The position numbers were made by a program, and so were the translations under genes. Below the pieces are notes generated by a model that worked only from the letters and a program-made list of their open reading frames with translations, had not been told where the DNA came from and did no database searches. Of a stretch of 64,000 bases of DNA, positions 1 through 64,000 are shown one piece after another (within the stretch, counting starts at the first letter, position 1; every line of letters begins with the position of its first letter). The DNA is from Styela clava (taxonomy: Eukaryota), in NCBI RefSeq assembly GCF_964204865.1, contig NC_135261.1, positions 15,376,001-15,440,000 on the forward strand, written 5' to 3'.

Positions 1-974
1 GGTTGGGGTTAGGCCATAATTTTATTCCGATTTTCCTTATTTTAGTTCTATTACGAGTTCGGGTAGCCTACTGTTTGTGTTAGCCAGACCCTCTAAACTA
101 ATCAAGATCTGGAGAATATGCAAGAAAAATTGACGCAAATGGTTGATTTGTGCCAAATCCCACAAGAAATGCATTACGCGCCTGTAAAAGTTGGAAGTCT
201 ATCGACAAAACGAGAGAGCCTTCAAATGGTCCCACGGAAATGAGAGAGAAGCGCACTCTATATTTATATATCCCTGTGGCCCTGATCCAAAATTTGAATT
301 CGGAGTCCGACTCCGAACAAGAAAAACTTTGACTCCTGTTTCGCAAATCTATTCTTGACATATTTGAGTGTTTACTACAGAAGCAACCTAAAAAACATGC
401 TGCGCTGATGTATTTAACATCTGAACACTTCGAAATTATGCATCATCGTGTACCCGAAACTCACATTCAAACATTTCTGCCCCCTAGAAAAAAAAGAGTT
501 CATTAGTGCAACTTTTCTAGACCTAAAGTAGGCCATCGATACCGTAAATCATAACATTCTGTTTTCAAGTTGAGACATTACGCTATAAAGGAATATAGCA
601 AATTAACTCATTTCTAGCTATTTAGGTGGCAGATCCCAGCATGTCCAAGTAGGAACATATTGTTCACTTCCCTTACCAATAACACACGGAGTTCCTCAGG
701 GCAGCTGTTTGGGCCTGTTGCTATTTTTAGTTTTAATTAATGACATAACCCATTGTTCTTCGCTATTTTCCAAAATATTTGCCGATGACACCAATCTCCT
801 TGACAGACAAATCTCATTCCGGTCTCCAATTAAGGGTGACAATTGAAATTTCAAAAGTAGCAAATTGGATGAGGGCCAACAAATTAACAATAAACACTGA
901 CGAATCAAAAACAATGCTACTATCTCCATATAAAAGCAACTGTCCATTAGAATTGATGGTATGATCCTTGAAAA
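1..974. repeat. Copy A of a near-identical ~1 kb local duplication (copy B at 3558-4531, offset 3557 bp); may extend upstream of the window
   Basis: Direct comparison shows only a handful of differences; identical ORFs 98..361 and 3655..3918; similarity ends after atgatccttgaaaa. Confidence 0.95.
505..974 (+). mobile_element. Decayed non-LTR retrotransposon (CR1/L2-like) reverse transcriptase fragment
   Basis: Frameshifted translation FLDLK*AIDTVNHNILF...HGVPQGSCLGLLLFLVLIND...IFADDT matches LINE RT motifs. Confidence 0.85.
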
Positions 975-1134
975 TTTGTGATTTGAGGAGTCACCTCGAA
1001 CTGACAAAAACAATCAGCAATTTAAAAAAAAAATAGTCAAACGTTATTACCGACTTTCGTAAAAATTCCGTTTGTTCGCAGTTGAAGTAAATTTTTATAT
1101 GTAAATAAAAAAGAAAGTGTCTAAATTCAGCATG

Positions 1135-1202
1135 CTCGAGGGCCGAATAAAAAGTTGCAGCGGGCTGGATGTGGCCCGCGGGTCGCAACTTGCCCAGGCC
1201 TG
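1135..1202. mobile_element. Orphan terminal end of a hAT (Charlie/Buster-like) element
   Basis: gcgggctggatgtggcccgcgggtcgcaacttgcccaggcctg resembles the right end of the 26258-27658 element; followed by gtataaag (nnnTAnnn). Confidence 0.65.
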
Positions 1203-3250
1203 GTATAAAGGGTCGAGTCTTATCTTGGATAAAGCCCTTTTTATCAAACTGGTTATTCCAGGTACGTGTTGGATCTACGTATTCTAACAATTCCTAAATG
1301 GAAAATGGTATTGTTCAAAGAAACGTGATAAGTTCATTGCTATTTACAATTATGATAAACGATCTTCGAAATAATAATTTTTCGATACCCAGAACATTCG
1401 CTGATGATTGTGACATTAGTTCAAAAATCAACGAACTTATATCGGACTTGCAAACGACACCAAATCAAATCAGTTAGTGGTGTCCTAAGTGGAGATTTAC
1501 CATCTCGATGACGTGTGCTGTATTATTTTCGAGATCACGTAAGTCTCCACCAATACATCTCTGCATTGATGGACAGGAATACCAGTTAAATTGAATACAA
1601 ATATCTTGGCGTTATATTCGACAATAAGTTGACATACAAAGCTCATGTGGAACATGTAACACACAAATCTGATAAAAGATTAAATTTGTTGAGACTTTTT
1701 ACGGGCACTACATGGGGAGCTTCTAGAAAAATCTTGCTTTAATTTATACAGAGTTCTAGTACGTTGAATAATTGAATACGGAACAGAGGCATATTATTTT
1801 TCACCGAAGCATGTAATTAGAAAAACCTGCTGCCTAAATGATACCTGTAAAGAGATTCCGCTGAAATTTCGTCACCAACAGGCTTGCATGAAGTATAAGA
1901 AAAAAATATTATTGAATACGCCATATCCGCACACCAACATAATAGAACAAACATGGCGCGAGCTTTATCCAAAATCACCCATTTTTAAAACCTGTAACAT
2001 GCTAACAACACCGGATGTTTTAATTGTGTACCAGCTCTTCAGTCACCACCGTGGGAAATGAAATTTCCAATTGATTTTATCGCTTGCTAAAATGATATCA
2101 AAAACAAATCTCTTACCTATAGGTAAACAAGCATGTGGTGAATATATTTCCGAGAATAACAAGCAGTACTTATTAATTTATACGAATGGATCAACGACGG
2201 ATACGAGATGTGGTTCTTCATTTTGTATTTAGAAGCACGATGTTTCACAAATAAACATTTGCTGCGTGTAGGACATTGCTTTGGATAGTTTTGCTTCGAC
2301 CGTGACATGTTTTAATTTTACTTGAGGCTGTGGCGGGACTGGAGTTGTACTATTTTTTATTGTTTATCATTTTATTTATATTTCTTGTCTGGTTATTGCA
2401 TATGCATTGGTGTGTGGAGTCTGAGCCCCAATTCGCCCGACAGTTGGTTTCAGTTACTCGACTCCAACCACCACTGCATATGTGAACTGGCTGCAGTTCG
2501 CAGCGTTCGTTCTTCTTGCTTATGCTGTCGCTGGGTGAGGACTGTATTTTGTCGCTTTTATTTTATCTGCTTTAAGCGTGAATTTTACACTATTTTAATA
2601 AAGTCTCTTCGTTTGCATCGTGAACTTCGAACCTATTTGTGTGTCTTTGCAGCGCATTGGATCTTCTGAACTAATTATTACAGTATTACTAGACTGTATT
2701 AGTGGCGAGCACCTACCGGTATTCCGGTTAAGTCGTACCGTTGCAATTGTCTGGGCTTTGACAGCGATGAAAAGATTTTTTCTCTTGGCCATATACTAAT
2801 TTTTACAATTAAAACTATTCTATCTTCTCCCAGGAGGCAAAATAGTTTCGTAGATTTTGCGTGGATCAAACTTTCGAAAAACGAAGCAAATTGCGACATG
2901 GATATTTACTATATCACACTAGAAAGAGCTCAACATTTCCAATTATCCTTTCCATCTATTAAAGATCACATTAGCTTCAAATTATCTCAAAGATATGATG
3001 AAATAATCTTGTTCAGGCTACAAACAGGCTATCATCTGCACTAAATTGGCTGCCACGACAAGGTATTTGCGACATTTGCTCGGAAAACGAAACCGTCAAA
3101 CATATCATGGTATATATTTTGTTTCTGCTATGATGTCTCAAGATCATTTTTATTAAGCATTGCAAAGAACCGAATATATCCCCCGTGAATATTATCAATT
3201 TGCTAACAAATCCCAGTATTATACCATTTGTCATAGAATATGACGATGTG
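1203..3250 (+). mobile_element. Decayed RNase H-containing LINE (I-clade-like), interrupted by an insertion at ~2260-2900
   Basis: IKGRVLSWIKPFLSNW.FQVRVG, LLFTIMINDL, FADDC (RT); IYTNGS (~2176, RNase H IYTDGS-like); CDICSENETVKHIM (~3068, C-terminal Cys/His finger). Confidence 0.7.
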
Positions 3251-3557
3251 CCATCATGACGGGAAGAATCATTTCAATATATAGCGAAAAGCGTCTTTTC
3301 TGTAAAACGTGCAACTTTTGGAAGGGGGAACAAGGCAATATTGGTTACTAAATTTCTAAGGAACATTTTAAAATCATTTTCAGGTAGTTACCTTATGTGC
3401 GCTACGAAACTGAAAGATAAATGGCCTCGACTCGCGGCCTAAATTGTTTTTGCCTGATATCATAAAAACGCAATAACCTCCACGGAAAACATTTCACCTA
3501 AGTCTTCGGTTGAGGGCGAAGCGCACTTTAGTCGGTATTATTGTAGTGTGCGTACCA

Positions 3558-4531
3558 GGTTGGGGTTAGGCCATAATTTTATTCCGATTTTCCTTATTTT
3601 AGTTCTATTACGAGTTCGGGTAGCCTACTGTTTGTGTTAGCCAGACCCTCTAAACTAATCAAGATCTGGAGAATATGCAAGAAAAATTGACGCAAATGGT
3701 TGATTTGTGCCAAATCCCACAAGAAATGCATTACGCGCCTGTAAAAGTTGGAAGTCTATCGACAAAACGAGAGAGCCTTCAAATGGTCCCACGGAAATGA
3801 GAGAGAAGCGCACTCTATATTTATATATCCCTGTGGCCCTGATCCAAAATTTGAATTCGGAGTCCGACTCCGAACAAGAAAAACTTTGACTCCTGTTTCG
3901 CAAATCTATTCTTGACATATTTGAGTGTTTACTACAGAAGCAACCTAAAAAACATGCTGCGCTGATGTATTTAACATCTGAACACTTCGAAATTATGCAT
4001 CATCGTATACCCGAAACTCACATTCAAACATTTCTGCCCCCTAGAAAAAAAAGAGTTCATTAGTGCAACTTTTCTAGACCTAAAGAAGGCCATCGATACC
4101 GTAAATCATAACATTCTGTTTTCAAGTTGAGACATTACGCTATAAAGGAATATAGCAAATTAACTCATTTCTAGCTATTTAGGTGGCAGATCCCAGCATG
4201 TCCAAGTAGGAACATATTGTTCACTTCCCTTACCAATAACACACGGAGTTCCTCAGGGCAGCTGTTTGGGCCTGTTGCTATTTTTAGTTTTAATTAATGA
4301 CATAACCCATTGTTCTTCGCTATTTTTCAAAATATTTGCCGATGACACCAATCTCCTTGACAGACAAATCTCATTCCGGTCTCCAATTAAGGGTGAACAT
4401 TGAAATTTCAAAAGTAGCAAATTGGATGAGGGCCAACAAATTAACAATAAACACTGACGAATCAAAAACAATGCTACTATCTCCATATAAAAGCAACTGT
4501 CCATTAGAATTGATGGTATGATCCTTGAAAA
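3558..4531. repeat. Copy B of the local duplication
   Basis: Same sequence as 1-974. Confidence 0.95.
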
Positions 4532-4670
4532 CTGGTATATATAGATAACAAAATGAAGTGGGATACTATATATTCTTCGACATTTTACATCTCTAACCAC
4601 TTTACGTATGTAATACTACCTTTTGTTCCAATCCCATATTGAATATGGCATAGTGGCATGGGGTTTAGCG
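4062..4670 (+). mobile_element. Decayed CR1/L2-like RT fragment, continuing past the duplication
   Basis: FLDLKKAIDTVNH, GVPQGS and FADDT motifs, then LFQSHIEYGIVAWG, typical of the LINE RT C-terminal region. Confidence 0.85.
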
Positions 4671-5275
4671 ATTGATTCTATATATTTTTTCAGAAATTTT
4701 GACACGATGGATATTTCTTTCCCATTTAATCATTTTTCTATCGACTTACTCTCTCGATTCGATTTACGTTTCTCAAATTTCCTCTTTACTTATTTGAATC
4801 CAGCTAAATTATTTGACGTCATCTGCTGCTGAACTCGGCACTTATGGACCATAAGTTATGGTGTCGCTGACACCAGAGACAATGCATAACGGTATTATTG
4901 CATGTACATTCTTATGTAAAATCTATGCTGACACGATGACTTGAAAAAATTGTGTGTCTTTTTTTTGCCTTGATTTAGTATTGTTAGTGTTTACAATGTT
5001 TCATGTGTCAGTTTTTTTTTGGAAAGATGTAATCCTGACGTGTCACCATCCTCGCCATTGTCACAGTTTCGGGAGATGTTGCTACTGTGGTTGTGAATGA
5101 ATCAGTACGGCAATTCCAATATAACAGTCAAACAAAACATCACCAAAGAACTAAAAACACGAAACATGAAAATTTATATACACACAATATAAACGCAGAC
5201 GCTATTGTCCGCGACAGATGCACGACAAAAATAAATAATCTGAATCTGAAGAGAGTCAGCATTATCATCATATAT

Positions 5276-6535
5276 CAGTGGTTCTTAAACTTTTTCGAGC
5301 GCGACCCAAATCTGAGTTTTATGAATACTCGCGACCCAATCCTAAATAACGCAAAATGTGTTTTTAATGTTAGTACAGTTTGACTCAAATACAGACAACT
5401 ATTTATTAGAAACAGTCCATTGACTCAGTGAGATTGATGAAACTGAAATTTCCTTTTCATTATATCTTCAATACACAGCTCTATTTTACATAACGCAACA
5501 CGCAAGTTGTCACGGGTATCGAGGCGATTGCGAGCTTAGTTTTGATAACCGTCAGTGCCAAATATCCTCGCTCGCACAAGTGCCTTGTCGCGAATTGTAG
5601 TGTAGCAAGTACATAAGGATAGTTACTGTGTATTTCAATATTTTCACCACTTATTGTTAGTAGTGCATGTTATTTGCCTGAAACAAGGTCGTTGTCCCAA
5701 TTCATTTCCTTTATGATATATTTCTCTCACTCAGTGTAGCTTGTCTTTGCCGTTCTTTGTTAGTTAGAAATTTGGTTTCATCACATATACTTGCTTCAAG
5801 GTTTCAAGTGTAATTCGTTATTTGGATCAATTCGATTGTGCAACTTTACAATATAACATTTGGCATTCAATACATTGTGTGCTTATTGACCTCTGAAAGA
5901 GTCAAGATCGGAGTTACACTCTGTTAACGTGTGTTCAATAACACGGGAGTGTGGACACGCTGATAGGGTCGAATCTTTGTTGCCCTATAGTAGCAACAGA
6001 GGCGTCCGCTGTCCGTCGCAAACACGACATCCTAGCTGGCCTTCGGTATCTCTCGCAATATACAACTTTTTACTCATCAAATGTGCACACACCGCTTCGT
6101 TCGCGGTAAATGGTGCCTCGAGATGAAGTCACATTTTTTCTAGATATTGAATAATCTAATGTCGAGAAGCGAGCTTTTTCATTGCGTCGTCTATTACAAT
6201 TTACAATACCAAAACGACACCCATTTTTGGTTATTTTAATCCACTAAGACGACATTCCACGCGGTCAACACAACGTTGCATGGTTACCGATACCATAAAA
6301 ATAATACACGTGACTGGCATATCAGAATTGTGATGTAACAATGAGCTCAAGACAGTTCTTTCCGTGAATGAAATTTTATATTCCATTATTGGAATTGAAA
6401 CATTGGGAAATCTGAAAATTCGTCCGTCTCCTCTTTGATTGCCCTTGCATTAACGACCTTGTCGCGACTCGCGACCCATTTTTAAACCTTCCGCGACCCA
6501 TGTTTGGGTCGTGACCCATGCTTTAAGAACCACTG
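5276..6535 (-). mobile_element. Non-autonomous hAT (Buster/Charlie) element, 1.26 kb, with a transposase C-terminal remnant
   Basis: Terminal inverted repeats (TIRs) CAGTGGTTCTTAAA...TTTAAGAACCACTG; perfect 8-bp TSD TCATATAT; minus strand ~5480-5600 reads FATRHLCERGYLALTVIKTK/RNRLDTRDNLRVALCKI (hAT dimerisation domain). Confidence 0.92.
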
Positions 6536-6864
6536 TCATATATGCTGTTACATCACACACGTCTAAAATCGAATATAAACACCATGTCCATGAGTATAAA
6601 ATATACTCGGGAATTCCGAGCTATTATTCTGTCGCTGAAAGTTTATGTAATTTTTTTGTCAACTTTCTTTTTCTACAATAATATTGATAATGTAAAAATA
6701 AAAACAGATCGTCGTATCGAGATTCGAAAAATGATATCCCGCGTGGGGATTCCTTCAAAAACGAATTGATAATTGTAGTAGTTCTGTCGTATATCGGGAA
6801 CGCGCGACCGTCTGAACGTTCGAGATTCTCCCGCACCAGAACGACACTACATTCTGACATTAAT

Positions 6865-9800
6865 ATGGAGAGTCTAAATGACAGGCGGTCTCAAATGCAG
6901 GCAGCTTTATGCATGGGATTTGTCTTTCTCTGTTTTGGAATTCCTATTTGGTGGAAGACAACAGAAGTCTATCGGGCAGATATTCCTTACTCGGAAATAA
7001 GCGATCTGGTAACAAACTCAAAAATCTCCACCAAAATTATTGTAACAATCGCATCTATTTCCGAGCAGCTAAACGAAGACATCAAGAATAACTTTGAAGG
7101 GTCGTTTGGTCTCGAATTTGTTCAAATTAGTTATGAATTTGACACAGTTGTGCTCACACAAAAAGATATTCAAAATATTAAACACCAAAATAATGCAATT
7201 GAAATTAGTTCAATATATAAAAACGACATAACCCTGGTATTCGAAATTTCAAGTGATGCTGAAAATGCCAAGGTAACATTTCAAGGGAACCGAATACTTC
7301 TCATTGAATATAAAAGCCTGGAAATTTCAAAAGGATTGATGAAAATAATTAATGAAAACATTGTAAATGCTGAAGCTCTCAATGATGCAGTGGGAAAAGC
7401 ATTTGGTGCAAACATTCAATTTTCAAAGGTGAGAATTTGATCTTTAGAACATTAATATGTAGCGTACTGCAGTACTGTCTTTATTTCAGTATTTACAATA
7501 ATCGCAGATACCTATCTTCCTCATCCTATTTCAATGGATACAGGAATAAGGATAAATACAGAAATAGGTTGATAAGTCTTGCTGAAAATGGATATGAATA
7601 GATTCAGCTCTATTGAAAAGTTTCTGATGAGCTCTGGTTTCTTGAGTTTTCAGGTTTTTGAGGGTGTCAAAAAGAGGGTGGTTTACCGGTACCACTTTCA
7701 GACTTTGCAATGATGACAGCATCCATTATCTTCAATATCCTAACTAGTTTTGTAAAAATTAAGGAGTATTGTAAGATTGATCAATCCAATCCAACAATAG
7801 ACACCTACCTCCCTACCAACCACTTTCTTGAACTTTTTATTGAAAAATTAATAAAAAAGGACAATGAACTTAAGCTCGCGACATGGCCGGGTTAATAATA
7901 TCGTTTAATTAGGCATCTTGATGAATTTATTTGAAGGGCATTGGGGAAAATTTGGTGTATTTAGAATTTTGTTTTATTTGTTCTCTATTTCGCCTTCAGG
8001 ACAGAGAGTTTCACATGAGGAAGACTGTACAACCAGACAAAGGATATGACATTGTTTTTTCATTGTTATGTCCAGAACCAGATAAACTGCAAGCAACTTG
8101 GAATATGGAAGAAGCAGTTGACATGTATCTTAAACCTATGATTAAGAAGTTGGGAAACTTTGCAGAATTTCACATTGGTTCTCAAGTAACATAACTTTGT
8201 TGAATAATTTTCTTGATAATTTTTTCAGTAACTCTAGAATCTAAATTTTAATCTGCAGTACATAAAGTGTGAAATTAGACATTTATTCGTTATTACTAAA
8301 ACTTTTAGGTACAATCAGACACAGACGAAAGTGTTAAATAAATCTGCATTTTCATAGAAGTAATTAGGAAATTTAGGTACTTTTTTGCTTGAAATTTTTA
8401 CCCCTGGTTGAGAACCCCTAAACTAGATCTCCATTTAGTGAACTCCGTTGATCAAAGCAATATGTTCTGACGGCAACCCATACTTCAAATAGTCCAAATA
8501 CTTGCACCGTATGCCTAAATTTTACAATTTAGATTCTCTACTATTCTGGATTGTCTGTGAAGCCAAAGTCCAAAACTCTTGATAATATCAAGCAATTTTA
8601 TCTAACGCATGAACAGCTATCTCATGTTGTGAATCCAATCGAATCAAGGCTTGGTGCTCAAATATCTCCAAACCCAACTTTGAATTTTGTTGTTTACATG
8701 TCAGAAGGTAAGTCGAGATAAATAATTTGGGGTTGATTTACAGTGGCATGATTCTTATTAAACTGATGATACTAAACCTACACTATGATTTTTTGCCAAA
8801 TTATAACTAGATTATGCATGAACTGCTGAAAAAATATTGAAAAGAGAGAATTATGTATTGTATAATTATTAATTAAATAAAGTTTTTGAATAAGATTTTT
8901 TTGGTCAGACTGAAGTTGGATGTCATAGACCTGCTACATACTTAGGAAATCTATCTACTTGGCATTTTAATTTTTAGTCCTATCTAAAAATATAAACGTA
9001 GCATCTACAAAAAAAAAATTTTGATTCATGATTTGTTGTATTGTTACAAATGCAGTGAGATTACAATTGTGAAAATTTTCAATCGTCTTATACCGAGTTG
9101 ATATTTTTTCAAATAAAAACAATTAAGAATATAGATTGGTTTGTTGATGTTATTATTAAAGACGAGATAAATGACACTTAGCAGTGATTCAAATTCATAG
9201 AAATTCTTTCTAATGTGACAGCATAGGGGTGATTGCGATCTTTAAAACCCCATTTTATTTCTTTGATTTATTTTTAATAAACCTCATGCTCTCCTTCAGA
9301 TAACTACAATCCTCTTTATATTCAACATGCTGACGAGAGTTATTCAACTACCAACACATTTCTTGTTCCGAGATGGGGCTCCATCATGATCAAAAATGCA
9401 CCAAAAAGCAACGATACTATCTTTCCTCATGTTGTTGAACTAGACAGTGTTGAAATCATGCAAGTGTTCGTGGCACAACTAAGATCTTTACTTGGTCTTG
9501 AGATGACTAAAACGCCCAATGATGACTTTGAAATAACTGTTGCAGACAGGGGAATTGCTGGCATAAGTGATTTGGAATTGAGTTATTTGGTGCGAAAAAG
9601 AACTTTTGAAAATATTGCTACGTCGGTACATGCTATTCATACACTCTCAGAACTCCTAGGGAAAATTCACAACATTGTTATCAATGATGAAATAGCAGGT
9701 CATATTTACACTGCTGTTGATGCAATAAAGAAAGCAAAAGCTTCACTAGATGAATCAGATGATCAAAGGGCGTTAAATATATCCAATATTGCCTTCAAAG

Positions 9801-9985
9801 CATCAGAAACAGCATTTTTTGATCCAACATTGCTTGAGCTGCTGTATTTTCCAGAAGATCAAAAATTTGCAATTTATATTCCTTTATTCCTACCCATCAG
9901 TCTGCCATTGCTAGGCTCATTCATTGCTGCTATCAAATGGTTGAGAATGAAAAAAGGTGATGAGGAGAAGCAAAAAACAGAGTGA
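6865..9985 (+). CDS. PIGS: GPI transamidase component PIG-S; exons 6865-7428, 8000-8185, 8533-8707, 9300-9985
   Basis: N-terminal TM with GIPIWWKTTEVYRA, SQILYYS, FLVPRWGSI, C-terminal AFFDPTLLELLYFPEDQKFAIYIPLFLP; GT-AG junctions keep frame. Confidence 0.95.
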
Positions 9986-10825
9986 CATGGTGATCACTTT
10001 TGTGCTGAAGCGTGGCATAAAAATTTGAAGTTATGGAGGTGGCCTTGACTAAAACTTATGTAAACCCCTGCGAAATGTAGTAGTAGTTTCTTTATGATGT
10101 CATATGGAAAAGTAATGAGCATGATGTATTAACAATTTCTATATTGTTATTGGTAAAATTACAAAATTTAGAAACTATATAAGTAGCGGTGATAGGAGAT
10201 GTATATTATTTATAACTGTTTGAAATGGCATACTAATTTGAATCAGGTACTTTTAATGTGTTGTCTTTTGAAGCCACAATTCTCACAGGACATTGTTTTA
10301 TATTCAAATGAAATGATGTGTAAAATACTGGTTTATCGATCAACATTATTTTTTCTACTCCTTATGCAATGAATTGAACTGAGATAAATAAATACACTGT
10401 ATGACACACATCGATAGTCCAGTTGTATGTTATTTTCAAACATTCTGATAGAATAGACGTGTATAGTTATTCAAGTTCAACTAATCGGTTGTACATTGGC
10501 ATAGAAAGAATTATATAAAAAGGTGAAAAATTCCATTCTCGTTTGGCAGTGCATATAATTTATGTTTTTGTTTGAGTTTATGAAAGTCGAAAAAAAAGCA
10601 ATTTACTATGCTGCAGGGTGCTATTTTTATTTTATCTTCTAAAAAAAAAAACTGAAAAAGCAGGCGGTAATTTAATGACAAAGTTTCAATGATATCTCTG
10701 AGTTACGAATTTTGATTAAAATTTGAACAGTCCCATTATCTTATACCTTAATTTTATTTCAACTAAATGACTCAATCATTATTACCGGTTTTTAAATGGA
10801 AACTAAAATAAACACAAAACTTAAA

Positions 10826-12469
10826 TTATGAAACACCTAATTCTAATAAAACCTCGTTAATGTTTTCTTTGCCAAGGGAGTCGAATTTTGCTAAATCAGC
10901 TTCTAGTGACTCTTGTTGTATTCTCATGTTTTTTGTTAAATATTCGTTTTGTTGCATCAGTTTTTGCATTTCATTTTCTGTATCTTGTACGGCATGTTGT
11001 AGATTTCTATGCAAAGTTTTTGGCACAAACTCTGACTTCAGTTCATGTTGTTTTTCAGATATACTGTCTAACCTTTCCCAAATATCTGCACGGAGATCTT
11101 GTAACCTTTTTTCGGTGTTTTTCTCTCTCTTTGCTGATGCTTGTCTTGTACTTTGCATAGTGACAGTTTTTTTACTTGAAGTTTTACTGGGTAATAATCT
11201 TCTCCTGTTCTCTTCTTCCTCTAATTCCTGTTGTCTTTTTCTTTCTTCAATAAGTGCACGTTCTCTCTCAATTTCTTTGTGTAATTCAGCATTTTTTAAA
11301 AGACCTTGCCTACCTTGTTCTTCTAAATCTTCCACAGTATTTTGCAGTGTTTCAACATCTTCTTCATTGGTTCCTGTCATTCCGTCGGCAGCATTTAAGC
11401 AGGACAAAAGTTCGGTATGATTTGTTGCTTTCATTTCATCAAGAAGGTCTGATAGATATCTGTCATATTCATCCTTAGTTTCTGATAAAATGGGACCAAA
11501 AATTGATGAATCCAAGCATAAATCATGCCATACTTCACCATAAGCTTGCAATCGTTCAAAATTAAGTGAATTAACTTGTTTACTTGGGTCGTTTAACTCC
11601 AGTAGTTTTCTAATGAGTTTTTGTTCCAAATGGTCCGCTGCTCTGTGTCCATCTCTTACATTCTTTTCCATTGTCTCATATCGATGTAAAACATTTCTGT
11701 CAAAATCCAGAATTTTATTAAACCGATCTTTTCTGGTAATTCCTGCAAAATGTGTTGTGACAAATTTTTTATCGGTTATTTCATGTATTTGCTGTTTGAT
11801 GGAAGGGTGTGGATCTTTTAATGAAGGAGGTACTCTCACAGCTTCGTCAACTGCAGGCAACATTAATTCAGGCAATTTAATCTCTTCTGTCAAAGTGCTC
11901 GAATACTTGGATCCATATGGCACGACATACTTCTTTCTTGGAATTCTGCCGGGTGTTTTTGGCTCTTCTTTGGCAGTGCTCTGATCTGGCTTTGGAGTTG
12001 ATTGTTCTAGCGCAAATGGTCCATCTGGCTCCGACATTAGCTTGGCAATTTCTGACAAAACCAATGACTCGAGCTTGTTTTCAGCCTTTGTGCCCCGTAG
12101 TGGAAATTGTCTTGATTTTTTGCGCTTAATCTTTTTCTTTTTTGTGCCTTTTGTTTCAGGCAATGTTCCCACTGTACCTACACTGAAATCCAACAGTGCA
12201 TTTTTCATCCATTCCACTTTATTAACTAACATATGATCTGCGTTTTTTCGAGTCTCTGCAATTCTAGCAAAAGGATTTTCATTTTTCTCATCAACCATTC
12301 GAGAGCTTTTCCATGGCACATGTGAAGCAAAGTCATCCTTAACGGGCAGTTTTACTAATTTATCCGGATTTAAGTGACCAGAAGCATAATCCCTAATATC
12401 TTTTTTGTGAGCTAAGTAAGTAGCCTCGACCAAGTGGTGTAAGCTTCCGCTTTTTTCAGGTTTACTCAT
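10826..12469 (-). CDS. C6orf118: C6orf118-like coiled-coil protein (TSNAXIP1_N-type domain), single coding exon, 547 aa
   Basis: Long ORF; N-terminal SGHLNPDKL matches my recollection of C6orf118 SGHLNPNKL; FAGITRKDRF; C-terminal coiled coil. Confidence 0.75.
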   Translation of the reverse strand: MSKPEKSGSLHHLVEATYLAHKKDIRDYASGHLNPDKLVKLPVKDDFASHVPWKSSRMVDEKNENPFARIAETRKNADHMLVNKVEWMKNALLDFSVGTVGTLPETKGTKKKKIKRKKSRQFPLRGTKAENKLESLVLSEIAKLMSEPDGPFALEQSTPKPDQSTAKEEPKTPGRIPRKKYVVPYGSKYSSTLTEEIKLPELMLPAVDEAVRVPPSLKDPHPSIKQQIHEITDKKFVTTHFAGITRKDRFNKILDFDRNVLHRYETMEKNVRDGHRAADHLEQKLIRKLLELNDPSKQVNSLNFERLQAYGEVWHDLCLDSSIFGPILSETKDEYDRYLSDLLDEMKATNHTELLSCLNAADGMTGTNEEDVETLQNTVEDLEEQGRQGLLKNAELHKEIERERALIEERKRQQELEEEENRRRLLPSKTSSKKTVTMQSTRQASAKREKNTEKRLQDLRADIWERLDSISEKQHELKSEFVPKTLHRNLQHAVQDTENEMQKLMQQNEYLTKNMRIQQESLEADLAKFDSLGKENINEVLLELGVS

Positions 12470-13202
12470 TTCTACTTATTGTAATGTGGGAAATATTACC
12501 TAAAAATATTCAAAAAACATTCATCGAAAAATTATATCAGACATACAGAAATGTGGCATTACAGAAAGCATGGGTGGTATATACAAGCCAAATTATATAC
12601 TTAGCCAAATTATCATAGTACAATACTAGTTCTACATGGATAAATGTGGGTAATAATTTAAATGTATTACATAAATCAATGGTTAGTGATAAAAGTGAGA
12701 TTGCTGCATGTTAGTAGTAGATGCCAAACAACTAGAAACTTGTTTTCTTTGGAAGTCATTATTTCACAGTTATTTCATTCTACATGGATATGTCAAAAAT
12801 GTACATAACTGATCACGGTTCTAATAAAATATAACAGTGCTGTTACAAGGAACAACAAAAATTTTCAAGCAAATGCTTATTGAAAAAAATCACTCTTTTA
12901 CAAGCATCCATATATTCTGTTTGGGAAGTGTCAAAGATATATTTTTATATACGATTAGAATGAACATTCTACATCACTTCAAATTGGTAATTTCTTACGA
13001 AATCGCAGAAAAGGTGTAAGTGAGTGAATTGTACACTAAGATTAAAAAAAAACTGATAACCATAGCTTAAGTAATCATTATTTAATGTATCCAATTTAGC
13101 TATAGTGATCGAAGCACCCAAATCCAGAAATCCCTTTTGATCAGTAAAATTAGCACTTCTGTATAGATGAATATTACAGTACAATGATGATGTTAAGAAA
13201 CA

Positions 13203-14297
13203 TTATTGCAGAACTACAGCACCTTTAGAATATGTTTGTTCAAACTTGTCAAAGACAGGAATTGGGGAAACTACAGTTTGCATTCTTTTTGTAGAGACAT
13301 TCCTATTATAGTTTGTTTCCCGAAAGTATTTAACGCCATATGGGAGATGACCAAATTTGGAAGAAGTATGTAAAAGAGGTTCATAAGGTTTTTCTTTAGT
13401 GCTGAATGGTAGAAAAGGAACATCGATAACTCTGTCTCTCCATTCTTCCTCTTTCATGAGTTCCCTTCCTTCATGTAATGATGTAAAATCAGTTGAAACA
13501 CGTAACGAAGGATTTAGAGGCCTATATCTTTGCCTATACACAATTACTGGATCCTTAAAGGGTCCTTGAATCTTTTCTTTCCTAATTGGCGGTAAAGTTT
13601 TTGTTGGAGGATGTGGCTTGAGAGTAGTATCTGTAGGATCAATCATGTCTAAAGAAACACTTGTTTTATATTGAGCTTGTTTCGTTTTCTGCTTGTGGTC
13701 AAGTGGCTGTGCCGCCCTTAATCTGAATTCCATTTCATGAGGATAGGGCCAGAAAGGAGAGTTGTATATACCAGGTTTTTGATGAGTGCTCAATAAATAA
13801 TGATGCTTGCGAGCTTGATAATGTAGTTTTTTTTCTAACTCTTCATGTTTGCGCTTCTTGCGATCGGTTTCTAGTTGTTCATGATATTCATCCAATTCAT
13901 TGCGAACAATTTGATTCTTTATAGCCAGGGCCTCTAGATATCGTTTCCTAGCATAGAAGTTATGAACATGTTCTCGAACATAAAAACCACGCCAAATTTT
14001 CTGAATTCTTGTGGCCATGCAGTTATAGAAATTCATTCTCATAACCATGACTGAATTGCGGACCAAGATTCGATAGAAACGGCGGCCCATGAAGCCACGC
14101 CAATTTCTTTGAATAACGATTGAACATTTTTGCAAGTGTCGCAAATAATGTCTCACACGTAATCCTCGATACCAGCTTTGAATTACGACAGCATTATTAT
14201 ATTCGAATATTCTATTTGCTTCGGCATCTTCATGGCTTTTATATTTGTCTTTCACCAGTTCTTTCTCCTTTCCTAGTAAACGAAGAAACTTTGCCAT
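13203..14297 (-). CDS. SPATA17: Spermatogenesis-associated protein 17 (IQ-motif protein), single coding exon, 364 aa
   Basis: Three IQ motifs (IQSWYRG, IQRNWRG, IQKIWRG), HYLLSTHQKPGIYNSP, QGPFKDP, YRPLNPSLRV. Confidence 0.92.
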   Translation of the reverse strand: MAKFLRLLGKEKELVKDKYKSHEDAEANRIFEYNNAVVIQSWYRGLRVRHYLRHLQKCSIVIQRNWRGFMGRRFYRILVRNSVMVMRMNFYNCMATRIQKIWRGFYVREHVHNFYARKRYLEALAIKNQIVRNELDEYHEQLETDRKKRKHEELEKKLHYQARKHHYLLSTHQKPGIYNSPFWPYPHEMEFRLRAAQPLDHKQKTKQAQYKTSVSLDMIDPTDTTLKPHPPTKTLPPIRKEKIQGPFKDPVIVYRQRYRPLNPSLRVSTDFTSLHEGRELMKEEEWRDRVIDVPFLPFSTKEKPYEPLLHTSSKFGHLPYGVKYFRETNYNRNVSTKRMQTVVSPIPVFDKFEQTYSKGAVVLQ

Positions 14298-14443
14298 GGC
14301 ACTGGCAAACTGACGATTTTTATTCTTAAAGCTAAACCAACTTCCCAGTCATTTCATTGTTTTCTGGCAAATTACGAAATGCAATCAAGGTAAAAAATAA
14401 ATAAAAAAACAGCCTCAGATTCTCAACAACACCTCCGCTTAGC

Positions 14444-14456
14444 GTTGCTAGGATAC
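14444..14456. promoter_or_regulatory. RFX X-box about 150 bp upstream of the SPATA17 ATG
   Basis: GTTGCTAGGATAC fits the imperfect X-box palindrome found at ciliary gene promoters. Confidence 0.6.
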
Positions 14457-14466
14457 AAAATGACTA

Positions 14467-14485
14467 TATTGCCCTCTTGTGGCGA
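14467..14485 (-). promoter_or_regulatory. CTCF-like motif
   Basis: Minus strand TCGCCACAAGAGGGCAATA resembles the CTCF core CCAC(C/A)AG(G/A)GGGC(G/A). Confidence 0.4.
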
Positions 14486-14777
14486 AACAAAAATAATTTG
14501 GAAGGTGTCCTCCGTGCATCGACTGTCTTTATCATCAACTTTTATAACAACAAATAAAAAGTTATAGATTAAGAACAATTAAATTTTAATAAGCCGTAAA
14601 ACACTCTTTTCGATCATGGTTGCTAACCTTGCCTAATTTTCGTAGTTATCAGTTTTGATTGTTAAATTTGAGTTGAGTTGCGCGAGACTAACTTCCTATC
14701 TTTTCTCTATGCCTTTATGCTAGTTGATCCGTATGCGTATACTGCAAAGATACTGCAGCTGGAATAAACATGACTAT

Positions 14778-15020
14778 TCTATCCAATTAAAGAGTCCAGC
14801 TGCACACTAACACAAATGTATTACTGTAACGTTTCGTTCGACCAGAGTCAGACTTCCTCAGACAAGCAGTTTACAACAAACTGCTTGTCTGAGGAAGTCT
14901 GACTCTGGTCGGACTCTTCCTCAGACAAGCAGTTTACAACAAACGACTGACTCTGGTCGGACGAAACGTTACAGAAATACATTTGTGTTAGTGTGCAGCT
15001 GGACTCTTTAATTGGATAGA
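14778..15020. repeat. Foldback/palindromic element with a nested perfect hairpin
   Basis: ~70-bp arms tctatccaattaaagagtccagctgcacactaacacaaatgta... are inverted at both ends; internal ~33-bp perfect stem with loop acaac plus a partial duplicate. Confidence 0.9.
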
Positions 15021-16813
15021 TTTGATTGTTAAGTTTGACAAATTTGAGGAAAATCGCTATTTTCTTTAACAACTAGACCAATTACTTTGAAATTTTCATC
15101 GGATAAAGATTGTATTTTCCGCTAGAAGTCTATTACGTTCGTAATTCCTAGATTTCCCATGATATTTGATATTTCGCACAAATTTCACTGTATTATTAGG
15201 TAAAATGGCGCACATTGCAAAGTATAAAAATGTACCCCTTGATTTTAGCGACTGTTTTTGCATTGAAATACTTTATATACGTATTTTATTCAAAATTTTT
15301 ACAATTAAGTTTTCCGCCTTTTTTGCGCCCTATCCAAGCTGCGCCCATGGATGCCATACCCGAGCCCCAGATCTCCACTGTCCACCAGTAGGTACAGGGA
15401 AATATTCAACTTGGATTAATAAGCTACGAATTTCAACCTATCATCATTTACTTACATAATTCAATGATGCTCATTGCATAATTCAAATAAAACCACTACA
15501 GTATGCATCCAAGTAAGAATATATCAAATTTCAAATCCAACAAAGAATAGCACGTGTGAATGTTGTGACGTATTTTTGCATGAAGTAATAACACCCGGGA
15601 GGAATGCTTGTAGGCCTATCTGAGATAGAGTACCACTTGTTAATACATTTTTCTAAAAGGTAATTTTGCTAAGAATTGTTTTATGGTTGGTCGTCCAACT
15701 TTGTCATATAGCAGGGATGACGAGCATTTTGGTGAATGAGCCAAAAATTTTATTTTTAGTGTTGAAAATGTGACTTTTGGTCATAGAAGCATCATAAAAT
15801 ATCTTGGGGTTAATTTGAAGAGCAACGCGTTTTTGGATGTTTATTAATGTCACATTCACAAAGTAATAATTCATCCAAAATAATATAAACTGCAGAGCAT
15901 CATGGAGAAATAAAAACTATCTCGGAGAAAGCCACGCAATACATGGAAACGCTAAATTTTTGGAAATATTATTAAAAAGTCAGAAGCCCTGGCTTGTTGT
16001 TGGGCCACAAAATCATTTTCAGAACCGCTGTATTAGACTGAGAACTCTTAAAACACTTAAACAAAACGGTTGGTAGAATGTTATTTTTGCGTCATTGTTA
16101 AGGTTTTGGGGGCAATCATTGTTCTAAATCTAGATAAAGCAAATTATGCATATCGTATGTTTATTGTACATGTTAATAATTTTTTTTAATAAATTATCAA
16201 AAATTTTCTACAAAATACATGATATGTTTGTTGAATATTCCTAATTAAAATAAACTTCCAGATACACCACTGTACTATTCGACCAGGTGATGGATGTTGC
16301 ATAGTAACACTGCGTCGCCAAAGGTCTGTAATACCACCCAGTCCATTTCTATTTTGTCATGCTTTGTCGTTCAAAATATCAGTACGCATAAATATTTTTT
16401 TTGAAGATATCTCCCGTCTGTAAACGTTTTCCTATCAACGCAGGTTTCGCTTTCCACACCGATGGAACTGGTTCAATTCCTAATGATCATCACAACCAAG
16501 TGTTTGAGCAAAAGTATTCATTTATGAAACAATAGATGCAAAGACAAAATACAGAGATGGCATTTAAGAAAATGGAAACAATTATTTTACAAACAAGTCT
16601 TGAATGAGGCAAACAAACTAATCCACAATGTTAGGTTGTTACCCTTGGAAATCTGGAGATAAACAACCTTCATAAGAGAACCACATAGTAATTACCTTCA
16701 GATTTCCCAACAAAATGTCTGATTCATACGTTTTTATTTGATGCAAAACAGTTGCTGATAAGTAGTGAATCCGTATGGGTATTATTTATATATAATAAAA
16801 AATATAAAAAGGC

Positions 16814-19800
16814 CTATACAAAACCATCAACATGACCATTCTCGTCATACTCATTGGGATGGGGATCGGGGTGATAGTCATCCACCCATTCTGATCTTTT
16901 GTCATTGTGGTGACTCCCGTGACTTCTGTGACTTTTATGGCTTCTATGACTTCTATGACTCTTGTGAGACTTATGTGTGCGAGAGTGAGAATATCTACTG
17001 GAGTCGTCATCCCACTCGTCGTCGTCGTTACTCGGAGTCATCATCATTGCCTCAACAGGCTGAGAAGAAATTTCAACTTCTGCAAATGACGAAAATAAAT
17101 TTAATTTATTGTCATCGTTAATCTTCACCTAATCTAGGTGCTTTTACTAGTACAGACATCAAAATCGATGTTAAACAAGTAAATAGCATTATTTGTTCAG
17201 AGGTGTGGTGCTTTAACTCAAATTTCGAAATTAATAATTAGACATATGATATATATCTATATGAATATTTTTGCTAAATTGTTGCCTAATTGTTGTTGTT
17301 GTTGGGGTGATATTTTTAGTGTAGAATCTTGGAAGTAGTTGTCAAATTACCTCCTATGAGATCCGATATATGATCCAAAATTTCTCTATTTTCATTTTAA
17401 TTCACGGAAACACTGTTTTTATAGCACCAAGCTTGACCGGCTCGACCGCGAGTTTCCTTTGTTTCATTTTGCCAATCTCGTGCCCAGCCCTACCGTAGGC
17501 TACCGATTGTCATGCGACATGTTTTATGTTCTTAGACGTAGTCATTTGTCCTCCGCGTTGCTTTCTCGTTAAATATATATACGAAGCCATCTGTGCAAGT
17601 TTGCACAGAATTGCTTACTAATATATATATTATACGTATTTACCTGTAACAGGATGCTTCCATTCATACGAATTTTTATCCACCGGTCTATTGAAGCACG
17701 TGCAGCAAGTTAATATGCAGCCCAGTCCCAAGGATAACGCCATAGAAAACCATCCAATAAACAAACATGACCCCAACGTGTATTTCACTCTCGTTGTCTG
17801 ATAGTAAGGTGACCAATACTCTCTCACAACTTCGGCAGCGTACCAGGACACCGCAATCCCAGTCAAAACTCCTGCATAGTAGACAAAAGTTAATTCATTT
17901 AGCGGGAACTTTAACATTATTCGTGATCGTGTGGTGTAGGCGCGGCGGTGTGGCTCAACGGGCTAAGCGTTATGAATACGCTCGTCACCGCACCTCTAAT
18001 TACTCCGCGTGGGTTCGCAGGTTCGAATCCCATGCAGAGATGGTTATGTGCAAGAGGATTGCTGGACTCCTCGCCGTCGTTGGGTGGTTCACGTAACCGC
18101 TGGTCGGTTACGGCTCCCTCCACCACCAAGTCCATGCTTCCGAAAACAAACAATATAACTAATCCCATACCCGACTTGGAACGGTAACCAGACGAGAGGT
18201 CGTGTTTCGCCATATGGATAAGTCGTCTTATCGGCTTTCCTCTCCCCCGGGATAAATATGTAAATCCTATCCTATGTACGTTTCATTGTATACGACAGCG
18301 TTTTTGTAATCACAAGACCTCTTTCTATAGACTCCCGGTTGTGTGGTGATTACGGAGTACAAAGATCACAACATCAAGTCTATTTTCCTTTGAATAAAAT
18401 ATTTTAAAATGGAATTGCCATCATAATTAATAAAGTAATTAAAAACGCATAAAACGCAACGCAATAAACGCATAACGCAATAAAATTAAAAATATGATTC
18501 ATCATCAAGAGGCAAATTTACAATAACATGATGTGAGAGCAATTGTTGACAAGTATTTTATATTTTTTGTATTTTTCATTTTCACAAATCAGGGTTATGC
18601 ATCGGAAAGATATGAAAAGTAAGTTGACAATAATACGAATGTAAATTTTATAAGTAGTGTGGCAAATTTGATATTCGCCCCCAAAAAAGGCCATAATAAC
18701 ATATCCGGGGTACAGGAGACTCAGTAAGTAACGTAGTACACAGTTAAATTCGTTCCAAATATTTTAGTTTAATACAAACCGGCGATGATATGACATATTC
18801 CGGCACCAAGATTTATCCATCGTTTTGTTTTACTGTCTTCTCTGAATGCTCTGGTACATTTCATTCCGGCAAGAGAAAGGCAGAAGGCAATGGCTGATGT
18901 AACGAGAGCAATTGCCATAAATGCTCGATATGCGTCGAGATGTGCTGCGAAAATGATTAAACAGAAATCAATCTATATCTTTCGAATTGTATTAGTTATT
19001 ATACAAAACTTAATTCTAATTCGCCATGAAATACAAAACATGGAATGCCTAGCCCGACCATACAAGCGACTTTGTCGGATTTATAAAACCAATATTTGGA
19101 CAAAAGTCTTGTCATGGCGTCTTTAATGCATACTCTATTACTTCAAATTTGCTATTCTTCGGTACTTTAAAGGCTTTCACTTGTTTGAACATACTATTGC
19201 TATTTGAACTTGTCGTATGATACATATATACTCTATAAATGGAATCCATAGCATCACCACACCAAACAAAGCTGCTTTGTTTAAGCTAATACTTGGGTAA
19301 AAGTCTAGCCACGGTGTCATTAATGCATAACCTATATGCGTTTGAATTTGTAATTATACTGTACTTGAAGCATTGTAGAAGTTTGATCATACTATTGCTG
19401 TTTTAGCTCATAAAGACAAAGGTCAATTTGAGCTAGTGAATAATAACGACGACTTTTTATACTACAAAATTATACTGCAAGATATGTTTGGACTTTCGGC
19501 AATTAGTTCCAACCTGATTTCAAATATTCCCTTTTTATGAATAACCTATATAGTTTCACTATCATTTTATAGACAAAAGGTTTAGAATTATTTTCATAAT
19601 ATTCTAGGTTTCATGTAACATTTAAATGATATTCGTATATTAGCTGTCTATGAAAATATACTTCCATGTCACAAGAATAAATGGTACACTAAGATTTGAG
19701 GTTCTCTTTTCTCGTGTATATTTACGAAGGATTTTATCGATGCATTTCATTCATACTTGCTTAGATTCCACTGGAACGAGCAGTTTTTAGGATCTACTCA

Positions 19801-21655
19801 CGTGAAAATTTGGAATATTATTTTATTTACAGATTTTTGAATAACTTGCTCAAGATTTCACTGTAAGTAAACCTAGTGTAATGTATGAGCACGTGATATT
19901 GGAGGGTAAATTGTTTATATTGGAGATTCTGAAATGAAGTTTAATATTACTTTTGAACAGTATTTAAAAGGATAACGATGTAGAAACCTGACTAATATTT
20001 TAATTCTGTACTGTAAATTCGTCAGATAGCGCTTTTGGGCCCAAAATCAGACTTACATAAATTTATTTGAATATTGCTCATTCTTTCTCAAATGCTGAAT
20101 GCTTGTTTTTTGTTTTGTTTATAGTAGTAAGTAATTTATATTACTATACTACTAATATATACTAATATATAATATCTTTGTAGAAGCGAATTAACTTTCA
20201 GAATTGTAAATTTTGAGTATTTCGAGTGTTGTTTATTTTCGAAATTTTAATTCACTCAATTTCAATTCACTTAATTTCAATGTCAAATATTTCTCTCGAC
20301 TTATTTTGTTTTGCCCCATTTATGACGTAAGCTCTGACTAACTTTACAATCGTGTTTGTCAAATAGAAGTCTAATAAATTTCACTTTCTGTATTATATGT
20401 CGTAGTCACTTCTTATGTACTGATGCGATTTGAGAGCAGAAGCTTACTTTACATGTTTACGATTTTATAGATGATAGATGATTTCGAATTGCAATGACGA
20501 ATCGAAATGAGTAAACATCAAATTTCAAATGCTTGTAACATATTCTTGAGGTTAATAATTTATTTCTGAACACATTTCTTGTATTATATTTCTAGAGTAT
20601 GGCAATATATATTGGAGTTATTATGTAAAAGTCATATACATATAAGAAAATCCGATTAATATATAATCTTTTTTATAAAATTTGGAGAACGATTTTTGTG
20701 AAGCAAATTTGATCGATTTCCTTTTCAAATGGTATCGTAGGGTATCGACTGTTATCTCAGAATTTGTTTTTCCACACTACACTGCGTTTTCCTTATCTAC
20801 GTCACATATAATTTTTTTTTTGAATGAATTAGGGGAACTGTTCTCTGCTTGGCAAAAACTTACTTCGATAACAAGTTGAGTAACAATACAGTTATATCAT
20901 GAGACCACATCGCAATACAATATAGGTTTTTGCCACGGATTGGATACCTAGGTTGGACTTTATTGCATTTTTTTCTTGAACTCACTCGAAATAATGTCGT
21001 TTATTTTTGAATGAAAGGATCTAAAATTATGAGTTTAAAATAAAATAACCCAATATGAAAATATTCCTTTTTGGAAAGAATCGGTTTAATAAGTTGTAAA
21101 ACACTACTTTACAGTGCAATTTAAAAAGTATGTAAGTTAAATTTCCATGAACTTGCTGAATTAAAATTAGAAGTAAAATAACAACTAATAAATTATTTAA
21201 CTATTTTTAATACAAGACAACATTTTTAAGTATGTAATAAATTGTACAGCGCTTTGAAATTCATATTTGTATAAATAGCCTATCTGACGGTTTCAGCACA
21301 CTTTGGTACGTGAAAAAGCTACGATTTTGTTGTCGACTTGTAAACTATTTTGATCATTTAAATGATTCTTACCGTAGATGCCATACTTGTAATAAGAGTT
21401 TGACACCCAAGTTTTACTGGAAGCTTGACGAGTTGACATCTGACCAATTTGATAGCATTGAGTTTGCTGGCGGTAGAAAGACATGCATTCCATCCATAAT
21501 CCTTCATATCCCCATACGTTATTGAATGCATTTATCGTTGCTTGCATCGCTGTTGTTCTCCAGAACGGAGCGGCAAATACAAATATTACCGCAACCAAAT
21601 TGAATCCTCCCAAAATTGCAGTTATCAAGCGGAGTCTGGCGCTGGACACCGCCAT
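16814..21655 (-). CDS. Claudin; exons 21655-21418, 18944-18780, 17871-17644 (or read through to stop at 17630), 17079-16814
   Basis: First extracellular loop signature W...GLWMEC...QC; exon 2 HLDAYRAFM...GMKCT; exon 3 AVSWYA...YTLGSCLFIGW; four TM segments; all junctions phase 1 and GT-AG. Confidence 0.92.
17939..18275 (+). mobile_element. tRNA-derived SINE, apparently full length, in claudin intron 2
   Basis: Pol III A box TGGCTCAACGG, B box GGTTCGAATCC (18020-18030), tail (atcct)n; related copies at 59057-59237 and 60568-60992. Confidence 0.85.
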
Positions 21656-24207
21656 AATGATATTGTCGATTAAACTATGAACTTATATTTCACTATTTAA
21701 ATGAATACAAAGTACACGTTATTTTCTTCATCTGTCATGCTTTTACTGTGGATTAATCAATACAGACATATACATTGCGTCCCAAAACGCAATGAGTTGG
21801 GAAACATTTTGCCTTGATTTGACGCTAATTTAATAATAAAAAAAAAAAATTCAGAGAAATTGGATAATACCAACAAAGTTAAATTTGTACTGTTCATCTT
21901 TCAGAGTTATCCTCCATCTTTTTATGTCACTCACATCTCCATTCTCTATGTACTTATCTCACTCTCCCAATCTTTTCAATTCGACCGTTGAGTGGGAAAT
22001 AGACTTCAAATAAGCTACTAAAAATTAAGCTACCCTGAGATATTTTACCAATACGATTGTAGTAGGGGCAATTACTAATTCGAAAGATCTCAGCCTACAG
22101 GGGCGAAGCTAATGCATTGGTGGAGAACCGATGCCACCCACACATGTCTACGTAAACATTCTAAAACAAAGACACCAGAGAGCCATCTAACATTTAATAA
22201 TATCTCAAATACGCTGGTTTGAAAACTTCTGAGCCAGGTATAAGACAATGATAAGTTAGCTTTACTATATATGTGGGCCATGAGTGTTCACAATAAAAGA
22301 ATATTATATTGAAGAGCAAATAAGTCAGTATGTTTGTAATGTCGTAATCGTGTACACATAACGATCCCGCAACGTAATACCTCACTCCTAGTTACGCTTT
22401 GCCAGATGAACTAGTTGGATATTAAAATTTCCATGTATGCTATACCGTTAATATAACAAACATTGTTAAAGTGCGTAAAGTTGAAAAATTTTCAATAAAA
22501 TCTACTACGAATACAAAAGCTTGCTGAATCTGACCGCAACTTTGTATTCCTAAATGCAACAAGTGTCCGATTTTTTATCTATACCATTTTTGTATATAAT
22601 TTTGAAAACCGGTCCTAAGTTTTGTCAAAACTGAAATTCTTTGTAAATTTTCGATTGAACCATCTTAAGGACATAAAAGGAAACGAAATGTTTTTTTAGT
22701 AAGAAATAGAATGCTGAATGCGATGGATAATTTTGTAAGACATTATTTAATTTTACTCCTCCAGTGCAATTGTACAGATTTTGCATTCACGGCCACCCTG
22801 GCAGAAATAAAGATCGCTCAATTTATATCACAAAGTAAATAACAAGTTTATATCAATGAACTTTTTTTACGTGAAAAAGAATATACATTTGAAAAGTTAA
22901 ATAATGGCACAACTTGGAATCAAATTCAGATTATTTTTTCATAATTTTGTTATTACACTATTACATATTAAAATAAGGTTGACCCTTTTGTATTTTTGAT
23001 TTCTTGAATGTTAATATCGTTCACCAAATATGATTCACGCTTGCCATATTGACTTTGTGGCTTGGCACATCATTTTCTTGTGATACAGATGACGTATTTT
23101 CTATCTGCTACAGTACCTTTGCATTTTCTCATTCTTTCAACCGAAGACTTTTTAGTTAGTTATGGAATATATATATATAAATTGTTGTTCTATAAGTTAT
23201 ATCTAATTTCTATTTTCCGTACTGAATGATAAAAGAGGTAATATTTTGACATAGATGACCCTCAATAAGTACATTTTAAATCCCAATTCAAGAATCTGCC
23301 CATACCTCCTTTAATAACTGAAGCGCTTCGCAGTTTTGTCTTCCAGCAGGCAATGGATAATTTTGTTAATAAATGCATTTTTCTTCTGCTTCATCAATAT
23401 GAAGTTGCTTATGTTTAGTCCTTACTCGCGTTTGAAATAATGAAACACGATCTTGTCTATAACTTCACTAAAACTCTGGGATAGCATTGATAATTTTTAA
23501 TTTATCGCGAAATAAGAAAAACTGTTTTTTAGCTTAGCAAATTTATAGAGAAGCTTAACACATAAGAATTATATATATTCTGCAAATTCTTGGTATGGGG
23601 GTTTTGGTGAGCAGTTCTGCTGAGGGCTCGGCTTTGTATTATTCACGGGATAGGATTTCATAAGTAGGCTATATTCGAAAAAATGGAAGCTGATAAAAGA
23701 ACACGCGGGATTCTGTGACGTGGTAATATCTAAAGGATTCAATTTATATCCAAGAGTTGTATTTGAAAACTACCACTAGATGTTGAAAAAGAGCAAAGGT
23801 ATTCCGAAACCATTATTCCTATTTTAAAGATGATCACGCCAACCCTTCTCTTATCGATTCTTTCTTATCTACCACCACCTCGCGGCTGACTAAAATTTAA
23901 AATCAAGCCCATCAATAAATTGAATGAATTGAGCGTTCAGACTAAATCACATTCTCGTACAATAGTGTTCATGAGTCGGGAGTATAAATCCGCAGCATTT
24001 AGGACAAATGTGAATGCATACGAAGATGTCGCGAAATGAATATATTCAGTCGATGCTTACAAAGGTTCAATGAAAGTCGGGTCCCTTTGTATAATTCATA
24101 ATTATATACTGCCCCGTTGTAATTGACTATACGTCATTGAATAGAATATTGCTGCTTTGTTGACGTTGGTTGTACCACAAGTGTTTTTCAGCGAATTCTA
24201 AAATGAG

Positions 24208-24447
24208 TTATTACCTATCGATCTCGATCGGTAAGTATGTTGATAGGTATTTGTCTGTTTGTTTGTTTCACTTTCGTATGTTACGCGATATCTCACGAAA
24301 TCAAGGTTAAATCTTCTCCAAGTTTTGCATGTGCATTCATCATATCTCGGACTAGAAGCCTATTGATTTTGGATCGCTATTGAGTCAGATCGAAGGAATC
24401 GAAACCACAAGATCGATAAGGCGGCGGTCTCCGATCGTTATCTAGTT
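24208..24447 (+). mobile_element. Helentron-associated/DINE-1-like short element
   Basis: Starts ttattacctatcgatct; matching subterminal inverted repeat agatcgataagg near the 3' end; (gttt)n microsatellite; short 3' hairpin; ends ctagtt. Confidence 0.65.
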
Positions 24448-26257
24448 GATATGTTCAGTGCGAAACCAAGTTCAGGCTTGAAAAAGCTTTACTATCGACA
24501 AATGTTGCTTCATTTCGATAATTTTTAATTTCGTTCCCTGTAAAATATATTTTGGTCTTTCCGTTAATTTAGCTGCTATACTTTCGTACTATATATATAT
24601 ATTTTGTCAATTAAATTCATATGCAATAATTTTTTTTCGAAAAGATCCGCTTTGTGAAACTTCCTCCAACTCAAATATTTCTCTGACTGTACAGAAAACA
24701 GCAAGAAAAGAACAGTACAAAACTAAGCATGGCCCAAAAGGTAAGATATTGGCATCAATGTATGTATGTATGCCATCGGTTGGTTGGACGAATCAAATAA
24801 TTAGATTGTCTCTTTTGCGTCATAGCACAATAGACTGAATGGCATTATTAGCGATCACTCCAAATACACAAGCGTTCGCATCGATATACAAAGAATATCG
24901 TGACTGGAATATTAATTAATACTTCTAGTTATTCATAACCTCTGTAACTCGTGAGATGCCGCGAGAAATTGAATATTGTTTTATGTGGCCGAAATATTTT
25001 ACACTACAGCACAATACCACTCGTTGAGTTGGCCACTCGAGTCTCTGATGAAGGACTACTCGACATCTCAGATGAATAGTTGTCTTTAAGTTGAACGAAC
25101 ATTTTTGAAAGCTGATGAGCTTTATAGACAAGAATGTGTTCAGTGGACAGGATAAAGCTCAGGTTGCTTTGATATGAAAACATGTTTGCAATCATTGTGG
25201 AAATATGCTCGTTTTATTTTTTTTCTAATAATGATATACTTTTAAACTTCAGTTTTTTGTTACGGTGATATCGCTGAATAATGAGACAATTACTGCATTA
25301 TACTGACGTAGTGTTGGTGTTGCAGAAGTTGATGAAATCCAGATTGTGCAAAGTTTGAGTTTTGCCAGTTACTTGCAATTTTGTGGCATTCTGATTAATA
25401 TGTGAGACCTTCCACTATATGTGAATTACCAATGCGTTCGTTTATTTCAGATGTGAATTAAAACGTAAAATCGAAATAAATACGTAAATACTCTCAATAT
25501 GATGGGGAAAACTGTTTGCAGGTTATTTTAGGTGGAGGAACAAACGAATATAACCTTTTTCAAACAATCTGTAACGTTAGTTTGTTGAATTACATTCATC
25601 GAGGTTGTTAAGAGTTATCCGTAAATTTATGCAAAAAGTATGGAGGAAAGGGAAATATTTTAAAATGTTATTTAAATCAATCTTTTGGTACTTTGGTACC
25701 ATAATAATTATATGTGCTCACTCTGTTAAGTTGAATTTTGAAAATAATACATGAAAGGCCTTTTTTTGTATAAAAGTGTTTACAGCTGCAAATTATTCGT
25801 AGGGATTTTATGGGGGATGAAGTTCAGTATGTGCCAACAAAATGCGTACATCCAAATCTTCTAATGCGAGGATATAGCCTACTTTGTCACTACAATTTTG
25901 ATGGCATTAATAAACCATATTTTTTCTTTACTCTTGTTGATTAAAATCTCAATTACATTCTGTAACTCATACCTACTACATCTATACTACAAAAGCGTAT
26001 GGTTTTGCAAATCAAACTATAACTACTTCTTTTACATTTAAGCAATTATAATTTTGAATTTTTGGCAAGAATAACGCTTGTTTTGGTGAATATTTTACAT
26101 TGACAATACTTCATTTATGTGAGTTTGTTTCCGAATATGTAGCATGTTTATATTAAACACTTACAAGTGTTACACACTATAGCTAGCAATAATTAAACAG
26201 TTGTTATTCAGTAGGCCTATAAATCACAAATATTCGTTTTTGAGTCACCGTTTAGAA

Positions 26258-27658
26258 CAGGGGTCATCAAACTTTTTTGACCGCGGGCCGGGTATGACTC
26301 AAATTGTGTTGAAACGGGCCGGATGAATATTTTTGTCAATGCAATACAATAAATTCACAAATGTTGGGAATATCGCAGAATATAGATCGAGAACATCCTA
26401 GGAAAAAAATTAACAAGATTTCTATATCTAGACAATTATCCTGAGTTTAGCTGTTATCAAAACGTTGCTGTCATGAATTAGAAATGTTACAAAATCCGCG
26501 GCAAAAAATGTACGCATCACGTCTGCTCGTAAATATATACTACTACGGTCTGCTAAGTACCGTTACGCCGAGTTGAAATACCGCTCATAAAAACGACTAC
26601 CTGCTGTAGCTTGGAATTCTATGAAATTTTGACATAAACTATTATCTGGTATTTGATTTTTTTCATTAGCGCATAAATTTCACAACATTCGACGCTTTTA
26701 AAAATTACGCTCCAGTTATACGTAGTGCAAATTAATGATATTGTCTATGGACACCAATAAAATGTATGTGGACGTGTGTATTTCTTTCCTAACTTGATAC
26801 AATTTTTATGAAGTTCGTACAATCAGCACATCGTTAATTATTACCCACAATGAACCACTGTCAAACTATCATGCCCAACTCCAGCGTTTATTTGCAACGA
26901 TCTTTTGGCGGTGTCAATGACCGTTGCCAGAATAAAATTCTGAAATAGTCTCAATATACCATAGATGTGACGCACATCGAAAGATTAGTGATTGATATGT
27001 GTTATTTTTCCATATTTAGTTTAGTTTTTATCAAAAAAGTAATACAATCATTATGGAAAAAATTGGCCTGTCGGGCGGTACTAAAATTCCGATATATCCG
27101 TTATTTCTTAACCATTTATTATAAACTTGGTATTGTTTTCTATTTTTACTCAGATTTTTCCACTGGAGCAGTTTTTATTTAAATCGGATGGACTTCAATT
27201 TTTTTGTAACATACCTACATGAATATCCGCATTAAAGCAGTACAAAAGTTAGTGTGGCTTTTGAAATTGGAGCAGTACGCGAGGGATTACAGTACTGCAC
27301 AAAATGCACATTCGACGTTTATTTTAGCACAAAAAACAAACAGTTTTGTCGAAAGCACGCGCCACGAGTGTACAAGTGTATCGCAGAAAACGTTACGTAC
27401 TGGTAGCATTCAAAGTCGCAAAAACGACGTTTTGTTTACAACCACGACTGAAAATCTGTCAAGATGACAAAAGCGTCTGAGCGGACTGACTTTTTTGCAT
27501 ATTGCCGATGGGCCAATGTTACGAAATAAACAAAGACGACGATGCTCGTGAAAATCTCCCTTGGAAAAAATTTAGCCATTTTTGTGTGTTATTGCGGACC
27601 GGATAAAATGACGCCGCGGGCCGGATCCGGCCCGCGGGCCGTAGTTTGGTAACCCCTG
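26258..27658. mobile_element. Non-autonomous hAT (Buster/Charlie) element, 1.4 kb
   Basis: TIRs CAGGGGTCATCAAACT / AGTTTGGTAACCCCTG; subterminal cgcgggcc repeats; perfect TSD GTTTAGAA. Confidence 0.92.
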
Positions 27659-30600
27659 GTTTAGAACAAATGCAGTATGTGAAAACGCTTTTATTCTATT
27701 TATTTGGGCGGGTCATAACTAAACACTGTAAAAGTACAGTTTTTTTATTTTCCAATTTACGCTCGTATTAAAACGCCCTAAAAAAGGCGCGCCCTTTTTA
27801 AAAGGGCAAACATAGCAAAGTTATGACACAAGTCATAAAATGAGTCTACCTTTGGACATCGAACATTAACCTTCTCTCGAACATTACCCCCGAATTACCT
27901 GAAATATGCAGTAATTAATATTTGGGAATATGGAAGATAATCACTCAAGCAATCTACCAATCATTGTAATATATAATATATAATAATATTGTAATATAGC
28001 GAAAGGGCGATTTGAGTGTGTATCTCCTACATAGCGTACAAAAAGCAGACTTGTAAACGACATAATTAGACCCAACTAGACAAATAGATCTAACTACTTT
28101 AGGAGTCAACTTAAATTTCTGACATTTTATGCTACTATTCTGTTCGATAAATCACACATTTAGTTTCGCAATTTTGATGATTAATTAAACATACCCTTTG
28201 TATGACGTAATATGTTAGTAATGCAAATAATGTCACAAAGACTTTTTGAACTATTTTTTTGGAATTTATCAATGGAATTCTTTTGTGAATTGCACGCCTG
28301 AGTATTGAGACTTCATAATATTCTGGAATGTACTATATATGCGCATAATAGTAACTTGTTAACTTTCAACGTTTCGAATTAGGCTGTAGATTTTTGAAAT
28401 TTAAATACTTCATATTACTCGTTTGGAGAACGTTCTTTTGACATTCCACACGCCGAATTAAATCTTGACGAGTATTTTATGGCAGTAATGTATTGAATTT
28501 CTTTGTTCGCCTGGTCACCTAAATTCAACCTCCCGTGTAAGCATTGTTTACGTGAGCGTTGAGAGATAGCACGAATCCGGACAACGGATTTGAGCGCTAG
28601 TGGCACGGATATAGTCTGATGTATTGGTTAGTTTGGTTTTAATCTGCTGCATTGATCTTATTATTTCGACAAATACTATCACTTTCTGAATGAGACCCGA
28701 TGTGTATTGTTTTAGATAAATCTGGAAGAAATTTTCTATATATATTTTGGAATCAATTTTAGTAGGTTTTTTACGTGGGGCTTTATTGTAAATTGTCAGT
28801 AAAAACCCAGCACGATTTTATTGAACTCAGTGTAACTCAATGTACTTCATTTATTTATTTATTTTACCTGTTCACGTAGTACCTGGCGATAGATCATTCA
28901 TGAAATGTGGATGACTAGGCCTATAGAATAAAGTTTATAATTCTCAGAAATGTAGCCAATTATATTTTTCATTTTTAAACATTAGTTATTAATATTAATT
29001 TTACGCCATATATGGAATCCTCTTATATTTTTATATAGGTTTTGAATTCATATAATTACAGAAAAATTGACATTAATTTTACTGCCTATGGTACCTTTTA
29101 TTGGCGACATGTCACAATCTAACAATAAATTTCTTTTTGTTTGCAATGTGATGAAACCCGGTTCTACAATCATATCCTTGGGAACATGGGCAAATAGAAC
29201 AGTCATCGAAACGGGGTATATATTCGTGTATATATATAGATTGATGTCGCACAATGGGGAAATCTCATTATAAGTGTTTGTACCGAATAAGCGATTACAT
29301 TAGTTTTATATCAGTACAGTCAGGGAAGAGGATAAATTTATGGAGGCCAGTCGCAACTGGAAAGCACTTTATACGAAAAGGATATTGGACTGTCAGCTTA
29401 ATTTTACGATAACTCACGTACGATTGTACAAGCGCACAATACAACGGAATAATTGATTATTTGGAAATTTCATGACTTTCTTATTATCTTCTTCTTAGAA
29501 TTAATTTGTTTACGAAATCATTTACCTATAGGTAATAATTATCAGATCAATTTATTTTGTTGTTAATATATATTAGATCAAACTGCCGTTTTTTTATTAT
29601 CAATTTTCAACTCGGCATAAAATAGAATGAAAAAATTGACATCAAAACCTATCAATTTTTTTGACCATAAAGAAACATTAAAATTGTCTACAAAAAGTAG
29701 GTTTTAATTCAATGTTTAAGATATTATTCAATACAATAGATATTTCAATCATATACTTGAGACATAGCGACGCAAGTTCGTGTACCATTATAAAAGGAAT
29801 TATACAAACAATTCTCCGTCCCATTTTATCGTTCCTATATAGGTATTATGGAATATCTTCTTCATCGGCGAAAGTGTACGTCAAGGATACTCAAAACCAG
29901 CCCCATGGCGAGAATTTCCTTTGTGAAGACGTGAAAGTTAGATCAATACCCAGATAGAAATACTCATAGTTTATACTCTAGCAAACAAGGAATAAGAAAA
30001 AAGGGACCAAGGTACGGATATGTGGAATATACGTGTTACAACTAAATTTTTAATCTGATTTGTGAGAAGTAGAAGAGCAAAGTAAACTTCAATAAAATCT
30101 TAACAAAGCTAAAGTTTGTGTCGTTGTGCGACAAGACGACAAAAACGATTTATTTTAAAGTTCAGATTGTTTGACAGAAAAATCCAACCTGTTTCAATTT
30201 GTATTAAGTAAATTAGTATAGTTTTAGAACTCTTGGGAAGTTATGAAAAAAATCAACTTATTCTGATAGCAAGGTTTTATAAATTCAAAAATTTGCAACT
30301 AAAACCAGGAAATTGAAATTGCGACTACATCGAAATATGATAGATTGGTCTGTAATAAAACTATAATTTTTACGTGACATTGTCATTTGGTATAGCCTGT
30401 AATTCTATAGCACAGTTTGGTTGTCGAGAAATTTTCAAACTATTTCCACCATGTTATCACAACATTGATAATTTCGTTTATTTTACGACCATATACATGG
30501 CTAAGAGAATTGTTAAAAAAAGACAGCATAACCTAAGCTATACTGTTTCAGGTTAATAATTTTTAGGGAAACATCTGTTGAATTCAATATTGACTATTTT

Positions 30601-31956
30601 ATGTCACGTCGATCGGATCATCATTAGTAGCGGGGAAATACTGTATATTTAAGTACAATCAACCATGGTTATTGTAGATTTGCGCCTCGAAGATGCGTAT
30701 GTAAAAATCGATTTATTTTTTTTTTTTATTTGTATATTTTATTGCGTTTTCATGGAATTATATAACAGAATTGGAATCCATTATGCGCGACCTCAAAACG
30801 AGCAAGTATTTACAAGACATGTTTGCACAACTGTTTATTGCAATTCGCAAAAGAATGATCGGCTTTTCTATATACTCCCACTTTTGAGTGTAAACTTGGT
30901 TCAATTGTAATGGTTGGTTTAAATTCATTCAATAATATTTCCCTGTTTAAAAAAGCCTTTGATTGTTTCTGAGAAAACGCAGAAGTACTGATATATTCTT
31001 TTAAAATCATTTCATTCGGTTCCACACGTTTTCTGGCAGAATATGTTGGTTATATTTTAAAAACACTGTCTTATGTGCTGAGATTGCTTAAACTGTTTAT
31101 TGGTATTCATTTTTTGTTCATACTTTGTGTTTGTTATTAAATGGATCTCACAGTGTGGTGATAGCAAATGGTAATTAGCTTATTCTAAAAGGGGTTCAAG
31201 GGTATTTTAATAGCCATTGTAATTTGTCCCTCAAAAAATTGGAAAATAGTAAACTAACAGACACTCTGACACTTAAAACCAAAAGTTGAAAATGGATAGA
31301 TCTGATCCTATCTATAATAATAAGCTAGTGAATTAGGATTACTAAAACAACAGCAACCAACGTCTATTCACAAAAGCTATGTACAAATTCCTTCAAATTA
31401 TGAAATATTTTATGAGACGTGAGTGAAACCATAGTTTCAATTTAAAACTGACATAGATCTCAACATTTCTCGTGGGCGTTTCTCCATTAATATGGTACTT
31501 GACATAACAAATGACAGTTTCTTTAATTGCGAAACATTCCTTTGCGAACACGTGACGCCGAGGGCGCGGTCTGGATAATAAAACGTTGAAACATTCCTGT
31601 TTCTGTTTATTGTTAGAAATGTTTGCCATTAATTCAGAAGATTTTATATTCGTTTGCGGGACTTTCCACGTAAATTGAATTTTGATTTTTATGAAATATT
31701 ATCCAGGCCAGTTTAATGATCGACGGTAACATCCAATCTTCCTAATTTTCTTTTACATTTACAGTTTGCGTTCTTGGCAACTGTAAATCTGCGGTAAATT
31801 CTGGTAACAATCATAGGTGTTCTGCCTGGCAACCACGAATAGATAAGCAAGGTCTAAGTTTGTTAGGTACCCATTTCCATCTTTAATTTCTACCGATAAT
31901 ATAAGGATTTTAAATGAAGAATTACTAACCGGATATATGCAATTACATATTTGTTA

Positions 31957-32250
31957 GGGTACTCCCGTAGTGTGTGTACCAGGTGAGGGTTAAGGCATAA
32001 TTTTATTACGGTTTTCCTTATTTTAGTTCTATTACTAGTTCGGGGACTATCTGTGTTAGCCAAGTGAATAATCCCCTGCCAATAGGCTTTCGTCCTTTTA
32101 ACCAGCATATGTGACACTAATATTCCAAGAAATTTATAATCTCACAAAAAGACCTAGAAGTCTTGTAGTGCTGAAGTATGCGCGCGGAATAATGAGAATA
32201 TGAAATGCTTAAACAACTTCATGTAAAGTAGGCAAACAAAATTAGTGTTA
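31957..32250 (+). mobile_element. MITE family copy (cccgtagtgtgtgtacc termini), interrupted
   Basis: Homologous to 36449-36672 (reverse), 46221-46422 and 3535-3650/1-95. Confidence 0.75.
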
Positions 32251-35200
32251 GTATTTTACATCTTTACTTCTAGCACGAATCTAATCGAGTAATTTATAAC
32301 ATTATTTGTTGTTATTTATTTTTATTATTTATCTTATCAGAAGAATAATCTAGATTTTCTGCTCATCACTGAAGACACTATAATTAGTATTACAAGATAA
32401 AAAAAAAAAAAATTGTGCAGAAAAGGGGAGTCATATGAGTTTTTTCGGTAACTTTCACTCGATACGAATATTTTAGAAGTTCTGTCACCGATGATATAAT
32501 GCTTTATATATTTTATTGAATATAAAATTTCCAAGCAAAATATTTGTTAAAAATATGATTCCATAAATTCCCAATATTTAATAAAATTTATGTTAGAAAA
32601 TGATTACTGTCAATGATTTCAAAAGTAAAAATATGACTTCAAAACTGAATTCAAAATTAAATCTTTCCCAATATGAATTACGAAACGGAACATTACGTAA
32701 TGATTTATGGCACGTGGTTCTGATTCTGACATGCACTCATTAGATTTTCATTCATGTATTGTAAGAACAATTTACAATCTCCACAATGCATACAAATAAT
32801 GTACAAAGGCCACAGGAAGATTGCAATACTGTTAGATTCCAACGAAAACTTTACTTCTAATTATGCGTTAAACCCTGACCGGTTCTATATTTATTGATAT
32901 CGTTAATATTGTAACATTTCCCATTTTAATTTACTATTTTATTACAAAAATGCAGTAAAAATATAGGTGTATAGGTGCATGACACATACTTATATACTGT
33001 GTGAATGTTAGCCAGATAAACATTTGCCTTTCCAAAAATACGTATATGTATAACAGTGTACGATTTACCCAAGAACAATATTAGAGCGAATGTTTATCAT
33101 CGGTTGAATATGTCGTAGTCATATGTACATAATGTTATTGAGTTTACTGGAGTATTATGTCATCCGTGGGAACTTATAATAGCGTGGAAGAATAAAATAT
33201 CATATGCAATCACTAGCACGTTTGACCACGATCGATCGCCAATTTTCGTATAGTTTTTTCACAATGATTTTCCACTATTAATTTGAAGTGCTATAATTTA
33301 TACATCGTTTTGTTTTGCTAGTATAAGGTTTGCTTAATATATGTGTATAGGTTATAGAATTTAGTCAACAAAATGGAATTAAACTTTTGTGCTGAGATTT
33401 CTCGACCCTCTCGAATGTTTCCTCAGAGTTCCGCTTCACCAAAATGGCTGGAACCACTGCTCTGAACTAACTACCGATAATAAATTTTCAATATATTTAT
33501 CTATATATATATAGATATATATATATTATATACTAGGTCACTTTTTTATTATCTTTTACCCGGTTTGCGTGAGCTCACCTGTCTTGATTTTAATAATCAT
33601 AAATTAATGCGTATAAAATGCTTTGATTAGTTTGCATTTGCGTTTAGCAAACATTGAAAATAAAAGGACATATATGGGCATATTTAAGTTCCGTTCCGTA
33701 TAAAGCATCACATGGTATATATAAATAAAACTGTCTTTTTGTTATGTATATAGCAAGAATTACTTGATGATGCAGGAGTTATGGGAAAACTCGAAATGGC
33801 GTGATTTCGATTATTATTCATTGGTAATGCTATACGTAACGGAAATATTCTTTCCAGTGTCGAAGGATATTGCTGTGGGCAGGACATAGCGAAAGCATTG
33901 GCCAAAATGTCATTTCGCTGATTAAGGTTTTTATTCCCAAGTTCCATAGATAGACAAAGATTTCAACCTGTCAGGTTTTAGAATTTACAGTGCAATGTCT
34001 TAGCAGAGACTCTTTCGGATTGAAAAATAGAGTGAATTTTTGCATACAGATAAAGCAACAAACGCAGTATATCTAAAATAACACTCATTTTAAAAGAATG
34101 ACCTAGTATGCTAAACATCATATACATTATAGTAGCAAACTTCTTTTAACGATTATTTGTCGAGAGAGTGATGAAGCCACTATTTACTGCGAAAAATAAT
34201 TTTAAAAACAATAATTAAAAGACTGAATAAATTTACATTTAGATATTTATTATGAAAAGAAATTCCTAACTTGTAAACCAAATATTACGCGTGCGAGTTA
34301 TTTAATATTTACCTATATATATATATGTTTTATTCTCACGAAAGCTATATTATAAAAAGAAATCGTAAAAATACCGATTTAACAAAGGGTGCCCAATAAA
34401 GTCAAACTTATTACATATATTATACCCATTCACATATAATATTTAATGGTTAGGCTTTTATTGAAATTTTGTGAAAAGTCTTTAAAAATCCCAAAATCTA
34501 GGCCTTTATTTGCGAATCTTAAAAACAATTTATCCCATATAAATTGGTTTTATTAGATTTTTGAAGTAGAATATCCTGTTTAATAAAGAAGCGCAGTCGA
34601 TATGGTTGGTATTGGGTACATATGAGTAATTGGCAGAAACGATTGTGCGTGTATTGAATTGTCTCGTGATTTGATGATTTCACGGATACTATGGTTGGGG
34701 ACAATCATATCAATACATTTGCCGTAAAAAGCAGATAAGATAGTCGAGAGGTGCATAAACCACGTCTTCTCGTATGAATATTACCAACTTAGAAAGTATA
34801 TGATATACCATATATTTGCATCAATTTTTGAGGGGGTTACTATCAGATATGAGGCCTACATTTATTATTTCGTGGGGCGATGGCGAAAATATATTCAACA
34901 GTTTAGGCAAGAGCTAATCGCTCAAATGCTACCGTTCGCTTAGAATAAGACATTTGCTCAAATCATTCAGACTAATATATGTACAACGGATGTCCGAGAC
35001 CACTTTTATCATAGTGGATTTTTCCCAATGGGTTTACTTACTGTCATTCCATAAATAGTAAATTTCCATAAATATAACGAGCAATGTCGCCATTTATTTA
35101 TTTTTCTATTTTGGAATACGTTATCAAGATCACATTCTTTGAAAGTTCCATTCACAATGATGTAATAGACATGGGTGTGAACGACGTGCCGAACGTGCTA

Positions 35201-36448
35201 TCAAGTACAAAATGGTCGTAATTACACCGCACAAAGCACCCGCCTAGCAACTTAGAAACATAAAGTTTTATGATGACAAAATTTCCCTTCATTTATCAAT
35301 CGTATTAAAATATATTTCTTTCTCCTACAGTATGAGGTATTAATAATTCATAAAAATATGTAGATGAATATTTGTTTGAAATAAATAATGAAACCACAGA
35401 AATAGGAAACTAGAATGTCAACAGAACTAATACAATTTCGTGAGATTGTAACGTTATCTGTATAAGCAAGTCGCGATTGGTTTAAGACTGTTCGTAAATT
35501 AGATTTTGAATTTCTGGTTATTTGTGCCGGTTACATTTATCGACTACTTTCATCTAGTGAGTTAGTGTTAGTCATTTTTGCGGACAATTATACATATATG
35601 TGAAATTCGTCCTAAAACTTAGAAGAGGTTTAGCATTATATCTTCTAAAACTAAAGTGTATTTGAGTAGAAAAGTCAGAGCTACAACAGTTCTTCTGATT
35701 GAAAACAGTGCAGGGTATATTGGGAACTACTGCCTATTATTTTAACTACTTGGGCAATCTACGACATTTATATATATAATTGTACTGTAATATTGCGTGT
35801 AATCTAATATCACAATGTATTCGGTATTGCGTGAATCAAAAGGAGACTACGTAGCACGTGCTTGAAGGGTTATTTCCATTTTTGGAAATATAGTATAGAA
35901 AGCACATGCACAAAAAAACTGTGTTATTATGTTAGATGTGAACAGTTTATGAGAATTCAAAAAATACTGCATAGCAATTGTGACCGAAAACTGTTTTTAT
36001 GTGATTGGATTCACCATAGCATATACTCAAAGTATTATTGCATGTATTTCATTTGAAACCGCACTCCACTTGGTATAAATTGTCGAAATTTTTGACTCAT
36101 TCTCTTTTATAGGAAGCATATTTGGTCACTGAGAAAAAAATCTGATTATTAAAATAGATGAGAAATGATTCGAATATATTTATTTAATTAACAATGTAAA
36201 TCAAAATTGTTCGAAGCGGTTGGAGCCACCTAGTTATGTATACATACGTCGTTTGTTACGTTTGTGATGGTATGCGTGATAAGACTTATGTTTATTCTAT
36301 TATGACGTTATGTGTCGTCACAATTGGTGGAAAGAGAGAAAAGACAAAATAAATAAAAGAAATTTGCTTAAAAAAAGTTCATGACCAATGTATTTTGACA
36401 AAGCTCAGTAGAATATTGAGACATGCGCATCGATAAGTGAAATTCAGT

Positions 36449-36672
36449 GCTCCAGTGTAGTGTGTGTACCGATATGGAGTTAACTAATTTTGTTCGCCTA
36501 CTTCACATCAAGTTGTGTAAAGGGACGGAAGCCTATGGGCAGAGGGGGAGTATTCACTTGGCTAACACAAACAGTCCCCGAACTCGTAATGAAACTAAAA
36601 TCGGAAAAATCGGAATAAAATTATGGTTTAACCCTAACCTGGTACACTATACACATACTACGGGAATACCCA
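36449..36672 (-). mobile_element. MITE family copy with imperfect TIRs
   Basis: Ends gtagtgtgtgtacc ... ggtacac...tactacggga; internal aaccctaacc; same family as 31957 and 46221. Confidence 0.75.
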
Positions 36673-37340
36673 AATTCTTCAAAGTGATAGTGGCCAAAGT
36701 GATAGCTTCGATAGATAATGACACATGAAAGTTATTTGCGATTTAACGCTTTTGGTAAAGCAATATTATGAATAACAAAATATTTAGGTATAAGGTTGTT
36801 TGAGACTGTTATCATGCTGCATAGTATGTCTATATATATATATATATATATAAATAAGTAAACGTCGAAAAGTCATTGCTATCAGGATTATTTATAGTTT
36901 TTTGTCAGAAAGCCACATCGAGAAAGACTTTTTTAATTTTTTTTTTGTTCAAAAGAAATATTTCGGAGGTTGAAGGAAATCCTGTGCAATTGTTTATTTG
37001 TCTAATACAAAAACGTCTATATCTAATTCACGTCTTTGCTAAAATAATATTTAATGCCGTAAAAGGAATCGTATAAACTAAAAATATATATATAAAAGCG
37101 AAATTATTACTGGAAAATTACGTAGCAAGTTTAATTATTAGCAAACCCAAAATTAGCCTGATAGTACAATATAAACGCTTTTTGTTGGAACCTACAAACC
37201 TGTACAAAATTTTATTTTTTCACAGATAAAGCATTTCGAGTATATCGAATTATTTACTTAGTTCATACATTATCATAAATTTCTTTTTTTAATAAAATTA
37301 TCTGCTCTTTTCAACCGAGAAACTTGCAGAATACTTCTAC

Positions 37341-40300
37341 ATGAACTCGTACTTCAAGCCTCAAAACATTACCGAATTATATTATCAAAATATGAAGCAC
37401 AAAGGGAATACAACTGAAAAACATTTGGGAAATTGGGAAGAATGTACACACGAGACATCAAGAACTTATACATTGCCAACGAAATGCATCAAAAGCAAAT
37501 CAAATTGTAAAAAAATATTTCAAATTTCTTCATCATGCCGCAATATATTTATTTTATTCACAATATCGTTCATAATGTTTGGAAATATAAAAGGTGAGTT
37601 AAATTATAACAGCTGCTTATCAAAATTATTTACTCTTTCTTTCTCTTGTTTTATTAAATTATGAGAGTAGATTCCTCGATATAGAGCTTTAAAACTTATC
37701 GTTTAAAAGAAAACTCTCTCTTTACCTATCATTACCTTATATTTTTTAGAAATTTCAGCAACTTTACAAAATAATTTTGAAAAAGAAATAAGAAACGACA
37801 AATCAGAATATGGTCAAAAAGAATTGTGGATGATCGCAATGAAAAGTTATTTTGACGGTAGGTAAAAGGGAGCATTTGAGATTTCGAATGGCAATCATTA
37901 TCTTTTTTGCTTAACGCGTAATAAAGATGTTGGTTTCCGCATTGACGAAATTGGGTAGTAATATTGTGTAGTTGGCTTCATCATCATTTAATTGAAAACA
38001 ACGAATTACAAATTCTTTTATTCGATGGGGTCACATAAGTTCACGGTAAAACACCCACCCAAAATTTTTTTTATATCAATTTAACAGCGAGTGTAAACTT
38101 TCCCACATAAATGATGACTTTCAATCAATTTAGAACAGAAGTTTCTTTTTATTACTTTAAAATAAAACATAAAATAACGAATTGACTCACAACTTAACTC
38201 AAAATAATTCCTGACAAATGGGATTTGATTTTGTCATGTTCCATGAATAGTGTGTCGATTGTCTTCAACCAATAGACTTTATTTATTCAAATTTTAGGGT
38301 CTCTGCAAGAGTTCGGAATGAAAGATAAAATGTATGATTTTTTATTGGAAATGAAGAAATCAATAGATAAAAAGGAAAAAGGTAACTTAAGCGTATTTGA
38401 TTATACTTCTAATTAATTCATGTAAAATTTACTACATCGTTCAAATAAGGTCTTTAAAATATGGTTTAAAATGAGATACCGCCATGATGTGACAGATTTT
38501 AGAGTTGAGATTTCATACTAAACATTATATTTCAACGGTCGTGTTGATTCTACGATAAATTTGAGGGTTCGAATATTTGGCAAAATTAAAATCATGTCAG
38601 ACTTATATTATATTTACAGTGCTACTATCATATTTTTGCAGTAACAACTGATATTCCATCCGAAGAAACGACAAAATCATGGTTGCAATTTATGGAAGAA
38701 GATGCAATGAATAGCTACGGTATGTATTTGTTTTTGATCATTGATATATTGTAAATTGCATGTTATAGGTTTTGTTTTTGACTGTGTTCGGGTCGATGGT
38801 CAAAAATCTGGAGTTCAAATCATACAAACATGAAACAATCTCTCCTGAGTCTATTTAAAATGGTGACGCTTTAAGTAGATGATCCAGTCTTTTAAAATAT
38901 AATAGGTTTCTGTTAGTCGCTTACTTGGTTGGACGGTTTGAAAAACGCCAAAAATAACATATAGAGGTTTTTGATGAATGAAAATAAGTGATGGAGCACG
39001 CGATTCGATTTGCATTTTGAATTTCTGATGTAGTAGGCCTAGTCGAAATGTATTTTGAGAATGTTCATGAAACAGCAAATGTTGGTTTATAAGATTGTGT
39101 TTTCATCCTTCTTATAAACCTTTTTTTGTAATTGTAGATGAGGATACAAACCAAACTGAGTTGCATAGATTCAGGAGAGAAACTGGGGAAGGTAGTGGCA
39201 GCGGATACGAACCGACTACCACAACGGAAGCAAGCATTGAACAGACCACAGCCCAAGAAGAAGGCAGTGGTATCACTACGGAAGCCCATTCGGAAACAAC
39301 TACCGACTATCAGAATAATGAAACCAACACGACGCCATTTTTGGAGACCTCGAGTGAACAAACGACGTTTGTGCCGAGTACTTCATTTGAGATGACACCA
39401 CAGTCCCAAACCGCGGCATCGACAGAGCAAACCACGTCACAAGAAGTATCGAGTACTACATTTGAGATGACACCACAGTCACAAACCGTGGCATCGACAG
39501 AGCAAACCACGTCACAAAAAGTATCGAGTACTACATTTGAGATAACACCACAGACACAGACCGTGGCATCGACAGATCGGCCCACGTCACAAGAAGTATC
39601 TATTTCCGTTGAAACCACAACTTTCAGCGACTACACAACAGGTGAATTAACAACACAATCAGATCACACCAATCTGGTAACAACAATTTTCAAAACAGAA
39701 ATTACAACAGGAACTGATGCAACCTATTCAGACAACACGACGCTTTTAACAACTCCAATGAACGTCGAGGAAACAACAAACAGAATAACAAGCACCAGTT
39801 CATTCGAAATATCAACTGCATCATTCTTGGGTAAGAAATTAAAATTTACCTTTTAAAATATAAAGAAATTTGGTAACAGAAGTGCTACCTTTGTCCACGA
39901 AACTCCAACGTAATCTATTACAGTATTACCCGTAAGATTTAATTCCAAATCATAAGCCTTGTGACGTTATATTGCTAATAAATCTAAACATCTCATCTTG
40001 TAGTTTTGCATGAAGAGCCCTATGACATGGATCTATCTAAATTTAACACGTTTCATCTCGTTTAAGATCTGTGTACAACCGATCCAGATAGTTGTTCCTC
40101 CGATCAGTTTTGTGTCCAGACGTCAACAATTAAGAAATGCGAATGCAGGCCTGGTTTAACGGCAGACTCGAATGACATATGCGACGAACCAGGTAAAACT
40201 ATTGTCAATGTTCACTACAACATAACCACACAAAACATATGAATGTTAATGACTGTTTGTCTTTTACATTATCCCTGTTGGTCCAAATAATTGAAAGATA

Positions 40301-43300
40301 TTTGTAAAAAGAGAAAGAGTATGCATGATTCGATTTTGATGTAAAATCTGTGTAGATAATCACTTTCGTTGATAGTGTCGTCTACTCCTTACTAAGTTCA
40401 GTATTCTCTATAAGGTGATATATATTACTACTAAGATTACTTCAAACAAAACCCCTTAATAATGCTTTTTCGATATTAGTGAAACAATTTGGTGGGCAAC
40501 TTCATGTAGATGTGGAATATAACGAAGATCTTGACGACCCTTCTTCAGCTTATTATCAGGAACAAGAGAAAATTTACATCAATGTAGTAAGTACTATGAA
40601 TGCTAAAACAAGTTAATGAATGGCGTAATTTGCTACAATTACGAATTACGATAATATATTCAATTAGATACCATTGCTTTATATCGTAACATGAATTTTA
40701 TTTTACAGTAAAGTCGACTAATGGAACCAAATAAAAACAACAATATCAACTTAAATATAATTTGCGTGAATTGAACTTGATATAGCAAATATTTAGGTTA
40801 AAGAGTTTTTTACTTAATCTATTTGAGCAAAAAATCACCTTTAAGGTGTATTGAATTTTGTATCATTGCGTATAAAGCAGTATAAACTATTTGCAAGTAA
40901 CGTTTCTTTGTAGAGTAGATGTACCCCTTATAACGAAGTACGCGAGACAAAATATCAGATAAATGTGTTTTTTTTTATTTTTAGTTGAAATTGGCCTACA
41001 AGGATGAGACGTGGTACATCGACGTCAAAATTATAGGATTCAAACGAGGGAGTACAGTCGCTCAATATGAGCTCACAACAAAAGATGACGAATCCGTTAA
41101 TTCCTCAACAATTGAAGAGTCTTTCGCAGTATTTCTTACCAATGATACATATTTTGTATGTATCCCTGTAATTTCTAAATACTTCCTTACATAGGCGTTA
41201 CTTAATACATTCGATTTATTACCGAAATACGTTTAGTTACATACCACTAAACCATTATGACGTCATTTAAACAAGAAGTATTTGGATGTGGTGGTGGTTA
41301 TATGTTTAATCTTTCCCTTTGTACTGTTGTTAAGTCGGCAATATTTTTGCTATAAAAAAATTATTTCATTTATTTTCATTTATTTTTACAATCCTTCTTT
41401 TATCCTTTTCATGATGCAATAATATCGAAAGTGTTACACCCACTCAGATATTATTAAATAACAATGAAATTTCGAAATTGCCATAATACTGACAAAAGTT
41501 ACACCAATGAAAAGGTCAAAATGTTTAACCTTAAAACAACCCATCGTGTATTACAACACCAAAATTTAAAAAATTTAAATATTATTTTTTTTTCATTATT
41601 TTTTCATCACTGTTTATATGCAGCCTGATAATTGCACGTGCGACTCGGTGAATTGTAGTACACAAGGATTGGATTTAACAGGACCTCTAATATCAGATGA
41701 ATCTTGTAACGACGCAGGAGGTAATTTTCCCCCCTTTTCTCCTCTGTTTCGTATACTACACTTTTACATTGTAGTATGTACATTTATGAGTATTGTCCAT
41801 GGGAATGGGATTCCCATGGGAAACGTCCCATGGGATGGGGTGGGACAGCACACATATGTATTTCCCATGGGACACGTTTTGCATGCCTCTTCTTACATGT
41901 AGTCCTATTTATTAGACGTTATATCTGAATTTAACAGTTTTTATTGATTTTTTTTCCAATGGGAATTCTATGAGCTGGGATTGGACAGGCATAATTGCTA
42001 TGAGATGGGAATGGGACAGAAAAATATGTCCCATGGACAAGCCTGGGGATTGATATATAGTTCCATTCACCATTTGAACGCACCTCTGTAGAAGCATTAG
42101 AGGGCTACCATCTTAAGGAGCGGCTTTGGTGTTGAAGGAAGCTGCACAAAATGTGTAATGCCGATCAAGTACAATACGTACAATGCTTGTTACTTGGCGT
42201 GTTCAAATGCATCTTGTCAAAATAAAAAATGGCGATAATTTTCCCAAGATCTGAGTAAAATTAGTTGCAAAAATACTGAAAACATAGTACTGATTCCTAA
42301 TCGTGGTGGTTTTAAGAGTATGCAAATGTAAATATATGCAAACTATCTTTTACTCAGGTGCCACCACGGTGCTGTGCTCTCAGCCAACGACTTCTCAATT
42401 CTGCGAGAATTCTACAAGTTCCTGCGACGCAACCACAGAAGGAGTTATATACTGCAATTGTAAAGCAGGATTCGTTTCAAATCCAGACACACCAAACTCT
42501 TGCATAAGTAAGTTAAATAATATCATATCTGACCATGCACTGCTGCAATACTCGATAGCTGTTGCGAATTTGTTATCAATATAATAGTTAGGGAAATGAT
42601 CCGACTATTCTTTGAAAGTTTATTATTAGTGATGTGAATTATTTTTGAATTCAAATTCTAAGCAGAATATAACTTTACTTTTCACACTTTTATATAATAA
42701 AATATATTTTCGACCTAAAATTAAAGTTTACTATCTCCTATATTACCTTAAAATATTTTATATTTTAATCTCGACGATAAGTTTAAAAAGTATAAATATC
42801 TAATATTCGTTTTGCTAAATTTCTTTATAAATTTTGCTAAGCTTTTGAAATAAATATTTGTTACATTATACCAGAACAAATTTGCCAATTCAACACGAAT
42901 TCTGGCTGCAATGCACCATTTGGACAATGCACAAATACCGCAAATGGAGTAGGACAATGTAAATGCATGTGGGGATTTTACGGAACCAATTGTTATGAGC
43001 GTAAGTCTTTATCCTATACGTTGGATATTATTTCTAGATTTCAACCTATTTTCTAAAATTCTTGATATTCGAGGCGATAAAAATTAACTTCAACTAAAAC
43101 GAAAAAAGTAGTCATTAAGTCATCCTTACTCTACGAAACTTTATATCGCTGGGTGGATACGGTGCAGCACCAACTTGTGGTTAAAAACTACTAAGAATAT
43201 TACTGGAATTAAGGTTAAAAACTACTAAGAATATTACTGGAATTAAGGTTAAAAACTACTAAGAATATTACTGGAATTAAGAAAGATTCTGTCTATATAT

Positions 43301-45486
43301 ATAACTAGATGTCTTTTTTTAGCATGGTTGTTCGTATTTGTTGTTGTGATAAGTGGGCTAGTTTTCATCGCCATAATTGTTGTTGTGGTATGTTGCATAA
43401 AAAAGAGAAGAGCAAAGAAATCGTGGAAAAATTCGATGAATTATTACGATAATGTTATTTATGAAAACGTGAGTCATGCTTACTTGTTAATGCTTATTCA
43501 TTGTGTGAGCAATTTTGTAGTATTCTTATTAGCTGTAGATTTTGCGTAGTTTGAATTTGCTGTCTGTGGCTTGAACTGAATTGCATTCGATTTAAACTTC
43601 ATTTATTTACTCCTTCCGTTCTCTCAGTTTTGACTTATCTTTAAGTCTATCAAGGCAATTCCATGTCCTCGTTAGTTTTCTTCTTTGTCAATTTTCTTTC
43701 TTCGCCTATCTTATCATTTCTACGATAGTGAATGATTGGTTTTCACACAAAATGTAGGATGGAAAGATTTCCAGAGACGGACGATACAAAAACACATACG
43801 AATGGGATCAACAAATGAGTAGCGTCGTTCCCAAATCAGTAAGGAATAATTTTCAATTTTTGCAATATTTTGATTCACCATACAAAGAAAAATATCAATT
43901 CTGCTTATAAAATATCGATTTTCATGATTGTAAGCAATTGAATTTTTAATGAGATTTGCATGTGCTGCATGTTAGTTCTCTTTTCTTTCTATCGATTTCA
44001 GTACAAAGGCACGAATCAAGATTTTCAGGTATGCTTCACTGTAATTATTTTGCAACTATTGCTTGTTTTTTTCGTTTTGAAATTTGTTAATTGTGAACGA
44101 ACAAGTAGTTTAGGAATATATTGCTTTCTATGATTAATCGAGAATTTGATTTATTTACGATTTATATTTAAACACGACGGCGCCAAATAATAGTAGGCCC
44201 ACATCATTTTCTGGATGCATTGTATTTGTTTTAGTTGGTCATGCATAAAGACAGTGGATAATCATGAAACAGGTCCAGAAATACTTTTCAGAAAATTCAA
44301 GTAAAAATATGTGGTTGCAAAAATCGAATATATTTCTCAAAATTAGCATATTTCAGCTTTATTGAAGGATAGTAGATAATCTTGACTTTGAAGCATATTG
44401 TGACTATACCTACATATGCGTGAAGTAATACTTTGTTCATTACAGCCATATGACAACACCTTGAGAGCCACAGAGGTGCACGAAATCAGCGATAGCAATG
44501 GACATGATACCCCGGTAAGAAACAGCTTTCAGTGTTTTATCATTGACTTTTCATTAGTGTGGTATTCTACAAAAATACTATATTTTTTGACATTTGGAAT
44601 ACAGGTATCGCGAAATGTTCATGCTGAAACACATAAATTAGATGACTGGATAACAACAGATGAAAATTCAGAACAAAATCCAAGACAATATGAATACGCA
44701 CAGGTCAGATTGAACTACAAAATATGTCATAAAATTGATTTTATCTGGCTTGTTGTAATTAAAATGTAATCTATATCTTTGTGAATTTACTCTGAATAAC
44801 GTTTCTATGTCATATTCAGTAGGAAAATGTATTTGTTGGTTTACGGATGAGCAGTTTGCAGCTATATGCAACCAAAAGCCTGTCCCAATCTATTGAGTGA
44901 ATTTGGACGCGTCCGATAATACAACTAACAGTTTTTTACTCCGGTCTTGTTAATAATTTACAAAATGATTCATGAAATCAGATATAATCGACTGAAGGAA
45001 CCTGTAAATGAAATTTCCTTTGGTTATGGTTTTACAATAATATATCATTGGCTAGTGCTGGCAAAATTTTTCAACCCTTTGACCAATCAGACCACCATTG
45101 TCAGCAAAATGTTAGGCAACTCTTGAAATAATTGTATGGAATGTCACATTAAGATGTGTCTCTGAATTATAAAAATAACAAAATAGGATGCAAGGACTCG
45201 GAGAAAATATGATGAAAATTGATAATAATAACTTTTTAGCAAATTCTTTCTTTTTTAAGTACAAATAATGTGAAAACGATTTGTCCGTTAGTTGGTTGGT
45301 TGGATAAAGGCATTTATTTCCACAACAGCCATAACGAGTTTGAAAAACGATCTAACTCGTGTCCAAAAACTTTTGTATAACCAGTATCATTCTATACAGG
45401 TGAATCGATCATACCAAACAACGGAGGACAACGAGATAGACCAGTCACCAAGAGAGATGTCAACATTCAGCCAAACCAAATTTTGA
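37341..45486 (+). CDS. Transmembrane mucin with MUC13-like architecture (PTS-EGF-SEA-EGF-EGF-TM-tail); exons 37341-37593, 37750-37857, 38298-38381, 38642-38719, 39138-39830, 40067-40192, 40480-40586, 40985-41155, 41624-41720, 42358-42507, 42875-43000, 43323-43468, 43758-43838, 44002-44028, 44446-44514, 44605-44703, 45400-45486
   Basis: Thr/Ser-rich exon, three 6-Cys EGF exons, SEA domain (YNEDLDDPSS...FKRGSTVA), TM followed by KKRR; GT-AG exons chain in frame. The first four exons and start codon are less certain. Confidence 0.85.
39375..39600 (+). repeat. Coding tandem repeat, 75 bp (25 aa) x3
   Basis: STTFEMTPQSQTVASTEQTTSQEVS units; gagtact at 39376, 39451, 39526. Confidence 0.9.
41793..42045. 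mobile_element. hAT-like MITE rich in (a)tggga motifs, in a mucin intron
   Basis: ttgtccatggga ... tcccatggacaagcctg inverted ends; left end truncated; no TSD seen. Confidence 0.65.
43179..43281. repeat. Perfect 34-bp tandem repeat x3 in a mucin intron
   Basis: ggttaaaaactactaagaatattactggaattaa repeated. Confidence 0.95.
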
Positions 45487-46220
45487 TGAAGTCGAAGAGT
45501 TATTTTATCGAGTTTATACTTGCTCTATACTTGCCTGTTACACACAATGCAAGATTCATGAACTATGAATGTGTTATTGTAATCCAAAACCTTTGTCATA
45601 AAAGAAAGCATATGAAACGAACGACCAGTACGAAGCAAACGTTTTGATAAAACAATTTTTATATTTTCTACATATTCAGGCGAATGAAGCTAGTTGTTTT
45701 TAAAGTCGACGCTGATATTTGCAGTATATTATCCTATTTAACACTATTTTGTATTGATACTTATAATCTTTCATTTCAACTAACACAAGCCTTATCAATT
45801 TTTCACTTTTGACTATTTATTTGTATGATCATAAAACTCATATTGTATAATGTATATATTCTAATGCGATTAACTGTCATCAGATTCAAAAAGAAATTCA
45901 TGAGTTACACAGACAGCACTAAAAAACTCATCTTTATATATTCAAACATATGTAACTAAAACAGTACATTACTGCATTTTTAAAATTGAACCTTTTTTTT
46001 TAATTTTCGTTGCTATTTGGTGAAAAAATAAAAATTAATTTACACGCTTGTTTTAATTTTCAAGTAAAAAATTTCGGATGAGGAAAATATTGCGTAAAGC
46101 AGTACCAAATTGAGATATAATTTTGTTCTATTATAGTGTTTTTGTAGTTGAAACAAAAACTGTCCATGCTTCTTCGAGGAAAGCTATTCGAGGTAAACTT
46201 CTGCATATTGTACTTTATTC

Positions 46221-46422
46221 GGTGTTCCCGTCGTATTTGTACCAGATTAAGTTCGTTTTCTGATTTTCCTTATTTTGGTTCCATTACGAGTTACAGGACT
46301 GTCTGTGTTTGTCAAGCGAGTATACCAGGGGGCCGATAGGCTTCCGTCACTTTACACAACTCGGTGCAAAGTAGGCAAACAAAATTAGTTACTTCTATAT
46401 TGGTAAACATACTTCTGGAGCG
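46221..46422 (+). mobile_element. MITE family copy
   Basis: Homologous to 31957 and 36449 copies. Confidence 0.7.
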
Positions 46423-46757
46423 CCATTTATTTAATTATTCATAATTGACCCTGACGAATGTTTAGTATACGCAAAGCAATACGAACATTCAAATATCCTT
46501 TGCGCATCGGTGGACATTATTAGCGATTACTCGAATGGTTAGCAATACAAAAGCAAACTCTTTTACCATCATCGAATCATGACATTCAAGGCGAGCACCT
46601 GCTAAATCATGCAATAAATTACCTGACTTATATATATAAAAGAAACTCAAAACAATCGATAATTAGGCAGCATGTGTTTATTTTTATCTTTGTCAGACAT
46701 GGGCTATAGTTCGGACATAACAAGCAAATTACAAATAAAGAAAGAGTTTCTCTGTAG

Positions 46758-47036
46758 TATTCACTATCGGATATTTCTCCTCAACATCGACTCATCGTCC
46801 CCCCATTTCCAGTGGTTCACGCGTTCTGTCACAATAAATGAATTGAAATACGTTTCATCCAATATCCAATTTTATTATCTTATACTCTGAATCTTCACTA
46901 TTCACTATCGGATATTTCTCCTCAAAATTGACTCATTGTCCCCCCATTTCCAGTGGTTCACGCGTTCTGTCACAATAAATGAATTCAAATACGTTTCATC
47001 CAATATCCAATTTTATTATCTTATACTCTGAATCTT
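46758..47036. repeat. Tandem duplication, 141-bp period x2
   Basis: tattcactatcggatatttctcc... at 46758 and 46899. Confidence 0.9.
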
Positions 47037-47503
47037 TCAAACATTATCGCATACCAATTGCAATGCTTCCACAGGTAATCCCTGTAACATGAGTTAGTAT
47101 GTTTACACTATGATATGGGATAAACAACAACCTAAGAATTGTCGTTCCAACAAAGATGTACTCAATTTCTACGATTGGAAATATAATTTGCAACTGCTTC
47201 CTAATACATGACGAGCTAAAATAACTAAGGCGATATACTTGTGGTTGGTATTAACGGATTGCGTAGGGCGAAGCTTCCACTGCTTCTTAAAAAATGTTGT
47301 GACGACAAATACAGATTTCGAACGATCAAAATTCAAAACAGTGTCTGTATTCTTTTAAATCGGACAACATTATTCTAAGCAAACATTTATAACTAAACCG
47401 TGAGCGGATAAAAGTTGCAAACGTCCAAAACAACATAATATACTCCATTGCTAATAGGTTATTCGAATTTCTACTTTTGTTATTTCAGTTTTGATGTTAC
47501 TGA

Positions 47504-48736
47504 TTATACCAGCTTTTTAGCTATGAAAAAAGCTTTTAAAGAACGCATCTGATACCATCCAGTTGATAGTAATACTGCTAGTTGGACGCACGCCCAAATT
47601 AATACTCTACTATTTATAGTTTCCGCTCTATCTCGAAATTTCATTTCCGCTCTCCTGTATAAATTTTGAGTTTGGGTGATAAATTCAACTGACTCCATAA
47701 CAGCCCGTATTCTCTTTTGCAAAGAAATCAGCTTGTTACCACCGTTCGTAATTTCATCATCGTCTTCGTCATTCTCATCATCATCATCACCATCGTCGTC
47801 GTCATCATCTTTGCGGATTTTCCTCTCTTGTGAACTTTTTGGCTGATCAGTGTCAACCGTAAATGATACTTTTATTTGGCCTGAATCAAAGTATAAAATT
47901 TGATAAAAAACAGGCTCTATCCTTGACAAAGCTCATTGCCAAATAATGAAATACCTTTGATGGTAAAAAACACACCTGATTGACTTCTAACACTTACGAT
48001 AACCTTACAAATAATTTGTTACCAGTGAAACAAATTCCTTCCCCGAGAATTATATGCATACTATCACACATACGTTTTGAAATATAGTTAGAGGAAAAAA
48101 TGTTATCCATCGCTGCACCCAATATGTTTCAACAGGCAACAGCACCTTCAGGTTTACTATTTATTTTATCTGAGTATATAGAAGAGAACGGTTTCAAATT
48201 CGACTTCTACTGAGCAAAAAAACACAATACAACAATACGCAGGATATATATATCCTCTAAAAAGTCCCGACTGAATAAGTCGTAGACGATTCAATTAATT
48301 TGTTTCTATGATTATAAATTCTATTATAACTTATAATTCTATGAAAATAAAAATGGTACCGAAATATCTAGGCTTTATTTCTCACACCAAACAAAAATAA
48401 TTTAGTGTATGCTTGTCTCTCACCTGTAGCATACATCGCCCACTTCGTTGAATTTGTGCTCGTGCATATTGCGTGCTCACCACTTTTATGAGCTGTGAAA
48501 GTAACAGTTGATCCGCTGCCATATTCTCTTTTTAGCATTAGTTTTCCGTCTGGATCGTGTACTCGCACAATTAGACCAATTGGATCACCAGATGATATCG
48601 AAGAGTTGTAACGGAATGTTGTCGTAGCTCCTTCGGACAACTCATCAAAAATGCATCTCGTTTCTTTTTCGCCAAGTAGGTAAAACATACAATTAACGTG
48701 ACAGACGCACAGTAAACTTATTAACAAAAGTTTCAT
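47504..48736 (-). CDS. p24alpha family (TMED4/9/11-like) GOLD-domain cargo receptor; exons 48736-48424, 47880-47504
   Basis: Signal peptide, GOLD cysteines (ETRCIFDE, GEHAIC), coiled coil FRDRAETINSRVLIW, TM, FFIAKKLV dilysine tail; phase-1 intron. Confidence 0.9.
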
Positions 48737-50536
48737 ACTTCTTTTTTCAGTTATTCAACCCTGTAAAAATAGGCATGAAAAAGTTTGTAAGACAAATAAT
48801 TCAAATAATTGTCGAACTATGGTACTGATTTAAATGTCTATCAAGTGATAACTTAATTCGACTAGGTTCGTAACCTTCCATTTACAAACTGTGTACTGTA
48901 ACTAAAATATAAACAGTTCTAAACTACAAATTCAAAGAGAGGGTTTGCACTTGCAGTACTACACTCCGATGGACGCTCCTATATAATTTGAAATATTTTT
49001 TTTTGATTCGCACAAGAGTTATTATTCATAAATATATACCATATTCAGTACAACGCGATATATGCACACATTAGGCAAAACTTCTCAAAGTTTGAATTAT
49101 CTACACTCAAAAGAATAAAGCCTAAAGACATAAACGCCAAAAAAATCAGAAGAGTTCTGTATATAATAATAAATTGGGAAAAACATCAAAGATAAATATA
49201 TATATATATATATATTATATATAGCCTATATACGGTAATAATATTTGTCATGTGAATCCATTCATTAACAAAAATTTAAATTTTCAGATACAGAGTAAAT
49301 GTGAAACTAGCTTTATTAAACTAATATTTAGGTTTATTAATATTATTGCACTATAATAGACCTATTGCATATTCAAACTATTTTTCCTTGAGCAAGACAA
49401 GAATTTCATGAACCTGAAGAGTACGGCCATAAATAACGATGGGCACAATTTCAAGTTGTTAAAATACACGTACGGAAATCTACTATGAAATAAGTGAAAT
49501 GTAATTTTGATGAAAGCTGGTATATATATGTATCATGAAAGCTGCTATAAATATATCAAGAAAAAGACCTTTCATCCCAAGTGCCCACAGAAAGTAGGAT
49601 CATAAAACTTGGGTCGCCAATAATGAATGATATATACAGTAGATTGTTAGCCGTGTGATAAATATTATTTTATCAAATCTAAGAGTTTTATACATAAAAT
49701 AACACTGTATGTTAAAAATTCCACCAAGTTCATATATATTTTTATCCGAAACTTACCTTGTAGTTGTAAAATTGAACAAAAAAAACAAGACTTCTATAAT
49801 TGCTGTGCATACCGAAAAGTCCATTTACATGATGTACTCGCTATCATAGTTGCCATGAATTTATTATGAATAATATGCGGATGAAAACTCTGAACTACAA
49901 TTCTTGCAATATACCTATAAATCTAAACTATTACTAGCTGAACATAATTCTTTCTACATTTTCCCTAATCTACTGCAGCTAATCCAGCTGTTCCACGTGT
50001 AATTGTCAGTACGCAGTGGCTGGAATTCTTTGTAAAGCAACCGCATGCGCTATATATTGACAGTCTCATGTCCTTATTATAACATCCGAGCCGGAAATGA
50101 TGGTTCGGGTTACAATGTACTCATTACCATATGTTGCAGAATGCTCATGCTTTGGTATTGGAATAATACACAGTATGATATATCGTGACGGCTATGTGTA
50201 AAATAAATGTTTCATATACCATGTAATAGCCCACTATACCCTAACAATGCAATTGAAAAGTTGAATAAACCCGCCAAATATTTTAACACAAAAGTATGAC
50301 CGATGAAAAGGCTACCTTTTATGTAGACAGCGAAGTCGTCCAATCCCGACATACAAATAACAAACAACAATTCACTGAAATACGATTGAAGGAATATCGG
50401 GAACGAATTTGATTGACCGAACGCCGACAAAACCTTTAAAGAACTATCTTAGCAAATTGAAATTTTTGAAAAGTTCGAAAATGAAGGATGAAAGGTAAAA
50501 ATAGCATTCGATACAAAAGAACTCGTATTCTAATAC

Positions 50537-50790
50537 CAAGAGAGCTATGCTCAAATATATGGACACGTAGCGCCACCCAATGGCAATAATTTTGATGACG
50601 TCATAGCAAAAAAAAAGTAATAGCCTTCTGGAGAAAAATTTTATCTTTAACACACTGAAAATTTCAAAGCAATTGGTCTAGTATTCGAAGAGAAAAGCGA
50701 TTTTTTTAAAATGGAGACGGAGACAAATATCAACAATAACAACAAAATTTTGAAACGATTGTTATGGCCACTAAACGTGTCCAATAACAA
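50537..50790. mobile_element. Helentron-associated/DINE-1-like short element (second family)
   Basis: caagagagctatgctc terminal hairpin; subterminal inverted repeats tggacacgt/acgtgtcca; (aac)n; second copy at 60324-60552. Confidence 0.7.
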
Positions 50791-51008
50791 CAAAATTTTG
50801 AAACGAAGCGATTGAGAAGACAAAAAATACATTATCGGACATGAAACTGGCCTAGCATGACTCCGGACACTAAAATATGAAATGATGCAGATTCATTCTG
50901 AATCTGAACCTGCATTCTGCACGTCTCCAAAGTCGGCATTCTGGCATTCCTTGTTTGTCCAGAGCTTATTATCATCGTGTTGTATTAGATTTTGTTAGAA
51001 TCTTCAAC

Positions 51009-54000
51009 ATGAAGAACGTTTTGCCCAGAGAATATGGATATGTGGCGCTGACTGGAACAGCAGCATGGGCGTTAATGATGTGGATGAGTGTTATTAATGT
51101 GAACAAAGCCAGGAAGACATATAATGTGCCGGTAAAATTTTGATATAATTACCGTGGTCTGATTTAGCAGATGAGTACCAGTACGGTACGGTACCATAAC
51201 ATACCCGTCATTGTACTAATCGCGCAGTTAGGCATAATGGTTTAAATAAAAATACGCAGGCTACGGTCTCGTGTAGTTTCGTACCAAACTTCTAAAGGGC
51301 GTAGCATAACAATTTTTTGACATATCAATCCTAACCCTTATCTGACTACGCCATCACAATCACGTCATAAAGCTTGTCAAATATAAGTCTGATCGCCCGA
51401 AATAGCATCAGCGCCGAGGATACTATTTATACCGATATTTACTAATTTTGATGTAAAATTCCTGTTTGGGCCATGTTTAACAAGATATTATTATATGTTT
51501 CCGACTTACAATTTTTCTCAAACTTGGTTCGAGGTTACTTCACAATATGTTCTTCTAGGATATTTTATTCAAAAGTGGGGTACGTAATCGAAAAGTACAA
51601 AATTTGGGGTTGAAATACTGATATTTATTAATTTTGATGTAACATTACTGTTTGGGCCATGTTTAACAAGATATTATTATATGTTCCCGACATACAATTT
51701 TTCTCAAACTTGGTTCAAGGTTACTTCACGATATGTTCTTCTAGGATATTTTATTCAAAAGTGGGGTACGTAATCGAAAAGTACAAAATTTGGGGTTGAA
51801 ATACTGATAGATAGATAGATAGATAGTTTATTTCGAAAACTCCATAACAAACCTAAATTTAAAATGGAGAATTCTGGAGGGCAAGCAAAACCTACAAAAA
51901 AGTTTAAAACATGAAGTATCTCATGTGCCTGCCCACCAGCACGCACACAAAAACACAAGCCCAATTAAATGAGGCTTGGGCCAAACTTAAAAAACAAAAT
52001 ACACGATAGTAATAAACTTTCGGGCTGTTGTACTCTCTTTCAACAATTACGTTGATAATGACCAATACCTACAACTTCATGCAAAGATAATATGGGGAGT
52101 GGAATGTAATAAATTTGCGACGATAGTCATACTCATGAAGCCATGAAAGCTTTAAGAAAAACCAAGCCATGAAAAACTACACTGATAGCTAGATTGGGCA
52201 TTGCGGAAAAGGTGATAAGTGGTTTAATATACAAACAAACGCAAAACCATGGCGGCAAATTCGGTGTGCGGACACTCATAAAAACAATTATTAGGAAAAA
52301 CACTAATCACACGTGAGCAGGTCTGTAGCCTAATGGATACATTGACGTGGCCAACATTGTTAAAACAGTACCGGTATACACACAGAGAGAACAAATCAAA
52401 AATATGCCACTAAATGAATGTTTAAAAATGTTACACTGCAAACTATTTACACATATATAGTTGAATACTCAGTATTCAAGCGGAATTTCTAGAAATAGCA
52501 GTATATCATACTCTTTGTCACAAAATAAAATATCTGAATCAATCCCTGTTGTATTCATCTTTCGATTCTGTTATGATGTCCGTATGTTGCCTTTATGCTG
52601 CCATGTAATTTCATATTTCGGCCTTTACTTGTTGATATTCCTTAAGTGCTGGTTCATTGTTGTCAATCTAATCTTTCTGCGCCGTTCAAAAATGCGACCG
52701 CACCCGACGACTGCCAAACACAAACTTTAAATCCAATCTTTTATCCATAAACTTCTTTAATTCCGGTGGATGGGCCTTCGGTGATATTTATTAATTTTGA
52801 TGTAACATTACTGTTTGGGCCATGTTTAACAAGATATTATTATATGTTCCCGACATACAATTTTTCTCAAACTTGGTTCAAGGTTACTTCACGATATGTT
52901 CTTTTGTGATATCTTCTTCAAAAGTGGGGCACGTAATCGAAAAGTCCAAAATTTGGGGTTAAAATACTGATATTTATTAATTTTGATGTAAAATTCCTGT
53001 TTGGGCCATGTTTAACAAGATATTAATATATGTTCCCGCCTAAAAAATTTTCCTCAAACTTGGTTCGAGGTTACTGCACAATATGTTCTTTTGGGATATT
53101 TTATTCAAAAATGGGGCACGTAATCGAAAAGTCCAAAATTTGGGGTTGAAATACTGATATTTATTAATTTTGATGTAAAATTCCTGTTTGGGCCATGTTT
53201 AACAAGATATTATTATATGTTCTCGACATACAATTTTTCTCAAACTTGGTTCCAGGTTACTTCACAATATGTTCTTTTGGAATATTATATTCAAAAGTGG
53301 GGCACGTAATCGAAAAGTCCAAAATTTTGGGTTAAAATGCCGATATTCACTAATTTTGATGTAAAATTCCTGTTTGGGCCATGTTTAAGCGTTTTAGCAG
53401 GGTTAACAGGATATTAATATATGTTCCCGACATACAATTTTTCTCAAACTTGGTTCAAGGTTACTTCACAATATGTTCTTCTAGGATATTTTATTCAGAA
53501 GTGGAGCACGTAATCGAAAAGTACAAAATTTGGGGTTGAAATACTGATATTTATTAATTTTGATGTGAAATTCCTGTTTGGGCCATTTAACAAGATATTA
53601 TTATATGTTCCCGACATACAATTTTCCTCAAACTTGGTTCGAGGTTACTTCACAATATGTTCTTTTGGAATATTTTATTCAAAAGTGGGGCACGTAATCG
53701 AAATATCTAAAATTTTGGGTTAAAATGCCGATATTCACTAATTTTGATGTAAAATTCCTGTTTGGGCCATGTTTAACAAGATATTAATATATGTTCCCGA
53801 CATATAATTTTTCTCAAACTTGGTTCGAGGTTACTTCACAATATGTTCTTCTAGGATAATTTATTCAAAAGTGGGGCACGTAATCGAAAAGTACAAAATT
53901 TGGGGTTGAAATACTGATATTTATTAATTTTGATGTAAAATTCCTGTTTGGGCCATGTTTAACAAGATATTATTATATGTTCCCGACATACAATTTTTCT

Positions 54001-55443
54001 CAAACTAGGTTCGAGGTTACTTCACAATATGTTCTTTTGTGATATCTTCTTCAAAAGTGGGGCACCTAATCGAAAAGTACAGAATTTGGGGTTAAAATGC
54101 CGACATTTATTAATTTTAATGTGAAATTTTTTTTTTTGGCCATGTTTGACAATGTATTATTATATGTTCCCAACATATAATTTTCATAAAACTTGAATTA
54201 GGATGACTTCAATATAAGTTTTTTTTATATCAACTTCAAAAATCTGCCTGGCCATCGGAAATTACAGATAAGTTTTGTGTAATTTTGAGTGTAGCAAAAT
54301 TGCGCCGTAAATCTGGCAAGTAGTTTGCGACTAGCTTTCCTTTTTTCCGTCGCGGCATTTAAGTGCCATGTTAAATCGTTTTCTGGCAACGCTATTTTAC
54401 CGTTCCGAAAACGAGAGAGATGTCCGCTGAGAGATGTCTGCTAGGGTAACCTTGGTATGTTAAGTACGAAAGTACATGAGACCCCGATATTCATCAACCA
54501 AATATTAACTAATAACTGCTGAAATAGACGATGGGTTTTCCATTTGATCGACCCTGCTTTTTTTTGACCATGATGCATCCTGGTCTAGCCTGAAAATTTC
54601 TTCAGGTTGAATCGTTCAGTGCTAGTTACTTTTTTCAGGACTTTTTCACCAGACCTGCAGACTGAGACCCTACAGCCCTGAGTGCCCTTCACTCAAACAT
54701 TAATACCCTAAAGCAATACATTTTTTCATTATTCACTCATCCCATAATTGCATCAAGTCTCTAGCACCTCTCCCAATTCTGCAATTGGCAGTTCTAACTC
54801 ATTTACCACCCAGAACCTTTCAAATGTTTCTAACTTAGCCTTTGTTTCAGTTCCCAAAAATGTACAGTGATGAAAATCAGATATTCAATTGCATCCAACG
54901 TGCTCACCAGAATACCGTAGAGCAACTGCCACAATTCTTATTTCTGCTTGGTCTTGGTGGAGTACAACATCCGGTAAGATTTCATAATGGACAAAATGAA
55001 TTCAACTGATCTCTCTGAAATTCGATGTAGAGTTTCCGTTAGCAGCAAATATGCAGTGACAGGGTTGACAAAGTCTGGTGGCAATGTCGATAAGCTTAGT
55101 CAATTGAAAATGTTCGAACATTTCACTTTTGTGGAGTGGTCAGTGAAACACAAAATGTATCCGTTTGATATGTTGCTATATGCAAACTCCGTCTGCAACT
55201 CTACCTCGGCATTGAAAGATGGGAGGTAATAATTTTAAATCGAGGTCTTTGTCTCATCTTTTTTAGAAATTCGCATCTGCATGTGGAATGCTTTGGGTAC
55301 TGGGGCGCATTGCTTATGCAAAAGGATACTATACGGGCAATCCAGCTAACAGGACAAGGGGAAGATTTGGACATTTTGGAATGCTGGGACTGGTCGGTTC
55401 TACAGTATCATTTGCTCTTCATCAGCTAGAAATTTTAGATTGA
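51009..55443 (+). CDS. MGST3: Microsomal glutathione S-transferase 3 (MAPEG family); exons 51009-51131, 54851-54973, 55267-55443
   Basis: LPREYGYV...KARKTYNVP|FPKMYS...[11 protein letters not shown]...[12 protein letters not shown]; phase-0 GT-AG introns. Confidence 0.95.
51432..54265. repeat. 186-bp tandem array (~10 units) in MGST3 intron 1, split by an insertion
   Basis: Unit landmarks at 51434, 51620, 51806 | 52783, 52969, 53156, 53342, 53546, 53730, 53916, 54102. Confidence 0.95.
51807..52782 (-). mobile_element. Retroposon (5'-truncated LINE or SINE) inserted into the tandem array
   Basis: Minus strand ends aataaa(ctat)n; tgata duplicated at both junctions; the array resumes at the same unit position. 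Confidence 0.65.
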
Positions 55444-55799
55444 GAAAATGGTCTCTTTGCCTATATAACATTGAAGAAACGTGCAACTTGTACGTGAATG
55501 ATAATCTCATAACCTGAGTAATTAATGTAATGTCCTCACAATGAAATTACATTTATCACAAGTCAAATGTCATCAAAGGTGCCACATATTGGCTCTTCTA
55601 ATCCATATCGAGGTTTCCTTTTTTTATGCAGTTAGTGAATTGAATACCTAATCCTGCATTTCCACACGATTAGATTACTGGCAATGTAAGTTCCTCGCAT
55701 ACTATAATTATCAAGTACTTTTTCTTTTATTTGAAATTGCTATTATTATGCAATATTTGTTCTCAAAATTACAATGCTAATTCAATATAGTATTTCTTC

Positions 55800-56227
55800 A
55801 GTAGAACCTTTTTGGTCAAGAGAGCCATAAAATAAACATATTTTCAATTGCATTTCCGTGCAAGCCATATGACATTTCTTCACTTAATCAGGCCTGAAAT
55901 GTTTACTCAAAAGTCAACACATACAATGTGATTTCTGATGCTGCATGTAGTCGCTGCGGGCCTTGAACAGTTGCTCACTTGCAGTTGCAGCCCAAGTTGA
56001 AATCTACGGTACTCATCACCCTTTTTCGTTTAGGCATCTCCGTAGTGTTTATAAAACTCTTGTCGCTTAATGCCTATCTGGTGATTATCTTACATAACAT
56101 AAACATGTGCTGGGTGCGCGTTCTCAAACGTATTGGGAATTTCCTGCCAAAATTGGCTATAAAAGTGTTTGAAATCTCGTAACAATAGTAATAGATTTTT
56201 CTGGGAGCCACGGGTTCCCGATCCCTG
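55800..56227. mobile_element. Degraded hAT-like MITE
   Basis: Right end gggagccacgggttcccgatccctg; gagcca subterminal motifs. Confidence 0.45.
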
Positions 56228-56429
56228 ATCTACACCTTTAAGATCAAGACGACAAGCTATAAATACTGCAAATTTCGATCGTTTTTACAATATAATGTAT
56301 TAGAGAAGTATCGCGTCAGTACAGAAGCAATAAGATGAAGCTGAAATTTGAAATCATTCTGCAACAGTATCACAGGATTGTTATTAATCAAGCCAATCGG
56401 GTTATCCATGTCATGAGGCAGTAATTAAT

Positions 56430-59400
56430 TCAAAATCTTTCTGAAACCCTTCCAGCAACAGACCTTAAATTTCCATATACTTTTGAAGGAGGACTACCGA
56501 GGATTAAATTACAAATAGCAGTTCTGGCTAATCTGATGTTCTGATACGATCCCAAAATGTGAATATGCCTGTTGAACAAAAGATAAAAATTTCACCAAAC
56601 AGTTATGCATGCCCTGATAAAGAACATGGATTGGTATACGACTATGTCAATTATTACTGAGTGAAATCATGAATTCACAACAAAAATGATCAACTTGTTG
56701 TTTCAATTTTAATCTGCAGTGTGAAAGTGAAGATTTGAAATGTACTTACGAATCAGCTAATACAATTCTCGATTTCGTAACATTCTCAATTGTGAATTTT
56801 GTTCTTCCACCAGAACCAGCTACCCTACCAATAGCTCTTGATAAATGATCTCCTTTTAACGGCTTAACTGAAAAAAAAATATGAACAAATGAAGCCGAAG
56901 AATCTGAAAATATTTTCAAAAATCAACAACAAATACAGGATTGGAGTTGAATTGAGCTTGGTAAAAACTAAATTACCACTAAGATTCATTAACCAGCTAA
57001 CAATATAGTTACAAAAAGTGACCCCCAAAAACAGAACCCAGGTCAATTAAAACATATTCTATAGAGAACATAACATATGTGCAAAGAATCCCAGATTAAT
57101 AAACAACATGGTCATTACACAGCTCATAAAGGATGTGTGTTACCTAATTTTCATTTACTGTTATTCTGTTTAAAGCAAATTTAATCACACATAAAGAATA
57201 TATGCAACATTGATGATACTCACCGTCTGTAACCTGAAAAGATTCAAGAAAAAGTTCATCAAGCCTAACAAGCGCAAGTGCATCTTCAACAGTGAAACCT
57301 AATATAAACGCTTTGACAAAATCTGCACCTCGTTGTAATGCTCCAATATCTGTAGTTTGTTTGCAAGTCTTGAAAAGAATTATAAAAATATTATAATAAA
57401 ATCAAAGGTTATTGCCTTGTATATTGTTTATTATGCTGATAAGTTTGAGTAAAAAAATTGGGGGAAAGCCAATTATATTCTCCCTAATGTAGCTGCCCAA
57501 CAGGTATTGTAGATACCGTAATCAATATTCAAATTGACAAAATTATTGTATTCGACCAAAGACTAAAAATCTGATATTAGCGATCACAAAATAAATGAGA
57601 CTGATAAATTCAACAAGCAATTATTAATGATCAAGGATTTTGAATAGAAATGATGATTTCCAAAATAGACGGTACTATAGCAAGCTCTATGAAAAGAAAC
57701 AACTGGCTATTGTACTTTGGACAGTTGAATTGTATTTAATGTTGTTATATCAATCATAAAATAGGTAACTGATTAGTTCACATCATTTATACAGTTGAAC
57801 CTCGATAGTTTTCAAGAATCTAACACAACCGACAAATAAAATTTGGAATTGAAATATGATGTCCAGATTTTCTTCTAGAACAAAATCATCATGAAACGTA
57901 GAGAAAGGATGATTTATTCACCTGTAATTCTACATTCCTAGTTTTGAGGTTAAATCTTATCTGTAACTTGAGTTGTTCAACAACAGGAGAATATATTTTT
58001 AACCAATTTTCTTTCAATGGTGAATATCTGTTAGCTGGCACAGGAATTTTTCTGAAATCTTTCTTTCCATCCTGGTGAAATAATATAATCCATTAAAGCT
58101 TCTTCAAAAAAAGAATAAATAGTAATGAAAACGTTAACCTAGAACTGTAGAACTAACATTTTGAAAGACATTCCCATGCCAGAACCGGACTAGTAAGCCT
58201 GAAAAGTTTATCCTGCACCACCTTTTTAACACAATATCAGTATACTCTATTATCCCAATCGTTACCAAGAGCAAATCATACTACTGTACTGTCATATTTA
58301 AAAGAAGGGAATACAATAAGGCAGCTTATTCATATGGAAACCACAGCATTTCGTCCGGTTATCAGCCAGTCTGGATTTCATGGCCTTTTCGAACGAGAAA
58401 TCGGGCGTGCAATCAGAAATTCCCGTGTGCAAATAAGAATTTCTGGCGTGCAAAACAACTGCGCCCGCTAAACTGATTTCGAACTAAGATACCTCTCAAT
58501 ACATCCGCGTAAAAATAAGTTGGATCATAGCAAAAATGGACGTTTGACCTTTGACCCCCAAAACATCATTTCTATATTTTGTCACTAATTTTGAAAGTGT
58601 TTGTGCGAGAGAGAGTAGATACCGGTACTGTTCAGTACATCCGTGTAAAATTATTGTATTAAAAATACGCTGAATCAGAGCCATAACTGGCCAGCGTCGG
58701 TGAGGAGGCGATTTTTCTCACGGGATTCCTATCATTCAACACGATATGGTGATTTTTGCTTCGCATTTTTCGATCAGGCCAAATCTTGCGAGCAAGTATT
58801 AGTCGACAATTGTAAAGTTATAATTTTTTGGCATTTTTATATTACTAGATTATTGATTTAAAAACTATTTAAACCGATTTACATTGGTGAGCAATTGCAA
58901 ATTTTCGGCGTGCAAAATTGAATTCGCTCGCGTGCATTTTTGTGGAGCGCTAGCGCCCTCGGGCGTGCATCTGCCATGGAATCCAGTCTGGGTTATCAGT
59001 CCAAGTCGATTAGGGCAATAATTTCATGAGTTGTTTTAAACATATGCAGACATCTGGACATGGGCGAAAGAAGCTATAACTGTATAACCACCCATCGGGC
59101 AGCCCAGCAATCCTCTCACACATAATCATTCCCCACAGGATTCGAATCCATGCAATGTAATCAAAGATGCCATTACAAGCGTATTCCTATCAAAGCATCG
59201 ACTAGCATGATGCACGAACCACTGGGCCAAGGCCGTCATTATTATTCGTTTATAGTCCATCCTCACTCAGTGTAAAAACAAAGCACTGTAGTTCTAAAAA
59301 CTTTTGCAATTAAGGGATGGAAGGCTCATTAAATAATGATTTTTAAATTATCCTGATTTCAGGATTTTTAATCAGTTCAAACCCGGTAAGTAGCAATAGA

Positions 59401-59598
59401 ACCATTTCAAGAAATCAAAGTTTCAGTATTTAATACCACTATATCATTAAATTAGTTATTTACCAATAATTTGTCCCCACTTATCTGTGGAAAATGTGGT
59501 CTTTTGATCGTGGGTCCCGAATCATCCATCTCCATCTTTCTTTTAGATTTCATTTTTCTACTCCGAACGGTTTTGAATTCTTCGCTTTCTCCCGACAT
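56430..59598 (-). CDS. PNO1: RNA-binding protein PNO1/Dim2; exons 59598-59464, 58071-57922, 57368-57224, 56867-56750, 56568-56430
   Basis: [57 protein letters not shown]. Confidence 0.96.
58366..58991. mobile_element. Non-autonomous TIR element (probably hAT) in PNO1 intron 1
   Basis: TIRs CCAGTCTGGATTTCATGGC / GCCATGGAATCCAGTCTGG; 8-bp TSD GTTATCAG; gcgtgca subterminal repeats. Confidence 0.88.
59057..59237 (-). mobile_element. Degraded copy of the tRNA-derived SINE
   Basis: Minus strand tggcccagtgg...ggaatacgct...ggattcgaatcc...gagaggattgctgg. Confidence 0.7.
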
Positions 59599-60323
59599 TT
59601 TATGTGAATTTATTAGATAAACGGTATGCAAAAAAGCAACCAGGCCGATGCTAAAACTGTAAGATGGCAGAAACGAACAACAGGACAATCGATTTTCTGA
59701 AAATCGCTCAGCTCAGCGAACATGTGTGTAGCCACGGATGAATGCGTTGAGATATCGGGGCGAGAATGTTACATTTGCGAGAAAACGGTTTCACGATACA
59801 GTTTCATCAGAGCCGTTATATATTCGTAAATATATAATGGCTCTGGTTTCATCGTGAACATAAAAAAGAATTTTTTTTTGGTAAGAAATACCCAAAAAAT
59901 GCTGGCATACAGCGTAGTTAAAGCCCACTGAATATCGATAGCAATATTCCAAATACTCAATTAAGAAGTATCAAATATACGAGAATACAAAGTTTGTGCT
60001 ATTTTTGTAGTTGGCTGTATTTATTCATTTGTTTTTGTTAGATAATATGGACCCCAACGGTACGCAATGATAAACAAATTGAATGTACCTCCAACCTAAC
60101 TTCATATCGACCCATTCTCTTTGGGATCAGGAAAATATTGATTTTTTTTATATCCTCGCTAAGTTATTTGAATGGGATTTTGTATTCCCCCAATAAAATA
60201 AAAATTCCACTCCTATTTGAAAGGCTTCGTGGTGAGAGAGAACATTTATTTTTTCGTCGAACCAGAAAACATGATGATACAATAACAAATAATAATAAAA
60301 CAACATATAATGCAATATTAATT

Positions 60324-60552
60324 ACAAGAGAGCTATGCTCAAATATATGGACACGTAGAGTTACATAATTTTGATGACGTCATAGCAGAAAAAAAAGTAA
60401 TAGCCTTCTGGAGAAAATTTTTATCTTTAACCACTGAAAATTTCAAAGCAATTGGTCCAGTATTCGAAGAGAAAAGCGACTTTTTAAAAACGTGTCAAAG
60501 AACAAGAACATATATATTGAAACGATCGTTATGTCCACTACGTGTCCAATAA
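60324..60552. mobile_element. Second copy of the 50537 element
   Basis: Near-identical caagagagctatgctcaaatatatggacacgtag...acgtgtccaataa. Confidence 0.8.
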
Positions 60553-60567
60553 ACGAAATAATTGTTG

Positions 60568-60992
60568 GGTCCTCTAAATCCGTTAGGAATACGCTCGACA
60601 CCACACCGGGTTCGAATCTCATGCTGGTATAATTATGCGTGCAAGATTGCTAGACTCCTCGCCGCGGAATAAGGGTGATTCAAATAACCGCTGGTCTGTT
60701 ACGGTTTTTTTCACCATCAAGTGAACCATGCATATGACAAATAAATGGCTAGCTAATCCCATAACATATTATGGTCGTATCGTTATCACCCAGTAATCAA
60801 CCGAAAACTGCATTATGTAACGTCCAATTATATATTTACTATTGTATTGAATCATCACGTTTTCTGCTTTGACGAAAAAAATAAATTCTCTTTCACCCGA
60901 CAGGGACTTGTAACCGGAAGAGATGGTCATATATTTAAGCCGTTTTGTTTGATTTTCTCTCTCCAGAGATGAATATGTAAATCCTATCCTAT
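60568..60992 (+). mobile_element. Degraded tRNA-SINE copy with an internal insertion
   Basis: ggaatacgctcg, ggttcgaatct, taaccgctggtc, tail atgtaaatcctatcctat. Confidence 0.75.
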
Positions 60993-61608
60993 CTTAATTG
61001 TTATATGTGGCGTATTCAAGGTACATGGCCGTCGTTTGGATAAGATATTGTAATGAAATAAATTCAAATTGGAAATAATTGAAACTAGATTTTCTACTCG
61101 AAAATAACTGCATGTATTTCAATTCAACAATAGTCCTTAAAAATCTTTAATCAATGATCGAGGGGACGTAAATTTTAAGGAACATAAGTCTCCGTTAACG
61201 TAAATAGAATCAACATCAAGACTGAAGTCCATCAATCTTTCCTTCCAAATTAGGGAACCTATTGGAGGGACACTGAAGAGGCTTCTGTGTTATTGTGTAC
61301 AGTGTTTCGTAAACTACCATAGCTTAATTTCAACTGGGCTGAATCTGTTGATGCTCTGTTTCAGCAACCATTATAAGCTTGAAGATAAAAAATAATAATA
61401 ATTTCACACGCAAAGTCGAAATTTTCATCAAATTTTTTTACAGAAGAAGCAAAAAATGCAATATTCATATCCACAGACTTTCTATCGCTATTCGAATATT
61501 AGAAAATTTCAAATAATACAAGGGCGGCAGTGACATATCGGAATGAAGGTACCATAACAGGTTAAATGCACTGTTTCATCAATTGCAACATGCCCGATAC
61601 CAGAGCTT

Positions 61609-62130
61609 CTACTTTAAGTGATAGCCCTTCATCAAGTTCACCAGCACAGCCTGAAATAAAGAAATACAAGATGAAACTATCAAATATATACAAAAACTAA
61701 TCTTAACGCTTTGCTTTATAAGAGTATTTTGCTTTATAAGAGTAAAGCAAGGTCACACACACACGGGAACTCGCTCAAAAATTGTGCGGATTGATCTCTG
61801 AGCAAAGTAAGCAGCAACCACGAATACCAAGTATTTTATGTGAAAAATATACACTCACTGAACAAATATTAGCGAGCATGGTGAAGAAATTTAAATTTCA
61901 TTGACTCATTTAGAGACACCAATTAAATGGTATATATTTATGATAAAAATATGCTAAACAACAGTTTACTCAATTGTTTTCTACGCTCATACCATCACAG
62001 TCCATTTTCTGTTTTCAGCTTCTTGGTAAACCAGAGATTTTTTGGAATAGAAAACTTCATCATCAACTTCTTCTGGTTTTCGTGGAAGACAATGAAGAAA
62101 ACACCAGTCATCTGCTGCACCCTTGCACAT
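61609..62130 (-). CDS. OTC: Ornithine carbamoyltransferase, last two exons (62130-61993, 61650-61609); the 5' part lies beyond the window
   Basis: [39 protein letters not shown]|[13 protein letters not shown] with the FLHCLP ornithine-binding motif. Confidence 0.93.
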
Positions 62131-62259
62131 CTAAGAAAATATTAATACAGACATTTGAATAAAAATATTGATTCACATTCATAAATTTGGAAACCAATGC
62201 TTCGCCCCTGATTTAATATTCGAGTTAGCGCCGAAGTTGGAAATGCTTATGTTCTAACC

Positions 62260-62574
62260 CAGGGCTTCCTAAACTTCCAAGCTCGCAACCCCTTCCAATT
62301 TGTTGAAATTTTATGCAACCCCCTATTCAGAAGAGCATGCCGCTTATCGGGTCTCACAATCAAAGTCGTCATTGTTAGGCAAGTGCGCTGCTTCTCTGAT
62401 CCTAGGTATTATCTCGAAATCGTAAGATTCATGTTTTCCATTAGTTTTAATAATTGTGTTTTGAATTAAAAGTACAATAGATAAAGTACTTTGTATGCAA
62501 TTGGTGCTCTTTGCGACCCCTAAAAATTTTTGCATGCCCCTTTGGGGTCGTGACCTCCAGTTTGGGAAGCCCTG
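62260..62574. mobile_element. hAT (Buster) MITE, 315 bp, in an OTC intron
   Basis: TIRs CAGGGCTTCCTAAACT / AGTTTGGGAAGCCCTG; perfect TSD TTCTAACC. Confidence 0.92.
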
Positions 62575-62876
62575 TTCTAACCCAATAACTAGTATGTATG
62601 TGTAACGAAATAAATTATGCTGAAATGAGAAGATTAAGTCAAAAAACATAGTTTCACCATACCTAGAAGCAAAAAAGTGAAAACCTTTCAAAAAAAGATA
62701 TAATAAATGGGCATGTGTTCAAAAATCTAATGTCAATAATATCGTATTTAGTTACTAACAATATTTGTTGCAAAAGTTAAATATTCTCTTCAATTTTAGC
62801 TGTTTTATGAAGTTGCATCAGCCTGTTACTGGTCTTGTATAATAAATTCAATGACCAAATCACAGTGTATCGCAGG

Positions 62877-63888
62877 TAGGGCCGTCTAAGCGAACCAAAT
62901 ATTCGAAATCGAATCGCTAAGATTAGGTACATAAAGCGGAAACCACCTTTGCAGGAAGTTTTAGAGTTTAGACCATTCTCGCTCCAGGCTTAATTGGTTT
63001 CCCGATATTTCTCTCGCCTTCATTTTGTGATAAACATGTCATTCCTAATGCCCGCCCGGTGGCACGTGATTAGCCATTTTATGCATGGTCATCATAACTT
63101 AAAAGTTATCAGTAATGACGTTTTTGAGAGAGAACATGGAGAAAAAGGCAATTTAGAAAACATAGTTCTATAAATAGAATCTATTTGAAGCTGTTAAGTC
63201 AGTTATCATAGGAACTTGCTACAGGCAACTCAAAGCTGAAACAGGTGTTCTGGGATCCTTATGATGGCAACACCTTCTTTCAATAGAATTTGTAATTTCT
63301 TATACTGGCAATACTGTATTATCCATCTTTATACCAAGACAAATAATTGCACTCTTGAATTTTGATGGCTGTTTTACACTAACAATATTATAGTCATCAA
63401 ACTAGCTTCGAAATTGTTAAACGCAATTTTGAATTTGAGCAACAGTTTTATCTATATTAATGGTTGTTATTATTTTGCTGAAAATTACACAAAAAAACGT
63501 CACCCTAGTGAATAGGATTAAAATAGCATCTACAGGCTTTAAATGTCCTATTAAAACTGAATCCATTAGAATTGAGATTGCAATTTTTGAATTGTGCAAT
63601 TTTTGCTCTTAAATCTCAACAGTTTGAGACCCAAATTTTGGAGTCCTCCAATTTGTTTGACCAGTTCATACAAATGTGTGATCTCCTTTCATAAATCTGA
63701 AAACATTGTATTGCAAAATACCAGCAGTAAGTAAGATGTAACTGCACATACGTCACCACAACATCGAAGGGCAGACGTTTATTGTATAATAGAGACAGAT
63801 TTAGGATTGCGCAATATTATTCGATTATTCGGTTCATTTCAAAATATTCGATTCGAATCAAAAAATTATTCGATTTTGGACAGCCCTA
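62877..63888. mobile_element. Non-autonomous hAT element, 1.0 kb, in an OTC intron
   Basis: TIRs TAGGGCCGTCTAA / TTGGACAGCCCTA; ttcga subterminal repeats; perfect TSD ATCGCAGG. Confidence 0.9.
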
Positions 63889-64000
63889 ATCGCAGGAACA
63901 AACAGTGATGAAGTCTGAGTAACAATGTGAGAAAAACTTGCAAACACACATCAACAACTGTGCATCAGCAGAAAATCCACAATGAGAAAGTTTTAAATGT

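What the first reader, a model, noticed from the sequence alone, without database searches (positions are those of the whole stretch)
16814..17871. Claudin with a splice switch between two PDZ-ending C-termini (-GKYV and -GFV)
Seen: exon 3 contains a donor ACAG|GTAAAT at 17644/17643. If it is not used, the frame reads GGT AAA TAC GTA TAA, giving -GKYV*. If it is used, it joins in phase to the acceptor at 17081/17080 and adds ~88 aa ending -DGFV*. Poly(A) signals exist for both forms (ATTAAA ~17400 and AATAAA ~17108 inside the intron; AATAAA ~16735 downstream). Established: a terminal YV is the ZO-1 PDZ1-binding motif of classic claudins. Inference: the first intron bases encode a perfect claudin terminus, so both isoforms are probably under selection. 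This would be a tail-swap system regulating tight-junction scaffolding.
Basis: partly seen in the sequence, partly recalled or inferred. Interest (0 to 1): 0.8.

Follow-up and report, generated by a model that had tools for sequence, protein, structure and literature searches.

The report
Sea-squirt claudin with extra tail exon
This is an already annotated sea-squirt tight-junction (claudin) gene whose fourth exon adds a long tail, and the proposed switch to a shorter tail does not appear in the RNA data available.

Summary
The sequence observation is correct. On the minus strand a four-exon claudin gene has the exon 3 donor ACAG|GTAAAT at 17644/17643. Unspliced, the frame reads G-K-Y-V-stop. 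Spliced to 17079, it adds 88 residues ending DGFV.

- **Identity:** it is Styela clava RefSeq XP_039252801.2, 313 aa, a single annotated isoform.
- **RNA:** assembled contigs of 3 of 3 RNA-like runs, from three studies, carry the exon 3-exon 4 junction. None (0 of 3) has any depth in intron 3.
- **Long tail:** it is conserved. All 14 of 14 long ascidian forms end in GFV, and one genomic contig of an unnamed species has the same phase-1 intron.
- **Read-through end:** KYV-stop is not conserved. Three other species read GNSFAFLYI, RK and GQLIKISKIICV.
- **Chance:** 6 of 1151 control GGT sites also read through to YV-stop.
- **Family norm:** three Styela paralogues end in YV.
- **Precedent:** vertebrate claudin-19 a/b is a known switch of this design, but the tree does not place this gene with claudin-19.

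Verdict: most likely a constitutively spliced claudin. The switch is unsupported but not excluded, because contigs can miss minor forms. Interest is low to moderate.

The parts
21373..21655 (-). Exon 1 coding part (ATG at 21655): TM1 and the first extracellular loop with the W..GLW..C..C motif. The donor is TACG|GTAAGA in phase 1. The 5' UTR reaches at least 21686.
   Evidence: RNA contigs X1 record 1 and X2 record 6 end this exon at 21373, and X1 record 5 reaches 21686. Pfam profile positions 4-59. Motif at residues 32-67.
18780..18944 (-). Exon 2 (165 bases): TM2, the intracellular loop and the start of TM3. The donor is GCCG|GTTTGT in phase 1.
   Evidence: RNA contigs of X1 and X2 cover 18779-18944; the shared G makes 18779 and 18780 equivalent. 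Pfam profile positions 73-112.
17940..18275 (.). High-copy interspersed repeat inside intron 2. It is not part of the gene's function.
   Evidence: Depth reaches 5.2 million in DNA run X9 against about 500 beside it, and loose ends pile up at 17939-17941 and 18270-18277 in all four runs. No tRNA and no Rfam family.
17644..17871 (-). Exon 3 (228 bases): end of TM3, second extracellular loop, TM4, the CCxC motif and the membrane-near tail up to ...KHPVT.
   Evidence: RNA contigs of X1, X2 and X3 all end at 17644. Pfam profile positions 116-160. 61-65% identical to the best ascidian matches.
17630..17644 (-). Read-through codons GGT AAA TAC GTA TAA (G-K-Y-V-stop). The first six intron bases, GTAAAT, are the donor signal.
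   Evidence: Sequence. No RNA contig depth here beyond 17644 in 0 of 3 runs. Control rate 6 of 1151.
17080..17643 (-). Intron 3 (564 bases, phase 1, GT..AG). It holds a fragment of a dispersed repeat at about 17352-17443 that covers the ATTAAA at 17401.
   Evidence: Skipped in RNA contigs of 3 of 3 runs and continuous in DNA run X9. The repeat has 32 other matches at 73-86% identity in the genome.
16814..17079 (-). Exon 4 coding part (88 residues with the split codon; stop TAG at 16816-16814). The tail is hydrophilic and rich in Ser, His and Asp, and ends D-G-F-V.
   Evidence: RNA contigs X1 and X2. Composition and hydropathy. GFV invariant in 4 of 4 aligned orthologues and in 14 of 14 long ascidian forms. 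No paralogue of this exon in the genome.
16907..16990 (-). S-H-[KR] repeat block (residues 256-283) with a 9-base in-frame length polymorphism at 16961.
   Evidence: The insertion is seen in RNA contigs X1 and X2 but not in DNA run X9. The earlier RefSeq version, P0074, is 316 aa with one more KSH unit.
16501..16813 (-). 3' UTR, at least as far as the X1 contig reaches. AATAAA at 16738 is read through; CATAAA and AATGAA lie at 16526 and 16522.
   Evidence: X1 record 1 spans 16501-17079. Hexamer positions. Contigs cannot show true RNA ends.

Best explanation
This is a constitutively spliced, four-exon claudin gene of the ascidian Styela clava. Exons 1-3 build the four-helix claudin body and a short membrane-near tail. 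Exon 4 adds a long, probably disordered cytoplasmic tail rich in Ser, His and Asp that ends in G-F-V. That end is a YV-like C-terminus and presumably docks the protein to PDZ scaffolds of the ZO type; this last step is inferred, not tested. The in-frame G-K-Y-V-stop just past the exon 3 donor is most likely not used. Three of its five codons are partly or wholly dictated by the donor signal GGTAAAT, and the remaining ACGTATAA looks like a claudin end by coincidence.
For: - Junctions 21373|18944, 18780|17871 and 17644|17079 stand in one 1225-base contig of X1 and one 757-base contig of X2. In X3 a 264-base contig covers exon 3, and its 29 further letters fall on 17051-17079 by depth arithmetic. 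That is 3 of 3 RNA-like runs from three studies.
- Intron 3 depth is 0 in 3 of 3 of those runs, while DNA run X9 covers it without a joint.
- There is no second genomic copy of exon 3 or exon 4, so the joined form is not a retrocopy.
- RefSeq's model is the same 313-aa protein, with one isoform only.
- The long tail and its GFV end are conserved in Ciona intestinalis, Clavelina lepadiformis and two unnamed species.
- Between haplotypes, exon 4 shows 3 synonymous and 2 conservative changes plus an in-frame 9-base indel.
- Read-through ends differ in 3 of 3 other species.
- Chance rate of a YV-stop read-through: 6 of 1151.
- Intronic poly(A) hexamers are at background density and one lies in a repeat.
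Against: - A 0.5% coincidence falling exactly on the family's own terminal motif, at the tail length where paralogues end (about 21 residues after CCxC against 26-28 in paralogues), is suggestive.
- Vertebrate claudin-19 uses this very design.
- The Ciona read-through model ends in Y-I, also aromatic-aliphatic.
- The RNA evidence consists of assembled contigs, which drop rare variants. The runs are only guessed to be RNA, and their tissues and stages are unknown.
- No close relative of Styela clava could be examined.
Confidence: 0.6

Rival explanations
1. There is a real two-tail switch. In some tissues or stages the exon 3 donor is skipped, by intron retention or intronic polyadenylation. This gives a 229-residue classic claudin ending in KYV beside the 313-residue long form ending in GFV. 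The two forms would differ in the spacing and content of the tail between the membrane and the PDZ ligand. This would be a convergent counterpart of vertebrate claudin-19 a/b.
For: - The YV-stop sits exactly at the donor.
- YV is the end of 3 of 3 Styela paralogues whose last exon was found.
- The control rate is only 6 of 1151.
- Claudin-19 precedent: the dog and frog short forms end ...RE-YV, while the long forms continue after ...RE with another exon. Cldn19a and Cldn19b are used as distinct proteins in PMC9411157 and bioRxiv 10.1101/768267 (passages).
- Retention of the last intron leaves no downstream junction, so such an mRNA should escape nonsense-mediated decay (general knowledge).
Against: - 0 of 3 RNA-like runs have any contig in the intron, with the spliced contig at depth 159 in X1.
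- RefSeq has a single isoform.
- The read-through is not conserved in 3 of 3 other ascidians.
- The donor GTAAAT is no weaker than the gene's other donors, GTAAGA and GTTTGT.
- There is no enrichment of poly(A) hexamers in the intron.
Confidence: 0.27
2. The KYV-stop is a leftover of the ancestral claudin end. The ancestral gene stopped with YV in what is now exon 3, as paralogues still do. The tail exon was then captured through a donor just upstream, and the old end has lingered in the intron without present use.
For: - The paralogue at C8:19.72 Mb has a last exon that starts at the same place as exon 3 and runs to ...MQYV-stop.
- The nearest outgroup protein, P0011, whose best match in this genome is this gene's exon 3 and which is sister in the tree, has an internal AYV at about that distance after the CC motif. 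It also has a longer tail ending DGYV.
Against: - The tail exon is shared by Styela, Ciona, Clavelina and two unnamed species, so it is old.
- An unused 9-base stretch in an intron should not survive that long.
- The first intron bases of the other species show nothing alike beyond the donor.
- Intron 3 has since taken up a repeat.
Confidence: 0.08

Closest known systems
Vertebrate claudin-19 isoforms a and b (CLDN19a/CLDN19b)
   Same: A claudin whose short form ends in YV and whose long form replaces exactly those last residues with a tail from a further exon.
- Dog P0101 (211 aa) ends ...AAARE-YV; mink P0095 (224 aa) ends ...AAARE-PVVKLSASAKGPLGV.
- Frog P0113 ends ...TTRE-YV; frog P0092 ends ...TTRE-ATKIPIKKKEETS.
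- The dog Cldn19b reverse primer in PMC11740656 encodes ...R-E-Y-V-stop (passage).
- By name, claudin-19 is the commonest vertebrate match of the Styela protein.
   Different: - In claudin-19 both forms are cloned and used. Here only the long form is seen.
- The donor there appears to lie inside the Glu codon (phase 2, my inference from the primer and the two protein ends) and two codons before the stop. Here it is phase 1 and four codons before the stop.
- The tree puts the Styela gene with YV- or YI-ended non-vertebrate-type claudins, not with claudin-19. Any likeness would therefore be convergent.
Ciona intestinalis 'claudin-4-like/claudin-1-like/claudin-15-like' isoforms X1-X4 and Clavelina lepadiformis 'claudin-1-like' X1 and X3 (RefSeq)
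   Same: These are orthologues.
- 58-63% identity over exon 3.
- The same kind of tail, rich in Ser, Arg, His and Lys, with an invariant GFV end.
- A Ciona short model (F6PSB3, P0003) departs from the long forms at the matching point, which fits a phase-1 G|GT donor there too.
   Different: - Ciona has four and Clavelina at least two alternative first exons. The Styela window holds only one.
- Their read-through peptides do not end in YV.
- The tails are alike in make-up and end, not in alignable sequence: tblastn of the orthologues finds no tail match in the window.
Classic claudins with a short tail ending in YV (for example claudin-1; Styela paralogues on contigs C4 and C8)
   Same: - Four-helix body, the W..GLW..C..C loop motif and a CC motif after TM4.
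- A terminal aromatic-Val. Reviews state that nearly all claudins end in a PDZ-binding motif for ZO-1/2/3 (PMC3867514 and PMC12984813, passages).
   Different: The expressed form carries about 105 residues after the CCxC motif instead of about 20-30, and ends in FV rather than YV. FV ends also occur naturally in vertebrates: bird claudin-19 P0124 and two claudin-8-like proteins.

Membership tests
Claudin (PMP-22/EMP/MP20/claudin superfamily, PF00822) | Profile match above the curated cut-off | tested here: met
   RefSeq protein P0001 scores 55.5 bits against a cut-off of 26.7, and PF13903 scores 35.5 against 29.1. Searched apart, exons 1-3 match profile positions 4-59, 73-112 and 116-160 colinearly, each below the cut-off alone.
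Claudin (PMP-22/EMP/MP20/claudin superfamily, PF00822) | Four transmembrane segments and the W..GLW..C..C motif in the first extracellular loop | tested here: met
   Hydrophobic stretches at about 6-33, 99-125, 137-165 and 181-210; motif within residues 32-67. The form of the motif is recalled knowledge.
Claudin (PMP-22/EMP/MP20/claudin superfamily, PF00822) | C-terminal PDZ ligand that binds ZO-type scaffolds; location at tight junctions | not testable with these tools
   The sequence ends in GFV, which is YV-like. Binding and localisation need experiments.
Claudin-19 a/b type C-terminal splice switch | A donor just upstream of a YV-stop, so that non-splicing yields a YV end and splicing yields another tail | tested here: met
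   The donor at 17644/17643 is followed by G-K-Y-V-stop. Splicing to 17079 gives the GFV tail.
Claudin-19 a/b type C-terminal splice switch | Both mRNA forms are made | tested here: inconclusive
   The spliced form is in 3 of 3 RNA-like runs and the unspliced form in 0 of 3. RefSeq has one isoform. Contigs drop rare variants and the tissues are unknown.
Claudin-19 a/b type C-terminal splice switch | The short YV end is conserved in relatives | tested here: not met
   0 of 3 other ascidian species read YV-stop after the donor: Ciona ...LYI, the P0002 species RK, the L044 species ...ICV. All three are distant; no close relative was available.
Claudin-19 a/b type C-terminal splice switch | Orthology with vertebrate claudin-19 | tested here: not met
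   In a quick maximum-likelihood tree of 43 rows, the four ascidian GFV proteins (support 93) sit with P0011 and other YV- or YI-ended proteins. These include a Styela paralogue. They lie across a branch of support 91 from claudin-19, claudin-1-like and claudin-8-like. Only part of the vertebrate family was sampled, and the root is at the midpoint only.

The most novel reading that the evidence does not exclude
Styela clava really makes two claudins from this gene. One is a short classic form ending in KYV, made when the last intron is not removed. The other is a long form ending in GFV. This would be an independent reinvention in a tunicate of the vertebrate claudin-19 a/b design, in which the splice donor sits on the doorstep of the PDZ ligand. 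It would suggest that the YV-stop region of claudin genes is a recurrent site for capturing tail exons while the old end stays usable.
Probability: 0.25. Interest if true: 0.5.

Novelty: new member of a known kind. Interest (0 to 1): 0.3.

Why it matters
As it stands, this is a correctly annotated claudin gene, and the value of the check is to remove an over-reading.

Two things are still worth knowing:
- Ascidians share a claudin lineage with a long basic tail rich in His and Ser and an invariant GFV end. I found no description of it in the two literature searches made (listings only).
- If the short KYV form were ever found, it would be a second, independent case of the claudin-19 a/b design. 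It would also give a tractable invertebrate-chordate model for asking what the length and content of a claudin tail do to scaffold binding.

Tried and rejected
- **Orthologue DNA.** I fell back on protein models that run into the intron (P0003, P0002, P0006) and on one scan of metagenome contigs. That scan gave a genomic contig of the P0006 species.
- **Close relatives.** The search for homologous proteins with the exon 3 frame, as 95 aa and as 80 aa, came back blank, although P0002 and P0006 share long words with the query. I treat this as uninformative.
- **Second haplotype or retrocopy in the assembly.** None found.
- **Alternative first exons as in Ciona.** None in the window.
- **Neutral leftover of the old stop.** Considered and ranked low because of the age of the tail exon and the lack of any likeness among the intron starts.
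- **Homology of the design with claudin-19.** Considered. It is not supported by the tree or by the inferred intron phase.
- **Literature.** No passage I read states which claudin-19 form has the PDZ motif, so I rely on the sequences and the primer. No supplementary file was opened.
- **Intron 2 repeat.** tRNA and Rfam searches found nothing.
- **Earlier notes of this scan** did not bear on this gene.
Full report
**What is there.** The gene is on the minus strand and has four exons.
- Exon 1 runs from the ATG at 21655 to 21373. Exon 2 is 18944-18780 and exon 3 is 17871-17644.
- Exon 4 runs from 17079 to the stop TAG at 16816-16814.
- All three introns are phase 1 and begin G|GT.
- The coding length is 283+165+228+263 = 939 bases, or 313 codons.
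- The exon 3 donor is ACAG|GTAAAT. If it is not used, the frame reads GGT AAA TAC GTA TAA, that is G-K-Y-V-stop. If it is used, exon 4 adds residues 226-313, ending D-G-F-V.

**How I searched.** I searched the model exon by exon and made no search with a joined model of my own.
- Translated apart, exons 1, 2 and 3 match Pfam PF00822 colinearly at profile positions 4-59, 73-112 and 116-160. Each is below the cut-off alone, and exon 4 matches nothing.
- A search of the 50% representatives with exon 3 returned a 313-aa protein that is 100% identical over residues 150-225 (P0001). The collection names it XP_039252801.2, claudin-8-like, Styela clava. An older 316-aa version is called claudin-1-like.
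- P0001 equals my four-exon reading. It passes PF00822 at 55.5 bits against a cut-off of 26.7. It has four hydrophobic segments and the W..GLW..C..C loop motif.

**RNA evidence.** The one read-laying run put three runs guessed to be RNA (X1, X2, X3, from three studies) and one DNA run (X9) on 16300-22000.
- X1 has a 1225-base contig in four pieces: 21616-21373, 18944-18779, 17870-17644 and 17079-16501.
- X2 has a 757-base contig with the same three junctions.
- X3 has a 264-base contig over 17872-17644. Its 29 further letters account exactly for the small depths in the bins holding 17051-17079; this is my arithmetic.
- In all three runs the two bins wholly inside intron 3 (17255-17636) have depth 0. 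The partial bins are fully explained by exon bases.
- X9 covers the whole stretch with no such joint.
- Exon 3 and exon 4 each have only one genomic match, so the joined form is spliced RNA and not a retrocopy.

So the exon 3-exon 4 splice is real and is the only form assembled. The tool warns that contigs show presence, not absence, and that 'RNA' is a guess for these runs. The exact GT..AG joints and the empty introns argue that they are RNA.

**Exon 4 is a conserved coding exon.**
- The nearest proteins are four Ciona intestinalis isoforms and two Clavelina lepadiformis isoforms in RefSeq, plus unnamed transcript-like JGI proteins.
- All 14 of 14 long forms fetched end in GFV. In the whole-protein alignment G311, F312 and V313 are invariant in 4 of 4.
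- The tails share make-up (Ser, Arg, His, Lys, Asp) rather than alignable sequence: tblastn of the orthologues finds exons 1-3 in the window but not exon 4.
- A 53-kb metagenome contig of the P0006 species shows the same architecture. Its exon 3 ends ...SYPTSAP and the donor is G|GTCAGT in phase 1. About 2.3 kb further on, an acceptor is followed by a tail ending RASGFV-stop. The splice in that species is inferred.
- Within Styela clava, the RNA haplotypes differ from the assembly in exon 4 by 3 synonymous and 2 conservative changes (D250E, R268K). They also carry an in-frame 9-base insertion in the S-H-[KR] repeats, which matches the older 316-aa RefSeq version.
- The 3' UTR shows 6 differences in 313 bases.

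**Is the KYV-stop meaningful?**

For:
- YV is this family's normal end here. The three Styela paralogues whose last exon lay in the fetched loci end TEYV, EEYV and MQYV.
- One of them has a last exon that starts where exon 3 starts.
- The read-through tail would have a typical length.

Against:
- In three other ascidian species the frame past the matching donor reads GNSFAFLYI-stop (the Ciona model F6PSB3), RK-stop (P0002) and GQLIKISKIICV-stop (L044). Nothing is shared beyond the donor.
- G, K and the first base of the Tyr codon are given by GGTAAAT.
- As a control, I read all 1151 GGT sites of the window as phase-1 donors. Six (0.52%) end in YV-stop and 44 (3.8%) end in [YF][VIL]-stop.
- The intronic poly(A) hexamers are at the window's background density. 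The ATTAAA at 17401 lies in a dispersed repeat with 32 other matches.
- The donor is not weaker than the gene's other two.

**Closest known system.** The commonest vertebrate matches of P0001 are named claudin-19, at about 97 bits, close to claudin-1-like and claudin-8-like.
- Claudin-19 sequences from that search show a true switch of the proposed kind. The short forms end ...RE-YV, and the long forms continue after ...RE with another tail, in mammals and in frogs.
- Passages in PMC9411157, PMC11740656 and bioRxiv 10.1101/768267 show Cldn19a and Cldn19b handled as distinct proteins. The dog Cldn19b reverse primer encodes ...REYV-stop.
- PMC7140793 (passage) gives five exons and 224 aa for human CLDN19.
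- PMC11203038 (passage) lists CLDN1, CLDN19 and CLDN18 as having tunicate orthologues.
- A quick tree of 43 rows does not place the ascidian GFV group with claudin-19. The group joins P0011 and other YV- or YI-ended proteins, among them a Styela paralogue (P0015). It lies across a branch of support 91 from the vertebrate rows.
- P0011 is an unnamed 263-aa protein ending DGYV whose best match in this genome is this gene.
- The inferred intron phase also differs: phase 2 in claudin-19, phase 1 here. Any likeness is therefore best read as convergent.

**Mechanism and odds.**
- Shown: the gene is transcribed and spliced into a 313-aa claudin with a long tail ending in GFV.
- Inferred: the tail is disordered (hydrophilic throughout), and its FV end serves as the PDZ ligand. 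FV ends occur naturally in bird claudin-19 and in two claudin-8-like proteins.

| Reading | Odds |
|---|---|
| The KYV-stop is an unused coincidence | about 0.6 |
| It marks a real, so far unseen short isoform | about 0.27 |
| It is an unselected leftover of the old end | about 0.08 |

The main weights are these. The 0.5% coincidence and the claudin-19 precedent favour a switch. The empty intron in three assemblies, the single RefSeq isoform and the lack of conservation count against it.

**Limits.**
- No raw reads, tissues or stages were available, and no close relative of Styela clava.
- Two protein searches were blank.
- The tree samples only part of the vertebrate family.
- No supplementary files were consulted.

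Noticed in passing
window 17940-18275 (intron 2): A roughly 336-base interspersed repeat of very high copy number. Depth reaches 5.2 million in the DNA run against about 500 beside it, and it is also abundant in the RNA-like runs. ARAGORN and Rfam find nothing in it.
   Followed up: partly
window about 17352-17443 (intron 3): A fragment of a second dispersed repeat, with 32 other matches in the genome at 73-86% identity.
   Followed up: partly
window 16907-16990, indel at 16961: The S-H-[KR] repeat block of the tail varies in length within the species. A 9-base in-frame insertion is present in two RNA runs and in the older RefSeq protein version, and absent from this assembly.
   Followed up: yes
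Proteins P0084, P0005, P0083, P0076 (Ciona) and P0082, P0007 (Clavelina): The orthologous gene has four alternative first exons in Ciona and at least two in Clavelina, each encoding a different TM1 and first extracellular loop. This recalls vertebrate claudin-10 and claudin-18. The Styela window, 42 kb upstream included, holds only one first exon.
   Followed up: partly
L002/L006 (G000:C4:16.94 Mb), locus L006 positions 1308-1436 and 1501-1623: A paralogous claudin gene has two adjacent, similar exon-3-like segments about 65 bases apart. Both are open and both are followed by GT. They are candidates for mutually exclusive exons.
   Followed up: no
window 21587-21686: A 130-base contig of X1 matches only with its first 100 letters, up to 21686. 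The other 30 letters lie on nothing in the stretch. This could be a 5' leader added by splicing or an allelic difference.
   Followed up: no
window 21444-21445 (exon 1): A second in-phase G|GT (G|GTCAGA) inside exon 1 would give a first loop 24 residues shorter. The RNA contigs use only the downstream donor at 21373.
   Followed up: partly
Protein P0011 (unnamed, JGI transcript-like contigs): This is the nearest outgroup of the GFV claudins. It has an internal AYV at about the place where short claudins end, followed by a tail rich in Arg and Ser that ends DGYV. That hints the tail extension is older than the GFV end.
   Followed up: partly
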